A DNA stretch of 63,966 nucleotides, counting the filler, from Thermodesulfobacteriota bacterium (GTDB lineage: Bacteria > DASVDK01), in NCBI GenBank assembly GCA_036381125.1. It is 8 parts of 8 records of this genome, joined end to end, with 100 filler letters (N's around TTAATTAATTAA, not from the genome) between each part and the next. Parts side by side here need not be neighbours in the genome. Positions count along the whole stretch, not along the records: positions 6,639 to 24,107 come from DASVDK010000146.1; 7 more parts are not named here. One strand, given 5' to 3'. Positions within the stretch are counted from its first letter, which is position 1; each line of letters begins with the position of its first letter. Of this stretch, positions 1 through 63,966 are shown one piece after another. The notes under the pieces are model-generated. The model was not told the DNA's origin, made no database searches, and saw nothing but the letters and a program-made list of their open reading frames with translations. The translations under genes and the position numbers were made by a program.

Positions 1-216
1 CTCGACCCGAAGACCGCGCACGTCATCTACGCGCACCTGCGCGACCTCGTGACCCGGGAGGGGCGCACGGTCCTCATGGTCGATCAGAACGTCCTCGCCG
101 GGACCGAGGCGGCCGACTACATCTACGTGCTCGAGCTCGGCCGCAACCGGATCGCCTGCGACCGGGCCGAGTTCGAGGCGCGGTACCGCGCGACGATCGC
201 GGAGTGGCTGATCTGA
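1..216 (+). CDS. ABC transporter ATP-binding protein (LivF-like), 3' end only
   Basis: Frame 1 reads LDPKTAHVIYAHLRDLVTREGRTVLMVDQNVLAGTEAADYIYVLELG...WLI*. This is the post-Walker-B and H-loop region of LivF-type ATPases. Confidence 0.75.
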   Translation, partial: LDPKTAHVIYAHLRDLVTREGRTVLMVDQNVLAGTEAADYIYVLELGRNRIACDRAEFEARYRATIAEWLI

Positions 217-344
217 GGGCGCCCGACCTGCACGGCCGACCACCGTTGTGTTCTCTTCCGTGCTAACATCGCTACCTGACAGAGCGCCTGCTCGTGCCAG
301 CCACGCCATCACGATCACGGGCAAGGTTTCCGGTGGTTGTATGT

Positions 345-364
345 TGTTATCAGCGGTGATAACA
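345..364. promoter_or_regulatory. Inverted repeat, likely toxin-antitoxin operator overlapping the promoter
   Basis: Perfect 8-bp inverted repeat TGTTATCA-GCGG-TGATAACA. It is AT-rich, sits just upstream of the toxin GTG (367), and overlaps TTGTAT(337)-N17-TAACAT(360). Confidence 0.55.
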
Positions 365-366
365 TC

Positions 367-677
367 GTGGCATGGGCGGTCGAGTTCTTCGCGGACGCGG
401 TGGCGGCCGAGATCCGAAAGTGGCCGAAGGGCATCCAGGCCCGGTCTTGCAGATGCCCGACTCCCGCGCGCTGGGCGGAGGCCTCTTCGAGCTCCGGTGC
501 AAGGGATCGGAGGGGATTGCCCGAGTGTTCTACGGCGTGTTCTCGGATGACCGGGAACTCTGGCTGCTGCACGCGTTCCGTAAGCAGACACAGCGGACGC
601 CGCGCGATGACCTGGCGCTCGCGAAGAGGCGCCTGAGGGCGCTGCGCGAGGAGAAGAAGACGAAGAAGAAGGGGTAG
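367..677 (+). pseudogene. RelE/HigB-like (Gp49/DUF891-type) toxin, frameshifted near 445
   Basis: The N-terminus VAWAVEFFADAVAAEIRKWPKGIQAR is in one frame. The C-terminus LQMPDSRALGGGLFELRCKGSEGIARVFY...LLHAFRKQTQRTP is in another. The usual intervening segment appears to be missing. Confidence 0.75.
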
Positions 678-689
678 GAGACCGGGATC

Positions 690-1103
690 ATGGCAACGAC
701 GAAGTACGACACCTTCCGAGCCGAGCTGCTGGCCCATCCCGAGACCAGAGCCGCCTACGACGCGCTCGAGCCGAAGTACGGTCTTCTGCGCGCCCTCGTT
801 GCGGCGCGCGAGGCGGCCGGGGTGACGCAGGCAGAGATGGCCAGGCGGATGGGCACCTCGCGCTCCGCGCTGTCGAGACTGGAGTCGGCCGCGGGGCCGT
901 CGCCCAACTGGGAGACCGTGACCCGCTATGCCCGGGAAGCCGGATACGAGATCGAAGTGCGCCTACGGCCAGCGGCGAAGAGAGGGCGTACGATCACCGC
1001 GCGGATTCCCGCCCGGCCCGTCGGCCGTGGGGGTGCTGCCGCGAAGACGCGATCGCGCAGCACCGGCGCGCGGGCACGCGGCGGCCTATCCGTCCACGGT
1101 TAG
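690..1103 (+). CDS. HigA-like XRE-family HTH antitoxin
   Basis: ETRAAYDALEPKYGLLRALVAAREAAGVTQAEMARRMGTSRSALSRLES is an XRE HTH. It lies directly downstream of the toxin, with a GGAG RBS. Confidence 0.8.
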   Translation: MATTKYDTFRAELLAHPETRAAYDALEPKYGLLRALVAAREAAGVTQAEMARRMGTSRSALSRLESAAGPSPNWETVTRYAREAGYEIEVRLRPAAKRGRTITARIPARPVGRGGAAAKTRSRSTGARARGGLSVHG

Positions 1104-1120
1104 CGCGTCGGCGAATCCGG

Positions 1121-2391
1121 TGTGACCGACTGGAGAAGCCGGTCAGGATCGCGCCCTGGCCCCGCGACCACATCGTCCGGATCGACGCCGCCGAGTTCCC
1201 GTCCGCGTTCGGGCCGGAGGGCCGAGAGGAGCTGGCGGCGCTGCGCGCAGAGGCACTGTCCGAGGCCGGGGCCGTGCGCCTCACACGGCACCGGGGACCG
1301 GCCGCCGGAGAGCCGTACGAGGTGAGGCTCGGTCCGGCCGAGGTCGAGACCGCCTACCGGCTGGCCATCGCGGAGGGCTTCGAGCCGCTCGGCGTCGGGC
1401 TCGCCGCGCTCGAGGCGCGGGCCCGGACGCTCCGCGAGGGGACAGCCGCGCCGGGTGGGGAGCGGCCGCCGGACTCGATGAGCCGGTTCCTGGAAGCGGT
1501 AGAGCGGGGCGCCCGGGAGGCCGACCTCGCACCGCTCGGGATGCGCCGCGAGCGCTTCAAGGCCGAACGGCGGGACGTCCTCGACGCCCTCGACGCCGCC
1601 GTCGCCCTGGCCCGCGGCGTCCAGGGCTGGGGGCGGGTCGTGAGCGAGCGGGTCTTCGGCGACTCGAAGCGGCTCGGCGCGATCGAGAGCCGGGTATCCC
1701 AGCTCCTCGTGCGGGCCGATCCACGCTGGGACGGCATCGCCCCCGACGAGGCGACGGACCTGCTCGAGGCTTACGGCGTGCGGCGCCGGCCAGGCCTGCT
1801 CCGCTGCGCGGGGGCGGCCGAGCTTCGGATCGGCGAGCGCGCCTATCGGCTCGAGGACTTCACGCCGACGGCCACGCTTCCCGATGCCTGGGCGGCCGCC
1901 TGGGTGGAAGGGGTCTGCCGGGCGGCCCCAGCCGTCGTCACCACCATCGAGAACGAGTACCCGTTCCTGTCGTACGTGGAGGAGGCGGGCGGCCCGGCGG
2001 CCCTCGGGGCGCGAGGCGAGGTGGTCGTCTACACGCGGGCTTTCCCCCGCCGTCCCTCGTCGAGAGCCTTGCCGCCGTCGTGAGGCGGCGCCCCGAGACC
2101 GCCTTCCGCCACTGGGGCGACGCCGACGTGGGCGGCCTGCGCATCTGGTGGCTGCTCCGTACGCGCCTCGGCTGCCCCGTCCACCTCTTCCGCACGACCC
2201 CGGAGTGGCTCGAGGAGGCCGCCGCCTCCGGCGGCAGGCCGCTCCCCACGGCCGAGCGCGCCGCGCTCGAGCGCTTCGGCGCCCTGCTCGCCGGCTCCGG
2301 CACGGGCGGAGCACCCGACGTGGCTCAAGCGCGCCGTCTCGTCGCGTCGCTCCTGCGCCTTGGGGTCAAGGTCGAGCAGGAACGGTACTGA
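1121..2391 (+). pseudogene. Wadjet JetD-like (DUF2220, Toprim-type) protein, frameshifted and lacking a clear start
   Basis: TTIENEYPF...VVYT is in one frame, and GFP...FRHWGDADVGGLRIW...KVEQERY* is in another. Adding one G at about 2036 restores YTAGFP. The upstream frame is open without an obvious start or RBS. Confidence 0.65.
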
Positions 2392-2433
2392 TCCGTGCCC
2401 GATGGCTCGTTGCCGGCTCCGGGCACAGGGGTC

Positions 2434-2707
2434 ACGAGAGCGCCACATGATCCTCCCCGACCTCACCGTGGTCGAGAACCTCGAGATGGGCACCTGGAGC
2501 TTCCGGGGCGACCGGGCGCGGGCCAGGCGGGCGATCGAGCGGGCCTTCGAGCGGGCGCCCGGGCTGCAGGAGTTCCGCGACCGGCCCGCCGGGGTCCTGA
2601 GCGGCGGCCAGCAGCGGCTCCTCGAGCTCGAGCGGGCCCGCATTTCGGACCCGCGGCTCCTCCTGGTGGACGAGCCGACGGTCGGCCTTGACCCGAAGGC
2701 CGTTTGA
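2434..2707 (+). pseudogene. ABC ATPase internal fragment (LivF-like)
   Basis: MILPDLTVVENLEMG...LSGGQQRLLELERARISDPRLLLVDEPTVGLDPKAV* contains the signature and Walker B but no Walker A and no C-terminus. Confidence 0.7.
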
Positions 2708-2782
2708 GACGGCCCCCTGTCGTGCGTGACGAGGAGGAAGAGGTCGCCCTCCTCGTGATAGGGGTGCAGGAAGATCGCCCCG

Positions 2783-4222
2783 TCACTCCCCGACGCCGCC
2801 CACCGGCTGGTCGATCGGCGCCGGAGGCGGTCGGCGCTCGTGCCAGCGGGTCGCCCGCTCGAATGCGAGGCCGACGCGCAGCACGGTCGCCTCGTCGAAG
2901 GGCCGGCCGACGATCTGGAGCGACACCGGCAGCCCCTGCCGGTCGAACCCGCAGGGCAGCGCGAGGGCGCAGAGGCCGAGATAGTTGACCGCGCGGGTGA
3001 AGCGGCTCAGCGGCAACGCCCCCTCGTCGACCTCGGTGACCGGGATCGCGACGATCGGGGTGGTCGGCGTCAGGAATGCGTCGAAGCCCGCGAGGGCGCC
3101 GATGAAGGCACGGGCCGAACCGCGGCGGTGATCCAGGGCGTCGAGGTAGTCCGCCGCGCCCACGCGGGCCCCGGCCAGGAACCTGGCCCGCACGTGTGGG
3201 TCCATCCGCGCGCCCTCGCGCTCGACCAGGTCCCGGTGGGCCGCGTAGGCCTCGGGAGCCATCACGATGCCGGCGCGGGCGGCGTAGTCGCCCAGCGGCT
3301 CGGTGAGGGCGAGCGGCTCGACCTGGGCCCCGGCCCGGACCAGCTCGGCAACCGCCTCGTCGAAGGCCAGCAGCACGTCGGGGTCCACCCCGTCCCGGTC
3401 GCGCGGCGGCAGAAGGGCGAGCCGCATCCCCCGGACGCCGGCGCCGAGCACGGGCGATACGTCCGCGGCCGGCGCCGCCGCGGTCAGCGGGTCCTCCGCG
3501 TCAGGCCCCGCCATCACCTCGAGGAGGAGGGCGGCGTCCTCGACCGACCGGGTCATCGGGCCGATCGAGTCGAGCGTCCGGCTGAGCGGCACGACACCGT
3601 ACAGGCTGACACGGCCGGCCGTCGGCTTGAGGCCGACGATCCCGCAGAGCGACGCGGGAATGCGGATGGAGCCGCCGGTGTCGCTCCCGATCGCCGCGGT
3701 GACCATTCCGGCCGCGACCGCGACGCCGGAGCCGCTGCTGGATCCGCCGGGCACCCGGTGGATCGACGGGTCCCATGGGTTCCTGGGGGTGCCGAGCGAG
3801 GCGTTCGTTCCCCAACCCCCGTACGCGAACTCGACCATCCCGGTCTTGCCGAGCACGATCGCTCCCGCGGCCCGCAGGCGCGTAACCACGGTCGCGGTGA
3901 TCGACGAGCGGCGGTCCTGCAGGAGGAGGGATCCGCACGTGGTTCGCCGCCCCTCGATCTCGATCAGGTCCTTGAGGGCGACCGGGATGCCGTGCAGGGA
4001 CCCGAGGTACCGTCCCGCCCGGATGAGCCGGTCCGCCTCATCCGCGGCGAGCCGCGCCTCGTCGCGGTACACCTCGGCGAAGGCGCCGAGGTGGGGATCG
4101 AGCGCCGCGATCCGGGCGAGGCAGGCCTCGACCAGCTCGGGCGGCCGGATCTCACGCGCGGCAATGCGCGGCGCCAGCCTGTGGATCGGGAGCCAGGCGA
4201 GGTCGTCCGGTCGATCGGCCAC
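2783..4222 (-). CDS. Amidase signature family protein (GatA-like amidase)
   Basis: HGIPVALKDLI, PGGSSSGSGVAVA and GSDTGGSIRIPASLCG motifs. Confidence 0.9.
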   Translation of the reverse strand: MADRPDDLAWLPIHRLAPRIAAREIRPPELVEACLARIAALDPHLGAFAEVYRDEARLAADEADRLIRAGRYLGSLHGIPVALKDLIEIEGRRTTCGSLLLQDRRSSITATVVTRLRAAGAIVLGKTGMVEFAYGGWGTNASLGTPRNPWDPSIHRVPGGSSSGSGVAVAAGMVTAAIGSDTGGSIRIPASLCGIVGLKPTAGRVSLYGVVPLSRTLDSIGPMTRSVEDAALLLEVMAGPDAEDPLTAAAPAADVSPVLGAGVRGMRLALLPPRDRDGVDPDVLLAFDEAVAELVRAGAQVEPLALTEPLGDYAARAGIVMAPEAYAAHRDLVEREGARMDPHVRARFLAGARVGAADYLDALDHRRGSARAFIGALAGFDAFLTPTTPIVAIPVTEVDEGALPLSRFTRAVNYLGLCALALPCGFDRQGLPVSLQIVGRPFDEATVLRVGLAFERATRWHERRPPPAPIDQPVGGVGE

Positions 4223-4251
4223 CGCATCCTCCGGGAGCTCAGTGCGGCGCG

Positions 4252-5007
4252 TCAGGCGCCGAGGTAGGCGTCCGCGACCGCGCGGTCGCCGGCGAGGGCT
4301 TCGGACGTGCCCGACAGAACGGTCCGGCCGCCCTCGAGCACGTACGCGCGGTCCACGATCTCGAGGGCGAGCCGCGCGTTCTGCTCCACCATCAGCACGG
4401 TCGTCCCCTCCTCGTTGAGCACGAGGATCAGCTCGAAGATCTGCGTCACGATCTTCGGCGCGAGCCCCATGGAGGGCTCGTCGAGCAGGAGGAGGCTGGG
4501 GCTCGACATCAATGCCCGCCCGATCGCCAGCATCTGCTGCTCGCCTCCCGAGAGGGAGCCGGCGGGCTGGCTGCGCCGCTTCGCGAGCACCGGGAACAGA
4601 TCGAACACGCGGGCCAGCGAGCGCGCCACCTCGCGCCGATCGGGGCGCGTCACCGCCCCCAGCTCGAGGTTCTCGAGTACCGTGGAATGGGCGAAGACGC
4701 GGCGGCCCTCCGGCACGAGCGCGATCCCGGCCCGGACCCGGGCGGCCGGGGTCCTTCCCGCGAGGGAGGCCCCGCGGTATCGGACCGACCCGCCGTCCGG
4801 GGCGAGGAGGCCGGCGATGCTCTTGAGGGTCGTCGTCTTCCCGGCCCCGTTGGCGCCGAGCAGCGCGACCAGCTCGCCTTGCGCAACCTCGAAGGAGACG
4901 CCGTCGAGCGCCCTCACCGGCCCGTAGCTGACGCGCAGCGCGTCAACGGCGAGCAGCGCGCCGCCGGATTCCCCGCCCCTCGCCGAGGTAGGCTCTGATG
5001 ACGTCAT
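4252..5007 (-). CDS. livF: Branched-chain amino acid ABC transporter ATP-binding protein
   Basis: GANGAGKTT, LSGGEQQMLAIGRALM and LLLLDEPSMGLAP. The start is uncertain because it overlaps the upstream gene. Confidence 0.85.
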   Translation of the reverse strand: MTSSEPTSARGGESGGALLAVDALRVSYGPVRALDGVSFEVAQGELVALLGANGAGKTTTLKSIAGLLAPDGGSVRYRGASLAGRTPAARVRAGIALVPEGRRVFAHSTVLENLELGAVTRPDRREVARSLARVFDLFPVLAKRRSQPAGSLSGGEQQMLAIGRALMSSPSLLLLDEPSMGLAPKIVTQIFELILVLNEEGTTVLMVEQNARLALEIVDRAYVLEGGRTVLSGTSEALAGDRAVADAYLGA

Positions 5008-5749
5008 CGTTCCGCCGGACCTCCTCAGGGACGCCTTCCGCGATCTTCTGGCCGAAGTTCAGCACGGTGATCCGGTCGCAGATCGACATGATCACGCGCA
5101 TCTTGTGCTCCACGAGCAGGATCGTCGTCCCCCGTTCCGCGATCCGATGCAAGAGGGCGACGACGCGGTCGACCTCGCCGGGGTTCATGCCGACGAGCGG
5201 CTCGTCGAGCAGGAGCAGGCGCGGCTCCGTGGCCAGGGCGCGCGCGATCTCGAGGAGCCGCCGCTCGCCGTAGGGGAGGCTGTCCGCCGGGCGATCGACC
5301 CTGGCGGACAGCCCCACGAACTCGACCAGCAGCCTCGCGCGCTCGCGCACGGCGGCTTCGGCGCGCCGGTGCCGCCCGGTGAGGACCGCGAGGAGCCCGT
5401 AGCCGAGGTGGCGGTGGGCGCCGACCAGCACGTTCTCGAGCACGCCGAGCCGCCCGAAGACGCGGAGGTTCTGGAAGGTGCGGCCGATGCCGGCCTGCGC
5501 CATACGGTGGGGCGGTAGACCCGCGATGTCGCGCCCGGCGAAGCGGATCCGCCCCGCGGTCGGCCTGAGCACGCCGCTGAGCACGTTGAGCGCCGTGGTC
5601 TTCCCGGAGCCGTTCGGGCCGATCAGGCCGTGGATCCCTCCGGCCTCGACGCGCATGTCGAGACCGTCGAGGGCCCGGAGTCCCCCGAAGTGCCGGTGGA
5701 GGCCGACCGTCTCGAGCAGCGCCTCGCGCTCGGCCGACCGGTCGCTCAC
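4943..5749 (-). CDS. livG: Branched-chain amino acid ABC transporter ATP-binding protein
   Basis: GPNGSGKTT, RTFQNLRVF, LPYGERRLLEIARAL and LLLDEP. The GTG at 5749 overlaps the permease TGA. Confidence 0.85.
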   Translation of the reverse strand: MSDRSAEREALLETVGLHRHFGGLRALDGLDMRVEAGGIHGLIGPNGSGKTTALNVLSGVLRPTAGRIRFAGRDIAGLPPHRMAQAGIGRTFQNLRVFGRLGVLENVLVGAHRHLGYGLLAVLTGRHRRAEAAVRERARLLVEFVGLSARVDRPADSLPYGERRLLEIARALATEPRLLLLDEPLVGMNPGEVDRVVALLHRIAERGTTILLVEHKMRVIMSICDRITVLNFGQKIAEGVPEEVRRNDDVIRAYLGEGRGIRRRAARR

Positions 5750-6538
5750 CGCGCCTCCCGCTGCGCGCTCGTCGCGAACCGCCGGGCGCCTCGGAGCCTC
5801 TTCCCGGCGCCGCGGAGCGCCCCCGGGAGCGACACGAGGCCGCCGGGGAGGAACAGCACCATGCCCACCACCACGGCGCCGAACACGAGATAGTAGTACT
5901 CGTTCATGAAGCGGAGCGCTTCGGGCATCAGGTAGACGGTCAACGCGCCGAGCAGCGAGCCGGCCAGGCTTCCGGTCCCCCCGACGACCATCATGATCAG
6001 GACGCGGATCGAGATGTCGATGGTGAACGAGTCGGGGTTGATGTAGCGCACGTAGTGCGCATAGAGCGACCCGGCGGCCCCCGCGATGCCGGCCGAGAGG
6101 ACGAATGCCTGGATCTTGAGGACCCGGACGTCCACCCCCATGCAGGCGGCCGCCGTCTCGTCGTCGCGGACCGCCATGAGCGCGCGGCCGAAGCCGGAGC
6201 GGATCAGTTGGTCGCAGGCGGCGAGGATGCCGCCCAGGACCGCGAGGACGACGTAGTAATAGGCGACGTCGTCTCGAAGGGTGTGGCCGGCGAGGGACGG
6301 GCGCGGGATATTCGGGACGCCGCTGATGCCTCCGGTCAGCCACTCGGCGTTGATGGATACCAGATGCGCGATCAGGCCGAACGCGATGGTGATGACGGCC
6401 AGGAAGTGACCCGAGAGCTTCAGCGCGGGGAAGCCGAGGAGCAGCCCGAAGACGGCGGTCACGATGAAGGCGGCGGGGAGGGCCACCCAGAACGGCACCC
6501 CGAGGCCGGTCGCGAGCAGCGCCGATGTGTAGGCGCCG
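5746..6538 (-). CDS. livM: Branched-chain amino acid ABC transporter permease (5' truncated by contig end)
   Basis: Hydrophobic protein with LKLSGHFLAVITIAFG, GRALMAVRDDETAAACMGVD and VVGGTGSLAG. Confidence 0.85.
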
Positions 6539-6638
6539 NNNNNNNNNNNNNNNNNNNNNNNNNNNNNNNNNNNNNNNNNNNNTTAATTAATTAANNNNNN
6601 NNNNNNNNNNNNNNNNNNNNNNNNNNNNNNNNNNNNNN
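6539..6638. other. Artificial contig linker
   Basis: N44-TTAATTAATTAA-N44, with stops in all six frames. Confidence 0.98.
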
Positions 6639-6959
6639 CTCGAGGCCTGTCTCGCCGAGGGACGGGCGGCGCGCTCGATCGAGGCCTTCGAGCGGGCGGA
6701 CGGCGCGCTGCACCTCGCCATCGTGCGCGCCACGCACAACCGACTCCTCGAGGCGGCGATCGAGGGCATCGACCGCGCCCGCCAGAACGCGGCGTGGGGG
6801 AAGCTCAAGCGCGACACGCTCACCCCCGAGCGGCGGGCCTCGTACCAGGCCGAGCACGAGGCCATCGTCGCCGCCCTGCGCGAGCGCGACGCGGACCTCG
6901 CCCGCGCGCGGATCGCCGAGCACCTCCTCCACGTCCGGAAGAACCTGCTCGGGTACTGA
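6639..6959 (+). CDS. GntR-family regulator FCD domain, 3' part
   Basis: ADGALHLAIVRATHNRLL...EHEAIVAALRERDADLARARIAEHL matches the FCD pattern. Confidence 0.8.
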   Translation, partial: LEACLAEGRAARSIEAFERADGALHLAIVRATHNRLLEAAIEGIDRARQNAAWGKLKRDTLTPERRASYQAEHEAIVAALRERDADLARARIAEHLLHVRKNLLGY

Positions 6960-7059
6960 CGCCGCGCCCGCGCGCGCCGCTACCGCACCGGCCGCCCAGG
7001 GCGGCCGGTCCGACCGCCGCCTTCGCGAACAGGGTTCGTGTCGGACAGGGAGGTCACTC

Positions 7060-7791
7060 ATGCGCGGCATACGCTCGCCCGGACTCCAGGGCGGCCTGCT
7101 CGTCGCCGCCGCCGTCGGCCTCGTCCTCGTCGTCCTCGCCTCCGGAGACCCCGCCACCGGCCAGGGGCGGTCCGCGCCGCCGGGCGCGACCGGCACGCAC
7201 CACGTCCTGCCCGCCACGCTCGAGACCGTTCAGTGGGGCTGGCTCGATCCCAAGGAGCCGCCGAAGCTCACGATCGAGTCGGGCGACACCGTGGCGGTCG
7301 AGACGATGATGCACTCCCACGACAAGATCCAGCCGGGCGTGACGATGGAGGAGATCGTCGCGCTCAGGAAGGCCAACCCGGGCGGCGGCCCGCACTCGCT
7401 CACCGGGCCCATCTACGTGAAGGGCGCCGAGCCGGGCGACGTCATGGAGATCCGGATCCTCAAGATCGTCCCGAAGCCCTTCGGGACCAACTTCAACCTC
7501 CCCGGGAAGGAGTTCCCGACCATCGGCGCGCTGGCGCCCGAGTTCCCGAACGGCTGGGTCCGCTACTTCGTGTTCGATCCCGAGCTCGAGACGACCGAGT
7601 TCAGGCCGGGCATCACGCTCGACCTGCAGCCCTTCCCGGGCACGCTCGCCGTCGGCATCGACCCCGACGACCCCTACGAGGCCTACGCGCTCACGTCCAT
7701 GGCGGTCGACTGCCGGGTGAGCCAGATCGTGGACGTCCGCAAGGGGGTCCACTGCATGGTGCCGAAGAGCCTCTTCACCGACCGCTCCTGA
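7060..7791 (+). pseudogene. Secreted acetamidase/formamidase-family protein with a large in-frame internal deletion
   Basis: Signal peptide, GPHSLTGPIYVKGAEPGD and PFPGTLAVG, then a direct jump to the C-terminal YEAYALTSMAVDCRVSQIVD. The GNMD and GDxHxxQGDGE motifs present in the paralogue at 35762 are absent. Confidence 0.7.
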
Positions 7792-7813
7792 TGGGGCCCG
7801 TGGCGCGACGGGG

Positions 7814-8668
7814 GAGCGGCTGCGCGTCGTCACGACCACCACCGACCTGCGCTCGCCCGTCGAGGCCGTCGGCGGCGACCTCGTGACCGCCGTGAGCCTC
7901 CTCGCGGCGGCCCAGAACCCGCACGCCTTCGCGGCCCGGCCGCGCGACCTCGCGGCCGTGCGCGAGGCCGACCTCCTGGTCCGGATCGGGCTCGATCACG
8001 AGCCGTGGACGCGAGCCCTCGTGGCGCGCGCCGGCAACCCCCGCATCGCGCTCGGCGGGCCGGCCGACGTCGTGGTCTCGAAGGGGCTCGACCTCCTCGA
8101 GCCGGCCGCTCGCACGGGCGGCCCGCCCGGGCATGCCCACGCCTTCGGCAACACGCACGTCTGGCTCGACCCCGGGCACGCCGAGCCGATCACGCGGGCC
8201 ATCGCGGACGCGCTCGCCGCGGCGCGCCCGCGCGAGCGCGAGGTCGTCGAGGCTCGCCGCGCGGAGCTGCTCGCGCGCGTCGAGGCCGGCCTCGCCAGGT
8301 GGACCGCCCGCCTTGCGCCCTACCGGGGGATCCGGGTCGCGGCGGTGCACGACAGCTTCCCGTACCTCGCCCGGCGCTTCGGGCTCGAGATCGTCGGGCA
8401 CCTCGAGCCGCAGCCGGGGATTGCGCCGCCGCCGGCCCACCTCGCGCGGCTCGCCGCCGAGATACGCCGTCACGGCGTCCGGGTCGTCCTCGCCGAGGCG
8501 TGGCAGCCCGAGGACCTCGCCCGGCGCGTGGCCTCGGCCGCCGGTGCGACGGTCGTCCTCCTGCCCACGTCGGTCGACAGCGTCCCCGGCACGGGCGACT
8601 ACGTGGCCCTGATGGACGTGATCGTCGAGCGGCTCGCGGCCGGCCTCGCGGCCGCCGCCGCGCGGTAG
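7814..8668 (+). CDS. Zn/Mn ABC transporter substrate-binding protein (ZnuA/TroA family), apparently lacking a signal peptide
   Basis: ERLRVVTTTTDL, QNPHAF, HAHAFGNTHVWLDP and VHDSFPYLA. The in-frame upstream sequence has no start codon or signal peptide; the first GTG is at 7883. Confidence 0.75.
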   Translation, partial: ERLRVVTTTTDLRSPVEAVGGDLVTAVSLLAAAQNPHAFAARPRDLAAVREADLLVRIGLDHEPWTRALVARAGNPRIALGGPADVVVSKGLDLLEPAARTGGPPGHAHAFGNTHVWLDPGHAEPITRAIADALAAARPREREVVEARRAELLARVEAGLARWTARLAPYRGIRVAAVHDSFPYLARRFGLEIVGHLEPQPGIAPPPAHLARLAAEIRRHGVRVVLAEAWQPEDLARRVASAAGATVVLLPTSVDSVPGTGDYVALMDVIVERLAAGLAAAAAR

Positions 8669-8676
8669 CGGCGATC

Positions 8677-9813
8677 GTGGACGCGCTCGTCTTCCTCTGG
8701 CCCGCCCTGGCCGCCGGTCTCGTCCTGGCGGGCATCCACGCCTACCTCGGTCTTCACGTTCTCGTGCGCGGCGTCATCTTCGTCGATCTGGCGCTCGCCC
8801 AGGCGGCGGCGCTCGGCGCGGCGGTGGCGACGCTGGCGGGCCACCCGTCCCAGGGGGCGACGACCTTCGGCTACTCGCTGGCCTTCGCGCTCGGGGGAGC
8901 CGGCCTGCTGGCGCTCTCGCGGCAGCGGCACCCGCGTGTGCCGCAGGAGGCGCTCATCGGGGTCGTGTACGTCGTCGCGGCTGCCCTCGTCGTGCTCGTC
9001 CTCGACCGGTCGCCCGAGGGAGCCGAGCGCGTCAAGGGGCTCCTGCTCGGCGACATCGTCACCATCGATGCGGCGCACGTCGGGACGCTGGCGCTGCTCT
9101 ACGCCGCCGTCGGCGCGATCCTGGCCGAGGGCGTGGGACGCCGCCTCGCGATCGGCTGGACCGTGGGGGAGGCCGGCGCCGTGGCCGGGCTCGGCGCCTC
9201 GCTCGCCTTCGACCTGCCGACCGGCGCGGCGATCGTCTCGCTGCTCGGGCTCGCGCTCCTCGGCGTCCTGGCTGCCCGCGCGGCCCTCGGCCCCCGGGGG
9301 CGGCGGCGAGAAAGCCTCGCGCGGGCCGGGCGCGTGGTCGTGGCCGGGGGCGGCATCGCGCTCGCCGCCGCAGGCGCCGGCCTGGCCGCCTTCCCGGCCT
9401 GGAGCTACGGCTGGCTCACGCTGATCGAGCGGGCGCTGCCGCTCGTCGAGACCGCCTTCCTCACGCCGGCCGAGCGGCAGGTCCGCGAGGACACGCTCCG
9501 GACGGCCGCCTGGAACGAGGCGGAGGTCGCCCGACTCGCGGCCGTGCGGGAGGCCGTGCGGTTCGGGGCGCGGACCATGGACGCCGAGGCCGAGGACCGG
9601 CTCCGGCAGTACCTCCTCGCGCGGCAGGAGATCGCGGCCGGCGACCGGTTCGTGCTCGCGGCGCTCCGGGGCCGCGCGCGGGCCAGGCAGCGCTTCGTCG
9701 TCGGGGTCCCGCTCGTCGTCGGCGGCGTCGCTCTGGCCTTGTGGTCCGTCCGGCAGCGCTATGGGAGTGGAAGGGCGGGGTTGGTGCCCCACTCTAAGGC
9801 ACGGATTAGCTGA
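8677..9813 (+). CDS. Metal ABC transporter permease (ZnuB-like) with probable internal deletion and C-terminal extension
   Basis: YLGLHVLVRGVIFVDLALAQ, PQEALIGVVYVVA and FDLPTGAAIV. The conserved central segment appears to be missing at about 9110. Confidence 0.7.
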   Translation: MDALVFLWPALAAGLVLAGIHAYLGLHVLVRGVIFVDLALAQAAALGAAVATLAGHPSQGATTFGYSLAFALGGAGLLALSRQRHPRVPQEALIGVVYVVAAALVVLVLDRSPEGAERVKGLLLGDIVTIDAAHVGTLALLYAAVGAILAEGVGRRLAIGWTVGEAGAVAGLGASLAFDLPTGAAIVSLLGLALLGVLAARAALGPRGRRRESLARAGRVVVAGGGIALAAAGAGLAAFPAWSYGWLTLIERALPLVETAFLTPAERQVREDTLRTAAWNEAEVARLAAVREAVRFGARTMDAEAEDRLRQYLLARQEIAAGDRFVLAALRGRARARQRFVVGVPLVVGGVALALWSVRQRYGSGRAGLVPHSKARIS

Positions 9814-12800
9814 TAAGGCCTCGACTCAAGGCACGCTGCTGCTCCCACAGTTCAATGCTACGGAATATCGTATGCTCTGCCAACGGAAGCAAAGCCAAGC
9901 GAGGTCTCAAAGCCGCCCTGAGTTTGCGAAGGACCCGGCTCACCAGACGACCAGTGGTCAGGACAGTGAGCACCAAGTCAAGTACCGCCAACTTCTGGTG
10001 ATACAGCGCCTGTTCCAGCCAAACGGTTCGTATTAGACTAGCCAGTATGACTACGGCTCGATCCTCATCGCATTCCGGCCCTTGTAGCAGATCAAAGACT
10101 CGGGCTGTCTTTCGGTCGACATTCATTTCTCCATCAAGTAGCATCCCGAGTAGCGTTTCCGCATCGACGGACAGGAAGTGATAGTTGCCGCCCACGAGCT
10201 TCCTTATCGCATCCCGGTATCCTTTCGCTTCTAGCAGGCCGCGATCCCGCATGGCCTGCAAGACTGTTTGGGTCCAGAGCCCGTCCACGCCCCACTCAGC
10301 TTGTGCGACACGACGAAGTGCGAGGTCGTCGGCGTAAAGCGGCGCTCCATGTTCGCTCGCAACTAAGGCGGCCGCCGCGGAGGCTTTCCCAAGAACTTGC
10401 TCAAACTCCTCCAATCGAGCCTTGCCCAGGGTTAGAGCCGCGGATACAGGCACAACCTGCGCGCTCGATGAGATAAACTGGAGGATCGTCTCAGGCACCG
10501 TTCTCCTTCGTGTCCATGCCTCGGGGCTGATCTCCTCGTGTACGTATCGGTCTCCGATCCTCGCCAATGTGCCGGCGGGTGGTGGCAACATGTCGTCTTC
10601 GACAATGGCCTCTGTAAGAGCATCGATCACCGCCTGCGGCACGAGAAGCCGTTCGACGAGCTTCGGCAGTAGCGGCAAGAGGTTGAGGTAGTGAATCCCC
10701 AAGAGGGCCGTTAGATCGACTACTATCGTCCGCGCCGTAGCAAGCAGTTCTCTTTCTTTTGCGAGCTCCTCGGCAATACCTCCCGAAGCCACGAGACGGG
10801 CTTCTGGCATCGAAATCAACCCCATCCAGGTGTCGATCAGGCTACTATGAGTCGCCTTTGCGACAGCGCCAAGAGGGAACTGTCCCGTGCGATGGAGCTT
10901 AACAGCCGCCTCCACCTGACGCGCACGCGCATCGACCGCAGCGAGGATCTTCGAGACATCGCCTTCGGCTATTTCGAGTCGATGCAAGCCTTTGTTCTCG
11001 GGGAACCATGTGGTGAACGTACTGAACGTCTCCTGGAAGGCGAAGACGTATTTGCTCTGCACGTCGACGACCTCATAAGGCGGCTCTTCGAATGGCTCGC
11101 TCCTCAGAGACACACGGCCCCCTTTGCGGAGTCCCAAGAGTCTCTTCGCCAAAGGATCATCCAGGGCAAGCTCGCAACGCTCTAGTTGGGGAGTTCCCTC
11201 TGCTAGAAGTGTAAAGTGCCGTTTCTCTGCCCCGCGCCTAAGGTGGACAGTGCAATCGGGAACAACATGATCGACGGACAGGACCGCCTCGTCTGATTTC
11301 TCATGGGCGAGAAACAGCCCTGCGTACTGCAAGTGGATCTGCGGGTCGTTGAACCCAATGCGCCGCGCTAGGTATGCGAGCGCCAGGGCACCATCGAGTC
11401 CAAGTAATCGACGCGCCTGTGCGACCTCCATAAGCGCACGGGCGTTCTGTTCGATATCTTGCCTTCTGATGGAGGTGACGAGCGTGCGAGCGGAATCCCG
11501 ATCACCCATCCGAATGTCCAACTTAACGAGGCGCAGGCGGTGCTCAATACGGTCTGGTTCGAGGGCCGCAAGGGCAGCTGTTAACTTTCTCGCCTCTCGG
11601 ATATCGCCGATGTACTCGAGAATGCGCGCCTCGACCTCGGAGACGACGGGTATAGGGCCAGTGTCTCCACGAATGCTCTTGGCGATGAGAAACGCCTCGC
11701 GTAGTGAACCCGAGTTGAGCAGGCTGATTAGATATTTCCGAAGAATAGGGTTGTCGCGCTGGGTGTCGGCGATACGCCCAAGCGTCTCTGCCGCTTCTGG
11801 ATATCGCTGTTGCTCGTAGTACAGAAGACCGAGATCGAGAGCGATTCTCTCGCTTTGAGGCCCTGATGAGTATCCAAGAGCTTCGCGGAGAAGCTCTATC
11901 GCTTCGTCTGGACGCCTTTGGGCCCGCCGGCAACGAGCTGCTGCCGCCAGTGCCTCGGGGTCGGCTGGCCAGGTCCGACTAATGGACCGAAGCACCTCCT
12001 CGGCGGCCGGCATATCGCCGTCTTCGGCAAGGGCGACGGCAAGTATCTCGGATATCACGAGTTGCTCAGCGTCGTGGAGGTCGGGACGCCAAAGCCGCCT
12101 GAGCAGGGTCGCGGCGTCCGCCGGTCGTCCAACCCGTCGGAGGGTTTGAGCTACAAGTGCCGCGATATCCGGATCGTCCTGTCCCTGTGGGATGCGCTGG
12201 AGAGTCGCTAATGCCTCTTCCGCCTTCCCGGTCTCGAGAAGGGCCGACGCTTTGAGCTTGCTGGCTCGACGCTGTGAGGCATCGAGTAGCAGCGCCCGGT
12301 CGCAATCAGCGGCTGCTTCTTCAGCTCTTCCAAGAAGGAGACGCACGGCTGCGCGGTTCGTGAGAGCGTCACTAAGGCGTGACGGGCTCTCGTGGTCCTC
12401 AAGTAAGACCACGGCTCGCGACAGTGCCTCTTCTGCTCGCTCGGCTGGGTCACGCTGGGCCGCCGACAATCGCCAAGGGAGGGGAGGGTTCGAAGCTATG
12501 GACTCCTGTACCGGATTGAAGAGCGCTTGGGCCAGTAGCGCATGAGCGTCAGGATCCTCCGGCTGCTCCTGGACAGCTCTGCGAAGGAAGGGCATCGACT
12601 CGGCGTATCGGCCTCTACGATTCCAAAGCTCACCAAGTACGAGAGCGCATGTCCCGTCAGCGGCTATCCAGGGTTCGGCTGCGAGAAGGTCTTGAATCTC
12701 GTCCGTGTGGCCTAGTCGATCAAGCGCTTGAATATAGACAGCCCTAGCTTGCGGGTCGTTAGGGGCGAGGCCTCTGGCTTCAGTGCTCAGCCGCCTTGCC

Positions 12801-13702
12801 TCCTCTAGCTCGTCTCTGAGGAGGGCGGCAGTAGCTGCGTTCGTCAGCGCCGTTGGATGACCCGGACGCAACGCCAATGCGACATCGAACTGCCGAACGG
12901 CAAACGTGGTATCGCCCAGTTGGAGCGCACACGCCCCAAGGTTCGTGGCAAGCCGGAACGCGATGTCGACTGAAGGTGAGGTATCGCCGATCTCGGCACG
13001 AACGGCCTCCAACAGTTGGCGTGCGCTGCGGGCGCGTCCGCGGATGAGTAGAGAGCGGGCCGCGTCGATCTTGGCGTGTACCTTAAGGTCCGAGGTCTCG
13101 CGAGCCCGGCCGGAGTCATCTGGTGGAATACGAGGAGCCAGATCGCTTGCAGGTGCCCTTTGCATCTGGATTTCGCGGAGCGATTGGCGCTGTAAATCGA
13201 GCAGTTGCTGAGTTGATTCGTCAACGCGGCTGAGAATGTCTGCCGCGCGCGCCTGTCGATCTAGTACCGCTGAAGTCAGCACCTCTGTTCGGGCTGCTAA
13301 GGTTGGCAGTCCCTCGTCTGTCTTGAGTAGTTCATACTCGAGGTGCTTCGCGAATGTCGTCAGGATTTGGTGTGCGGCCGCGCGGCTATCGCCGGCTGCT
13401 TCAAGTTGCGTTTGCTGGATGAAGCCGTCAACGAGGTCCACGTCGACGATGTCGCGATCGCCGGCCCTGAGGCGCTTCACAGTGCGCTCAAAGTCGGCGC
13501 TGCCGATCCAGGCTTCAAGAGCGAAGGTCACGGTGAGTCGCGTGATTGGAAGGTCGCCACAGTCGGCTTGCGTAGCAGCGATAGCCCGTCGTACCGGAGG
13601 GGTGCGAACCAGTGCCGCGAAGCCGCCCCTAGCAGCGGCGCTGATGATCGGGCTAGCAACCTTCCAGAGCAGTTCAGTTAGCGTTATCCCGTCAAGCATC
13701 AC
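9806..13702 (-). CDS. TPR-repeat / GreA-GreB-C-like / PIN-domain protein, candidate antiviral or conflict protein
   Basis: Many TPR-like repeats (about aa 210-800). LALDDPLAKRLLGLRKGGRV is GreA/B-C-like. TIVVDLTALL...LLVPQAVIDAL and LYADDLALRRVA are PIN-like. GC is visibly lower than the flanks. Confidence 0.75.
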   Translation of the reverse strand: MMLDGITLTELLWKVASPIISAAARGGFAALVRTPPVRRAIAATQADCGDLPITRLTVTFALEAWIGSADFERTVKRLRAGDRDIVDVDLVDGFIQQTQLEAAGDSRAAAHQILTTFAKHLEYELLKTDEGLPTLAARTEVLTSAVLDRQARAADILSRVDESTQQLLDLQRQSLREIQMQRAPASDLAPRIPPDDSGRARETSDLKVHAKIDAARSLLIRGRARSARQLLEAVRAEIGDTSPSVDIAFRLATNLGACALQLGDTTFAVRQFDVALALRPGHPTALTNAATAALLRDELEEARRLSTEARGLAPNDPQARAVYIQALDRLGHTDEIQDLLAAEPWIAADGTCALVLGELWNRRGRYAESMPFLRRAVQEQPEDPDAHALLAQALFNPVQESIASNPPLPWRLSAAQRDPAERAEEALSRAVVLLEDHESPSRLSDALTNRAAVRLLLGRAEEAAADCDRALLLDASQRRASKLKASALLETGKAEEALATLQRIPQGQDDPDIAALVAQTLRRVGRPADAATLLRRLWRPDLHDAEQLVISEILAVALAEDGDMPAAEEVLRSISRTWPADPEALAAAARCRRAQRRPDEAIELLREALGYSSGPQSERIALDLGLLYYEQQRYPEAAETLGRIADTQRDNPILRKYLISLLNSGSLREAFLIAKSIRGDTGPIPVVSEVEARILEYIGDIREARKLTAALAALEPDRIEHRLRLVKLDIRMGDRDSARTLVTSIRRQDIEQNARALMEVAQARRLLGLDGALALAYLARRIGFNDPQIHLQYAGLFLAHEKSDEAVLSVDHVVPDCTVHLRRGAEKRHFTLLAEGTPQLERCELALDDPLAKRLLGLRKGGRVSLRSEPFEEPPYEVVDVQSKYVFAFQETFSTFTTWFPENKGLHRLEIAEGDVSKILAAVDARARQVEAAVKLHRTGQFPLGAVAKATHSSLIDTWMGLISMPEARLVASGGIAEELAKERELLATARTIVVDLTALLGIHYLNLLPLLPKLVERLLVPQAVIDALTEAIVEDDMLPPPAGTLARIGDRYVHEEISPEAWTRRRTVPETILQFISSSAQVVPVSAALTLGKARLEEFEQVLGKASAAAALVASEHGAPLYADDLALRRVAQAEWGVDGLWTQTVLQAMRDRGLLEAKGYRDAIRKLVGGNYHFLSVDAETLLGMLLDGEMNVDRKTARVFDLLQGPECDEDRAVVILASLIRTVWLEQALYHQKLAVLDLVLTVLTTGRLVSRVLRKLRAALRPRLALLPLAEHTIFRSIELWEQQRALSRGLIS

Positions 13703-14106
13703 GATCGCCTCAGTGACTACGGTTCGGGTGCACCTAATAGATCCGTCCCGGACCCGGTAACCGTTGCCCTACCTCCCGCACCGCGCATCACCGGCTTCTG
13801 AAAGTTCTTGCGCCGGCCGCGTGACACGCGATCCACAAGCCGTACCGTGATGAGAGACGCAACCGCGAGCTTCTTGGAAGCGCTGAATCTTTCAGGGTTC
13901 GCAAAGCCGCCACCCGCGTTCTCCTACTGGCAGGAGGAGCCGGAGCAGGGGGGACCGTGAGATAGATGCAGTTCCCGCTCACAGCGTAGCTCGGCCGACA
14001 GCCCGCCCTAGAACCTGTTATGCACCTCCCGCTGCCGGCATCCGAACGATTCGGGCCAGCGCGAGACCGGCGACGGCTATGAGACCGAGTCCGACGCCCT
14101 CGCGGG

Positions 14107-15312
14107 CTACGGCGGCTGCCAGGCCGACGCCCAACTCGGTCCGGACCGAGTTCGCGTCGGGTCGGTGGCCCGGCACGCCGTGGCGTAGACGCGCCCCGGC
14201 TCCCGCACCAGCGACGGGCCCCAGGGGCCGAAGACCTGCTCGGCTTCGTAGGCGTTGTGCGCCCGGCAGCGCAGCTCGATGTTCTCCGCCGTCGCCGGCC
14301 CGCCCGCGGCGTAGGGCCGCACGTGGTGGAACTCGAGCCACCCGCGCTCCGTGCACCGGCGCCCCTTTGGGCTCACGAAGGCGCACCGCCCGCCATCCCG
14401 GGCCCAGACCGCCCGCCTGACCGCCGCCGGGACGTGCCGCGAGCCCGGGGTAGGCGTCTTGCCCACCCGCGGCCGGTCGGTAGCCGCGGCTTTCTGCTTC
14501 AAGAGCGCCTCGACGAGGACGGTGAGGGCGCGGTCGAGGACCTGCCCGACGTCCCCGTCGGGGATCTGGTGGCGCAGCAGGTCCTGCGCCAGCCGGAGCT
14601 TGGCATGGGTCTCCGCGCTCGCGGTGAACTGGACCTTGTAGCGCGCGGGCGCCAGGGGCGCGACGATCGGCGGCCGCGCGGGCGGTGCCGGGGCGGGCGC
14701 CGGCGGTGCGGCCGCCGGCGGTGACGAGGCGTGGTCGCCACCCTGGGGCGAGCGGGACCCCGTCGGCAGCGGCGCATCGCCCGGGATCGGGGGCACGGAC
14801 GGGCGGACCGCCGGCGCCTCGGCCGGGGGCGAAGGCGCCGCGACCGGTGCCGTCCGCGGCGTCGGCAGGCGGCGGACCGAGGCGGGCACGGGGGGCTGGG
14901 GGCGGAGCGAGGCCACCAGGACCTCGACCTCGCGCCGGCTCTTGTGGCGGGCCCGCGCCAGCAGGTCCCGGTGGTTCTCAGGCGTGAGGTGGGCCGCGAG
15001 TAGCCCGACGGCGGTGAGGGTGACCGACCCGTCGGCGAGCCGGTCGAGGACGACGGGATAGCGTCGCGCCACACGAGCCGCCTCGATACGCCCGTACGCG
15101 GCGTGCTCGGACAGGTGGAGGCATTGGGTGCAGTAGGCGAAGAGCGACGGGTAGCCCTCGGCCAGGTAGAGGCGCCGCGCGTCGAGTTCGGCCAGGTGGG
15201 CGATCAACGCGACGGTCGCCTCGCGCTCCTGCGCGGCAAGCCGGGCGACCTGGGTGAGGAGGTCGGCGTCGGAGAGTCCAGTGAGAGAGGCGAGTCTGAT
15301 CGTCGGAGCCAT
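14107..15312 (-). CDS. DUF222-like N-terminal domain plus HNH endonuclease
   Basis: Helical N-terminus (LAELDARRLYLAEGYPSLFAYC), a Pro-rich linker, and C-terminal VRRAVWARDGGRCAF...RRC...LEFHHVRPYAAGG...NIELRCRAHN. GGAG RBS. Confidence 0.85.
   Translation of the reverse strand: MAPTIRLASLTGLSDADLLTQVARLAAQEREATVALIAHLAELDARRLYLAEGYPSLFAYCTQCLHLSEHAAYGRIEAARVARRYPVVLDRLADGSVTLTAVGLLAAHLTPENHRDLLARARHKSRREVEVLVASLRPQPPVPASVRRLPTPRTAPVAAPSPPAEAPAVRPSVPPIPGDAPLPTGSRSPQGGDHASSPPAAAPPAPAPAPPARPPIVAPLAPARYKVQFTASAETHAKLRLAQDLLRHQIPDGDVGQVLDRALTVLVEALLKQKAAATDRPRVGKTPTPGSRHVPAAVRRAVWARDGGRCAFVSPKGRRCTERGWLEFHHVRPYAAGGPATAENIELRCRAHNAYEAEQVFGPWGPSLVREPGRVYATACRATDPTRTRSGPSWASAWQPP
14133..14152. repeat. 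Perfect 20-bp palindrome, copy 1 (inside the 3' end of the HNH gene)
   Basis: AACTCGGTCCGGACCGAGTT. The stem can extend with CCGACGC (14124-14130) and GCGTCGG (14154-14160). Confidence 0.9.
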
Positions 15313-15527
15313 GCTCCGTTTCTATCATGAGGGTTTCGGCAGGCTCTCCACGTGCCCCTGTGCGATGCGCGCCGCCCCGATCGGCTGGTGCGCCTCCGGT
15401 CGCGCAAACCGCGCCTGGCGGCCCATCCTGGGCCGCGGAGGGCCGATCTACGGGCGAACCATCGCGCGCTGCAGGCTCGCCGTGCGCGCTGTCAAGGATT
15501 TTTTCGAGGTCGTGCGTGTATCACCGC

Positions 15528-15547
15528 AACTCGGTCCGAACCGAGTT
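15528..15547. repeat. 20-bp near-palindrome, copy 2 (upstream of the HNH gene)
   Basis: AACTCGGTCCGAACCGAGTT, one mismatch to copy 1. It is flanked by a pairing C and G. Confidence 0.9.
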
Positions 15548-15611
15548 GAGCCGCTCGGCGGGCCGGTACCGCGGGGAATCAGTGAGCCCGCGAGCAGGAA
15601 GAGCGCGCCCC

Positions 15612-17528
15612 TCACGCGGCCCGCGCCCGCCGCCCCTCGATCGCCTGCCAGCCGAGGACGAGGGCGAACCCCGCGAGCCCGGCCGCGTCGGCCACCGGGT
15701 GGCCGTACACCAGGGCGAGCCCCGAAGCGACCAGGATCACCCGCTGCGGCCAGGAAGCCCGGTGCAGGAGGAAGCCGCCCGCGCCTGCCACGAGCGCCCA
15801 GATCCCGGCCACCGCGGTGCCGACCGCGAGCACCACCTGCGGCGCGGGGCCCTCGAGCAGCAGGCCCATCCCCTCGGGCGTCAGGACGAACATGAACGGC
15901 ACGACGAAGGCGGGCAGGGCGTACTTCCAGGTGATCCACATGGTCCGGTACGGGCTGCCGCCCGTGATGGCCGAGACGGCGAAGCAGGAGAGGGCGGTCG
16001 GCGGCGAGACCTCCGAGAGGAGCGCGTAGTAGAAGATGAACATGTGCGCCGCGGCCTCGGGGACGCCCACGGTCTTGAGGGCCGGCGCCAGCATGACCGC
16101 CGCGATGATGTAGGACGCGGTGATCGGCAGGGCGAGGCCGAGCACGAGGAGCGCCAGGGCCGTGTAGAGCGCAGTGAGGAAGAGGCTGCCGCCCGCGAAC
16201 TGCACGATGATGCCGGAGAACTTGAGGCCGAGGCCGGTCAGGTTCACGACGCCGACCAGGATGCCCGCCACGGCGCAGGTTGCGGCGACCGGCAGGATGG
16301 CGAGGGCGCCCCCCTCGAGCGCCTTGAGGAGCTTCGGCGGCGTCAGCATGGTGTCCCGCCTGAGGAAGCTCGTGGCGACGGCGACGGCGATGCACCAGAA
16401 GACGGCCCACATCGCCGAGAAGCCCATGGCGAGGAAGACCACGATGGCCACCAGGCTCGTGAAGTGGAACCAGTACCGGCGAACCAGCGGCCCGAGCGCC
16501 GGCACGTCCAGGTCGACCCGCCGCTCGCCGATCGTCCGCGCGTCGAGCTCGATCATGAGGAAGATCGAGAGGTAGTAGAGCACCGTGGGGACGATGGCCC
16601 ACTGGATGACCTTGAGGTACGAGACCTGCGTCAGCTCGGCGATGATGAAGGAGGCCGCCCCCATGACGGGGGGCGAGAGCACGGCGCCGATGCCGCCGGC
16701 GGAGAGGACCGCCCCGGCCGCCTCGCGCGAGTAGCCCGCCTGCCGCAGGAGGGGGAAGGTCACCGAGCCGAGCGTCACGGCGGTCGCCACGCCGCTGCCC
16801 GAGGGGCCGCCGAGGAGGAACGAGGCGAGCGTCACGGTCCGTCCCGGACCGGCCCTCTTGCGCCCCATCGCGGCCAGCGAGAAGTCGACGAAGAACTTCC
16901 CCGCGCCCGACTGGTCCAGGACGGCGCCGTAGACCGTGAAGAGGATGATGAAGGTGGCCGAGACGGCGATCGGCGTCGAGAAGATGCCCTCGAGCGTCAT
17001 GTACTGGAGTCCCACCACCCGCTCGAGGTCGTACCCGCGGTGCCCCCAGGGGGCCGGCAGCCAGGTGCCGTAGAAGGCATAGGCGAGCGCCAGCACGGCG
17101 AGCGCCGGCAGCATCCAGCCGGTGGTGCGGCGCGCCGCCTCGAGGACGAGGAGGATGGTCGCCACGCCGAAGACGACGTCCGCGGGGTCCATGAAGGACG
17201 CGCGCTCGACGAAGCCGTCGAAGTCGACGACCACGCGCGACATGGCGGCGGCGCCGATCAGCGCGAAGGCGAGGTCGAGGAGCGTCGGCCGGGCGGCGCG
17301 GTAGGCGGGGTAGAGGAGGAAGACCAGCGCGAGGACGAGGCCCACGTGGACCATGCGCATGATCTGCGCCGGCACCACGCCGACGGCTGACCAGAGGCCC
17401 CAGAGGCTCGTGGCCACGGCGAGGAGGCCGACGAGGCCGCGCGGCCATCCGTGGAGCTTCCGCGCCCCGCCCTCGTACTTCTCCAGGATCTCCTGGACCT
17501 GCGCCTCGTTCAGGCCGGGCTCGGACAC
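15612..17528 (-). CDS. TRAP transporter fused permease (4TM/12TM, TAXI-type)
   Basis: Highly hydrophobic, with LEAARRTTGW, GIFSTPIAVSATFIILF, PPVMGAASFIIAE and AAHMFIFYYALLSEVSPP. GTG start with an AAGGAGG RBS. Confidence 0.9.
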   Translation of the reverse strand: MSEPGLNEAQVQEILEKYEGGARKLHGWPRGLVGLLAVATSLWGLWSAVGVVPAQIMRMVHVGLVLALVFLLYPAYRAARPTLLDLAFALIGAAAMSRVVVDFDGFVERASFMDPADVVFGVATILLVLEAARRTTGWMLPALAVLALAYAFYGTWLPAPWGHRGYDLERVVGLQYMTLEGIFSTPIAVSATFIILFTVYGAVLDQSGAGKFFVDFSLAAMGRKRAGPGRTVTLASFLLGGPSGSGVATAVTLGSVTFPLLRQAGYSREAAGAVLSAGGIGAVLSPPVMGAASFIIAELTQVSYLKVIQWAIVPTVLYYLSIFLMIELDARTIGERRVDLDVPALGPLVRRYWFHFTSLVAIVVFLAMGFSAMWAVFWCIAVAVATSFLRRDTMLTPPKLLKALEGGALAILPVAATCAVAGILVGVVNLTGLGLKFSGIIVQFAGGSLFLTALYTALALLVLGLALPITASYIIAAVMLAPALKTVGVPEAAAHMFIFYYALLSEVSPPTALSCFAVSAITGGSPYRTMWITWKYALPAFVVPFMFVLTPEGMGLLLEGPAPQVVLAVGTAVAGIWALVAGAGGFLLHRASWPQRVILVASGLALVYGHPVADAAGLAGFALVLGWQAIEGRRARAA

Positions 17529-18046
17529 GGCGCCTCCTTGTTGCCGGGTCGTCCGACCGCCGGCCGGAGGAGGGCGACGGCCGCCGGCCGCCACCGCACT
17601 TCGAGCGTCAGCGCGCCGCCCTCGCCCGCCAGGGCGCGCAGCGGAACGGTGCAGCCGTCGACGACCAGCGAGCGGTTGCCGATGGCCGTCGCCCGGATGC
17701 GCAGCCGCTCGTGCGCGAGGCCGAGCCGCACGAGCCGGACGTCGCCGTCGGCCGCCTGCACCGCGGCGCCCGGGATGTCGTAGTAGCCGACGATGTCGAG
17801 GCGCGTCGAGCGGATCTCCTCGAGCACGAGGCGCAGCCGCGCGTCCACCTCGAACCGCTCGCGCACCGGCACGTCGAACATCGAGTGCCGGTAGGTCAGC
17901 TCCACGCCCTCGCCGGGCGCCACGAGCCGGGCGAGGCGCGGCCGTCCCGGCGCGTCGGGGGTTGCCTCGAGCACCGGGACCGGCAGCGTCACGGCGCCGG
18001 CCAACAGCATCACCGCGAGGAGGTCGGGCCGGCAGCCGTGCGCCAC
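17510..18046 (-). CDS. DUF1850-like protein of the TAXI-TRAP operon
   Basis: ELTYRHSMFDVPVRERFEV motif, positioned between the TAXI receptor and the fused permease. Confidence 0.7.
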   Translation of the reverse strand: MAHGCRPDLLAVMLLAGAVTLPVPVLEATPDAPGRPRLARLVAPGEGVELTYRHSMFDVPVRERFEVDARLRLVLEEIRSTRLDIVGYYDIPGAAVQAADGDVRLVRLGLAHERLRIRATAIGNRSLVVDGCTVPLRALAGEGGALTLEVRWRPAAVALLRPAVGRPGNKEAPCPSPA

Positions 18047-18050
18047 GCGG

Positions 18051-19013
18051 CTACTTGCCGGTCCAGACCCCGCGCTCGCGGTAGTACCGGATCGCGCCGG
18101 GATGGTACTCGGCCGGTGCGCCCTGCGAGGCGCTCTTGAGGTCCAGCTCCTTGGCCGCCGGGTGGACGGCCACGAGCTCGGCCTTGTGGTCGAACATGGT
18201 CTTGAGGATGTTGAAGGCGAGGTCGGCCGGCATGTCCCTGTGCACGGCGAGGACGTTCGGCACCGCGGCCACCTTCACGTCCTTGTCGACGCCGGGATAG
18301 GTGCCGCCCGGGATCGTGGCCACGACGTAGAGCGCGCCGTACTGCTGGACGAGGGCGGGCACCACGTCGTCGGTCGGCAGGAGGGCGATGCGCTGCCCGG
18401 GCGTGGCGGCCAGCTCGAGCACGCCGGCCGTCGGCAGCCCGCCCGACCAGAAGAAGGCGTCGATCTTGCCGTCCTTCAGCGCGTCGGCCGACTCGCCCAC
18501 GCCGAGGCGCTCGCGGCTGATATCCTTGAGCCAGTCGAGGCCGTTGGCCTTGAGGATGCGGTCGGCGATGATCTCCGTGCCGCTGTTGGGCGAGCCGGTC
18601 GAGACGCGCTTGCCCTTGAGGTCCTTGATCGACTTGATGCCCGAGTCGGCCTTGACGACGACGTGCGTCATGTTGCCGTAGAGCACGGCGAGCGACTGGA
18701 TGGGCAGCGGCTCCTTGAACTTCCCCCGGCCCGTCACCGCGTCGTGGAGGGTGTCGGCCAGCGTGTAGGCCAGCTCCGCACGGTGAGTGGCGAGGAGCTG
18801 CATGTTCTCGACCGACGCGGCCGTGACCTCGGCCGTGGCCTCGACGCCCGGGAGGTGCTGCGTCAGGACCTTGGCGAGCGCGCCACCATAGACGTAGTAG
18901 ACGCCGCTGGTGCCGCCGGTGGCCACCGACAGGCGCGTCTGGGCCACCGCGTCGGGCGACGGCCAGAGAAGGATGGCCGCGAGCGCGGCCGCGAAGCGCA
19001 CGAGCGTGTGCAT
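18051..19013 (-). CDS. TAXI-family TRAP solute receptor
   Basis: Signal peptide, ATGGTSGVYYVYG, DLKGKRVSTGSPNSGTE and HPGAIRYY. Confidence 0.92.
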   Translation of the reverse strand: MHTLVRFAAALAAILLWPSPDAVAQTRLSVATGGTSGVYYVYGGALAKVLTQHLPGVEATAEVTAASVENMQLLATHRAELAYTLADTLHDAVTGRGKFKEPLPIQSLAVLYGNMTHVVVKADSGIKSIKDLKGKRVSTGSPNSGTEIIADRILKANGLDWLKDISRERLGVGESADALKDGKIDAFFWSGGLPTAGVLELAATPGQRIALLPTDDVVPALVQQYGALYVVATIPGGTYPGVDKDVKVAAVPNVLAVHRDMPADLAFNILKTMFDHKAELVAVHPAAKELDLKSASQGAPAEYHPGAIRYYRERGVWTGK

Positions 19014-19181
19014 ATCGTTGTCCGACCTCCTGAAACGCCGTTCGATTTCTGGCGGGGCCTCATTCAGGATAGCGCGGTGACGGGCAGCACGGGGCCTGGT
19101 CGTCCGGGCAGCGCTCGATTGTGACGGCGCCGCGGCGCGCGGGTCCGGGGCCGCGGGTTCGGGTCAAGGAGGGAGACGACG

Positions 19182-20090
19182 ATGCGCATCCTCGTCACGG
19201 GCGCCACCGGCTTCATCGGCTCGGCCCTGGTACCGTTCCTCGTCGCGCGCGGCCACCGGGTGACTCGCCTGGTGCGGCGCGACGTTCCGGCGATCGCCGG
19301 GGCCGACGACCTCCGATGCGACCTCGTTTCGGGGAGCCTCGATCCGGCTGCCCTGGAGGACCACGACGCCGCGATCAACCTCGCGGGCGAGAGCGTGGCC
19401 GAGCGGTGGACGCCCGAGAAGAAGGCCCGGATACGGGCCAGCCGGGTCGACGGAACGCGCCGGCTGTCCGAGGCGCTCGCGGCCCTCGCGCGGCCGCCGC
19501 GCGTCCTGGTCTCGGCCTCCGCCATCGGCATCTACGGAGACCGCGGGGACGAGCGGCTCACCGAGGCCTCCGCGCCCGGCCGCGGCTTCCTCGCGGAGGT
19601 GGCGCAGGCGTGGGAGGCCGCGGCCGAGCCGGCCCGGCGGCGGGGGATCCGGGTGGTGCACCCGCGCATCGGCACGGTCCTCTCGCCCGGCGGCGGCGCG
19701 CTCGCGCGGCTCCTGCGGCCGTTCAAGCTCGGCGCCGGCGGCAAGCTCGGCAGCGGGCGGCAGTGGACGAGCTGGATCGCCCTCGACGACCTGGTGCCGC
19801 TCCTCCTCCATCTGACCGCGGACACGACGCTCGAGGGGCCGGTCAACGCCGTGGCGCCCGGGGCGCTGACGAACGCCGAGTTCGGCCGGCTGCTCGGCAA
19901 GGTGCTCGGCCGGCCGACGGCGCTCGGCGTGCCGGCCTTTGCCGCGCGCATGGCCTTCGGGGAGATGGCCGACGAGGTGCTGCTCGCCTCGACCCGCGTC
20001 ATCCCGGCGAAGCTCGAGGCCGCGGGCTACCCCTTCCGCCATCCGGAACTCGAGGCGGCGCTGCGGCACATGCTCGGCCTCTCTCGCTAG
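19182..20090 (+). CDS. TIGR01777-family NAD-dependent epimerase (YfcH/SDR39U1-like)
   Basis: ILVTGATGFIG, INLAGESVAERWT, SASAIGIYGD and GSGRQWTSWI. Confidence 0.9.
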   Translation: MRILVTGATGFIGSALVPFLVARGHRVTRLVRRDVPAIAGADDLRCDLVSGSLDPAALEDHDAAINLAGESVAERWTPEKKARIRASRVDGTRRLSEALAALARPPRVLVSASAIGIYGDRGDERLTEASAPGRGFLAEVAQAWEAAAEPARRRGIRVVHPRIGTVLSPGGGALARLLRPFKLGAGGKLGSGRQWTSWIALDDLVPLLLHLTADTTLEGPVNAVAPGALTNAEFGRLLGKVLGRPTALGVPAFAARMAFGEMADEVLLASTRVIPAKLEAAGYPFRHPELEAALRHMLGLSR

Positions 20091-20201
20091 CGCACGTGGC
20101 GCGGCCGAGACGAGCAACGGCTCCTCTCGGCGTGGCAGGAGCCTGCCCTCGCGTCCATGGGCGGCCACGACTGCGGACCGGCCGCCCCCGACCCCATGGA
20201 C

Positions 20202-21311
20202 TCACCACGCCGCCCGCGTGGGAACGCGACGCGCCACGTGTGGCGGCTGCCCGGATCTCGTGGGCATTCCGGGTGCGTCCGGGCCGGGCTCGCCGAGCGC
20301 GGCGCGCCACCGCTCGAGGGCCGCCGGAGCGAGCCGCCGCGCGGCGCGCGAGGGGAGGAGCGGGACGAGGAGGAACCAGGCGGCGAGGGCGGCCCGACGG
20401 CCAGCAGGGCCGTCGCGGCGGCGGCAGGCGGCGGCGAGGCCGCGCGCGGCAAGGAAGAGGCGGCCCTCGTCGGGCTTCGGGTACGCGGCACGGTCGGCGA
20501 CCCTGAGGACGAGGCGGGCCGCCGCGCACCAGGGGTCGCGCAGGGCGAGGTCGGCCGGCACCGGGAAGCCGTACGCCTCGGCGGTGCGCCGGACGAGCGC
20601 CTCGCGCTCGATGGCCTGCGCGACCGCGCGGGCGAGCCGGGTCGTCGTGTCGCCGGCGGAGGCGGTCCGGTGCTCCCGGGCGTCGAGCCGGTAGTCGCCG
20701 AGCGGCGCGTCGATCGCGACGACCCGCCCGTGGAAGGGGAGACAGGCAGCGAGGTAGGCGTCCGCGCCGAGCGCGCCCTCCCCATCGGGGATGGGCAGGA
20801 GGGCCGAAAGGGCGTCGCGGCCGTACGCGTTGCCGGAGGCCGGGGGACAGGGGTAGACGAACCGATCGAGCAGCTCGTACCTCAGGTCTCCCGCCGGCAG
20901 CGGCGTCCGGGCGTCGGGGACAAGGGGGCCCCGCGGGCGACCCGCGGCGTCGACCACCCGCAGCCGGAAGTGGACCTTCGCCACGTCCGGCCGCCAGGCG
21001 GCGGCCACCCGCGCCGCGGCCTCCGGCGCCAGACGATCGTCGCCATCGAGCGTCAGCACGACCTCGCCGCGGCTTGCCTCGAAGCCGGCGTTGAGGGCCG
21101 CGGCACGGGTCCCGTTCGGCCTGAGCAGCGGGACGACCCGACGGCCGTAGCGGGCGATCAGGCCGCGGACGGCGCCACGCGGGCCGGCGTCCACGACGAT
21201 CACCTCCAGGCGCGGGTAGCGTTGCGCGACCGCGCTCTCGATCGCCTCGCGGAGCCACCGCTCGCGGCCGACGCTCGTGATGACGACGCTGACGCGCGGT
21301 TGCGCGCCCAT
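20202..21311 (-). CDS. Glycosyltransferase family 2
   Basis: PRVSVVIT, EVIVVD, ALNAGFEASRGEVVLTLDGDD and PPASGNAY. The ATG at 21311 has a CAGGAGG RBS. Confidence 0.8.
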   Translation of the reverse strand: MGAQPRVSVVITSVGRERWLREAIESAVAQRYPRLEVIVVDAGPRGAVRGLIARYGRRVVPLLRPNGTRAAALNAGFEASRGEVVLTLDGDDRLAPEAAARVAAAWRPDVAKVHFRLRVVDAAGRPRGPLVPDARTPLPAGDLRYELLDRFVYPCPPASGNAYGRDALSALLPIPDGEGALGADAYLAACLPFHGRVVAIDAPLGDYRLDAREHRTASAGDTTTRLARAVAQAIEREALVRRTAEAYGFPVPADLALRDPWCAAARLVLRVADRAAYPKPDEGRLFLAARGLAAACRRRDGPAGRRAALAAWFLLVPLLPSRAARRLAPAALERWRAALGEPGPDAPGMPTRSGQPPHVARRVPTRAAW

Positions 21312-21522
21312 CGCTCGGCCTCCTGGCGTGGGGACGCTCGACGCCGCCGCGGGGTGAGGCTTGCTCGTTTCGTGCCGCCGGCCGGCCGCGGGCGCGTTCC
21401 GTCCGGGGCGGCATTCTCGGGACGGCATTCCGGGACGAGCCCTTGACATGGCAACGGTGAATCGAAGTAGAGTACGGGATACCGCCCGAGAGCCGAACAA
21501 CTCGTCCGCGGAGGAGCGAGCC

Positions 21523-21924
21523 ATGCGTCGCCCCGTCGTCTCGGCCCTCTCCCTGGTCTCCATCCTCGCCGCCTTCGTCCTCGCCGCGTCGCCCGCGGCC
21601 GGCGCCGACGCGCCGCGCTACGGCGGCACCATGGTCTTCGGCCAGCCCTTCACCGGGTTCCACCCGCGCACGCGGCTCGCCTTCCAGAACCTGGCCGGCA
21701 TCGACACCTCCGACGCGCACACGGTCGTCGTCCGCTTCACGAAGCCCTACGCCCCCTTCCTGCAGCAGATGACCTGCCAGGAGGGGGCGATGCTGCCGGA
21801 GCACCTCTACGAGGGGACCGGCATCCTCGACAACCCGCGCAACAACGACCACCCGATCGGGACCGACCCCTTCGCCTCGTGGCCGGCTTCGACGACCCGC
21901 AGGCCGGCCCGCGACACCTGCTGA
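21523..21924 (+). pseudogene. Peptide/nickel ABC substrate-binding protein (family 5) remnant
   Basis: Signal peptide plus PRYGGTMVFG, then DAHTVVVRFTKPYAPFL...LPEHLY...PIGTDPF. It is only 133 aa, against about 500 expected. Confidence 0.65.
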
Positions 21925-22066
21925 CGACCGGCGACACGCGCGACAAGGTCCACGCCGCCGACCTCGAGGCCGGGACGCTGGTCGCGGCGGATCTCGTCTG
22001 GCGCGCGCTCGCCTGGGAGGGGCCGGTGGCGGCGCATCACGAGCGTGCGGGCGGTACGGAGCAGCC

Positions 22067-22978
22067 ATGACCGACATCCAGGGACCGTTCGACGGGGTCA
22101 CGACCTTCATGCGGGTGCCGTTCACGCGCGACCTCGCGGGCGCGAAGGCGGCGATCCTCGGGATCCCGTACGACATGGGCACCCACCCGACCCGCATCGG
22201 CGCGCGCCAGGGGCCGGCGGCCATCCGGGAGCAGTCGTACCTGGTCCGCCCCTACCAGCCGCCCCACGCCGACTGGAACCCGCTCGAGCGGCTCGGCGTG
22301 GTCGACCTGGGCAACGTCGCCCTCACGGCGAGCCGCGTCGAGGAGGCGTTCGCCCGGATCGAGGCCGCGGTCTCGGCCGTCGTGGAGGCCGGCGTCGTCC
22401 CCGTCACGCTGGGCGGCGACGGCAGCGTGACGCTGCCCCAGCTCAGGGCCGTGCATCGCCGCTACCCCGGTCTCGCCGTGCTCCACCTCGACGCGCACAC
22501 GGACACGAGCCCGGGGGAGGGGTACAACACCGGGACGACGTTCACGCGCGCGGCCGAGGAGGGGGTGCTCGACGTGGCCCATACCATCCACGTCGGCGCG
22601 CGCGGGACGCTCTACCAGCCGGGCAACTGGGACCACTGCCGTGCGACGGGCTACGAGCTGATCCCGGCGGCCGAGCTGTACGAGCGGGGCGTGCCGCAGG
22701 TGACCGCGTACCTCAGGCGCCGGCTCGCGGGCCGACCGGTCTACCTCTGCTTCGACATGGACTTCTTCGACGCGAGCGCGGCGCCCGGCGTCTGCGCGCC
22801 GACGTGGGGCGGACCGCTTCCCCGGGAGGGGCTCGCCCTCGTCCAGGGGCTGGCCGGGCTCGACGTGGTCGCCTGCGACGTGAACACCGTGAGCCCGCCG
22901 CACGACGTGGGCGGGATGACGGCCTTCCTCGCGGCCACGGTCGTGCTCGAGTGCCTGACGCTCGTGGCTCGGAAGTGA
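22067..22978 (+). CDS. Ureohydrolase (agmatinase/arginase family), copy 1
   Basis: GIPYD, GARQGPAAIR, GGDGS, HLDAHTD, FDMDFFD, APGVCAP and VSPPHD. Confidence 0.88.
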   Translation: MTDIQGPFDGVTTFMRVPFTRDLAGAKAAILGIPYDMGTHPTRIGARQGPAAIREQSYLVRPYQPPHADWNPLERLGVVDLGNVALTASRVEEAFARIEAAVSAVVEAGVVPVTLGGDGSVTLPQLRAVHRRYPGLAVLHLDAHTDTSPGEGYNTGTTFTRAAEEGVLDVAHTIHVGARGTLYQPGNWDHCRATGYELIPAAELYERGVPQVTAYLRRRLAGRPVYLCFDMDFFDASAAPGVCAPTWGGPLPREGLALVQGLAGLDVVACDVNTVSPPHDVGGMTAFLAATVVLECLTLVARK

Positions 22979-22990
22979 GGGGGATCCTCC

Positions 22991-23920
22991 ATGGGTGACA
23001 TCCTCGCCCCGCTCGACGGGGTCACGACCTTCATGCGGGTGCCGTTCGCGCGCGACCTCGCGGGCGCGAAGGCGGCGATCCTCGGGATCCCGTACGACAT
23101 GGGCACCCACCCGACCCGCATCGGCGCGCGCCAGGGACCGGCCGCCATCCGCGAGCAGTCCTGGCTCGTGCGGCGCTTCCAGCCGCCGGACGCCGACTTC
23201 GACCCGCTCGAGCGGCTCGGCGTCGTCGACGTGGGCAACGTCGCCCTCACGGCGAGCCGCGTCGAGGAGGCGTTCGCCCGGATCGAGGCCGCGGTCTCGG
23301 CCGTCGTGGAGGCCGGGGCGATCCCGGTCACGATGGGGGGCGACGGCAGCGTGACGCTCCCGCAGCTCCGGGCGCTCCACCGGCGCCATCCCGACCTGGT
23401 CGTGCTCCACATCGACGCGCACACCGACACGTACCCCGGCGAGGGGGTCGACCGGTACAACACGGCAACCACCTTCACGCGCGCCGCGGAGGAGGGCGTG
23501 GTCGACGTGCGCCACTCGCTGCACGTGGGGGCCCGCGGGCCGGTCTACATGCCGGGGGTCTTCGATCACACGCGGGCCCAGGGGTACGAGCTGATCGACG
23601 GCGTCGAGCTGTTCGGCTCGGGGCTCCCCGAGACGCTCGTCCGGATCCACCGCCGGCTCGCGGGCCGGCCGGTCTACCTCTGCTTCGACATGGACTTCTT
23701 CGACCCGAGCTGCGCCCCGGGGGTCTGCACGCCGGCCTGGGGCGGCGCCACGGCCCGGGAGGGGCTCGCCCTGCTGCAGGGGCTGGCCGGGCTCGACTTC
23801 GTGGCGTTCGACGTGAACACGGTGAGCCCGCCGCACGACGTGGGGGGGATGACGGCGTTCCTCGCCGCCACCGTGATGCTGGAGTGCCTCACCCTTGCCT
23901 GCCGTGGAGGCGGGTCCTGA
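22991..23920 (+). CDS. Ureohydrolase (agmatinase/arginase family), copy 2
   Basis: Same motifs as copy 1 (GGDGS, HIDAHTD, FDMDFFD), in tandem. Confidence 0.88.
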   Translation: MGDILAPLDGVTTFMRVPFARDLAGAKAAILGIPYDMGTHPTRIGARQGPAAIREQSWLVRRFQPPDADFDPLERLGVVDVGNVALTASRVEEAFARIEAAVSAVVEAGAIPVTMGGDGSVTLPQLRALHRRHPDLVVLHIDAHTDTYPGEGVDRYNTATTFTRAAEEGVVDVRHSLHVGARGPVYMPGVFDHTRAQGYELIDGVELFGSGLPETLVRIHRRLAGRPVYLCFDMDFFDPSCAPGVCTPAWGGATAREGLALLQGLAGLDFVAFDVNTVSPPHDVGGMTAFLAATVMLECLTLACRGGGS

Positions 23921-23975
23921 CCGGCCGGCATCGGTCCGGACCCGGCCCCATCGGTCGAACCGGGAGGACGAAGAG

Positions 23976-24107
23976 ATGGCTCGCACGGTGACGTTCATCC
24001 TCGCGGCGGCGCTCGCCGCCGCGGCGCTCGGCGCGGTCGACGCTCACGCCGCGACGCCGGCCGAGATCAAGAAGGCGGGGGTCATCAAGGTGGTCACGAC
24101 CTCCTCG
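23976..24107 (+). CDS. Probable polar amino acid ABC substrate-binding protein, 5' end
   Basis: GGAGG RBS, signal peptide, then TPAEIKKAGVIKV. Truncated by the contig end. Confidence 0.55.
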
Positions 24108-24207
24108 NNNNNNNNNNNNNNNNNNNNNNNNNNNNNNNNNNNNNNNNNNNNTTAATTAATTAANNNNNNNNNNNNNNNNNNNNNNNNNNNNNNNNNNNNN
24201 NNNNNNN
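24108..24207. other. Artificial contig linker
   Basis: N44-TTAATTAATTAA-N44. Confidence 0.98.
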
Positions 24208-24208
24208 G

Positions 24209-25339
24209 CGGACGGGGCAGTACTACTACCACGCCTTCCTGTCGGCGCAGCCGGACCTCAACTGGCGCAACCCCGAGGTGCGGCGCGCGATGCTCGACGT
24301 GCTCCGCTTCTGGCTCGACCGCGGCGTCGACGGCTTCCGCGTGGACGCCGTGTCGCAGCTGGTCGAGGACGCGGCGCTGCGCGACAACCCGCCGAACCCC
24401 GATTGGCGGCCGGGGAACGACCCCTACCGGCGCCTCCTCCCGCTCTACACGACGGAGCAGCCGGAGCTGCTCGAGTGCCTCGCGCTCATGCGCCGGGTGC
24501 TCGATCGGTACGACGAGCGGATGATGATCACGGAGGCGTACCTGACCATCGAGCGCCTGGTCACGCACTACGGCGGCGCCGGCGGCGGCGGCGCCCACCT
24601 GCCGTTCAACTTCCAGCTCGTCCGGCTCCCCTGGGACGCGCGGCGGATCGCGCAGGCGATCGACGCCTACGAGGCGAGCCTGCCGCCCACGGCCTGGCCC
24701 AACTGGGTCCTCGGCAACCACGACAGGCCGCGCGTCGCCTCGCGCGTGGGACCGGCCCAGGCAAGGGTGGCCGCCATGCTGCTCCTCACGCTGCGCGGCA
24801 CGCCGGTCATCTACCAGGGGGACGAGTTCGGCCTCGCCAACGTGCCGATCCCGCCCGACCGCGTCCAGGACCCGTGGGAGCGGAACGTCCCGGGGCTCGG
24901 CCTCGGCCGCGACCCGGAGCGGACGCCGATGCAGTGGGACGGCAGCCCCAACGCCGGCTTCACGACCGGGACCCCCTGGCTGCCGGTGGCGCCCGACTAC
25001 CGGAGCGTGAACGTCTCGGCGCAGCGGAAGGACCCCCGATCGATGCTCGCCCTGCACCGCCGGCTCCTCGCCCTGCGGCGTGCCGAGCCGCCCCTCGCGG
25101 TCGGGCGCTTCCACTCGCTGCCCGCCGAGGGGACGGTGCTCGCCTACGAGCGGGAGCGGGCCGGCCGGGTCCTCACGGTGGTGCTGAACCTCGGCGCCGA
25201 GCCGGCGCGCTTCGCGTGCCTCGGCCTGCGGGGGCGGATCGCCCTCTCGACCCATCTCGACCGCGAGGGCGACCCGGTGCGCGACCTGGTGCCGCTGCGC
25301 GGCGACGAGGGGGTGGTGATCGCCCCGGCGAGCGCGTGA
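24209..25339 (+). CDS. GH13 alpha-glucosidase (5' truncated)
   Basis: QPDLNWRNPEV, GVDGFRVDAV, WVLGNHD, IYQGDEFG and RDPERTPMQW. Confidence 0.9.
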   Translation, partial: RTGQYYYHAFLSAQPDLNWRNPEVRRAMLDVLRFWLDRGVDGFRVDAVSQLVEDAALRDNPPNPDWRPGNDPYRRLLPLYTTEQPELLECLALMRRVLDRYDERMMITEAYLTIERLVTHYGGAGGGGAHLPFNFQLVRLPWDARRIAQAIDAYEASLPPTAWPNWVLGNHDRPRVASRVGPAQARVAAMLLLTLRGTPVIYQGDEFGLANVPIPPDRVQDPWERNVPGLGLGRDPERTPMQWDGSPNAGFTTGTPWLPVAPDYRSVNVSAQRKDPRSMLALHRRLLALRRAEPPLAVGRFHSLPAEGTVLAYERERAGRVLTVVLNLGAEPARFACLGLRGRIALSTHLDREGDPVRDLVPLRGDEGVVIAPASA

Positions 25340-25355
25340 GGCGCTACAGCCCCCG

Positions 25356-25559
25356 CTAGCGCTCGACCCGGAACGAGACCTCGGCCCGGACCCGGAAGAC
25401 CTCGATCCGTTCGTCCGCCATCCGGACGTCCAGCTCCTTCACGCCGACGCGCGTGATGCCTCGGAGCGTCTTCGTCGCCTCGGCGATGAGGTTGCGCAGC
25501 GCCTCTTCCCAGCCCTTCTCCGACTCGCCCACGAGCTCGATGATCTTCACGACCGACAT
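25356..25559 (-). CDS. Dodecin-family protein
   Basis: MSVVKIIELVGESEKGWEEA...ATKTLRGI...FRVRAEVSF, 67 aa. Confidence 0.85.
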   Translation of the reverse strand: MSVVKIIELVGESEKGWEEALRNLIAEATKTLRGITRVGVKELDVRMADERIEVFRVRAEVSFRVER

Positions 25560-25850
25560 CTAGAGCTTCCCCACGAGCGTGACGAACTCCTCCATGGGGA
25601 TCGCCCGCATGGTCTGCGTCGTCGACGTCCCCCGCTGCGCCACCTTGAGGGCGAGCGAGACCGCCGCCGTGTCGTCCGGGACGTCGACGATGGCGAGGTA
25701 GTCGTAGTTCCCCATGAGGGCGTAGGCGCCGATGAGTCGGCCCTTTGCCTTCTCGAGGCTCTTCCGAAAGTCGTTGAAACGCCCTGGCAGGCCCTTGATG
25801 TCCTTGGCGCCGTCTGGCGTCATCTTGAGCAGGCTCACGTAGGTCGGCAC
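25560..25850 (-). CDS. GYD-domain protein
   Basis: PTYVSLLKMT...YALMGNYDYLAIVDVPD...TQTMRA. GTG start with an AGGAGG RBS. Confidence 0.8.
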   Translation of the reverse strand: MPTYVSLLKMTPDGAKDIKGLPGRFNDFRKSLEKAKGRLIGAYALMGNYDYLAIVDVPDDTAAVSLALKVAQRGTSTTQTMRAIPMEEFVTLVGKL

Positions 25851-26045
25851 GGCCGCACCTCCTGTGTGTTCGGCGCGCCGTGAGGCTCGGAGCTGGCAAG
25901 AGGTGAATGGAGAGGGTGGCAACGCGCCGCGGAGCCGCCCGGCCGCGCCGAGAGTACGCTCGCAGGCGCGAGGCGCGAAGTCAAGCGTCCCGGCTGCGAG
26001 GCGCAGCCGCTCCGCCGCCTGCCCGTCGAGGGGCCGGAGGGCCGC

Positions 26046-27875
<1,830 letters not shown>

Positions 27876-28025
27876 GTCCGTTATCTGCTCCCCCGTTTGT
27901 CCGCGGGAGCCCGGGCGGCCGTGTCCCGGGTCGCCCCGCCCATGGCACCCGGCCTCTCGGCCGGGTACCCGGCACCTCCGCGCTCGGGTCCGGCGGAGCC
28001 GGACCCTCGCTTCGGGCCGCGCGCG

Positions 28026-28125
28026 NNNNNNNNNNNNNNNNNNNNNNNNNNNNNNNNNNNNNNNNNNNNTTAATTAATTAANNNNNNNNNNNNNNNNNNN
28101 NNNNNNNNNNNNNNNNNNNNNNNNN
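28026..28125. other. Artificial contig linker
   Basis: N44-TTAATTAATTAA-N44. Confidence 0.98.
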
Positions 28126-28475
28126 TTGGCGAGGGACTCGGTCTCGTCGGCGGCGTCGACCAGCGCCTCGAGCTGGTCGAGCTCGGTCGTCAGGTGACGA
28201 CGCGCCTCCTGCCACCGCCCGACGGCTTCGGCCACCCGATCGGGCTCGCCCGCGAAGAGGAACGTCTCGGTCTCGTGGTGGCGCATCGCCCGCGTGTGGG
28301 CGAACACGCGCGCGGCGCCCCGTGTGGTGGCGCCCTCGCGCTCGATCCTGGTGCGGACGGCCCCGACGGCATACCGGAGGCTCAGGTCTCCGGCGACGGC
28401 GGCCGCCGCCATGAGGCAGAGCACGAGGCCGAAACCGACGGCGAGGCGCGTGCCGATGCGGAAGCGATGCAACAC
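28126..28475 (-). CDS. Chemoreceptor or sensor N-terminus (TM plus four-helix-bundle sensor), 3' truncated
   Basis: FRIGTRLAVGFGLVLCLM is a typical MCP-type first TM, followed by a helical periplasmic segment (MRHHETETFL). Confidence 0.6.
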
Positions 28476-28720
28476 GGAAAGGTCCTCTCCTTCCGTTTCG
28501 GAGAGCCATCGTCGGGCCGGGCGGTGACGCGTGGCGGCACCAGGTGCCGCCCTCCGTCACCCCTCTTCCGGTGGAACGCCGCTCAAGTCCCCGAAATCCG
28601 GCAGGGCGCCCCCTCGATGAGCCGGCGGGGGCACGCCATGGTCCCCGAGCGCCCCTTCGTCGAGCAGGGACCATGCCGACACCCCTCGCGCCGCGCCTCC
28701 GGTGCCGGGCCTCTACCGAT

Positions 28721-28796
28721 GGGGTGAGGTCTTTCCGTTTTCCAGACTGGAAAATGGAAAGACCTGACCCCCTGGAAAATGGAAAGACCTGACCCC
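28721..28796. repeat. 24-bp REP-like repeat cluster A (1 forward and 2 inverted copies)
   Basis: GGGGTGAGGTCTTTCCGTTTTCCA (28721-28744), GAC, then TGGAAAATGGAAAGACCTGACCCC at 28748-28771 and 28773-28796. Confidence 0.85.
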
Positions 28797-28946
28797 GCCC
28801 GCACGCGACCTCCTGCCGCTCCGTCGACCTCGACTCGCCCCACTCCCCGTTCACGGCGTTCCGGCAGACCGTCGTCGTCGACCCCTCCGGGCCATTGGCG
28901 CGCAGCGTGCCCCCTCGCGAGGTACGCACCGGTTCCGTCTCGAAGG

Positions 28947-29016
28947 CTGTAGGAATTTTCCTTTTTCTGGAGGAATCTGGAGGAACCTTGACGGCCATCG
29001 GCGGCGGCCGTACGCT
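28947..29016 (+). promoter_or_regulatory. Sigma70-type promoter with upstream direct repeats
   Basis: TTGACG(28988)-N17-TACGCT(29011), with the ATG 6 nt later. TCTGGAGGAA occurs twice (28966-28985), plus CTGTAGGAA at 28947. Confidence 0.55.
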
Positions 29017-29022
29017 CCTCAC

Positions 29023-29937
29023 ATGCCGGGCGACCTCATGTCCACGCGCGAGGTGGCGGCCTACCTCGGGGTCCACGAGAAGCAGGTCTACGTGCTGGTC
29101 AAGCGCGGCGCCATCCCGGCCACGCGGGTGACCGGGAAGTACGTCTTCCCCCGGCACCTCGTCGACGACTGGATCGAGCGGCAGGCGAGACGCACCCCCC
29201 GCGACGAGGCGAGGGCCAGGCGCCTCGAGACGAGCCTCATGGCGGCCGGCAGCGACGACCTTGCCCTGCGCCGCCTGCAAGACCTGCTGCTCGACCAGGC
29301 GCCGGAGACCTACCTCTTCGCGGCGGCCACCGGCAGCCGCGCCGGGCTCGCGGCCCTCGCCGCCGACCGGGCCGACCTCGCGTTCTGCCACCTGTTCGAC
29401 CCGGCGACCGGCGAGTACAACGTCCCCTTCGTCCGCCGCGAGCTGGCGGCCGTCCCGGTCGTGATCGTCACCGTGCTCCACCGCGAGATCGGCCTCGTCG
29501 TCGCGCCCGGCAACCCCAGGCGGATCGCCGACGTGCGCGACCTCGCCCGTTCCGGCGTGCGTCTCGCCAACCGGCAGCGCGGGTCGGGAACGCGGCTGCT
29601 CCTCGACGCCCGGCTCGCGGAGGCGGGCATCCCCGCCGCGAAGGTGGCCGGCTACCGCCGCGAGCTGCGCACGCACCTCGAGGTGGGGCTGTCGGTCCTG
29701 CGGGGCGAGGCGGATGTCGGCGTCGCGGAGGCGGGCGTCGCTCGCCTGCTCGGCCTCGACATGCTGCCGATCGCGCGCGAGCGGTTCGACGTGATCGTTC
29801 GGAAGGACACCTACTTCGCCCGGCCGGTCCAGCGTCTCCTCGAGACGGTGGCCGGCAGGCGCTTCAAGGACTACCTCCGGCGCCTCGGCGGCTACGGCAC
29901 GGAGGAGTCCGGGAGGATCGTCCATGCATCCGTCTAG
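29023..29937 (+). CDS. Excisionase-type HTH plus periplasmic-binding-like domain regulator (molybdate/tungstate-associated)
   Basis: LMSTREVAAYLGVHEKQVYVLVKRGAIPATRVTGKYVFP, then GSDD, GSRAGL and NRQRGSGTR. Confidence 0.85.
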   Translation: MPGDLMSTREVAAYLGVHEKQVYVLVKRGAIPATRVTGKYVFPRHLVDDWIERQARRTPRDEARARRLETSLMAAGSDDLALRRLQDLLLDQAPETYLFAAATGSRAGLAALAADRADLAFCHLFDPATGEYNVPFVRRELAAVPVVIVTVLHREIGLVVAPGNPRRIADVRDLARSGVRLANRQRGSGTRLLLDARLAEAGIPAAKVAGYRRELRTHLEVGLSVLRGEADVGVAEAGVARLLGLDMLPIARERFDVIVRKDTYFARPVQRLLETVAGRRFKDYLRRLGGYGTEESGRIVHASV

Positions 29938-30781
29938 GCGTATGGTGCTCTGGCTGGCCGCGGTGGTCGCGGCGTCGCTCCTCTCGGTCGACCGCGCCCA
30001 GGGGGCTCCGGAGACGCGCGACGTCATCCTCTCGACGACGACGAGCACGATGGACTCGGGGCTCCTCGACGTCCTGATCCCGATGTTCGAGAAGAAAACC
30101 GGCTACCGGGTGAAGCCGATCTCGGTCGGCACCGGCCAGGCGCTGGCGCTCGCCGAGCGGGGCGAGGCGGACATGGTCCTCGCCCACGCGGCGGCAGCGG
30201 AGAAGAAGCTGGTCGACGCGGGCCACGTGATCAACTGGTCGCTCGTCATGCACAACGACTTCGTCATCGTCGGCCCGCCGGCCGACCCGGCGAAGGTCAA
30301 GGGGACCGCGAAGACGACCGATGCGATGCGCCGGATCGCCGAGGCGGAGGCCACCTTCATCTCCCGGGGCGACGACTCGGGCACGCACAAGAAGGAGCAG
30401 GCGCTCTGGAAGAGCGCCGGGGTGGCGCCCTCGGGCGGCTGGTATCAGGAGGCCGGGCAGGGCATGGGGCAGACGCTCAACATCGCGTCGGAGAAGGGGG
30501 CCTACACGCTGACCGACCGCGGCACCTACCTGTCGCTCCAGCGGAACCTCCGGCTCGAGGTCCTCCACGAGGGGGACGCGCCGCTCCTCAACGTGTACCA
30601 CGTGATGAACGTGAACCCGGCGAAGCACCCGAAGGTCAACGCCGCCGGAGGCAAGGCGTTCGTCGACTTCATGGTGTCGCCCGAGGCGCAGTCGGTCATC
30701 CGCACGTTCGGCGTCGAGAAGTACGGCTCGCCGCTCTTCTTCCCCGACGCCGGGAAGTCGGAGGCCGAGGTCGGCGGCTAG
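29924..30781 (+). CDS. tupA: Tungstate ABC transporter substrate-binding protein
   Basis: STTTSTMDSGLL, VGTGQAL, FISRGDDSGTH and YTLTDRGTY. Confidence 0.92.
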   Translation: MHPSRRMVLWLAAVVAASLLSVDRAQGAPETRDVILSTTTSTMDSGLLDVLIPMFEKKTGYRVKPISVGTGQALALAERGEADMVLAHAAAAEKKLVDAGHVINWSLVMHNDFVIVGPPADPAKVKGTAKTTDAMRRIAEAEATFISRGDDSGTHKKEQALWKSAGVAPSGGWYQEAGQGMGQTLNIASEKGAYTLTDRGTYLSLQRNLRLEVLHEGDAPLLNVYHVMNVNPAKHPKVNAAGGKAFVDFMVSPEAQSVIRTFGVEKYGSPLFFPDAGKSEAEVGG

Positions 30782-30790
30782 GTCTCTCGC

Positions 30791-31489
30791 GTGGACCTCG
30801 TCTGGGACGGCATCCGACAGGCCTTCTGGCTCCTCGTCACGGGCGACCCCGAGGTCGTCGCGGTCACGTGGCTCTCGCTGCGCGTCTCGGGGACGGCCAC
30901 GCTGGTGAGCCTCGTCGTCGGCATCCCGATCGGGACGCTCCTGGCCCTGACCCGCTTCCCGGGCCGGAGCGTCCTCCTCGCGGCCGTCAACACCGGCATG
31001 GGCATGCCGCCGGTCGTGGTCGGCCTCTTCGTCACGATCCTCCTGTGGCGGAGCGGGCCGCTCGGGATCCTGGGCCTCCTCTACAGCCCCACCGCGATGG
31101 TCGTGGCCCAGGTGATCATCGCCGCGCCGATGGTGACCGGCCTGACCGTCGCCGCCATGCAGGGCCTCGACCCGCGCCTGCGCCTCCAGCTCCTGGGGCT
31201 CGGCGCCTCGCGGCCCCAGCTCCTCCTCTCCCTCTGGAAGGAGGCGCGGCTGCCGCTCCTCGCCGCGGTCATGGCCGGCTTCGGCGCCGTCATCTCCGAG
31301 GTGGGCGCGGTGATGATGGTCGGCGGGAACATCAAGGGGCAGACGCGCGTCCTCACCACGGCCACCGTCATGGAGACCGCCCGAGGGAACTTCGACGTGG
31401 CAATCGCCCTCGGCCTCATCCTGCTCCTCCTCGCCTACCTCGTGAACCTCGGCCTCACCATGATCCAGCAGCGAGGAAAGGTACGGTGA
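30791..31489 (+). CDS. tupB: Tungstate ABC transporter permease
   Basis: MPPVVVGL and ISEVGAVMMVGGNIKGQTRVLTTA. Confidence 0.92.
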   Translation: MDLVWDGIRQAFWLLVTGDPEVVAVTWLSLRVSGTATLVSLVVGIPIGTLLALTRFPGRSVLLAAVNTGMGMPPVVVGLFVTILLWRSGPLGILGLLYSPTAMVVAQVIIAAPMVTGLTVAAMQGLDPRLRLQLLGLGASRPQLLLSLWKEARLPLLAAVMAGFGAVISEVGAVMMVGGNIKGQTRVLTTATVMETARGNFDVAIALGLILLLLAYLVNLGLTMIQQRGKVR

Positions 31490-31496
31490 CGCGGCC

Positions 31497-32702
31497 ATGA
31501 ACCTCCTCGAGGTGCGCGGCCTCGAGGTGCGGTTCGGGGACGGCCCGGCCGCGCTCGTCGTGGAGGCGCTCGACGTCGCCGCCGGCGAGACGCTCGCCGT
31601 GATCGGGCCGAACGGGTCGGGGAAGTCGACGCTCTTCGCCGCCCTCGCCTGCGTGCGGCCGTGGGACGCGGGCCGCCTCACGTTCGAGGGGCGGCCGGTC
31701 GAGCCGACCGGCCCGACGGCGCTCGACTATCGCCGGCGGATCGCCACCGTCATGCAGCAGCCGCTCCTCCTCGACATGACGGCGCTCGACAACGCCGCGC
31801 AGGGGCTCCGGTACCGCGGCGTCGGCCGCCGCGAGGCGCGCGCGAAGGCGCAGGCGTGGCTCGACCGGCTCGGGATCGGCCACCTCGCGAGCCGGCGGGC
31901 GAGGCACCTGTCGGGCGGCGAGGCGCAGCGGGTGAGCCTCGCCCGGGCCATGGCGATCGAGCCGCGGCTCATCCTCCTCGACGAGCCGTTCGCCCCGCTC
32001 GACGCGCCGAGCCGGGCCGCCTTCATCGCGGACCTGCGCCGCGTGCTCGCCGAGACGGAGACGACGGCGCTCCTGGTGACCCACGATCGGTCCGAGGCGC
32101 TCATGCTCGCCGACCGGGTGGCGGTCCTCCTCGGCGGCCGGATCGTCCAGGTCGGCACGCCCACGGAGGTCTTCGAGGCGCCGGCGGACGAGCGGGTGGC
32201 GGCGTTCGTCGGCGTCGAGACGATCCAGCCGGGGGTCCTCGATTCCGTGGACGACGGCCTCGGCGTGGTGCGCGTCTTCGGCCCGGGCGGCGTCGTGTCT
32301 CGCGTCGAGGTCCGCACCGACCTGCCGGCCGGGTCGGCGGTTCACGTCTGCGTGCGGCCCGAGGACGTCGCGGTCAGCCCCCGTGCGGCTGGTCCCGACG
32401 CCCGCGAGGGCGCGACGAGCGTCCGCAACCGGCTGCCCGGCGTGGTACGCGCCGTCCTGCCGCTCGAGGGGCAGTTCCGCGTGACGATCGACTGCGGCTT
32501 CCCGCTGGTGGCCACGGTCACGAAGCGCGCCTTCGTCGAACTCGGCCTCGCCGAGGGGCGCGCCGTGGTGGCGGCGTTCAAGGCGACGGCCGCGCACCTC
32601 GTCCCGCGCCCTCCCGTCCGGGAGGGGGAGCGTCCGCCGCAGGCCGACCCGCCGGCCGGCGAGGCGGCGGCCGGGCCGGTGGCGGCGTGCCAGGAGGGAT
32701 GA
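31497..32702 (+). CDS. tupC: Tungstate ABC transporter ATPase with C-terminal TOBE domain
   Basis: GPNGSGKST, LSGGEAQRVSLARA and LDEPF, with C-terminal SVRNRLPG...FKATAAHL (TOBE). Confidence 0.85.
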   Translation: MNLLEVRGLEVRFGDGPAALVVEALDVAAGETLAVIGPNGSGKSTLFAALACVRPWDAGRLTFEGRPVEPTGPTALDYRRRIATVMQQPLLLDMTALDNAAQGLRYRGVGRREARAKAQAWLDRLGIGHLASRRARHLSGGEAQRVSLARAMAIEPRLILLDEPFAPLDAPSRAAFIADLRRVLAETETTALLVTHDRSEALMLADRVAVLLGGRIVQVGTPTEVFEAPADERVAAFVGVETIQPGVLDSVDDGLGVVRVFGPGGVVSRVEVRTDLPAGSAVHVCVRPEDVAVSPRAAGPDAREGATSVRNRLPGVVRAVLPLEGQFRVTIDCGFPLVATVTKRAFVELGLAEGRAVVAAFKATAAHLVPRPPVREGERPPQADPPAGEAAAGPVAACQEG

Positions 32703-33023
32703 GCGGGGTGAGAACCGTGTCCGCCGACGAGCTTGCCCGGCTGCGCGCCGACCCGAGGCTGGCGGTGGGCGACGAGGCCATCGTCTGTCTCGCGTGCGGT
32801 CGCGCCTTCAGGCAACTCACGAACACGCACCTCGCGGCGCACGGCCTCGACGCGGCCGCCTACAAGGCGCGCTACGGGTACAACGCCGGCCGCCCCCTCA
32901 TGTGCACGGCCCTCGTCGGCCTCTATCGCGACCGCGCGAGGGCCCAGGGACTTGCCGGCCGCATCCGCAGCCGTCCGCTCGCTCTGATCCCGGACCTCCG
33001 CCGCCTGGGCGGTCGACGGGAGA
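32699..33023 (+). CDS. MucR/Ros-like zinc-finger protein (3' truncated)
   Basis: ATGA overlap with tupC. AIVCLACGRAFRQLTNTHLAAHGLDAAAYKARYGY matches the CxxC...H...H and YRxxyG pattern. Confidence 0.7.
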
Positions 33024-33123
33024 NNNNNNNNNNNNNNNNNNNNNNNNNNNNNNNNNNNNNNNNNNNNTTAATTAATTAANNNNNNNNNNNNNNNNNNNNN
33101 NNNNNNNNNNNNNNNNNNNNNNN
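33024..33123. other. Artificial contig linker
   Basis: N44-TTAATTAATTAA-N44. Confidence 0.98.
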
Positions 33124-33586
<463 letters not shown>

Positions 33587-33712
33587 GACGGAATCCTCCA
33601 GCCCGTTCTGACGTTCCAGATGTCGCTGTGGGTCGTGCGATGTCGTACGAGCCGCCGGGTCCGGCCGCGCCTCCGTCGCCCGGTACGCGGACTGGGCGAG
33701 ACCCGACGGGTA

Positions 33713-33739
33713 CTAGCACTCACCGACTGCGAGTGCTAA
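33713..33739 (-). promoter_or_regulatory. CIRCE element (HrcA operator)
   Basis: Minus strand TTAGCACTC-N9-GAGTGCTAG upstream of groES. It lies just downstream of TTGTCA(33778)-N18-TAGACT(33754). Confidence 0.93.
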
Positions 33740-33828
33740 CCGACACGGAGTCTAGACGCGCCCCCTCCGGGCTGACAAGGGCACTTTAGAGCAGTATTAT
33801 CGCGCCGTCGAGGCGGAAGCGAGCGGCC

Positions 33829-34752
33829 CTACGGGTTGGGGGCTATCCCCAGCCTGTCCACAACCTGTGGAGCACGGTTGTAGAAGCGGCAGACGGGGCG
33901 GAGAGGGCAGGGGGCGCAGCGCGCGACGTCGCGGCGGCGAGGACAGCGGTCGAGGATGCCGAGGCGGCAGATGGCGAAGTCGTACCGGACCGGATCGGCC
34001 GGATCGAGGCGCCGCAGCCGCGCCGTGATCTCCGCGGCCGTCCGCCAGTCGTCCGACCGGCGTCGCGTGAGGCCGATGTAGCGAGCGATGCGGCCCACGT
34101 GGACGTCGAGCGGGATCACGAGGCGCGCGGGGGCGAGCCGCCGCCAGAGGCCGAGGTCGATCCCGTCGTCGGGGCGCGCCACCCACCGGAGGAAGAGGTT
34201 CAGACGCTTGCAGGCGCTGCCGTCCGCGGGCGAGACGAAGAAGAAGCGAACGCCGGCGCGCGGCGGGATCCGGCGGGCGCCCCGGTAGAGCGGAAACGGG
34301 TCGACCGCGAGCGCCGCGGCGCTGAAGGCCGCGAGGGCCGGCTTCACGTCGGCCGCCGCGGGGTCGTCGCCCGCGAGGAAGGCGTCCTCGAGCGAGCCGT
34401 GGCGCTCGGCGAGCCGCCGCAGGATCAGGCAGAGGGCGGCCAGGTCCTCGCCGACGTTGAAGCGGTGGACGAAGCCGTCGAAGGCGGCGGCGTCGCGCGC
34501 CGGGTCGAAGCGCCGGACGAAGGCGGCCGGCGAGGGCCCCATGCGGCCGAGCGCGTCGGCGACGCTCGACCTGATCGCCTTGACGTTCCCGTAGGCGAGG
34601 GCCGAGGCGACGAACGCCGCCACCTCCCGGTCCGCGGGGTCGGCGTAGCGGCGGGGGAACTCGAGCGGGTCGGGGGCGATCTGCTCCGGCGTGAATGCCG
34701 CCGCGAGGGCGTCGAGGCGCGCCTTGAGCGCCTGGTCGCGCAGCCTCGCCAC
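33829..34752 (-). CDS. TIGR02757 (DUF2400) family protein
   Basis: DPLEFPRRY, SACKRLNLFLRW, LVIPLDVHV and DPADPVRYDFA, with a C-terminal Cys cluster. Confidence 0.85.
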   Translation of the reverse strand: MARLRDQALKARLDALAAAFTPEQIAPDPLEFPRRYADPADREVAAFVASALAYGNVKAIRSSVADALGRMGPSPAAFVRRFDPARDAAAFDGFVHRFNVGEDLAALCLILRRLAERHGSLEDAFLAGDDPAAADVKPALAAFSAAALAVDPFPLYRGARRIPPRAGVRFFFVSPADGSACKRLNLFLRWVARPDDGIDLGLWRRLAPARLVIPLDVHVGRIARYIGLTRRRSDDWRTAAEITARLRRLDPADPVRYDFAICRLGILDRCPRRRDVARCAPCPLRPVCRFYNRAPQVVDRLGIAPNP

Positions 34753-35595
34753 TTACGGGACGATCGGCAGGGCGATCCGCCGCGCCGCGCGCCGAGGGCC
34801 GGCGGTGCCTCGCGTGATGCGGCCCTGCACGCGCCCGGCCGCCAGCTTCGCGGGCGGCACGAGCAGCTCGTCGACGTGGACGTTCGCCATCGCGCGCAGG
34901 AGCGTCTCCTTGACGCCCGGGTTGCGGTCCTCGAGGTCGCCGAGGAGCCACTTCACCTGCTTGCGCTGCAGCTCCGGCGAGCCGCACATGGGGCAGCCGC
35001 ACGCCGTGATCGGGAAGCCCTGCTCGGCGGCGTAGTCGGCGAGGTCCTGCTCCCAGACGTAGGCGAGGGGACGGATCACCACGTGACGGCCGTCGTCCGA
35101 GCGCCGCTTCGGCGCCATCGTGCGGATCTTCCCGCCGAAGAGCTGATTGAGGAGCAGCGTCTCCACCAGGTCGTCCGCGTGATGGCCGAGGGCGACCTTC
35201 GTGGCGCCGACCTCGCCCGCGAGCGCGTAGAGGAACCCGCGCCGCTGCCGCGAGCAGAAGGCGCAGAGGGTGATGCCGGACGCCATCTTCCCCTCGAGGT
35301 CGTACGCCTCCTGCCGGACGATCCGGTGCTCGTACCCGTTGGCCAGGTACCAGGCCCTGAGCGGCTCGGCGTCGAAGCCGGCGTAGCCCTGGTCGAGGGT
35401 GCCGGCGACGAGCGTGTAGCGCACCGGCGAGCGGCGGCGCAGCAGGTCGAGCACGCGCAGGAGCGCCATCGAGTCCTTGCCGCCGGACACCCCGACGAGG
35501 ATCCGATCGCCCTCCTCGACGAGCCCGAAGTCGGCGATCGCCTGGCCGACGCGGCGGGTGATGCGGCGCTCGAGGTCGCTGGCGTATCGCGGCAT
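34753..35595 (-). CDS. ttcA: tRNA 2-thiocytidine biosynthesis protein
   Basis: PP-loop SGGKDS, CAFCSRQRRG, LGHHADD, VIRPL and CGCPMC. A TACAAT lies 7 nt upstream of the ATG. Confidence 0.85.
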   Translation of the reverse strand: MPRYASDLERRITRRVGQAIADFGLVEEGDRILVGVSGGKDSMALLRVLDLLRRRSPVRYTLVAGTLDQGYAGFDAEPLRAWYLANGYEHRIVRQEAYDLEGKMASGITLCAFCSRQRRGFLYALAGEVGATKVALGHHADDLVETLLLNQLFGGKIRTMAPKRRSDDGRHVVIRPLAYVWEQDLADYAAEQGFPITACGCPMCGSPELQRKQVKWLLGDLEDRNPGVKETLLRAMANVHVDELLVPPAKLAAGRVQGRITRGTAGPRRAARRIALPIVP

Positions 35596-35761
35596 GCGGG
35601 GAATTGTACCGCCCCGGCCTTGACAGCCCGGCGCGAGCGGGCCGATAGTGCTCCTACAGGCCGCGCATCTCTGCTCGTCGCGCCCATCGGCCATGTCGGC
35701 CCGAAGGGCGCCCGCGTTTCGTGGGCCGTCCGCCGCGTCGGAGGCGGCGAGGAGGAGGCCG

Positions 35762-37093
35762 ATGAGAGGCGCAGTCGCCGGGCTCGCGCTCGCGACCCTC
35801 GGCGTGCTGGCGGCGGGCGGCGCCGCCGCTGCGAAGACCGTGACCGTCCCCATCACCTTCGACGGCGAGGTCCCCGTCCGCTGCGCCGTCGAGCCGCTCG
35901 GGACCTGCCACAACCGCTGGCACCCGGACATCCCCGCGGTCGCGGAGGCCGACCCGGGCGACACCGTCGTCTTCCAGACCCGGGACGCCTTCGACAACCA
36001 GTTCAGCCGCGGATCGAGCGCCTCCGACGTCATGGCCGCCAACCTGAACCTCGTCCACCCGCTCACCGGCCCGGTCCACGTGCGGGGGGCGAGGGCCGGG
36101 GACGTCCTCGCCGTCAGGGTGGAGGACATCGCGCCCGGGCCGGACCGGTTCGGCTACACGGTGATCGTCCCGGGGTTCGGCTTCCTGCGCGACGTGTTTC
36201 CCGACCCCTTCATCGTCCGGTGGGACCTCGACCGCGGTGGGGAGGGTGGGTTCGTCGCGAGGTCGCGCGACATGCCCGGCGTGGGGATCCCCATCGGCGC
36301 CTTCGCCGGCACGATCGGCGTCGCCCTCGGTCCCTCGCAGACCGAGGCCGCCTTCCAGCGCGAGGCCGACCTCGCGGCCGCGGGCGGCTTCGTGCTCCAG
36401 CCCCAGGACGGCGGCGCCGCGTTCGACGCCGTGCCCCAGGAGGTCTGCGGCCCCGATCGCCCGGCGGCGTCACGGTGCCTCCGCACGGTCCCGCCGCGCG
36501 AGAACGGCGGGAACATGGACGTGAAGCAGATGGTGAAGGGGACGACGCTCCTCTTCCCCTGCTTCGTGGACGGCTGCCTCCTCTCGGTGGGCGACGTCCA
36601 CTTCGCCCAGGGCGACGGCGAGGTGTCCGGAACGGCGATCGAGATGAACGCCGTGGTCACCGTGAAGCTGCAGATCCGCCGCGGCCAGGCCGCGCACGTC
36701 CCCAGGCCCCAGATCGAGGGGACGCGCAAGCCGGGGATCCTCAAGCGGCTCGAGCCGGACCGGTTCCTCGCCACGACCGGCATGCCGCTCAAGCCGGCAG
36801 GGGAAGCGAACCCGCAGCTCGACTACCTCAACTCGACCCTCGTCACCGGCCTGGCGAACCTCTCCGAGGACGTCACGGTGGCCGCGCGGGACGCGCTCCT
36901 GCACATGATCGACCTCCTCACGGGGCCGAACTCGCCGGCGCCCGTCTCGCTGTCGCGCGAGCAGGCGTACGTGCTCTCGAGCGTGGCGGTGGACCTCAGG
37001 ATCAGCAACCTCGTCGACACGCCGAACTTCGTCGTCACGGCCTTCCTGCCGCTCGACGTGTTCGAGCGGACCAGACGGCGGGCGCGCGACTGA
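35762..37093 (+). CDS. Acetamidase/formamidase-family protein with signal peptide
   Basis: HNRWHPDIP, HPLTGPV, PPRENGGNMD, GDVHFAQGDGEV and EQAYVLSSVAVDLRIS. GGAGG RBS. Confidence 0.9.
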   Translation: MRGAVAGLALATLGVLAAGGAAAAKTVTVPITFDGEVPVRCAVEPLGTCHNRWHPDIPAVAEADPGDTVVFQTRDAFDNQFSRGSSASDVMAANLNLVHPLTGPVHVRGARAGDVLAVRVEDIAPGPDRFGYTVIVPGFGFLRDVFPDPFIVRWDLDRGGEGGFVARSRDMPGVGIPIGAFAGTIGVALGPSQTEAAFQREADLAAAGGFVLQPQDGGAAFDAVPQEVCGPDRPAASRCLRTVPPRENGGNMDVKQMVKGTTLLFPCFVDGCLLSVGDVHFAQGDGEVSGTAIEMNAVVTVKLQIRRGQAAHVPRPQIEGTRKPGILKRLEPDRFLATTGMPLKPAGEANPQLDYLNSTLVTGLANLSEDVTVAARDALLHMIDLLTGPNSPAPVSLSREQAYVLSSVAVDLRISNLVDTPNFVVTAFLPLDVFERTRRRARD

Positions 37094-37107
37094 CGGCGGC
37101 CGGGGCG

Positions 37108-38028
37108 GTGCGCTCGCTGACGCGCCGGCGCTGGCTCGCGGCAGCGGTCACGTCGGCGGCGCCGCTGCTCGCGGGGCACGCCCCCTACCGGCAGTGGCAC
37201 GTCTACCGGCAGCGGCGGCTCGTCCTCGTGGTCAACGAGGCGGACGGCACCGCCGTCCGCCTCGGCGACGCGGCGGCGGCGGCGCTCGCCGCGGGCCTGC
37301 CGGAGAGCCGCGCCCTGCTCGCGACCGCCGCGTCGGCGCGGGACCTGGTCGCCCTCCTGCGCAGCGGCCAGCTCGACATGGCCGTCCTGCCGGCCGACGA
37401 GGCGGTCGCGGCCTACACCGGGGCGCCGGACTTCGGCGGCTGGCCGGTCGCGTTGACGGCGGTCGCGCGCCTCGGGTCGGTCCGCCTGCACCTGCTCGTG
37501 CCCGGCGACCGGGCGGTCCGGCGCGCGGCAGGCCTCGGGCGCGGGCCGGTCGGCGTCGGCGTCGAGGCCTACCGGACGGCCGCCGTGACGGAGCGCGTGC
37601 TCGCGGCGAGCGGCGCGTCGGCCGCGCGGCTCGAGCCGCTGGCCGTCGGCGAGGCGGCGCACGCGCTGCGCGAGCGGCGCATCGAGGCGTTCGCCTGGCT
37701 CGACGACGTCCCGAGCGCTACCGTGCGCCGCCTGCAGGCCGAGGTCCCGGCCGGGCTGCGGCTCGTCGACCAGGGCGAGCTGCTGCCGCGGCTTGCCGAG
37801 CGGCACGGCGCCGTCTATCGCGAGGAGGTCGTCCCGGCCGGCACCTATCCCGGCGGCACGAGCGACGTGCGCGTCGCCGCCCTGCCCTACCTGCTCGTCT
37901 GCCGGCCGGTGGTGGCCGACGAGGTGGCCCACGACGTCGCGGCGGCCCTCGGCGCGCCGGCTCCCGATCCGGGTCCGCTGCCGCCCCACCCCGGCCTGGC
38001 CCACGACGCGCCCGCCGTCGGCCCCTGA
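37108..38028 (+). CDS. Divergent TAXI-like substrate-binding protein with a Tat-like signal
   Basis: TRRRWLAA signal, GHAPYRQWHVYRQ, LLRSGQLDMAVL, VPAGTYPG and PLPPHPG. The C-terminal half resembles the TAXI protein at 18051. Confidence 0.6.
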   Translation: MRSLTRRRWLAAAVTSAAPLLAGHAPYRQWHVYRQRRLVLVVNEADGTAVRLGDAAAAALAAGLPESRALLATAASARDLVALLRSGQLDMAVLPADEAVAAYTGAPDFGGWPVALTAVARLGSVRLHLLVPGDRAVRRAAGLGRGPVGVGVEAYRTAAVTERVLAASGASAARLEPLAVGEAAHALRERRIEAFAWLDDVPSATVRRLQAEVPAGLRLVDQGELLPRLAERHGAVYREEVVPAGTYPGGTSDVRVAALPYLLVCRPVVADEVAHDVAAALGAPAPDPGPLPPHPGLAHDAPAVGP

Positions 38029-38081
38029 GCCGCCCGGCCGCGGCAGCGCGACGCGCCGGGCGTGGAGCCCGACCGCTGCGG

Positions 38082-38639
38082 TCAGGCGAGCGTGGTCCTG
38101 AGCGCCCACGGGCTCTCGGGGTAGCGGGCCACGACCTCGCGCCAGGCCGGCCAGAGGTCGTCCTTGTTCCCGCTCGCGCGGTACGCCGCGACCCCTTCCC
38201 AGAAGAGCGCCTCGGCCGCCACGTGGCGCCCGTTCCCACGCTCGCGCATGGCGCGCAGGCGATCGCGCGCCGCCGCGGCGCGTGCCGAGCGCAGCTCCAC
38301 GAGCGCCTCCGCCAACTCGAGCTCCGCCAGCAGCTCCGGCGGCGGCAGAAAGCCGATCCACTCCCGGGTCACGATGCCGGCCGGGTGGACGACCACGAGC
38401 GTCGGCGTCCAGAGCACCCGGAACTGCCGGGCCAGGTCCTTCTGCACCGTCACGTCGAGCTTCACCGGGACGAACCGCTCCGCGAGCGTCCGCGCGACCT
38501 CGCCGTCCGGGTAGGTCGCGGCCTCCAGCCGCGCGCAGCCGACTCAGCCCGGCGCCTTGAAGTCGACGAAGAGCGGCCGCCCCGCCTCGCGAGCCTCGGC
38601 CGCCGCGGCCTCGAAGTCCTCCCGCCACGAAATCGCCAT
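38082..38639 (-). CDS. Thioredoxin-fold selenoprotein (UxxC) with a TPR-like C-terminus, 185 aa
   Basis: AAGGAGG RBS, then MAISWREDFEAAAAEAREAGRPLFVDFKAPG-TGA-VGCARLEAATYPD...FVPVKLD...WTPTL. The frame continues through the TGA at 38546-38544. Confidence 0.85.
38515..38543 (-). promoter_or_regulatory. Bacterial SECIS-like hairpin
   Basis: Directly after the UGA: GTCGGCTGCG-CGCGGCT-GGA-GGCCGCG-AC. The apical loop starts with G, 17 nt after the UGA. Confidence 0.65.
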
Positions 38640-38675
38640 GCGCCGCCTCCTTCCGACGGGGCCCACCCTACGGCC

Positions 38676-38888
38676 GCGGAGGGCCTCGGGCTCGCCCTCG
38701 TCCCCACCGTCGTGGCCGCCCCGCCGCCGCGCGGCACCCGGGCGCGAGCCCTCTCCGGCGACGACCTCGGGCTGCCGATCGGCCTCGTCCGCCGGCGCGA
38801 CGCCGGCCGGCCGGGCCCCGCGCTCGCGGCCGTGCTCGACGCGCTGCGTCAGGGGCTCCGCACAAGAACCCCTTCGGGCCGCTCCTGA
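38676..38888 (+). pseudogene. LysR-type substrate-binding domain C-terminal remnant
   Basis: AEGLGLALVPTVVAAPPP...DLGLPIGLVRRRD...PALAAVLDAL, with no N-terminus or start. Confidence 0.45.
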
Positions 38889-38965
38889 GAGCGGCTGCTT
38901 GCTATGCTGTCGAGCGTTGGCCAGGGCTCCAGAGGCCGTCCTCCGGAGGGCACCGTCGATGGCAG

Positions 38966-39220
38966 ATGCCTGGGGGCGCCGGCGGCTCGCCGGCACGATC
39001 GCCATGCGGGCTCCCGAGGCTGGTCGCGGGGTGCGGCGGCGACGGCGGCAGCGCCGTGTCCCCGCCCACCGCGCCGAACGGTCGGTTCCTCTACGTGGCC
39101 AACCGCGCCTCCAACGACATCCCGGCGTTCGCCATCGATCCGGCGAGCGGGGCGCTCGGGGCCGCGGGCGCCCCGGTCCCCACGGGCCTCGACCCACGGG
39201 CGATCGCCATCGCGTGGTGA
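38966..39220 (+). pseudogene. Lactonase-like beta-propeller lipoprotein remnant
   Basis: A lipobox-like LVAGC is joined directly to one terminal blade, PNGRFLYVANRASNDIPAFAIDPASGAL...PTGLDPRAIAI. Confidence 0.5.
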
Positions 39221-39258
39221 CCGCGTCCGGTCGAGGCCGGGTCCGGTAGAGTCGTCCC

Positions 39259-40173
39259 GTGCGCGCCCTTGGCAGCCTGCTCGCCGCCGTCCTGGTCACC
39301 GGCTGCGCGAGCCGGCCGGCGACCTCGCTCGCGCCGCTCGATCCGCAGCTCCGGCGCCACATCACGATGATCCGCGTGGCCCGCGCCGAGGCGCCCCCCG
39401 AAGTGGTGGTCCTGCCCGCCGGGCGCGACGTCGCCGGCAGCATCGCCAGGGGAGCCGGCCGGGGCGCCGCGATCGGTGTGGCGGCCGTGGACCCGGACGA
39501 GGCCGAGGACCCGCGTCTGCGCAGCGAGGATCCCGAGACGCGCCGCCGGGCGGCCCTTGCATACGGATCCGAGCGGGAGGCTCGCCGGGCCGCCGAGGGC
39601 GACGACCATCCCGCGGACGACGGCCTCGGCGAGGTGCTCGTCGAGGTACTCCTCTGGCCGTTCACGGCGCTCGCCGGCGCCATCGCGGGCGCCTTCGCGG
39701 GCGGGGTGTACGGGGCCGCAACCGCGCCCGAGTCCGAGGGCCAACGATACATCGCAGCGCCGCTGCGCGTCCTCGTGGACGAGGCCGACGTCCAGTCGGC
39801 GCTCCGGGACTACCTGGTGGAGAGGATCCGGTCCGGCGCGCAGGTCGGGTACGCGGGGCCGGACGCCCCGGCTGCGGTCCTCGAGGCCGCGGCCGTGCGC
39901 GTCGAGGTCCCGAGCCCGGAGTCGCCGAAGGACCCGGTGCCGCTCACGCTCGTCACGCGCGTCCGCGTCCTGCGGCCCGAGGGCGGTCGGGTCCTGCACG
40001 AGGGGACGGTCGTCTGCGAGACGGCGACCCATCCGCTCGGCGCGTGGCTCGCGCCGGACGGTGACGTCCTGACCGCCGAGCTGACGGGGTGCGCCGCCCG
40101 GACGGCGGCCGATGCGGCGCGGCTCCTCTTCGCGCCGGCGCCCGAGGCGCCGGTGCTCGATCGAGGCGCGTAA
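39259..40173 (+). CDS. Hypothetical lipoprotein
   Basis: MRALGSLLAAVLVTGC lipobox, a glycine-zipper-like AGAIAGAFAGGVYGA, and host-like codon usage. Confidence 0.6.
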   Translation: MRALGSLLAAVLVTGCASRPATSLAPLDPQLRRHITMIRVARAEAPPEVVVLPAGRDVAGSIARGAGRGAAIGVAAVDPDEAEDPRLRSEDPETRRRAALAYGSEREARRAAEGDDHPADDGLGEVLVEVLLWPFTALAGAIAGAFAGGVYGAATAPESEGQRYIAAPLRVLVDEADVQSALRDYLVERIRSGAQVGYAGPDAPAAVLEAAAVRVEVPSPESPKDPVPLTLVTRVRVLRPEGGRVLHEGTVVCETATHPLGAWLAPDGDVLTAELTGCAARTAADAARLLFAPAPEAPVLDRGA

Positions 40174-40273
40174 CGGTCCCTGCGCCCGGGCCGAAGAAGC
40201 CGTCGTGGAAGCCGGTGGCCGCGCCGCAGAAAGCTGATGGAGCGGGCGCCGGCGGCGAACATCGCGGCGGCGC

Positions 40274-41491
40274 TTACCTCGCCGGCGCCACGCGCTGCAC
40301 GGCCGCGCGCAGCCGCCGCAGCCCCTCGTCGATCCGCTCGGGTGTCGAGTTCGAGAAGTTGAGCCGGAGCGTCCGCGCCGCCTCCGGGCGCGACTGGTCG
40401 ATGTAGAAGGGGGCTCCCGGCACGAACGCCACGTCCGCCGCCACGGCCGCGTGGAAGAGCGCCATGGCGTCCCACCCGGGCGGCAGGGTCACCCAGACGA
40501 ACATGCCGCCGTCGGGACGCGTCCAGGTCGAGCCGACCGGCAGGGCGTCGGGCAGGGCGGCGAGGAGCGCGTCGCGTCGCCTCGCGTACTCCCGGCGCAG
40601 GCGGCCGAGGTGCGCGTCGAGGTCCTCGCTCGCCAGGAAGTCGGCGGCGAGCCGCTGGCCGAGCGACGTCGTGTGGAGGTCGGCCGCCTGCTTGACGAAG
40701 ACGAGCCGCTCGAGGATCGGCCCGGCGGCCATGACGTAGCCGAGCCGGAGCCCGGGGGCGAGCACCTTCGAGAAGGAGCCGAGGGAGACCACGCGGCCGG
40801 GGCCCTCGAGCGCGGTCTGCCCGGCCGTGCGGCCCGCCGCGACCGCGGGCGGGAAGGCGCCCTCGTAGCGGAGGGCGCCGTAGGGGTTGTCGTCGACCAC
40901 CACGAAGCCGTGCCGGTCGGCCAGCTCGACGAGGCGCGCCCGCCGCTCGGCGGCCAGCGTGACGCCGGTCGGGTTCTGGAACTCGCTCACGGTGTAGACG
41001 AGCCGGACGCGACGTCGGCGACAGAGCGCGTCGAGGGCGTCGAGATCGATGCCTCCCGCGTCGACCGGCACGCCGGCGAGGTCGGCGCCGGCGAGGCGGA
41101 AGGCCTGGATGGCGGCCAGGTAGCCCGGCTCCTCGACCGCCGCCAGGGCGCCCGGCTCGAGGAAGAGCCGCGCCGCGAGGTCGAGCCCCTGCTGCGAGCC
41201 GGCCGTCACCACCACCTCGTCGGCCCGCGCGGGCGCGCCCCGCCGCGCGAACTGGGCGGCGATCCACTCGCGCAGCGCCGGGTGCCCCTCCGTCGTCGAG
41301 TACTGGAGCGCCGGCGCGCCGTCGCGCTCGAAGACGCGCGCCGCGGCGCGCGCGAGGGCGTCGGTGGGGAAGAGCTCGGGCGCCGGCAACCCGCCGGCGA
41401 GGGAGATCACCTCGGGCCGCGCGGTCACCTTGAGGATCTCGCGGACGACCGACCCTTCCGCCTGCCGCGCCCCCTTCGCGAACTCCACCAT
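40274..41491 (-). CDS. PLP-dependent class I aminotransferase (LysN/ARO8-like)
   Basis: ISLAGGLP, GSQQGLDL, FQNPTG, DDNPY, GSFSKVLAPGLRLG and PDGGMFVW. No N-terminal HTH. Confidence 0.9.
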   Translation of the reverse strand: MVEFAKGARQAEGSVVREILKVTARPEVISLAGGLPAPELFPTDALARAAARVFERDGAPALQYSTTEGHPALREWIAAQFARRGAPARADEVVVTAGSQQGLDLAARLFLEPGALAAVEEPGYLAAIQAFRLAGADLAGVPVDAGGIDLDALDALCRRRRVRLVYTVSEFQNPTGVTLAAERRARLVELADRHGFVVVDDNPYGALRYEGAFPPAVAAGRTAGQTALEGPGRVVSLGSFSKVLAPGLRLGYVMAAGPILERLVFVKQAADLHTTSLGQRLAADFLASEDLDAHLGRLRREYARRRDALLAALPDALPVGSTWTRPDGGMFVWVTLPPGWDAMALFHAAVAADVAFVPGAPFYIDQSRPEAARTLRLNFSNSTPERIDEGLRRLRAAVQRVAPAR

Positions 41492-41653
41492 CCCTGCGGT
41501 CCCTCCATGCCCGGACGCCCCAGGCTGTGCCTGCACAGCCTCGCGCCGCCCGGCCCCCGAACCGCTCTGCGCGGTCTGCCCGCGTCGCGGTGTCCGCCGG
41601 CCGTCGGCCGACGCGCCCCGGCCGGTCCCGCGACCGGCTCGTACGGACAGGCC

Positions 41654-42442
41654 CTAGCAGATGTCGAGGCGGCCCGGCGCCAGCGCCGCCTCGATCGACG
41701 CGAGGTTCGCCGCGGAGCGCGCGTCCGGCCGCCCCGGGGACGGCGCCTCCGCGCGCCGCCGCGACAGCGCCTCGGCCGCGAGGTCGAGCAGCGCCGGCTC
41801 GCGGCTCGCGAGGCCGCGCCCCTCGACGCGGCCGTCGGCGACGGTGTCGAGGCGCGCCACGATCGCCTCCGCGCCGTCCGCCACGAGGAGGAAGACCTCC
41901 GACGGGCTCGCCGCGCTCACCGCCACGCCCCGCTCCCGCGCCTCGGCGATGGCGCCGGCCAGGGCGGCGAGCGGCCCGCCGCCGCAGGCGACCTCGACGT
42001 GGCGCTCGGCCGCGGCGAGGAGGGCTGCCGCTCGCTCGAGCACGGCCGGACCGTCGGCAAGCGGCCAGGCGCCGCCGGGTGCCTCGCGGCGCGCGAGCCC
42101 TTCGAGCGCCCGCCGGACCGCCTGGAGGCTCTGGCGCGTGCGAGCGTCGAGGCGGCCGAGCAGGTCCTCGGGCGGCAACGCGGCGAACGTGGCCGGCTCC
42201 CCGGGCAGACGCAACGCCAGGCCGCGCGCCTCGAGGCGCTCGAGCACCCGGTAGATCTTCGAATCGGGGATGCCCGCCCCCCGGGCCGCCTCGTAGGCGG
42301 TCGCCGGCTGGCGCTCGAGGAGCGCCCCGTAGACCCGCGCGTCGTACTCCGCGAAGCCGAACGACGCAAGCGCCTCCACGAGGGGAGAGCCGCCGGCGCT
42401 CGTCGTGCGCCGCCCGGCGGCGGCCACTTTCTTCCCTACCAT
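41654..42442 (-). CDS. TrmB-family transcriptional regulator
   Basis: FGFAEYDARVYGALL...TAYEAARGAGIPDSKIYRVLERL. Confidence 0.8.
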   Translation of the reverse strand: MVGKKVAAAGRRTTSAGGSPLVEALASFGFAEYDARVYGALLERQPATAYEAARGAGIPDSKIYRVLERLEARGLALRLPGEPATFAALPPEDLLGRLDARTRQSLQAVRRALEGLARREAPGGAWPLADGPAVLERAAALLAAAERHVEVACGGGPLAALAGAIAEARERGVAVSAASPSEVFLLVADGAEAIVARLDTVADGRVEGRGLASREPALLDLAAEALSRRRAEAPSPGRPDARSAANLASIEAALAPGRLDIC

Positions 42443-42754
42443 GGTAGGGAGGTTACTCGGCGAGCGACCGTCGCGTCAAGATGAACGTTTTCTAACCAAC
42501 GTATCAGCCGGGGTTAACGCAGTCGGGAGCCGGTTGGGGCAAGATCACGCCGAAGCGCTCTTCTCCTCCCCCGGGACCGACCCGCATCCGCCGTCGGCCA
42601 CGCGCACCGCGGCGTCGGCCGCGGGTCGGTCCCGGTTCTCCTTTTTCCACGGTGGCCAGGGTCACGTGACGAGGTGCCAGAGCGGTACGCTTGCTCGGCT
42701 AGCGAACTTTCGCACTTCGCCGGACGACGCCCGGACGCTAAGCTAGGCGTCGTC

Positions 42755-45676
<2,922 letters not shown>

Positions 45677-45700
45677 CACGGCGGCACGCGCGCGACTCGA

Positions 45701-46519
45701 CTAGCCGCCGGCCCGCCGCCCCGCGTGCCAGCGCGCCACCTCGGCGCACGTCGTCCACCAGACGCCCGGGAACCGCCGGATGTAGCCGATCAGGTCCTCG
45801 AGCAGCCGGATGCGCGAGGCCCGGCCGCTGATGAACGGGTGACAGGTGAGGACGAAGCAGCCGTTCTCCTCGTGCATGGCGGCGAACTCGCTCGCCCAGA
45901 GCCTGAAGACCCGCTCCGTGTCGGCGATGGCGTTGGTCGAGCCGTAGACGTGCCGGAAGAGCGGCGCGTCGTCCATGATCCACTGCGGCGGGATCTCGGT
46001 GAGCGGGCCGTGAGGGGTGTCGAGGTCGTAGGGCACGTCGTTGCCCATGAGGGAGGAGTCGTAGAGGAAGCCGTTGGCCTTGAGGATGCCGGGCGTCCGC
46101 AGGTTCACGTCCCACGAGGGGGACCGGTAGCCGACCGGCTTCACGCCGAGGAGGTCCTCGAGGATCGCGAGCTGCGCCCGCATGACGGCCAGCTCCTGCG
46201 CCTCGTCGAAGCCGTCGAGCGCCTCGTGCATGTTGCCGTGCGCGCCGATCTCGTGGCCCGCGTCGCGGATCCGCTTCGACTCGGCGGTCCAATGCTCGAC
46301 GGTCCATCCCGGGATGAAGAAGCTCGCCGGGACCCGCTGGCGGTCGAGCATCCGGAGGATCCGATCGACCCCCACGCGCGGCCCGAAGCGGCGCTCCTCG
46401 AGGATGGCCAGGCTGCGCTTCGCCTTCTCGGGCTCCCGGAAGAGGAAGCCGCTCTCGGCGTCGAAATCGAACGAGAGGACGACGGCGCACTGCTTGCCGT
46501 CGGGCCAGACGTAACGCAT
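45701..46519 (-). CDS. Polysaccharide deacetylase family protein (CE4, PuuE/PgdA-like)
   Basis: LSFDFDAE, HEIGAHGNMH, GYRSPSW, YDSSLM and HPFISGR. Confidence 0.85.
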   Translation of the reverse strand: MRYVWPDGKQCAVVLSFDFDAESGFLFREPEKAKRSLAILEERRFGPRVGVDRILRMLDRQRVPASFFIPGWTVEHWTAESKRIRDAGHEIGAHGNMHEALDGFDEAQELAVMRAQLAILEDLLGVKPVGYRSPSWDVNLRTPGILKANGFLYDSSLMGNDVPYDLDTPHGPLTEIPPQWIMDDAPLFRHVYGSTNAIADTERVFRLWASEFAAMHEENGCFVLTCHPFISGRASRIRLLEDLIGYIRRFPGVWWTTCAEVARWHAGRRAGG

Positions 46520-46540
46520 TCGCATCCTCCCTCGTCCCTC

Positions 46541-46665
46541 GGGGTCAGGTCTTTCCATTTTCCATGGGGTCAGGCCTTTCCATTTTCCAGGGGGTCTGAC
46601 CCCACTCGTTTTCCAGGGGGTCAGGTCTTTCCATTTTCCGTGGGGTCAGGTCTTTCCGTTTTCCA
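46541..46665 (+). repeat. 24-bp REP-like repeat cluster B (5 tandem units, about 25-nt period)
   Basis: GGGGTCAGGTCTTTCCATTTTCCA-type units at 46541, 46566, 46591 (a variant containing GGGGTCTGACCCC), 46617 and 46642. Confidence 0.9.
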
Positions 46666-46773
46666 CGCAGGCGCCGTTCCGGGCCGCCCGGGCAGGGGCC
46701 TCGCGCCGCAAGCCGCCCCCTCCTCGCGGGGGCGGGGGATACGGGGCGGGACTCGGCGGCCCTCCGGCCGGCG

Positions 46774-47023
46774 TCATACGTGCCTCATCCGCGGGTCGAG
46801 CGCGCTGCGCAGCCCGTCGCCGAGGATGTTGAAGGCCAGGACGGTCACGGCGATGACCATGCCCGGGACGAGCGCGATGTGGGGCGCGACACGCAGGTAG
46901 TTGCGTCCCGAGGCGACCATGCTCCCCCAGGAGGCGGCCAGCGGCTGCGCGCCGAGGCCGAGGAACGAGAGCGCCGCCTCCATCATGATGGCCCTGGCCA
47001 CGAAGAGCGTCTCCAGCACGATG
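46774..47023 (-). CDS. Peptide ABC transporter permease (DppC-like), 3' end
   Basis: EAALSFLGLG...SWGSMV...AFNILGDGLRSALDPR. Confidence 0.85.
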
Positions 47024-47123
47024 NNNNNNNNNNNNNNNNNNNNNNNNNNNNNNNNNNNNNNNNNNNNTTAATTAATTAANNNNNNNNNNNNNNNNNNNNN
47101 NNNNNNNNNNNNNNNNNNNNNNN
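47024..47123. other. Artificial contig linker
   Basis: N44-TTAATTAATTAA-N44. Confidence 0.98.
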
Positions 47124-47318
47124 GAGGAGCGCATCGGCCAGGGGCGCGAGGCGGTCAAGGCCTACCTGAGCGAGCACCCCGAGCTGGCCGCCCGCATCGA
47201 GCAGCAGATCCTCGCCCACTTCGGCGTCCAGCGGGGCGGCCCTGCGGTTGCGCCGGCGGCGGCCGAGGAGACGCCGCAGGAGGCGCCTACCACGAACGGA
47301 CGGATGCGCTCGCGCTAG
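47124..47318 (+). CDS. recA: RecA, 3' end
   Basis: EERIGQGREAVKAYLSEHPELAARIEQQI is the RecA C-terminal motif. It is not in the ORF track. Confidence 0.85.
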   Translation, partial: EERIGQGREAVKAYLSEHPELAARIEQQILAHFGVQRGGPAVAPAAAEETPQEAPTTNGRMRSR

Positions 47319-47433
47319 AGGTCAATCCCCTGGGCCGGGCGGACGGGCCTCGACGCCCGGCGACGTGGGACGAGGCGGTTTCGGGTGACTCCGGCGTGAG
47401 ACGCATCACGGCGCGCCGGGCAGACTCGACCGC

Positions 47434-47460
47434 TTGACCGGCGGCGCGCCTTCTGGCATA
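47434..47460 (+). promoter_or_regulatory. Putative promoter of vWA gene 1
   Basis: TTGACC-N10-CTTCTGGCATA. The same motif and spacing occur upstream of vWA gene 2. Confidence 0.6.
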
Positions 47461-47504
47461 CGAGGGCCCGCCCGTGTCGGGCCCCGTTCGCCAAGGAGGG
47501 CCAG

Positions 47505-48335
47505 GTGTACGCCGCCGAGATCAGCCGTGGCAACCCGACCGCGTTCGTGTTCCTCATCGACCAGTCCGGCTCCATGGTCGACAGGTGGGGCGGCGGCGCG
47601 AAGAGCAAGGCCCAGGAAGTCGCCGACGCCATCAACAACCTGCTCTACACGCTGGTGATGCGCTGCTCGAAGGGGGACGACGTCCTCGACTGGTTCCACG
47701 TCGGCGTCTTCGGCTACGGCGCGAGCGTCGGCGCCTGCCTCAACGGCGCCGGCAGCAGCGAGGACCTGGTGCCGATCAGCCAGATCGCCGCCAACCCGGC
47801 GAAGCTCGAGGACCGGACGAAGAAGGTGCCCGACGGCGCCGGCGGCCTGGTCGAGTCGGTCGTCAAGTTCCCCGTCTGGCTCAAGCCGGTGGCCAACGGC
47901 GGCACCCCCATGTGCGCCGCCTTCGAGCGGGTGAAGGACGTCGTCGCGCGGTGGAGCGGCGAGCACAGCATGGCCTATCCGCCCACGATCATCCACGTCA
48001 CCGACGGCGAGTCGACCGACGGCGACCCGACCGAGATCATCGAGGCCCTCAAGAAGTCGGGCACGGAGGACGGCGACGCCCTCGTCTTCAACATCCACAT
48101 CTCCTCGAAGGGGGGCGCCCAGGTCCGGTTCCCGGACGCCGAGGAGGGGCTGCCGGACGACTACGCGAAGATGCTCTTCCGCACCTCGAGCCTGCTGCCC
48201 GAGCCGCTGCGGCGCGAGGCGGCCAGGGAGGGCTTCGCCGTGACGGACGGCTCGCGCGGCTTTGCCTTCAACGCCGACCTGGTGCAGCTCATCCAGTTCC
48301 TCGACATCGGCACGCGGGCGAGCAACCTGCGGTAG
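47505..48335 (+). CDS. TerY-like vWA domain protein (copy 1)
   Basis: MIDAS residues DQSGS...GGTPM...HVTDGE. GTG start with an AAGGAGG RBS. Confidence 0.88.
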   Translation: MYAAEISRGNPTAFVFLIDQSGSMVDRWGGGAKSKAQEVADAINNLLYTLVMRCSKGDDVLDWFHVGVFGYGASVGACLNGAGSSEDLVPISQIAANPAKLEDRTKKVPDGAGGLVESVVKFPVWLKPVANGGTPMCAAFERVKDVVARWSGEHSMAYPPTIIHVTDGESTDGDPTEIIEALKKSGTEDGDALVFNIHISSKGGAQVRFPDAEEGLPDDYAKMLFRTSSLLPEPLRREAAREGFAVTDGSRGFAFNADLVQLIQFLDIGTRASNLR

Positions 48336-48347
48336 GCATCGCGCCCG

Positions 48348-49076
48348 ATGACCCGCTGCCGCGGATTCTCCGTCCCGAAGTCGGGCCGGAAGGACGCGGA
48401 GAACGAGGACGCCTTCGAGGTCGATCTCGATCGCGGCGCCGTCGCGGTGGCGGACGGCGCCACCGATTCCTCGTTCTCGCGGGCCTGGGCGCGCCTGCTC
48501 GTGGACACGTTCAGGGTCTGGCCCCTCGACCCGGCCGCCGACGCCCGGGCGCTGGAGGCGTGGCTCCATCGGCCGCAGGCGCTCTGGCGCCGGATGCTCG
48601 AAGGCCGCCCCCTTCCGTGGCACGCGCAGCACAAGGTCGCGCGGGGCGCCTACGCGGCGCTCGTCGCGGCCGAGGTGCGCGCCGACGGCGACCACGTCTA
48701 CTGGTCGGCGCTCGCGGTGGGCGACTGCTGCCTCTTCGTCGTCGAGGATGATCGGCTCGAGGTCGCCTTCCCCATCGAGGACCCCCAGGCGTTCGGGTCG
48801 ACCCCCTTCCTCCTCGGCACGAACCCCGAGGCCAACCGCGGGGTGGCCGATCACCTGCGGCAGCGCACCGGCCGCGCGGCGCGCGGCGCCCGCCTGCTCT
48901 TCATGAGCGACGCCCTCGCGCACTGGTTCCTCGCCGCGGCGCGCGGGGGGGAGCGCCCCTGGCGGACGCTCGACGAGGCCGAGGACGCCGGCGCCTTCGG
49001 CGCGCTGATCGGCCGCCTGCGCGAGGCCAGGGCCCTGCGCAACGACGACTCCACGCTCGTGCTCTGGGAGACCTGA
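48348..49076 (+). CDS. PP2C-like protein phosphatase (TerY-P triad)
   Basis: NEDAF, AVADGA, AVGDCC, MSDAL and NDDST. Confidence 0.85.
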   Translation: MTRCRGFSVPKSGRKDAENEDAFEVDLDRGAVAVADGATDSSFSRAWARLLVDTFRVWPLDPAADARALEAWLHRPQALWRRMLEGRPLPWHAQHKVARGAYAALVAAEVRADGDHVYWSALAVGDCCLFVVEDDRLEVAFPIEDPQAFGSTPFLLGTNPEANRGVADHLRQRTGRAARGARLLFMSDALAHWFLAAARGGERPWRTLDEAEDAGAFGALIGRLREARALRNDDSTLVLWET

Positions 49077-49077
49077 G

Positions 49078-50538
49078 ATGGCCTGGCCCGGAATGGTCGA
49101 GTACTCGGCCGCCGTGCAGAACCAGCGGGCGAGCTTCCTCGCGCCGGAGCTGAAGGCCGCGAGCGTCGTCACCAACCGACTCGGCCTGCCGAAGGTCTGC
49201 TCCGGCGCGTTCGCGATCGTCTACGAGCTGACGAACGGCCGGGACCGCTGGGCGATCCGCTGCTTCACCAGGGAGGTCGGCGACCTGATGGAGCGGTACG
49301 CCGCGATCGCCGAGCACCTCCGCAAGGCGGCGCTGCCGCAGTTCGTGCCGTTCGACTACCTCCAGGACGGCATCCTGGTGAACGGCAAGCCGTACCCGAT
49401 CATGAAGATGCAGTGGGTCGAGGGGGTGCCGCTGGGCCGCTACGTCGAGCAGCACCTCGGCGACCCCGCCCGGTTGCTCGCCCTGGCGGGCCGGTTCGGC
49501 GAGCTGTCGGCCGCGCTCGAGAAGCAGAAGATCGGCCACGGCGACCTCTCCGCGGACAACGTCCTCCTCGTGAACGACGCCATCACCCTCATCGACTACG
49601 ACGGGCTGTACGTGCCGGCGCTCGCCGGCCGGAAGGCGCGCGAGCTGGGGAACCCGGCGTTCCAGCACCCGCGGCGCGACGACACGATCTTCGGGCCGGA
49701 GGTGGACCGGTTCTCGGTCCTCCTCATCGCCACGGCGCTCGCGGCGCTCGCCGCCGACCCGGGCCTCTGGTCGCGGCACTCGGGCGGCAACGGGATCCTC
49801 TTCTCGCCGGCCGACCTGCGCAGCCCCGCCGGCTCGCCCCTCTTCAAGGCGCTGCGCGCGTCGGCGAACGCCGCCGTGCGCGGGCTGGCCGACGAGCTGG
49901 CACGCTGGTGCGAGGCGAAGCCGGGCAAGCTCGGCAAGCTGCCGCCGCTCGGCAAGCTCGCCGCGAAGGTCTCGCCGTCGGCCGCGCCGGCTGCCGCCGC
50001 GCCGGCGACGGTGTCGATCACGGTGGCCATCCCGAACGGCACGGCCGCGCAGCCGGCCGGGAGCGCCCCCCCGGCGCCGGCCGGGACCGCGCGAGTCGCC
50101 TGGTGGCGCCGCGGCGCGACCAGGGCCGCGGCGCCGCGGCAACCCGCGCCGGCTCCCGCGCCCGCCGCGGCTGCCGCGCCCGCACCGGTCGCCGCAGCCG
50201 CGCAGGCCGGCCCGGCGGTCGACTGGACGGGGCCCTTCGCGACGGCCTTCGGCCTCGGCGTCTTCGCCGTCCTCCTCGCGCCCGAGACGCGCTCGCTGTC
50301 GGTGCTGCTCGTCCCCCTCCTGGTGGCGCTCGTGGCGGGGGTCGACGCCGCCTACCAGCGGAGCGGGGAGCCCGGGGCGCTGCGGGCGAGCGTGGGGGCG
50401 AGCGCGTTCGGCGCGGGGCTCTTCGGCGTGCTGCTGGCGCCCGAGACCGCGTCGGCGTCGATGCTCGCCCTTCCGGTGGTCCCCGCGCTCGTCTACGGCG
50501 CCAAGCGTGCGGCCGCGAGCGCGCCGCCGGGCCCCTGA
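49078..50538 (+). CDS. Ser/Thr kinase-like protein (TerY-P triad) with an Ala/Pro linker and C-terminal TM segments
   Basis: SGAFAIVY, WAIRCF, MQWVEG, HGDLSADNVLL, LIDYDG, FQHP and DRFS. Confidence 0.85.
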   Translation: MAWPGMVEYSAAVQNQRASFLAPELKAASVVTNRLGLPKVCSGAFAIVYELTNGRDRWAIRCFTREVGDLMERYAAIAEHLRKAALPQFVPFDYLQDGILVNGKPYPIMKMQWVEGVPLGRYVEQHLGDPARLLALAGRFGELSAALEKQKIGHGDLSADNVLLVNDAITLIDYDGLYVPALAGRKARELGNPAFQHPRRDDTIFGPEVDRFSVLLIATALAALAADPGLWSRHSGGNGILFSPADLRSPAGSPLFKALRASANAAVRGLADELARWCEAKPGKLGKLPPLGKLAAKVSPSAAPAAAAPATVSITVAIPNGTAAQPAGSAPPAPAGTARVAWWRRGATRAAAPRQPAPAPAPAAAAAPAPVAAAAQAGPAVDWTGPFATAFGLGVFAVLLAPETRSLSVLLVPLLVALVAGVDAAYQRSGEPGALRASVGASAFGAGLFGVLLAPETASASMLALPVVPALVYGAKRAAASAPPGP

Positions 50539-50540
50539 CC

Positions 50541-50641
50541 GGGGTCAGGTCTTTCCATTTTCCATGGGGTCAGGTCTTTCCATTTTCCATGGGGTCAGGC
50601 CTTGCCGTTTTCCAGACGGGAGAACGTTGGGGGGCTGACCC
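50541..50641. repeat. 24-bp REP-like repeat cluster C (3 tandem units plus a degenerate inverted copy)
   Basis: Units at 50541, 50566 and 50591, then GAC and GGGAGAACGTTGGGGGGCTGACCC. Confidence 0.85.
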
Positions 50642-50702
50642 TACTCGTTCTCCGCGGGCCGCAGCCGACCCGCCCCGGCGCCGCACTCCACCGGCAGACG
50701 CG

Positions 50703-51536
50703 CTAGCGGAGGGTCGACGCGCGCGTCCCGAGGTCGAGGAAGCTCACGAGGGAGACGAGGTCGGCGTTGAAGGCGAAGCCCCGCGAGCCGTCCGTCACGG
50801 CGAAGCCCTCCTTGGCCGCCTCGCGCCGCAGCGGCTCGGGCAGCAGGCTCGACATCCGGAAGAGCCGGCGCGCGTGATCGTCGGGGAGCCCCGTCTCGCT
50901 GTCGGCGAACCGGATCGGCGTCGCGCGCTTCGACGAGAGGTGGATGTTGAAGAGAAGGGCACGGCCGTCAGCCGTCTCGTGTCGCGTCAGCTTTGCCGCA
51001 GCCGCCGTCGGGTCGCCGTCGCTCGACCCGCCGTCGGTGACGTGGATGACCGTCGGCGGGTAGCCCATCGCGTGTGTCGCCACCCACTCGGCGACGACGC
51101 CGTCGAGGAGCGCGAGCGCCGCGCACATGGGGGTCTCGCCCTTCGCCACCGGCTCGACCCACACCGGGAGCCGCACGGCGACCTGGGTCGCCTCGCTCGC
51201 GGTCCGCTTGGCCTTCTTGATGCCGCCGTCGAGCCGGAGCGGGTGCTCCGCCAGTCGACTGATCGGCACGAGCGACTCGCCGGCGAGCGCCCCGCCGAGG
51301 CAGGGCCCCACGGTGGCCCCGTAGCCGAAGACGCCGACGTGGAACCAGTCGAGGACGTCGTCCCCCTTCGAGCAGCGCATCACCAGGGTGTAGAGGAGCG
51401 AGTTGACCGCGCCGGCCACCTCCTCGGCCTTGCTGCGCCGGTCGCTGCCGCCCCACGAGTGGCTCATGGAGCGGGACTGGTCGAGGAGGAAGAGGAACGC
51501 GGTCGGGTTGCCGCGACTGATCTCGGCAGCGTACAC
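50703..51536 (-). CDS. TerY-like vWA domain protein (copy 2, convergent)
   Basis: DQSRS...GETPM...HVTDG, with long stretches identical to copy 1. Confidence 0.88.
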   Translation of the reverse strand: MYAAEISRGNPTAFLFLLDQSRSMSHSWGGSDRRSKAEEVAGAVNSLLYTLVMRCSKGDDVLDWFHVGVFGYGATVGPCLGGALAGESLVPISRLAEHPLRLDGGIKKAKRTASEATQVAVRLPVWVEPVAKGETPMCAALALLDGVVAEWVATHAMGYPPTVIHVTDGGSSDGDPTAAAAKLTRHETADGRALLFNIHLSSKRATPIRFADSETGLPDDHARRLFRMSSLLPEPLRREAAKEGFAVTDGSRGFAFNADLVSLVSFLDLGTRASTLR

Positions 51537-51579
51537 GTTCGGCCTCCGCGCGAGGGCGCCTCGAGTGGCGCGCGCCCCC

Positions 51580-51606
51580 TATGCCAGAAGCCGAGGAGCG
51601 GGTCAA
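51580..51606 (-). promoter_or_regulatory. Putative promoter of vWA gene 2
   Basis: Minus strand TTGACC-N10-CTTCTGGCATA. Confidence 0.6.
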
Positions 51607-51628
51607 GAACCGCGCGGCGAGACGCCGG

Positions 51629-52327
51629 TCATTCGGGCCGAGGCTCCGGGTCGCGCCGCTGCGCGGCGAGCCGGACCTCCTGGTCGAGGCCCCGCCGGAA
51701 GGCGAGGGTGAAGGACGGCTCGGTGCCGAAGGCGCCCACCACGCCGCGCACGGCCGGCCGGTTCGCGACCCACACGGAGGGCCGCCAGCCGCTCCAGGGA
51801 TCGCCGTCCGCCCGCCCGCGGTACGTCCAGATGGACGCGCCGAGCCACTCGGGGCTCACGTGCTCGGCGAGGTCGGCGATCGAGGCGGCCTGCGCCGCCA
51901 CGTGCCCCTCCGTGGAGACGTAGCCCCAGCCGTCCGCGGCCAGGTACGCGGCCACCATGTGCCCCGTGTTGCCCGCGCGGTCGGCCTCCTCTCGCCAGAC
52001 GCTCACGAGCCAGGTGGGGTACCCCTGCTTCGCCAGCACGGCGGCCGCGAACCAGGCCCAGTCGTCGCAGTCGCCGGCGCCCTTCGAGAGGAACTCGTCG
52101 GGGGGGACGAAGCGTTCGGGCACGCCGTAGAGGTCGCGGTCGTCGCGGAAGCTGAAGCGCCTCAGCATGTACGTCGCGACGGCGTCGGGGGAGTCGAGGT
52201 CGAGCGAGAGGTCGAGGAGCCACGGCGACCCCGCCGTCCGGTGGACCGCCCCGGGCACGAGCAGGAGAGCGGCCAGACCGGCCATGGCGATTCGCCGCAG
52301 GCCACGGGATCGAACGAATCGGGCCAT
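51629..52327 (-). CDS. Secreted transglutaminase-like cysteine protease domain protein
   Basis: Signal-like N-terminus, DRDLYGVPERFVPPDEFLSKGAGDCDDWA and GHMV. This resembles the BTLCP-type GDCED motif. Confidence 0.6.
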   Translation of the reverse strand: MARFVRSRGLRRIAMAGLAALLLVPGAVHRTAGSPWLLDLSLDLDSPDAVATYMLRRFSFRDDRDLYGVPERFVPPDEFLSKGAGDCDDWAWFAAAVLAKQGYPTWLVSVWREEADRAGNTGHMVAAYLAADGWGYVSTEGHVAAQAASIADLAEHVSPEWLGASIWTYRGRADGDPWSGWRPSVWVANRPAVRGVVGAFGTEPSFTLAFRRGLDQEVRLAAQRRDPEPRPE

Positions 52328-52420
52328 GACCCCATGGTAGCAATACAACCGGGCGAGTTGACCGCGGAAATCGCCTCCGGTATAGTGCCGCACCCGCGTT
52401 CCCGGAGGCCCGTCGGTCGA

Positions 52421-53707
52421 ATGCGTCGTCACCCCGGCCACTCCTCGTTTCCCCTGCCGCGACTCGTCGTGGCGGCGGCCCTGGTGTTGCTCGCGCTCCT
52501 GGCGGGCGCCCGCTCGGCCGGCGCGGCCGCGCCGGCGTCGGGCGCCGAGCTTCGCGTCGGCGGCAACGTCTACCGTCTCACGCGCGCGGTCGCCCGCGAC
52601 GGCCGGCGCTTCTTCTCGGCCGCCGAGGCGCTGCGCGTGCTCAAGCTGCGCCACGCCTGGGAGCCGGCCACCTCGCGACTCGCCTTCGGCAGCGGCAAGC
52701 GGGCCGGCATCGTCTGGGCCGGCATCCCGAGCGTCACGGTCAGCCGGCAGCGCGTGCCGCTCTCGGCGGCGCCGTTCGTCCACAAGGACGAGCTGATGGT
52801 CCCGGTCGACTTCGCCGAGCGCGCCCTCTCCGCCGTGCTCGGCCGGCGGGTGACGGTCGCCTTCGCGGGGCCGGTGCCGCTCGCGCCGCCCGAGCGGGCC
52901 TTCTCCCTCGTGGTGCTCGATCCCGGTCACGGCGGCCGCGACACCGGCGCCATTGGGCCGCGCGGCACGCAGGAGAAGGACCTCACGCTCGCCATCGCGA
53001 AGCGGACGCGCGACATCATCGTCCGCGAGTCGGACCTCGAGGTCCTGCTCACGCGGGAGACGGACGTCTTCGTGCCGCTCCAGGGGCGCGTCGCCATGGC
53101 GAACGCCCGCGGGGCCGACCTCTTCGTGTCGATCCACCTCAACGCCGCGCCCTCGCGAGACGCCATCGGCACGGAGACCTACTTCCTGTCGGCGGTTGCC
53201 TCCGACGACGCGGCCCGCGCCTCGGCCGAGTTCGAGAACCGGAGTCTCGAGCTGGAGGAGACGCGTCCCGGCGCGCCGCCGGCCGACCTGGCCTTCATCC
53301 TGGGCGACCTCGCCCGCACGGCCTCGATCAGGCAGAGCGAGGCCTTTGCCGCGAGCCTCCAGGACCGTTTCGTCAGCGAGGCGCCCAGCGTGCGGGGCAT
53401 CAACCGGGGCGTCAAGCAGGCGCCGTTCTACGTGCTCGTCGGCGCGCAGATGCCGGCCGTCCTGACCGAGGTCGGCTTCATCTCGAACCCGCAGCAGGAG
53501 GCGGCCCTGCGATCGCGCCGGGTGCAGGACGAGATCGCCCGCGCCATCGCGCGGAGCGTGCTCGCCTACCGCGACCAGGTGAACAGCGCCATGGGGCTGC
53601 CCGTGGGCGACGACATCGTCGGCCCGCGCCCCACGCCGGCCGCGCCGGTGCGCGGCGCGGCCGGCACGGCGACGACGCGTCCCGGCGCGCGGCGCACGGC
53701 CAACTGA
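52421..53707 (+). CDS. N-acetylmuramoyl-L-alanine amidase (Amidase_3)
   Basis: [23 protein letters not shown] and [12 protein letters not shown], with a signal peptide. Confidence 0.9.
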
Positions 53708-53708
53708 C

Positions 53709-54440
53709 ATGGCGGCCCCCGCGCGCCCCGACGGGCGCCTCCCCGATCAGCTCCGCGAGGTCCGATTCACGCGCAACGTCATGAAGCACGCGGAGGGCTC
53801 GGTCCTCATCGAGGTCGGGCTCACGCGCGTCGTCTGCACCGCCTCGATCGAGGACCGGGTGCCGCCGTTCCTGCGCAACCAGGGGAAGGGCTGGGTGACG
53901 GCCGAGTACGCCATGCTGCCCCGCGCCACGCGCACGCGCACCCCGCGCGAGTCGAGTCAGGGGAAGGTCGGCGGCCGGACGCACGAGATCCAGCGGCTCA
54001 TCGGACGTGCGCTCCGATCGGTCGTGACGCTCGACGCGCTCGGCGAGCGAACGATCTGGCTCGACTGCGACGTCCTCCAGGCCGACGGGGGCACGCGCAC
54101 CGCGTCGATCACCGGCGCGTACGTCGCGCTCCACGACGCGCTCTCGACGCTGGTGAACCAGGGTGCCCTGCCGACCCTCCCGCTCGCCGACACCGTCGCC
54201 GCCGTCAGCGTCGGCCTCGTCGGCGGACGCGCGGTCCTCGACCTCAACTACGACGAGGACAGCGCCGCCGAGGTCGACATGAACGTCGTCATGACCGGCC
54301 GGGGCGACCTCGTCGAGGTGCAGGGCACCGCCGAGGGGGCGCCCTTCAGCCGGGCGCAGCTCGACGAGCTGCTCGCCCTCGCCGCCCGCGGCATCGAGGA
54401 GCTGACCCGCCGGCAGCGGCTGCTCCTCGGCGTGCGATGA
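53709..54440 (+). CDS. rph: Ribonuclease PH
   Basis: [26 protein letters not shown] and [18 protein letters not shown]. Confidence 0.97.
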
Positions 54441-55054
54441 CGCGGCTCGTCGTCGCCACCCGCAACCGGAGCAAGGCGGCCGAGCTGGTCGCGCTCCTCG
54501 CCGAGGCCGGAGCGCCCCGCGATCTCCTCGTCGATACCCTGCAAGACCACCCCGACCTGCCGGATGTCGTCGAGGACGGGGACAGTTACGAGGCGAACGC
54601 CGCGAAGAAGGCGCGCGCCGCCGCGCGCGCCCTTGGCCTGCCGGCGCTCGCGGACGACTCCGGGCTCGAGGTGGACGCCCTCGGCGGCCGGCCGGGGCTC
54701 CACTCCGCGCGCTACCTCGGACCGGGCGCCGCGCCGGCCGACCAGGTGGCGGGGCTCCTCCGCGAGCTGGCCGCCAGACCGGGAGCGCCTCGCACCGCGC
54801 GCTTCGTCGCGGCGCTCGTGCTCGCCCTGCCCGACGGCCGCGAGGCGACGGCTCGCGGCGTGGTCGAGGGGACCATCGTCGAGGCGCCGCGCGGCGCCGG
54901 CGGCTTCGGCTACGACCCGATCTTCGTCCCGCGCGGCGAGCGGCGCACCTACGCCGAGATGGCCTCCGACGAGAAGGCCCGCACGTCGCACCGCGCCGAG
55001 GCCGCGCGCCGGCTCGCCCCGGAGATGTCTCGCCTCCTCGGCATCAGGTCTTGA
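54437..55054 (+). CDS. rdgB: Non-canonical purine NTP pyrophosphatase
   Basis: [31 protein letters not shown] and SHR. It follows rph. Confidence 0.93.
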
Positions 55055-55083
55055 CCCGCGGGGTCTGACTGCCGAACCCAGAG

Positions 55084-55117
55084 GGGGTCAGGCGGGAAAA
55101 TGGAAAGACCTGATCCC
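55084..55117. repeat. REP-like repeat cluster D
   Basis: GGGGTCAGG (55084), followed by the inverted unit GGGAAAATGGAAAGACCTGATCCC (55094-55117). Confidence 0.75.
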
Positions 55118-55174
55118 ATGTGGTGGCGGTGCCCGGCGTTCGGGGCTACACTCTCGCTCTCGCCAACCGGGTGT

Positions 55175-55251
55175 CGGGGAGTGGCGCAGCCCGGTAGCGC
55201 ACCTGCCTTGGGCGCAGGCGGTCGCGGGTTCGAATCCCGCCTCCCCGACCA
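55175..55251 (+). tRNA. tRNA-Pro(TGG)
   Basis: 77-nt cloverleaf with acceptor CGGGGAG/CTCCCCG and anticodon stem CCTGC/GCAGG (TGG at 55209-55211). It has a GGTTCGAATCC T-arm and an encoded CCA. Confidence 0.97.
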
Positions 55252-55510
55252 GATCTGTCGGCAAGCCCCTCCCTCCTGTGCGACTTTTCACCTGGACCCC
55301 GTCGCGCGCCCCGTGTGATAGTCGGCGTCAGATCCTGGAGCACCCGGCTGTCGACAACGGCGGGTGTGCGCGGACGCACCGGTAGGGAGGGCCGGCGCAC
55401 GGCGCGACCCTCGCCTTTGCCCGTCCCGGCCGAGTCCGGCCGGAGAACCACCGGAGAACGATGGGCCCGGTCGCGCTCCTCCGGCCCGCCTCCCGGGCGG
55501 CGTCGCACCG

Positions 55511-55610
55511 NNNNNNNNNNNNNNNNNNNNNNNNNNNNNNNNNNNNNNNNNNNNTTAATTAATTAANNNNNNNNNNNNNNNNNNNNNNNNNNNNNNNNNN
55601 NNNNNNNNNN
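55511..55610. other. Artificial contig linker
   Basis: N44-TTAATTAATTAA-N44. Confidence 0.98.
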
Positions 55611-55611
55611 G

Positions 55612-56046
55612 GCCACGCTCGACGTCGTCGTCGTCGCGGTCGAGTACGGTCACGGCAAGCGGGCCGGCGTCCTCTCGGACTACACGTTCGCCGTGCGAGA
55701 CGGCGATCGGCTCGTCCCCATCGGCAAGGCGTACAGCGGGCTGACCGACGCGGAGATCGCGTCGCTGACGGCGCACTTCCTGGCGACCACGGTCGAGGAC
55801 CGCGGGGCGCTGCGCGTGGTCGAGCCGACGGTCGTGCTCGAGGTGGCGTTCGACACGATCCAGCGCAGCGACCGCCACGGCAGCGGCTACGCGCTGCGCT
55901 TCCCGCGCATCGTGCGGCTGCGCGACGACAAGCCGGTCGCCGAGATCGACACGCTCGAGCGGGTGGCGTCGCTCTACGAGCGCCAGGGATGGGAGGTGCG
56001 CGCGATCACACGCGATGCACTTGACGAGCCGCCCGCGGGCGCGTAG
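55612..56046 (+). CDS. ATP-dependent DNA ligase, C-terminal OB domain (5' truncated)
   Basis: TLDVVVVAVEYGHGKRAG, IGKAYSGLTD and ALRFPRIVRLRDDK. Confidence 0.9.
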   Translation, partial: ATLDVVVVAVEYGHGKRAGVLSDYTFAVRDGDRLVPIGKAYSGLTDAEIASLTAHFLATTVEDRGALRVVEPTVVLEVAFDTIQRSDRHGSGYALRFPRIVRLRDDKPVAEIDTLERVASLYERQGWEVRAITRDALDEPPAGA

Positions 56047-56070
56047 AAGTCGCCGCGAGGAGGTCCACCG

Positions 56071-56265
56071 ATGCGGAACCTGTGGAGAGGCGGCCGCAAG
56101 GAGCGGCCCTGCCCCTGGTGCGCGAGGCCGGTGCAGGTCGGCGCGGAACGCTGCGACGGCTGCCGGCGCCGCCTCCGGCCGATGGGCAACGTGTTGACCC
56201 TGCCGACGGCGACCGACATCACGGTTTCGGACCGGGCCACCCAGGGACTGGCGCGGCGCGACTAG
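56071..56265 (+). CDS. Small zinc-ribbon-like protein
   Basis: AGGAGG RBS, CPWC...CDGC, 64 aa. Confidence 0.5.
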   Translation: MRNLWRGGRKERPCPWCARPVQVGAERCDGCRRRLRPMGNVLTLPTATDITVSDRATQGLARRD

Positions 56266-56295
56266 CCGGGCCGGCGCGGGGCCGTCGGCCCACCG

Positions 56296-57108
56296 TCACG
56301 AGACGCCGGCTCCACCCTCCTCCTCCTCGGGCGAGCAGGCGTAGATGGCGTGCTCGAGCAGCAGGCGCTCCGGGTCGGACGCGGGCGTCGCGCGCAGGAG
56401 CGCCGGCAGGAGGCGCGGGTCGCCGAGTCGGGCCGCGGCCTCGAGCGGACCTCGCCCGATCGGCCGGGCCGCATCGAGCGCGGCGGCCAGCGCCGCCACG
56501 ACGCGCTCGTCCGCGCGGCGCGCGACGAGCCCCACGATCGCCTCCTCGCGCGTCTGCTCGTCGGGGTCGTCGAGGCGGCCGACGAGCGCCTCCACGACGG
56601 CCGGCGTCGTCACCGCCGTGAGGGTGCCCAGGGCGAACGTGGCCCAGTCGCGCACGGCCGGGCTCGCGTCGCGCGTGAGATCGACCAGCGCGTCGACGGC
56701 CAGCGGGTCGTCGAAGCCGCCGAGCCCGCACGCCACGGCGTGGCGCACCTCGGCGTCCGGGTCGGCCCGCCGGCCGGCGAGCGGCCCGATCGCCCGCGCG
56801 TCCCTCAGACGCGAGAGGGCCGCGACGGCTGCGGCGCGCACGAGGGGGGCCTCGTCGTCGAGCGCCTCGATGAGGGCCGGGATCACGCGCTCTCGCGCGG
56901 CGCCGGAGGCGGCGCCGAGCCGACCGAGCGCGTCGCAGGCGAGGGCTCGGGCGGCCTCGCGCGCGTCGGCGGCGAGCGCCAGGGCGCGGTCGAGTCGGGC
57001 CGCGTCGCCCGCCCCGCAGAGCGCGTCGACCGCCCGCCCCCAGGCGTCGCCGTCGCGGCCGCCGCCGTCGAGCGCAGCCCGGACGAGGTCCTCGAGGTCG
57101 CGGCTCAT
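56296..57108 (-). CDS. HEAT-repeat (PBS lyase-like) protein
   Basis: Repeated DxxxxVRxxAxxALG units, e.g. DEAPLVRAAAVAAL, DPDAEVRHAVACGLG and DASPAVRDWATFALG. Confidence 0.8.
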   Translation of the reverse strand: MSRDLEDLVRAALDGGGRDGDAWGRAVDALCGAGDAARLDRALALAADAREAARALACDALGRLGAASGAARERVIPALIEALDDEAPLVRAAAVAALSRLRDARAIGPLAGRRADPDAEVRHAVACGLGGFDDPLAVDALVDLTRDASPAVRDWATFALGTLTAVTTPAVVEALVGRLDDPDEQTREEAIVGLVARRADERVVAALAAALDAARPIGRGPLEAAARLGDPRLLPALLRATPASDPERLLLEHAIYACSPEEEEGGAGVS

Positions 57109-57170
57109 CCCCTCTCCCGTCAACGTCTCCGATCCCCGCCGGACGGGGTCGGGCCTCGGCGCGTTCCCGA

Positions 57171-58370
57171 TCAGATGGCGCCCGCCGCCCGGAGGCGGGC
57201 GACGTCGGCCGCCGACCACCCCAGCTCGGCGAGGACCTCGTCGGTGTGCTCGCCGAGCAGGGGCGGCGGCCGGCGGATGCGGCCCGGTGTGTCGGCGAGC
57301 TTGATGGGGATGCCCATGACCTTGAGGCCGGGCACCCTGGGATGCGGCAGCGGCACGACCATGTCCCGGGCGAGGACGTGCGGGTCGGCGACGACCTGCG
57401 CGACGTCCTTGATGGCCCCCACCGGGACCCCCACCCGGTCGAGCCGCTCGATCCACTCCCGCGTCGTCCCCTTCGCGAGGATCGGCTCGAGCACGGCGTT
57501 GAGGGCGGGACGGTTCTCGACGCGCCCGGCGCTCGCGGCGAACCGGGGGTCCTTCGCGAGCGCCGGCTCGCCGATCGCCTCGCAGAAGCGCGCGAAGAGC
57601 GCGTCGTTGCCGGCCGCCACGTTCACGTAGCCGTCACGGGTCCGGTAGGTCTCGTAGGGCGCGATGGTGGGGTGCTGGTTCCCCTTGCGCCCCGGGGTGC
57701 GGCCGGTCATGAAGTAGCTGCCGGCCTGGAACGAGAGGAGCGCCGCCACGGCGTCCTGCATCGAGCAGTCGATGCGCTGGCCGCGGCCGGTCGTCTGGCG
57801 CGCGACCAGCGCGAGGAGGATCCCCTGCACGGCCATGAGGCTCGCGACGAGGTCGGCCATCGGCACGCCGACCTTCGTCGGCGGGCCGTCGGGGAACCCG
57901 GTGAGGCTCTGGAGCCCCGACTCCCCCTGGATCACGACGTCGAAGCCGGGGCGGCGGCTGTCGGGGCCGGTCTGGCCGAAGCCGGAGACCGAGCAGTAGA
58001 CGATGCGCGGGTTCAGGGCGAAGACCGCCTCGTCGGTGAGGCCGAGCCGCGCGAGCGTCCCGGGCCGGAAGTTCTCCACCAGGACATCGGCGCGCTCGAC
58101 GAGACGCCGGAGGATCGCGAGCCCCTCCGGGTGCTTGAGGTTCAGCGTGAGGCTCCGCTTGTTGCGGTTGACCGCCAGGTAGTAGGCGCTCTCGCCGTTC
58201 TCGAACGGCGGGCCCCAGTGGCGCGTGTCGTCTCCCGAGCCGGGGGCCTCGATCTTGACGACGTCCGCGCCCATGTCGCCGAGCTGCATCGTGCAGAAGG
58301 GCCCGGCCAGGATCCTGGAGAGGTCGACCACCCGGAGACCGGTGAGGGGGCCGTTGGCCAGTGTCGTCAA
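57171..58370 (-). CDS. CoA-transferase family III (CaiB/BaiF)
   Basis: LRVVDLSRILAGPF, GADVVKIE, NRNKRSLTLNLK, ENFRPG and PPLLGEHT. Confidence 0.93.
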   Translation of the reverse strand: MTTLANGPLTGLRVVDLSRILAGPFCTMQLGDMGADVVKIEAPGSGDDTRHWGPPFENGESAYYLAVNRNKRSLTLNLKHPEGLAILRRLVERADVLVENFRPGTLARLGLTDEAVFALNPRIVYCSVSGFGQTGPDSRRPGFDVVIQGESGLQSLTGFPDGPPTKVGVPMADLVASLMAVQGILLALVARQTTGRGQRIDCSMQDAVAALLSFQAGSYFMTGRTPGRKGNQHPTIAPYETYRTRDGYVNVAAGNDALFARFCEAIGEPALAKDPRFAASAGRVENRPALNAVLEPILAKGTTREWIERLDRVGVPVGAIKDVAQVVADPHVLARDMVVPLPHPRVPGLKVMGIPIKLADTPGRIRRPPPLLGEHTDEVLAELGWSAADVARLRAAGAI

Positions 58371-58403
58371 CGTCGAGCAACCTCCGGCGAGACGCCTCGG
58401 GCC

Positions 58404-59918
58404 TCACGCCGTCGCGGGGTGCTGCCGCCGGCGGGCCGCCCGCCAGAGGGTGCGGACCACCGGGACCGCGATGGCTGCGAGCCCGAGCGTCATGAGCGCA
58501 GCCGAAATGGGCCGCGCGAAGAAGATCATCACGCCCCGGTCGGACAGGATGAGCGACTGGCGCAGGGCCCGCTCCGCGAGGGGGCCGAGCACCAGCGCCA
58601 GGACCAGGGCCGCCGGGGAATAGTACAGCTTCTTCATCAGATAGCCCAGGGCGCCGAACACGAGCATGACGCCGATGTCCCACACGCGGTTGTTGAGGGC
58701 GTAGGCGCCGGTGATGCAGAAGACGATGACGAACGCCATGAGGATCGGGTACGGGACCTTGAGGGCGCGGACGAAGATCGGGATGAACGCGACGTTCAGG
58801 ACCAGCAGGACCGCGTTGCCGATCCACATGGAGGCGATCAGGCCCCAGACGAAGTCGGGGTTCTTCACGAAGAGGAGCGGCCCCGGCTGCAGGCCCCACA
58901 TGATGAGCCCGCCGAGCAGGACGGCCGTGGTGCCGGAGCCGGGGATCCCGAGCGTCAGCATCGGCACGAGCGCGCCGGCCGACGCGGCGTTGTTGGCCGA
59001 CTCGGGCCCCGCCACCCCTTCGATGGCCCCCTTGCCGAACTCCTCCGGGTGCCGCGAGCACCTGTACTCGAGCGTGTAGGCGAGGAACGACGCGATGGTC
59101 GCCCCGGCCCCCGGCAGGATGCCGATGAAGAAGCCGAGGAGCGAGCCCCGGACGATCGCCATGCGGCTGCGCACCCAGTCGGCCGCCCGCGGCCAGACGT
59201 CCCGGAACCCGTAGCGTCCCTCGAGGATGCGCGCATCGGTCGCCTGCTCGGCGCCGACGAGCACCTCGCCGAGGCCGAAGAGGCCGATCGCGACCGGCAG
59301 GAACTCGACCCCGTCGAGCAGCTCCGGGTAGCCGAACGTGTAGCGCGCGTCGCCCGAGATGATGTCGAGCCCCATCATCGCCAGCATGAGCCCGAGCACC
59401 ATGCTGATGTAGCCCTTGAGGGCGTGCTCCCCGGTCAGCCCCGTGACGGTGGTGAGGCCGAGGAACATGAGGGCGAAGGTCTCGGGCGGCCCGAAGCTGA
59501 GCGCCCAGTTGGCGAGGGCCGGCGCCATGAACATGAGCATGAGGACGCCGAAGGAGCCGGCGATGAAGGAGCCGACGGCCGCGATGCCGAGCGCCGGGCC
59601 GGCGCGCCCCCTGAGCGCCATCTGGTAGCCGTCGAGGCAGGTGACGACCGACGTCGACTCCCCCGGCGTGTTGATGAGGACCGAGGTGATCGTCCCGCCG
59701 TACATCGACCCGTAGTAGATCCCGGCGAGCATGATCACGGCGGACGTGGGCGACATCCCGAAGGTGAGCGGCAGGAGGAGCGCCACGCCCGAGACCGGTC
59801 CGATGCCGGGGAGCGCGCCGATGAGCGTCCCGACGAACACGCCGGCGACCGCCATGAAGACGTTGAACGGCGTGAGGGCGACGCCGAACCCGAGGAGCAG
59901 GTTGTCCAGCAGCTCCAT
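58404..59918 (-). CDS. tctA: Tripartite tricarboxylate transporter permease
   Basis: GALPGIGP, YYGSMYGG, NTPGE, PESANNA and LTLGIPGS. Confidence 0.93.
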   Translation of the reverse strand: MELLDNLLLGFGVALTPFNVFMAVAGVFVGTLIGALPGIGPVSGVALLLPLTFGMSPTSAVIMLAGIYYGSMYGGTITSVLINTPGESTSVVTCLDGYQMALRGRAGPALGIAAVGSFIAGSFGVLMLMFMAPALANWALSFGPPETFALMFLGLTTVTGLTGEHALKGYISMVLGLMLAMMGLDIISGDARYTFGYPELLDGVEFLPVAIGLFGLGEVLVGAEQATDARILEGRYGFRDVWPRAADWVRSRMAIVRGSLLGFFIGILPGAGATIASFLAYTLEYRCSRHPEEFGKGAIEGVAGPESANNAASAGALVPMLTLGIPGSGTTAVLLGGLIMWGLQPGPLLFVKNPDFVWGLIASMWIGNAVLLVLNVAFIPIFVRALKVPYPILMAFVIVFCITGAYALNNRVWDIGVMLVFGALGYLMKKLYYSPAALVLALVLGPLAERALRQSLILSDRGVMIFFARPISAALMTLGLAAIAVPVVRTLWRAARRRQHPATA

Positions 59919-59928
59919 GGTGCCCTCG

Positions 59929-60163
59929 CTAGAAGCCGAACGGCCCGGCCGGGAACGGCACGCGGAGCCAGTGGACGAACAGGAGGTACGTGCCGGCGGC
60001 TCCGCCGACCGCCACGCCGAGGCTGCGCCGGAAGGAGTAGCGCTCGACGAGCCGCAGCATGACGAACAGGAAGAGGCCGGTGCCGACGATCATGCCGACG
60101 TGCTCCATGAGCAGGACGAACAGGACCGTCGTCACGCCGACCGCCGCGATCCGGACGAGGCTC
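59929..60163 (-). CDS. tctB: Tripartite tricarboxylate transporter small subunit, 3' end
   Basis: Hydrophobic, ending YLLFVHWLRVPFPAG, directly upstream of tctA. Confidence 0.75.
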
Positions 60164-60263
60164 NNNNNNNNNNNNNNNNNNNNNNNNNNNNNNNNNNNNN
60201 NNNNNNNTTAATTAATTAANNNNNNNNNNNNNNNNNNNNNNNNNNNNNNNNNNNNNNNNNNNN
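60164..60263. other. Artificial contig linker
   Basis: N44-TTAATTAATTAA-N44. Confidence 0.98.
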
Positions 60264-60708
60264 AGTCGGCCGTGGTGCGCCAGTCGAAGCCCGCGCGCCC
60301 CATGCCGGTGTCGATCTCGACGTGGAAATCCAGCGGCTCGCCGCGCCGCTCGGCCGCCCGCGCCCAGAGGTCCAGCGTGTGCAGATCGGAGACGCTCAGC
60401 GTGAGCCGCGCCGCCGCCGCCTCCTCGATGCACTGCGGCGGCGCCGGCGCCGTCAGCAGGATCGGACGGCGGACACCGTACGCGCGCAGCGCCGTCCCCT
60501 CCGCCACCGCGGCCACGCCGTACCCCCACGGATCGAGCGGCTCGAGCGCGCGCACGACGCGCTCCGCGCCCAGCCCGTAGGCATCGGCCTTGACGACCGC
60601 GATCACGGCCCGGTCCGGCCCGGCCAGCCGGCGCACCGCGGTGAAGTTGTGCCGGACCGCGTCGAGGTCGACGTCGATCCAAGCTCGCGATTCCAAAGGA
60701 TTTGACAT
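60264..60708 (-). CDS. alr: Alanine racemase, 5' part
   Basis: RAWIDVDLDAVRHN, AVVKADAYGLG and HVEIDTGMGRAG. Confidence 0.9.
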
Positions 60709-60740
60709 AGGTCACAAAAGACGTTTAGTATAGGCCCCCC

Positions 60741-61532
60741 ATGAGTACCCCGCAAGCCAACCCGACGCTCGACCGCGCGCTCGAGCTCGTGCGTTTCCTC
60801 CGGAAGAACTGCCCCTGGGACGCCGCCCAGACACCGACCTCGCTCCTCCCCTACCTCCTCGAGGAGGCGCACGAGACCGCCGAGGCGGTGAGCGCCGGCG
60901 ACGAGGCCGAGCTGCGCGCCGAGCTCGGCGACCTGCTCCTCAACGTCGCCTTCCAGATCGTGCTGGCGGAAGAGCGCGGCGCGTTCGACGCCGAGGCCGT
61001 GGTGGCGACGCTGGAGGCCAAGATGCGCCGTCGCCATCCGCACCTCTACGGCGAGGGTCCCGCGGTCCCGTGGGAGGAGCTGAAGGCCCGGGAGAAGGCG
61101 CGGGAGGAGGCCGCGCGGGGCGCGGCGCCGTCGTCGATCCTGGCGAGCGTGCCGAAGGGGCTCGACCCGCTCTCGCGCGCGCACCGCATCCAGGAGAAGG
61201 TGAGCGGCGTCGGCTTCGATTGGAACGACGCGCGCGGCGCGTTCGAGAAGGTGGCCGAGGAGCTGGAGGAGGTGCGCGAGGCGCTGGAGGCGGAGCCGTC
61301 GCCGGCGCTCGAGGAGGAGCTCGGCGACCTGCTCTTCGCCGTGGTCAACCTGACGCGCCTCGCCGGCACGCACGCCATGGGCGCGCTCCAGCGGGCGAAC
61401 GCGAAGTTCATGAAGCGCTTCGAGGGCGTCGAGCGGCTCGCGCGCGAGCGCGGGCTGGAGATGGGAAAGGCGTCGCTCGAGGAGCTAGACGCGATCTGGG
61501 ACGAGGTAAAGAAGGTGGAGCGGGGGCGATAG
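60741..61532 (+). CDS. mazG: Nucleoside triphosphate pyrophosphohydrolase
   Basis: CPWDAAQT, ELGDLLL, RRHPH, GFDW, EELGDLLF and NAKFMKRF. Confidence 0.95.
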   Translation: MSTPQANPTLDRALELVRFLRKNCPWDAAQTPTSLLPYLLEEAHETAEAVSAGDEAELRAELGDLLLNVAFQIVLAEERGAFDAEAVVATLEAKMRRRHPHLYGEGPAVPWEELKAREKAREEAARGAAPSSILASVPKGLDPLSRAHRIQEKVSGVGFDWNDARGAFEKVAEELEEVREALEAEPSPALEEELGDLLFAVVNLTRLAGTHAMGALQRANAKFMKRFEGVERLARERGLEMGKASLEELDAIWDEVKKVERGR

Positions 61533-61588
61533 GAGACGTCCGGCGCACCCGCTTTCTGCCCCCGTGCCAGACGCGTCTAGACGCCGCC

Positions 61589-61622
61589 AGGCCGCCAGAT
61601 GTTAAGCCAGGCGGCCTTTTTT
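61589..61622 (+). terminator. Possible intrinsic terminator after mazG
   Basis: AGGCCGCC-13 nt-GGCGGCCT followed by a T tract. Confidence 0.4.
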
Positions 61623-61706
61623 AACGCCGGCCGGGGTGTGGGTCATCCATGGTCGGGACGCGGCACTGAGGGCGCGTCCACGATCACCCGCTGATGAGGA
61701 GGACCC

Positions 61707-62099
61707 ATGCTTCGCCTGACGACGATGGCCGCAGCGTTCGGACTCGTGCTCACCCTGGCGCCGGGCGCCAGCGCGCAGGCGGTTCCGAACGGGCATCGGC
61801 TCCGCGATCGCCTGGAGGACGTGCGGGACCGCCGCGAGGATGTCCGCGACCGCCTCGAGGACCGGTGGGATCGGCTGGAGGACAAGCTGGACCGTCGGGA
61901 GGACCGGCTCGACCGCCGCGAGGATGTTTGGGACCGGCGCCACGACGGCGGCCGGGCCGACCGGCTCGAGGACCGCCGGGATCGGCGCGAGGACGTGCGG
62001 GACCGGCTGGAGGATCGGCGGGACCGGCGCGAGGACCGCGCGGACCGTCGCGAGGACCGGCGTGACCGGCGCGAGGACCGCCGGGACCGCAGGCACTGA
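61707..62099 (+). CDS. Secreted protein made of charged heptad repeats (EDRRDRR-like)
   Basis: AGGAGG RBS, a signal peptide ending ASA, then about 13 heptads of ED(V/R/K)(R/W/L/A)DR(R/L). Confidence 0.7.
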   Translation: MLRLTTMAAAFGLVLTLAPGASAQAVPNGHRLRDRLEDVRDRREDVRDRLEDRWDRLEDKLDRREDRLDRREDVWDRRHDGGRADRLEDRRDRREDVRDRLEDRRDRREDRADRREDRRDRREDRRDRRH

Positions 62100-62109
62100 G
62101 CGCGCGGGA

Positions 62110-62137
62110 GGGGCGGGCGTCCGACGGCGCCCGCCCC
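62110..62137. terminator. GC hairpin between convergent genes
   Basis: GGGGCGGGCG-8 nt-CGCCCGCCCC, with no U tract. Confidence 0.35.
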
Positions 62138-62176
62138 CGCTCTCCCGCCCCCGCGTCGTGCGGCCTCGGACCCCCC

Positions 62177-63472
62177 TCAGGGATACAACCGGTACAGCAT
62201 CCGCGGGAACGGGATCGTCTCGCGGATGTGCGGCCGGCCGGTGATCCAGGCGACGGCCCGCTCGACGCCGAGCCCGAAGCCGGAGTGCACGAACGTGCCG
62301 TAGCGGCGCAGGTCGAGGTACCAGGAGTAGGCCTCGAGCGGCAGCCCCTGCTCCTGGATGCGTGCGACGAGGCGGTCGAGATCGTCCTCGCGTTGGCTCC
62401 CGCCGATGATTTCCCCGAACCCCTCCGGCGCGATCAGGTCGTCGCACAGGACCGTGCGCGGATCGGCCGGGTTCTCCTTCATGTAGAAGGCCTTGGCCTG
62501 CTTCGGGTAGTTCGTGACGAAGACGGGCTTCTCGTAGATCGAGCCGAGGATCGTCTCGTCGGGCGCGCCGAGGTCGGTCCCCCACTGGATCTCGCTGCCG
62601 TGCTGCTGGAGCAGCGTGACGGCGTCGCTGTACTCGAGGCGCGGGAACGGTGGCGTGACCTTTTCGAGCCTGGAGATGTCACGCTCGAGGTACTCGAGTT
62701 CGTTCTTACAGCGTTCGAGCGCCCGGGCGACGAGGTAGGAGACGAGGTCCTCCTGTAGCCGCATGTTGTCGTTCGAGTCGTACCACGCCATCTCGGGCTC
62801 GACCATCCAGAACTCGGTGAGATGGCGGCGGGTCTTGGACTTCTCGGCGCGGAACGTGGGACCGAACGTGTAGATCTTGCCGAGCGCGGCGGCGGCGGCC
62901 TCGCCGTAGAGCTGGCCGGTCTGGGCGAGGTAGGCCTTTTCGTCGAAGTAGTCGACCTCGAAGAGGCCGGCGCCGCCCTCGCCGATGGCGCCGGTCAGGA
63001 TCGGGGTGTCGACGCGGACGAAGCCGCGGTCGTAGAAGAAGTCGACGATCGCCTTCTCGACTTCGTTGCGCACCTGCATGATCGCGCGCTGCTGGCTCGA
63101 GCGGAGCCAGAGGTGGCGGTGGTCGAGGAGGAAGTCGGGCCCGTGCTCCTTCGGCTGGATCGGGTAGTCGTGGCTCGGCCCGAGGATGCGGAAGTCCTGC
63201 ACGCCGAGCTCGTAGCCGCCGGGCGCGCGCCGCTCCTCGCGGACCGTGCCCGTCAGCTCGATGCTCGTCTCCAGCGTGAGGGCGCCGAGGCGCTCCCACA
63301 GCTCCGGACCGACCTCCTTCTGGAGGACGACCCCTTGGACGATCCCGGTGCCATCCCGCAGCACGACGAACGCGACCTTGCCGTGCGTCCTCGTGGTCTG
63401 GACCCAGCCGCGGAGCGTGACGGTCTCGCCGACGTGGGCTCCGAGATCACGGATGCCACTCACCACTGCCAT
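62177..63472 (-). CDS. asnS: Asparagine--tRNA ligase
   Basis: OB-fold N-terminus, AYLAQTGQLYGE, FGPTFRAEKSKTRRHLTEFWM, EIIGGSQRE and HSGFGLG. Confidence 0.95.
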   Translation of the reverse strand: MAVVSGIRDLGAHVGETVTLRGWVQTTRTHGKVAFVVLRDGTGIVQGVVLQKEVGPELWERLGALTLETSIELTGTVREERRAPGGYELGVQDFRILGPSHDYPIQPKEHGPDFLLDHRHLWLRSSQQRAIMQVRNEVEKAIVDFFYDRGFVRVDTPILTGAIGEGGAGLFEVDYFDEKAYLAQTGQLYGEAAAAALGKIYTFGPTFRAEKSKTRRHLTEFWMVEPEMAWYDSNDNMRLQEDLVSYLVARALERCKNELEYLERDISRLEKVTPPFPRLEYSDAVTLLQQHGSEIQWGTDLGAPDETILGSIYEKPVFVTNYPKQAKAFYMKENPADPRTVLCDDLIAPEGFGEIIGGSQREDDLDRLVARIQEQGLPLEAYSWYLDLRRYGTFVHSGFGLGVERAVAWITGRPHIRETIPFPRMLYRLYP

Positions 63473-63487
63473 GGACCCCCGCTGCGA

Positions 63488-63966
63488 ATGAACGGTCGAA
63501 CGGCCGCGCCCGGCGGTGCGGCGCGGAGGAAGCTAGAGCTACCCCGGAGGAGCGTCAATCTGACGCGGGCCGCCGGCATCCTCGCGCTCGCGGCGCTCGG
63601 CGCGCCCGCCGGCGGCTGCGCGGTCCGCCGCGCGCCGCCGCCCACGCACATCCCGGAGCTGGAGTGGCCGACGTACCTCGGGAACCCGGGGCGCGCCGGC
63701 TACGCCGACGAGCGCGTGCCGGACAGCGTCGAGGTGGCGTGGCGGGCGCATCCGGGGCGCGGCCTCCTCTCGCCGGTGCTGCTGGCCCCGCCGATGGCGT
63801 TCGCGACGACCGAGGGGCGCATCGTCGAGGCGCTCGCCATCGACAAGGGCGCCGTCTACTGGGCGCGACGCGTCGAGGACTCCATGACCGGCGGCGCCGT
63901 GGCCGGCGGCGGGCGGCTGTACGCCGCCACGAGCGACGCCGAGGGGTACGCCTACGCGATCCGCAT
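63488..63966 (+). CDS. PQQ-like beta-propeller lipoprotein (BamB-like), 3' truncated
   Basis: A hydrophobic signal ending AGGC, then WPTYLGNPGRAGY, VEVAW and GAVYWARR. The frame is open to the window end; the start is uncertain. Confidence 0.6.
   Translation, partial: MNGRTAAPGGAARRKLELPRRSVNLTRAAGILALAALGAPAGGCAVRRAPPPTHIPELEWPTYLGNPGRAGYADERVPDSVEVAWRAHPGRGLLSPVLLAPPMAFATTEGRIVEALAIDKGAVYWARRVEDSMTGGAVAGGGRLYAATSDAEGYAYAIR

Follow-up and report, generated by a model that had tools for sequence, protein, structure and literature searches.

The closest known relative of the element described here is the mycobacterial REP13E12 (DUF222-HNH) family. Gordon et al. in 1999 are said to have put the length of REP13E12 at about 1.4 kb. 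That DUF222-HNH genes can be multi-copy has been clear since the Mycobacterium tuberculosis genome, where REP13E12 is a multi-copy repeat with DUF222 and HNH domains that is regarded as an insertion element; in the parts of the literature that treat them, the mode of spread of REP13E12 and of other multi-copy DUF222-HNH genes is not established and was never worked out (PMC3381160; PMC10589994). The 13E12 genes of M. tuberculosis are also described as being under LexA control (PMC3381160). Both REP13E12 and the cassette discussed below are multi-copy units whose protein has two domains, a helical one at the N-terminus, DUF222-like by modelled fold and features in the present family, and an HNH one at the C-terminus. 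However, the present family does not reach the Pfam DUF222 profile (PF02720; no hmmscan match for any of 23 members, even at E values up to 10), its hosts are uncultured Armatimonadota, Acidobacteriota and allies, LexA control was not found in the lineage studied here, and no conserved terminal palindrome was found described for REP13E12, the two having been compared by description only.

In REP-RAYT (REPIN) systems, as far as the accounts drawn on here extend, a nuclease gene is likewise flanked by its presumed cognate palindromes, with more copies elsewhere in the genome, and long vertical persistence is common to both. The present enzyme is an HNH nuclease rather than an HUH/Y1 enzyme, its gene is multi-copy whereas RAYT genes are typically single-copy, and its palindrome is found 8-16 times per genome, about half of the sites being at the genes, rather than hundreds of times. 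Elements of the IS200/IS605 group with IscB or TnpB have hairpin-forming sequences at or near both ends and an ORF that extends to the element end, as does the cassette, and the HNH fold of IscB is similar (Z 5.1-5.4); the cassette differs in carrying the same perfect palindrome at its two ends, and has no TnpA, RuvC domain or conserved structured leader RNA. With phage free-standing HNH homing endonuclease genes the cassette shares an apparently selfish HNH gene, its own promoter and decay in place. Yet the cassettes occupy bacterial chromosomes at intergenic positions unrelated to one another and do not interrupt a conserved host gene as target, and element-free loci, which are from other species with intergenic DNA that is not alignable, show no recognisable target. 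A literature search found no paper on the pairing of a palindrome with an HNH gene.

Layout of the window copy and features of its protein

The window (the whole stretch of DNA that was analysed, 63,966 bases) contains an HNH gene between two 20-nt palindromes, a perfect one, AACTCGGTCCGGACCGAGTT, at 14133-14152, and one with a single mismatch, AACTCGGTCCGAACCGAGTT, at 15528-15547. Sites matching AACTCGGTCCGGACCGAGTT with at most three mismatches number exactly two in the window, compared with a mean of 0.00 in 100 dinucleotide-preserving shuffles, which confirms the pair and its coordinates as given in an earlier, sequence-only reading of this DNA. Compared with one another, the two palindromes form a direct repeat of 21 nt and an inverted repeat of 24 nt at 92%. 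The gene (ORF P0001, 401 aa, 14107-15312) is on the minus strand, and the palindrome at 15528-15547 is the 5' or upstream one, 215 nt ahead of the start codon and separated from the ATG by a non-coding leader of that length (15313-15527, minus strand), as had been noted. The perfect 3' palindrome is in the tail of the ORF, nested in a longer hairpin; P0001 reads through it as ..TRSGPS.. and takes a TAG stop codon 24 nt beyond it. This reading through to a stop outside the palindrome, also noted earlier, is a family habit, seen in 46 of 55 family ORFs.

The sequence-only reading took the palindromes to be the true element ends. Between dispersed copies, such as L006 (2732-4136) and L073 (2717-4128), homology starts and ends at the palindromes, but in the window lineage copy-to-copy homology spans 14095-15560 and overshoots both of them. 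On the 3' side the overshoot is 38 nt (14095-14132, minus strand), consisting of a conserved tail ending in ..SWASAWQPP, the conserved TAG stop and a few further bases, after which homology with other copies stops. On the 5' side it is the 13-nt extension GAGCCGCTCGGCG (15548-15560), a small second hairpin that is common to the copies and the solo palindromes of the close relative G005.

The position of the right palindrome 65 nt after the stop codon of the upstream DctM gene, of the left one at the end of the HNH ORF, and the folding of both as hairpins would suit ordinary terminators, or a genome-wide REP-type repeat that flanks the gene by chance. We consider this highly improbable, as it is contradicted by the data: neither palindrome is followed by a T-run or called terminator-like by a terminator scan, G005 has the DctM gene of the window, 94-95% identical, with no palindrome, the sequence is kept at 20 of 20 positions across phyla in which the proteins are only 55-70% identical, and half of the 8-16 copies per genome are at HNH genes. 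The same scan of the region found two terminator-like sites, neither at the palindromes, and called no sigma-70 promoter.

Two conserved blocks are nonetheless present in the leader. The distal one, an A-tract followed by TTGACA (15490-15505, minus strand; family consensus CTTGACAGGTTT), includes a TTGAC that all 36 aligned leaders share without change, 164-186 nt upstream of the start codon; no -10 partner was found for it. The proximal one is an extended -10-like box, TGATAGAAA (15319-15327, minus strand; family consensus TGnTAtAA), whose position 6 nt before the ATG suggests a leaderless mRNA; a consensus scan found no full sigma-70 site. The leader was also considered as a structured RNA, a guide RNA or a small ORF, and these were rejected after an Rfam scan (no match), RNAalifold (0 consensus pairs over 36 leaders) and open-frame checks (no conserved small ORF).

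P0001 consists of a DUF222-like or ParB-like N-terminal domain, a linker, a helical region and an HNH nuclease domain. The last of these (aa 296-361; 14230-14427, minus strand) is recognised by Pfam, family alignment and fold matches. The Pfam HNH match of P0001 itself is weak (19.2 bits against a cut-off of 21.4), while PF01844 is matched by 23 of 23 family members (best E 6.8e-06); the family alignment shows no variation at C310, C320, H329, H330, H352 and N353, the HNH motif is intact, and fold matches to HNH proteins have Z scores of 5.1-5.5 (5h0o, Z 5.5; 6ghc, Z 5.4). A sequence search of the PDB gave weak HNH matches only (best E 0.074), and a Foldseek search of the PDB with the whole model gave nothing at E 0.001 or better. 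No recombinase family or RuvC domain was found in P0001 by Pfam, in agreement with the earlier observation that no recombinase motif is visible, and no tyrosine recombinase domain was found by Pfam in the ORFs scanned beside the element.

The N-terminal helical domain (aa 10-147; 14872-15285, minus strand) is, from its structure model (pLDDT about 90) and fold matches, a putative DNA-binding and dimerisation domain. Its earlier description as DUF222-like is supported at the level of modelled fold and features and is not reached at the level of Pfam, where one G003 copy scored 17.7 bits to DUF222 against a cut-off of 24.4. In the ESM Atlas, DUF222 clusters lie nearest to the domain: 22 of 30 feature matches belong to a set in whose cluster 42% of members have PF02720, and actinobacterial DUF222 clusters are the ninth and tenth structure neighbours of the domain (TM 0.69 and 0.67). 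The best fold match is a ParB DNA-binding domain with parS (6s6h, Z 6.9, rmsd 2.9, 96 residues aligned), and ParB or KorB DNA-binding domains make up four of the top five (6s6h, 8qa8, 1r71 and 1vz0, with Z 6.9, 6.9, 6.0 and 5.7 over residues 26-138; 8qa8 is KorB), all below the Z of 8 from which matches of helical domains are trusted. A homodimer is predicted with a score of 0.83, compared with 0.00 for the best of three controls (partner pLDDT of 68 or more; agreement between runs in 69% or more of contacts); in calibration, the mark was reached by 20 solved homomers out of 30 and by one monomer out of 23. A predicted dimer and a short perfect palindrome suit the kind of pairing seen in ParB-parS and KorB-OB. 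The likeness to these systems is nevertheless confined to the DNA-binding helices; no CTPase or ParB N-terminal domain was seen, the present domain forms one protein with a nuclease, and it is the gene for that protein that lies between the sites.

Between the two domains is a hypervariable, disordered, Pro/Ala-rich linker (aa 150-230; 14623-14865, minus strand), with an identity of about 46% between orthologous copies that match at 93-96% in their flanks. Within conserved PASVRR codons is an internal half-palindrome, CGGACCGAGGCGGGC (14873-14887); the full palindrome is present at the equivalent place in L011, L017 and L031, and in 6 of 120 homologues.

Symmetry of the palindrome and its linkage to the nuclease gene

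The sequence-only reading raised the question of whether homologues are consistently flanked by the palindrome, and the bracket proves to be a family trait. Among 80 related loci, with up to four mismatches allowed, an upstream palindrome at -100 to -450 is present in 36 of the 72 testable loci with room for it, and a 3'-end palindrome in 53 of 75. About half of the related loci are therefore without a recognisable upstream palindrome; several of the 12 loci scored as having neither hold further indel variants of the palindrome at the expected places. The pentapeptide encoded by the palindrome is found in 92 of the 120 top homologous proteins, in 86 of them in the C-terminal tail, and it is read in all three frames. 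As the ORFs traverse the palindrome in all three frames, it is a DNA-level element rather than a protein motif. The distance from palindrome to palindrome among family loci is 1291-1479 nt.

In 92 instances (84 distinct sequences), 92.9% of cells in the palindrome pair, and changes on both sides of the symmetry axis account for 24 cells, compared with 6.5 in shuffles, none of 500 shuffles reaching 24. Such compensatory changes are seen at seven of the ten base pairs. A central TTCGAA and GTTCCGGAAC are examples of variants that are found again at the other end of a single element, CTAGG..CCTAG is a further natural variant, and the palindrome is nearly unchanged between copies with a dS of 0.13-0.66. 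On the evidence of these alignments, the palindrome itself is under selection for symmetry. Mismatches are of the G:T and A:C types in 32 and 22 cases, without strand bias, which fits recognition of a duplex or cruciform better than that of an RNA hairpin.

The palindrome is also rare in genomes. In relatives' genomes, on which these counts rest, there are 8-16 sites with at most two mismatches in each of G001-G005, with none for a reversed-pattern control, and 1-15 sites per genome with at most one mismatch in five more genomes. Across G001-G005, 25 of 53 sites are at an HNH match (21 of 44 when the unpublished G004 is set aside). In these counts the palindrome is strongly linked to the HNH genes, which supports the sequence-only reading, and is not an unlinked genome-wide repeat.

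Dispersal, decay and element-free loci

Family loci number 2-6 per genome, with unrelated flanks among the 80 loci, and 3-12 matches per genome were counted in five genomes. The element in the window is, by its sequence, a member of a large, multi-copy, apparently selfish family of 1.3-1.5 kb cassettes in uncultured bacteria of soil, in line with the selfish element of about 1.4 kb suggested earlier. Nucleotide identity between copies in the same genome is 64-91%, and the lack of near-identical copies within genomes means that nothing points to recent movement. The tree tracks the host phyla, with one change for Armatimonadota and six for Acidobacteriota, which is indicative of mostly vertical persistence, and dN/dS is 0.20-0.37 in eight of nine pairs and 0.68 in the other. 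A BLAST-level search of plasmid and phage collections gave no match to the cassette, and no target-site duplication was seen.

Ten of 21 solo palindromes are terminal stubs, in which the palindrome is accompanied by 24-120 nt of the element; stubs of 45 nt, consisting of the second hairpin and the palindrome, recur, and L112 is an internally deleted copy. Many solo palindromes are thus what decayed elements leave at their ends and not naive targets. Pairs of solo palindromes were also considered as cassettes with other cargo and rejected, the interiors in G001 and G002 being ordinary genes (DinB, methyltransferase) or nothing recognisable.

G002 has arrays such as one in which a palindrome is followed by 1.7 kb, a second palindrome, an HNH gene and a third palindrome. 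Such palindrome/HNH arrays, together with the recurring 45-nt stubs, the hairpin-capable repeat at both ends, the ORF that reaches the very end, and a weak NCBIfam match to IscB (16.5 bits against a cut-off of 175, HNH part only), are what might be seen if the cassette were moved in trans by another recombinase acting on hairpin ends, whether HUH/Y1 as in IS200/IS605 and REP-RAYT, Xer-type or integron-like, with the HNH protein as cargo or as a retention nuclease like TnpB or IscB. This is, in our estimation, quite improbable. The HUH analogy drawn in the sequence-only reading fails on the enzyme, as Y1_Tnp genes are found in only three of five genomes, never next to a palindrome, and not at all in G002 (6.5 Mb, long contigs) or G005; moreover, the leader has no structured RNA, no RuvC or other recombinase domain is present, and the palindrome shows no strand bias.

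Element-free loci of relatives bear on the suggestion that the protein duplicates a palindromic target, which would leave empty sites with a single palindrome. None of 15 such loci, which are from other species with intergenic DNA that is not alignable, contains the palindrome, even with up to five mismatches, and no empty-site allele with a single palindrome is among them; the palindrome therefore appears to move together with the cassette, and its duplication as a target is not supported. At the L073 locus, seven relatives have neither gene nor palindrome, and the gap of 1667 nt compares with gaps of 253 and 248 nt, shorter by 1414-1419 nt, where the palindrome-to-palindrome unit is 1412 nt. 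Mobility as exactly this unit is suggested by the sequence at this one locus; in three of the four comparisons with relatives, what is missing exceeds the element in length (2.8, 2.28 and 2.33 kb), and no empty site alignable at the nucleotide level was present among the loci compared. At L006 synteny is unreadable because the left flank is itself a multi-copy gene. The DctM locus of G005 was considered as a clean empty site for the window copy and set aside: homology ends at 15601, other genes follow, and the contig is 6.5 kb. A metagenome scan with a 28-mer from the DctM end gave no matches. In contigs from four sequencing runs compared with 12500-17500, the only joints have sides of 20-55 letters and bear no relation in position to the palindromes; the lack of a circle junction is evidence neither way.

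The age of these lineages may also be read as that of a host gene. The palindromes might be regulatory only, serving as operators or insulators for the protein, as in KorB-OB and ParB-parS, or for a host factor, with the gene a host-maintained stress or defence nuclease multiplied by ordinary duplication and rearrangement. Lineages that are old, intact, under purifying selection and mostly tracking host phyla, with no recent copies, are consistent with such a role, as are a ParB/KorB-like fold and predicted dimer that suit an operator-binding protein, the position of the 5' palindrome upstream of the promoter region, and the LexA regulation described for the mycobacterial relatives (PMC3381160). 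We nevertheless think it unlikely, if not greatly so, that the sites are regulatory only, as autoregulation needs no second identical, co-varying site at the 3' end, the homology of dispersed copies stops at the palindromes, intergenic DNA is dotted with stubs and deleted copies, and the gene and both sites are jointly absent from orthologous loci. Nor is an SOS box of the G005 lexA type found before the gene: GAACacatGTTC is upstream of G005's own lexA, and a box of this type, the only one covered, with at most one mismatch, is absent over 300 nt upstream of the start codon in all three copies covered from the window lineage (the window copy, L001 and L002). By eye, the lexA upstream regions of G001-G003 have no obvious motif in common with the HNH leaders.

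A proposed role for the nuclease at the cassette ends

The reading that we prefer, and to which we would give an even chance, is that of a selfish cassette with a dimeric nuclease that recognises the palindromes at the cassette's ends. The palindrome is probably the nuclease's own binding site, as the ParB/KorB-like fold, the predicted homodimer and the compensatory changes suggest. The unit would be a long-lived, multi-copy selfish cassette arranged as palindrome, promoter-bearing leader, nuclease gene and palindrome, and its protein would form a symmetric homodimer in which the N-terminal domain, of DUF222 type and similar to ParB/KorB, recognises the 20-bp palindrome with its two-fold symmetry at each element end. 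Such recognition would bring the HNH active sites to the ends, where binding or cutting may serve the spread or the retention of the cassette, a possible route being break- or nick-induced copying of the palindrome-bounded unit. Binding or cutting at the ends may also throttle the cassette's own expression, and decay leaves terminal stubs and internally deleted copies. Against this reading, strand transfer is not a known activity of HNH nucleases.

A broader proposal, which we put forward tentatively and with some doubt, is that these cassettes are a new class of autonomous bacterial mobile element, in which a dimeric HNH nuclease with a ParB-like head would cut its own palindromes and so drive copying or relocation without a DDE, HUH, tyrosine, serine or Cas1 enzyme; the same logic would then explain the REP13E12/DUF222-HNH repeats of actinobacteria.

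To the multi-copy DUF222-HNH genes, the present branch adds a DNA site that bounds the gene on either side and is short, perfectly defined and protected in evolution. Natural variants of the site change along with the protein lineages, which opens the question to bench tests of binding, of cutting and of swapped specificity. If the protein does recognise and cut the ends of its own element, the enzymes of mobile elements would gain a nuclease class, and HNH nucleases that are compact, dimeric and sequence-specific would become available with specificities that vary in nature. Should the sites be operators and nothing more, they would still account for how thousands of soil-metagenome genes that have no annotation are built.

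Anatomy of the cassette and its neighbourhood

The HNH cassette (14107-15548) is framed by two 20-mers which the sequence-only reading had placed at 14133-14152 and 15528-15547, and both were confirmed there. They are the only palindrome sites in the 63,966-base window at up to three mismatches, and none arose in 100 dinucleotide-preserving shuffles. The 401-aa ORF, P0001, runs on the minus strand from 15312 to 14107, with the upstream (5', right-hand) palindrome 215 nt before its ATG and the 3' (left-hand) palindrome inside the 3' tail of the ORF. As had been proposed, the frame reads through the downstream palindrome, where P0001 reads TRSGPS, and stops 24 nt beyond. The pair is mixed, with TTCGGA in the upstream copy and CCGG in the downstream copy; the nearest relatives have TTCGAA. 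Homology between copies in the window lineage spans 14095 to 15560, slightly past both palindromes, and includes the conserved tail and stop.

Pfam returned a weak HNH match for P0001 and no recombinase family in the cassette, in keeping with the sequence-only reading, in which no DDE, tyrosine or serine recombinase motif was visible. Mobilisation of the cassette in trans would be one account of such an element, and we consider it improbable; the analogy drawn earlier with HUH transposases fails for the enzyme, no link between HUH enzymes and the palindrome having emerged in the five genomes compared. At 75%, the G+C content of the element is near the 72% of the window. Pfam identifies the flanking genes as TPR-GreAB-C-PIN and as a fused TRAP DctM transporter.

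The minus strand at 9806-13702 encodes a 1298-aa TPR protein whose PIN domain is that of the TPR-GreAB-C-PIN system (PF20698, 1.5e-18). At 12000-14094 the G+C content is 62% versus 72% in the window, and this low-G+C DNA beside the cassette may be an acquired island. In a contig of the close relative G005 (C147; L100 3467-4966), the sequence following the DctM stop shows no relation to the window and holds other genes on the opposite strand; the break in synteny with that contig falls at window 15601, which is 41 nt past the limit of homology between copies.

A palindrome shared by the family

More than 6000 relatives of P0001 were found among 8000 scored candidates, typically at about 60% identity, many of them from contigs 1.4-3 kb long. 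When 23 relatives were aligned, the otherwise unconserved C-terminal tails hold TRSGPS, QLGPDRV or SVRTE, which are translations of one 20-mer in three frames. A palindrome-encoded pentapeptide is present in 92 of 120 listed homologues (86 in the tail, 6 in the linker). Of 55 loci, 46 have a frame that continues through the palindrome, 7 a stop inside it and 2 a stop before it, and the distance from palindrome to stop ranges from 3 to 469 nt. Because reading frame and stop position vary in this way, the palindrome is conserved at the DNA level.

Locus counts were made on 80 loci from species-representative genomes (169 confirmed relatives) plus the window, the source MAGs being labelled Armatimonadota, Acidobacteriota, Gemmatimonadota, Eiseniibacteriota, Planctomycetota and others. 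At up to four mismatches, and among loci with enough flank, a palindrome lies upstream (100-450 nt before the start) in 36/72 and at the 3' end in 53/75; both are present in 25/67. The expectation that homologues would be flanked by the palindrome is supported; 12/67 have neither, and several of these show, where a palindrome would be expected, variants with a one-base insertion or additional symmetric changes.

Half a palindrome lies within the conserved PASVRR codons (window 14873-14887), where the N-terminal domain ends. A full in-frame palindrome stands at this place, the start of the hypervariable linker, in L011 (3507), L017 (3453) and L031 (3456), and an internal full palindrome also occurs in 6 of the 120 listed homologues.

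Among 92 instances (84 distinct), chosen because they resemble a palindromic consensus, pairing holds at 92.9% of mirror positions. Changes on both arms occur in 24 cells versus 6.5 in shuffles, a value reached by none of 500 shuffles, and compensatory changes are seen in 7 of the 10 pairs of positions. Judged from these alignments, whose instances were preselected for palindromic likeness, selection maintains the symmetry of the site. Single elements repeat a symmetric variant at their two ends (GGTTCGAACC, GTTCCGGAAC, CTGGG..CCCAG and CTAGG..CCTAG), and same-genome copies at dS 0.13-0.66 keep the palindrome nearly unchanged. Sense-strand G:T and A:C mismatches are about equal (32 vs 22), a balance that does not point to a strand-specific RNA or single-strand hairpin. 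That the palindromes are terminators arisen by chance is very improbable.

No description of the palindrome-HNH pairing was found in the literature searched, and the palindrome string did not occur in the paper texts searched. In passages of three papers, REP13E12/13E12 is described as a family of repeats, an 'insertion element' bound by LexA, copies of which drive inversions (PMC10589994, PMC3381160, PMC13157036).

The leader and the predicted nuclease

In 36 aligned leaders, a distal block consisting of an A-tract and CTTGACAGGTTT (window 15490-15505, minus strand) is nearly fixed at 164-186 nt before the start, with TTGAC invariant, and no -10-like hexamer follows it 16-18 nt downstream. 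The proximal block TGnTAtAA, 6-9 nt before the ATG, looks like the extended -10 of a leaderless mRNA. Searches of the leader for an RNA family, a consensus structure or a small ORF were negative. A purely regulatory role for the palindromes would account for them as sites alone, and we regard this as rather unlikely. One of the two lexA genes of G005 (L135, contig C357) is preceded, about 50 nt ahead of the lexA domain start, by a GAACacatGTTC box, a type typical of Gram-positive bacteria. SOS control of the cassette was not confirmed in this lineage: at up to one mismatch, the 300 nt ahead of the start have no box of this type in the window copy, L001 or L002.

In the AlphaFold model of P0001, the helical N-terminal domain (aa 10-147) is predicted with confidence and is followed by a disordered linker and an HNH domain. 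In a structure search against representatives, the ParB-parS, KorB and Spo0J DNA-binding domains took ranks 1, 2, 3 and 5 (Z 6.9, 6.9, 6.0 and 5.7), and the C-terminal part matched HNH nucleases (Z 5.0-5.5); at these values, by the search tool's own guidance, the ParB/KorB-like and HNH resemblances of the model are no more than suggestive. Neighbours of the N-terminal domain in the ESM Atlas are DUF222-bearing clusters, and the family does not reach the threshold of the Pfam DUF222 model. Prediction of P0001 in two copies scored high, versus zero for the best of three controls, with an interface formed by a long helix (15-48) and helices 222-274; a homodimer is thus supported by the modelling. 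Over the whole aligned ORF, dN/dS is 0.20-0.37 in eight of nine pairs, and 0.68 in the ninth, where the alignment is partial.

Gain, loss and remains of the element

At the L073 locus of G003, seven relatives have the flanking gene and the tRNA-Asp/tRNA-Phe pair and lack both the HNH gene and the palindrome. G003 has 1667 nt in this interval and two relatives have 253 and 248 nt, a difference of 1414-1419 nt, and the palindrome-to-palindrome unit is 1412 nt. The junction could not be placed, the intergenic DNA being too diverged; the element itself (contig C176) lies 122 nt upstream of the tRNA pair (L073 4250-4409), which is 91-95% conserved across the relatives. At three other loci the missing segment exceeds the element (2.8, 2.28 and 2.33 kb); the 2.8-kb segment takes in an adjacent isochorismatase-like gene, and one relative retains a 150-nt HNH remnant. 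In 15 fetched element-free loci no palindrome was seen at up to five mismatches, so that the palindromes come and go with the gene. The suggestion that a palindromic target is duplicated was not supported: no pre-existing palindromic target was seen in these loci, and no nucleotide-exact empty site was recovered.

In the close relatives G002 and G063 (L085 4600-6800 and L125 3350-5320) orthologous elements occupy the same locus, with flanks 93-96% identical, and are mosaic: identity is about 90% across leader and N-terminal half, 71-77% across the HNH half and about 46% in the linker, and similarity ends at the 3' palindrome. An additional 1.7 kb, enclosed by two perfect palindromes, is present in G002. 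When L029 (1911-4984) is set against L141 of a close relative, a 50-nt intergenic stretch proves to have received insertions at three separate points, of 413, 279 and 2330 nt; the last of them carries the HNH element.

Five genomes hold 8, 8, 16, 9 and 12 palindrome sites at up to two mismatches (none for a reversed-pattern control) and 6, 3, 11, 12 and 6 HNH matches; by cross-tabulation of the two sets, 25 of the 53 sites are at an HNH match, or 21 of 44 without G004. Two of the genomes used are marked as unpublished, namely G004 (site, HNH and Y1 rows; L009, L014, L016, L020, L040 and L042) and G128 (L011 and L019). Of 21 solo sites, 3 retain 65-120 nt of 5' leader, 7 retain 24-60 nt from the inner side of the 3' end and 11 are bare. 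An internally deleted copy in G005 (L112, contig C277, 1298-1909) has lost 717 bp, joining the equivalent of window 15028 to that of 14310; its 5' part and its 3' palindrome survive. A second hairpin, GTTGGCACAACATCGGTGCC, adjoins the palindrome in Acidobacteriota. The two form a 45-nt module, the last 45 nt of local HNH elements, found alone in intergenic DNA of two Acidobacteriota genomes (L081 2940 and 6641, L082 3040, L084 2996, L085 3074 and L087 3054).

Copy alignments that reach the ends stop at the palindromes (for instance, L006 versus L073 and L017 versus L031). An actively transposing element would be one explanation of such copies. However, there are no near-identical copies (DNA identity within one genome is 64-91%), the tree largely tracks host phyla, no nucleotide-exact empty site was found, and contigs of four sequencing runs compared with 12500-17500 gave no junction reads. 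The reading we favour, at about even confidence, is of a persistent selfish cassette, whose predicted dimeric nuclease would read its own terminal palindromes.
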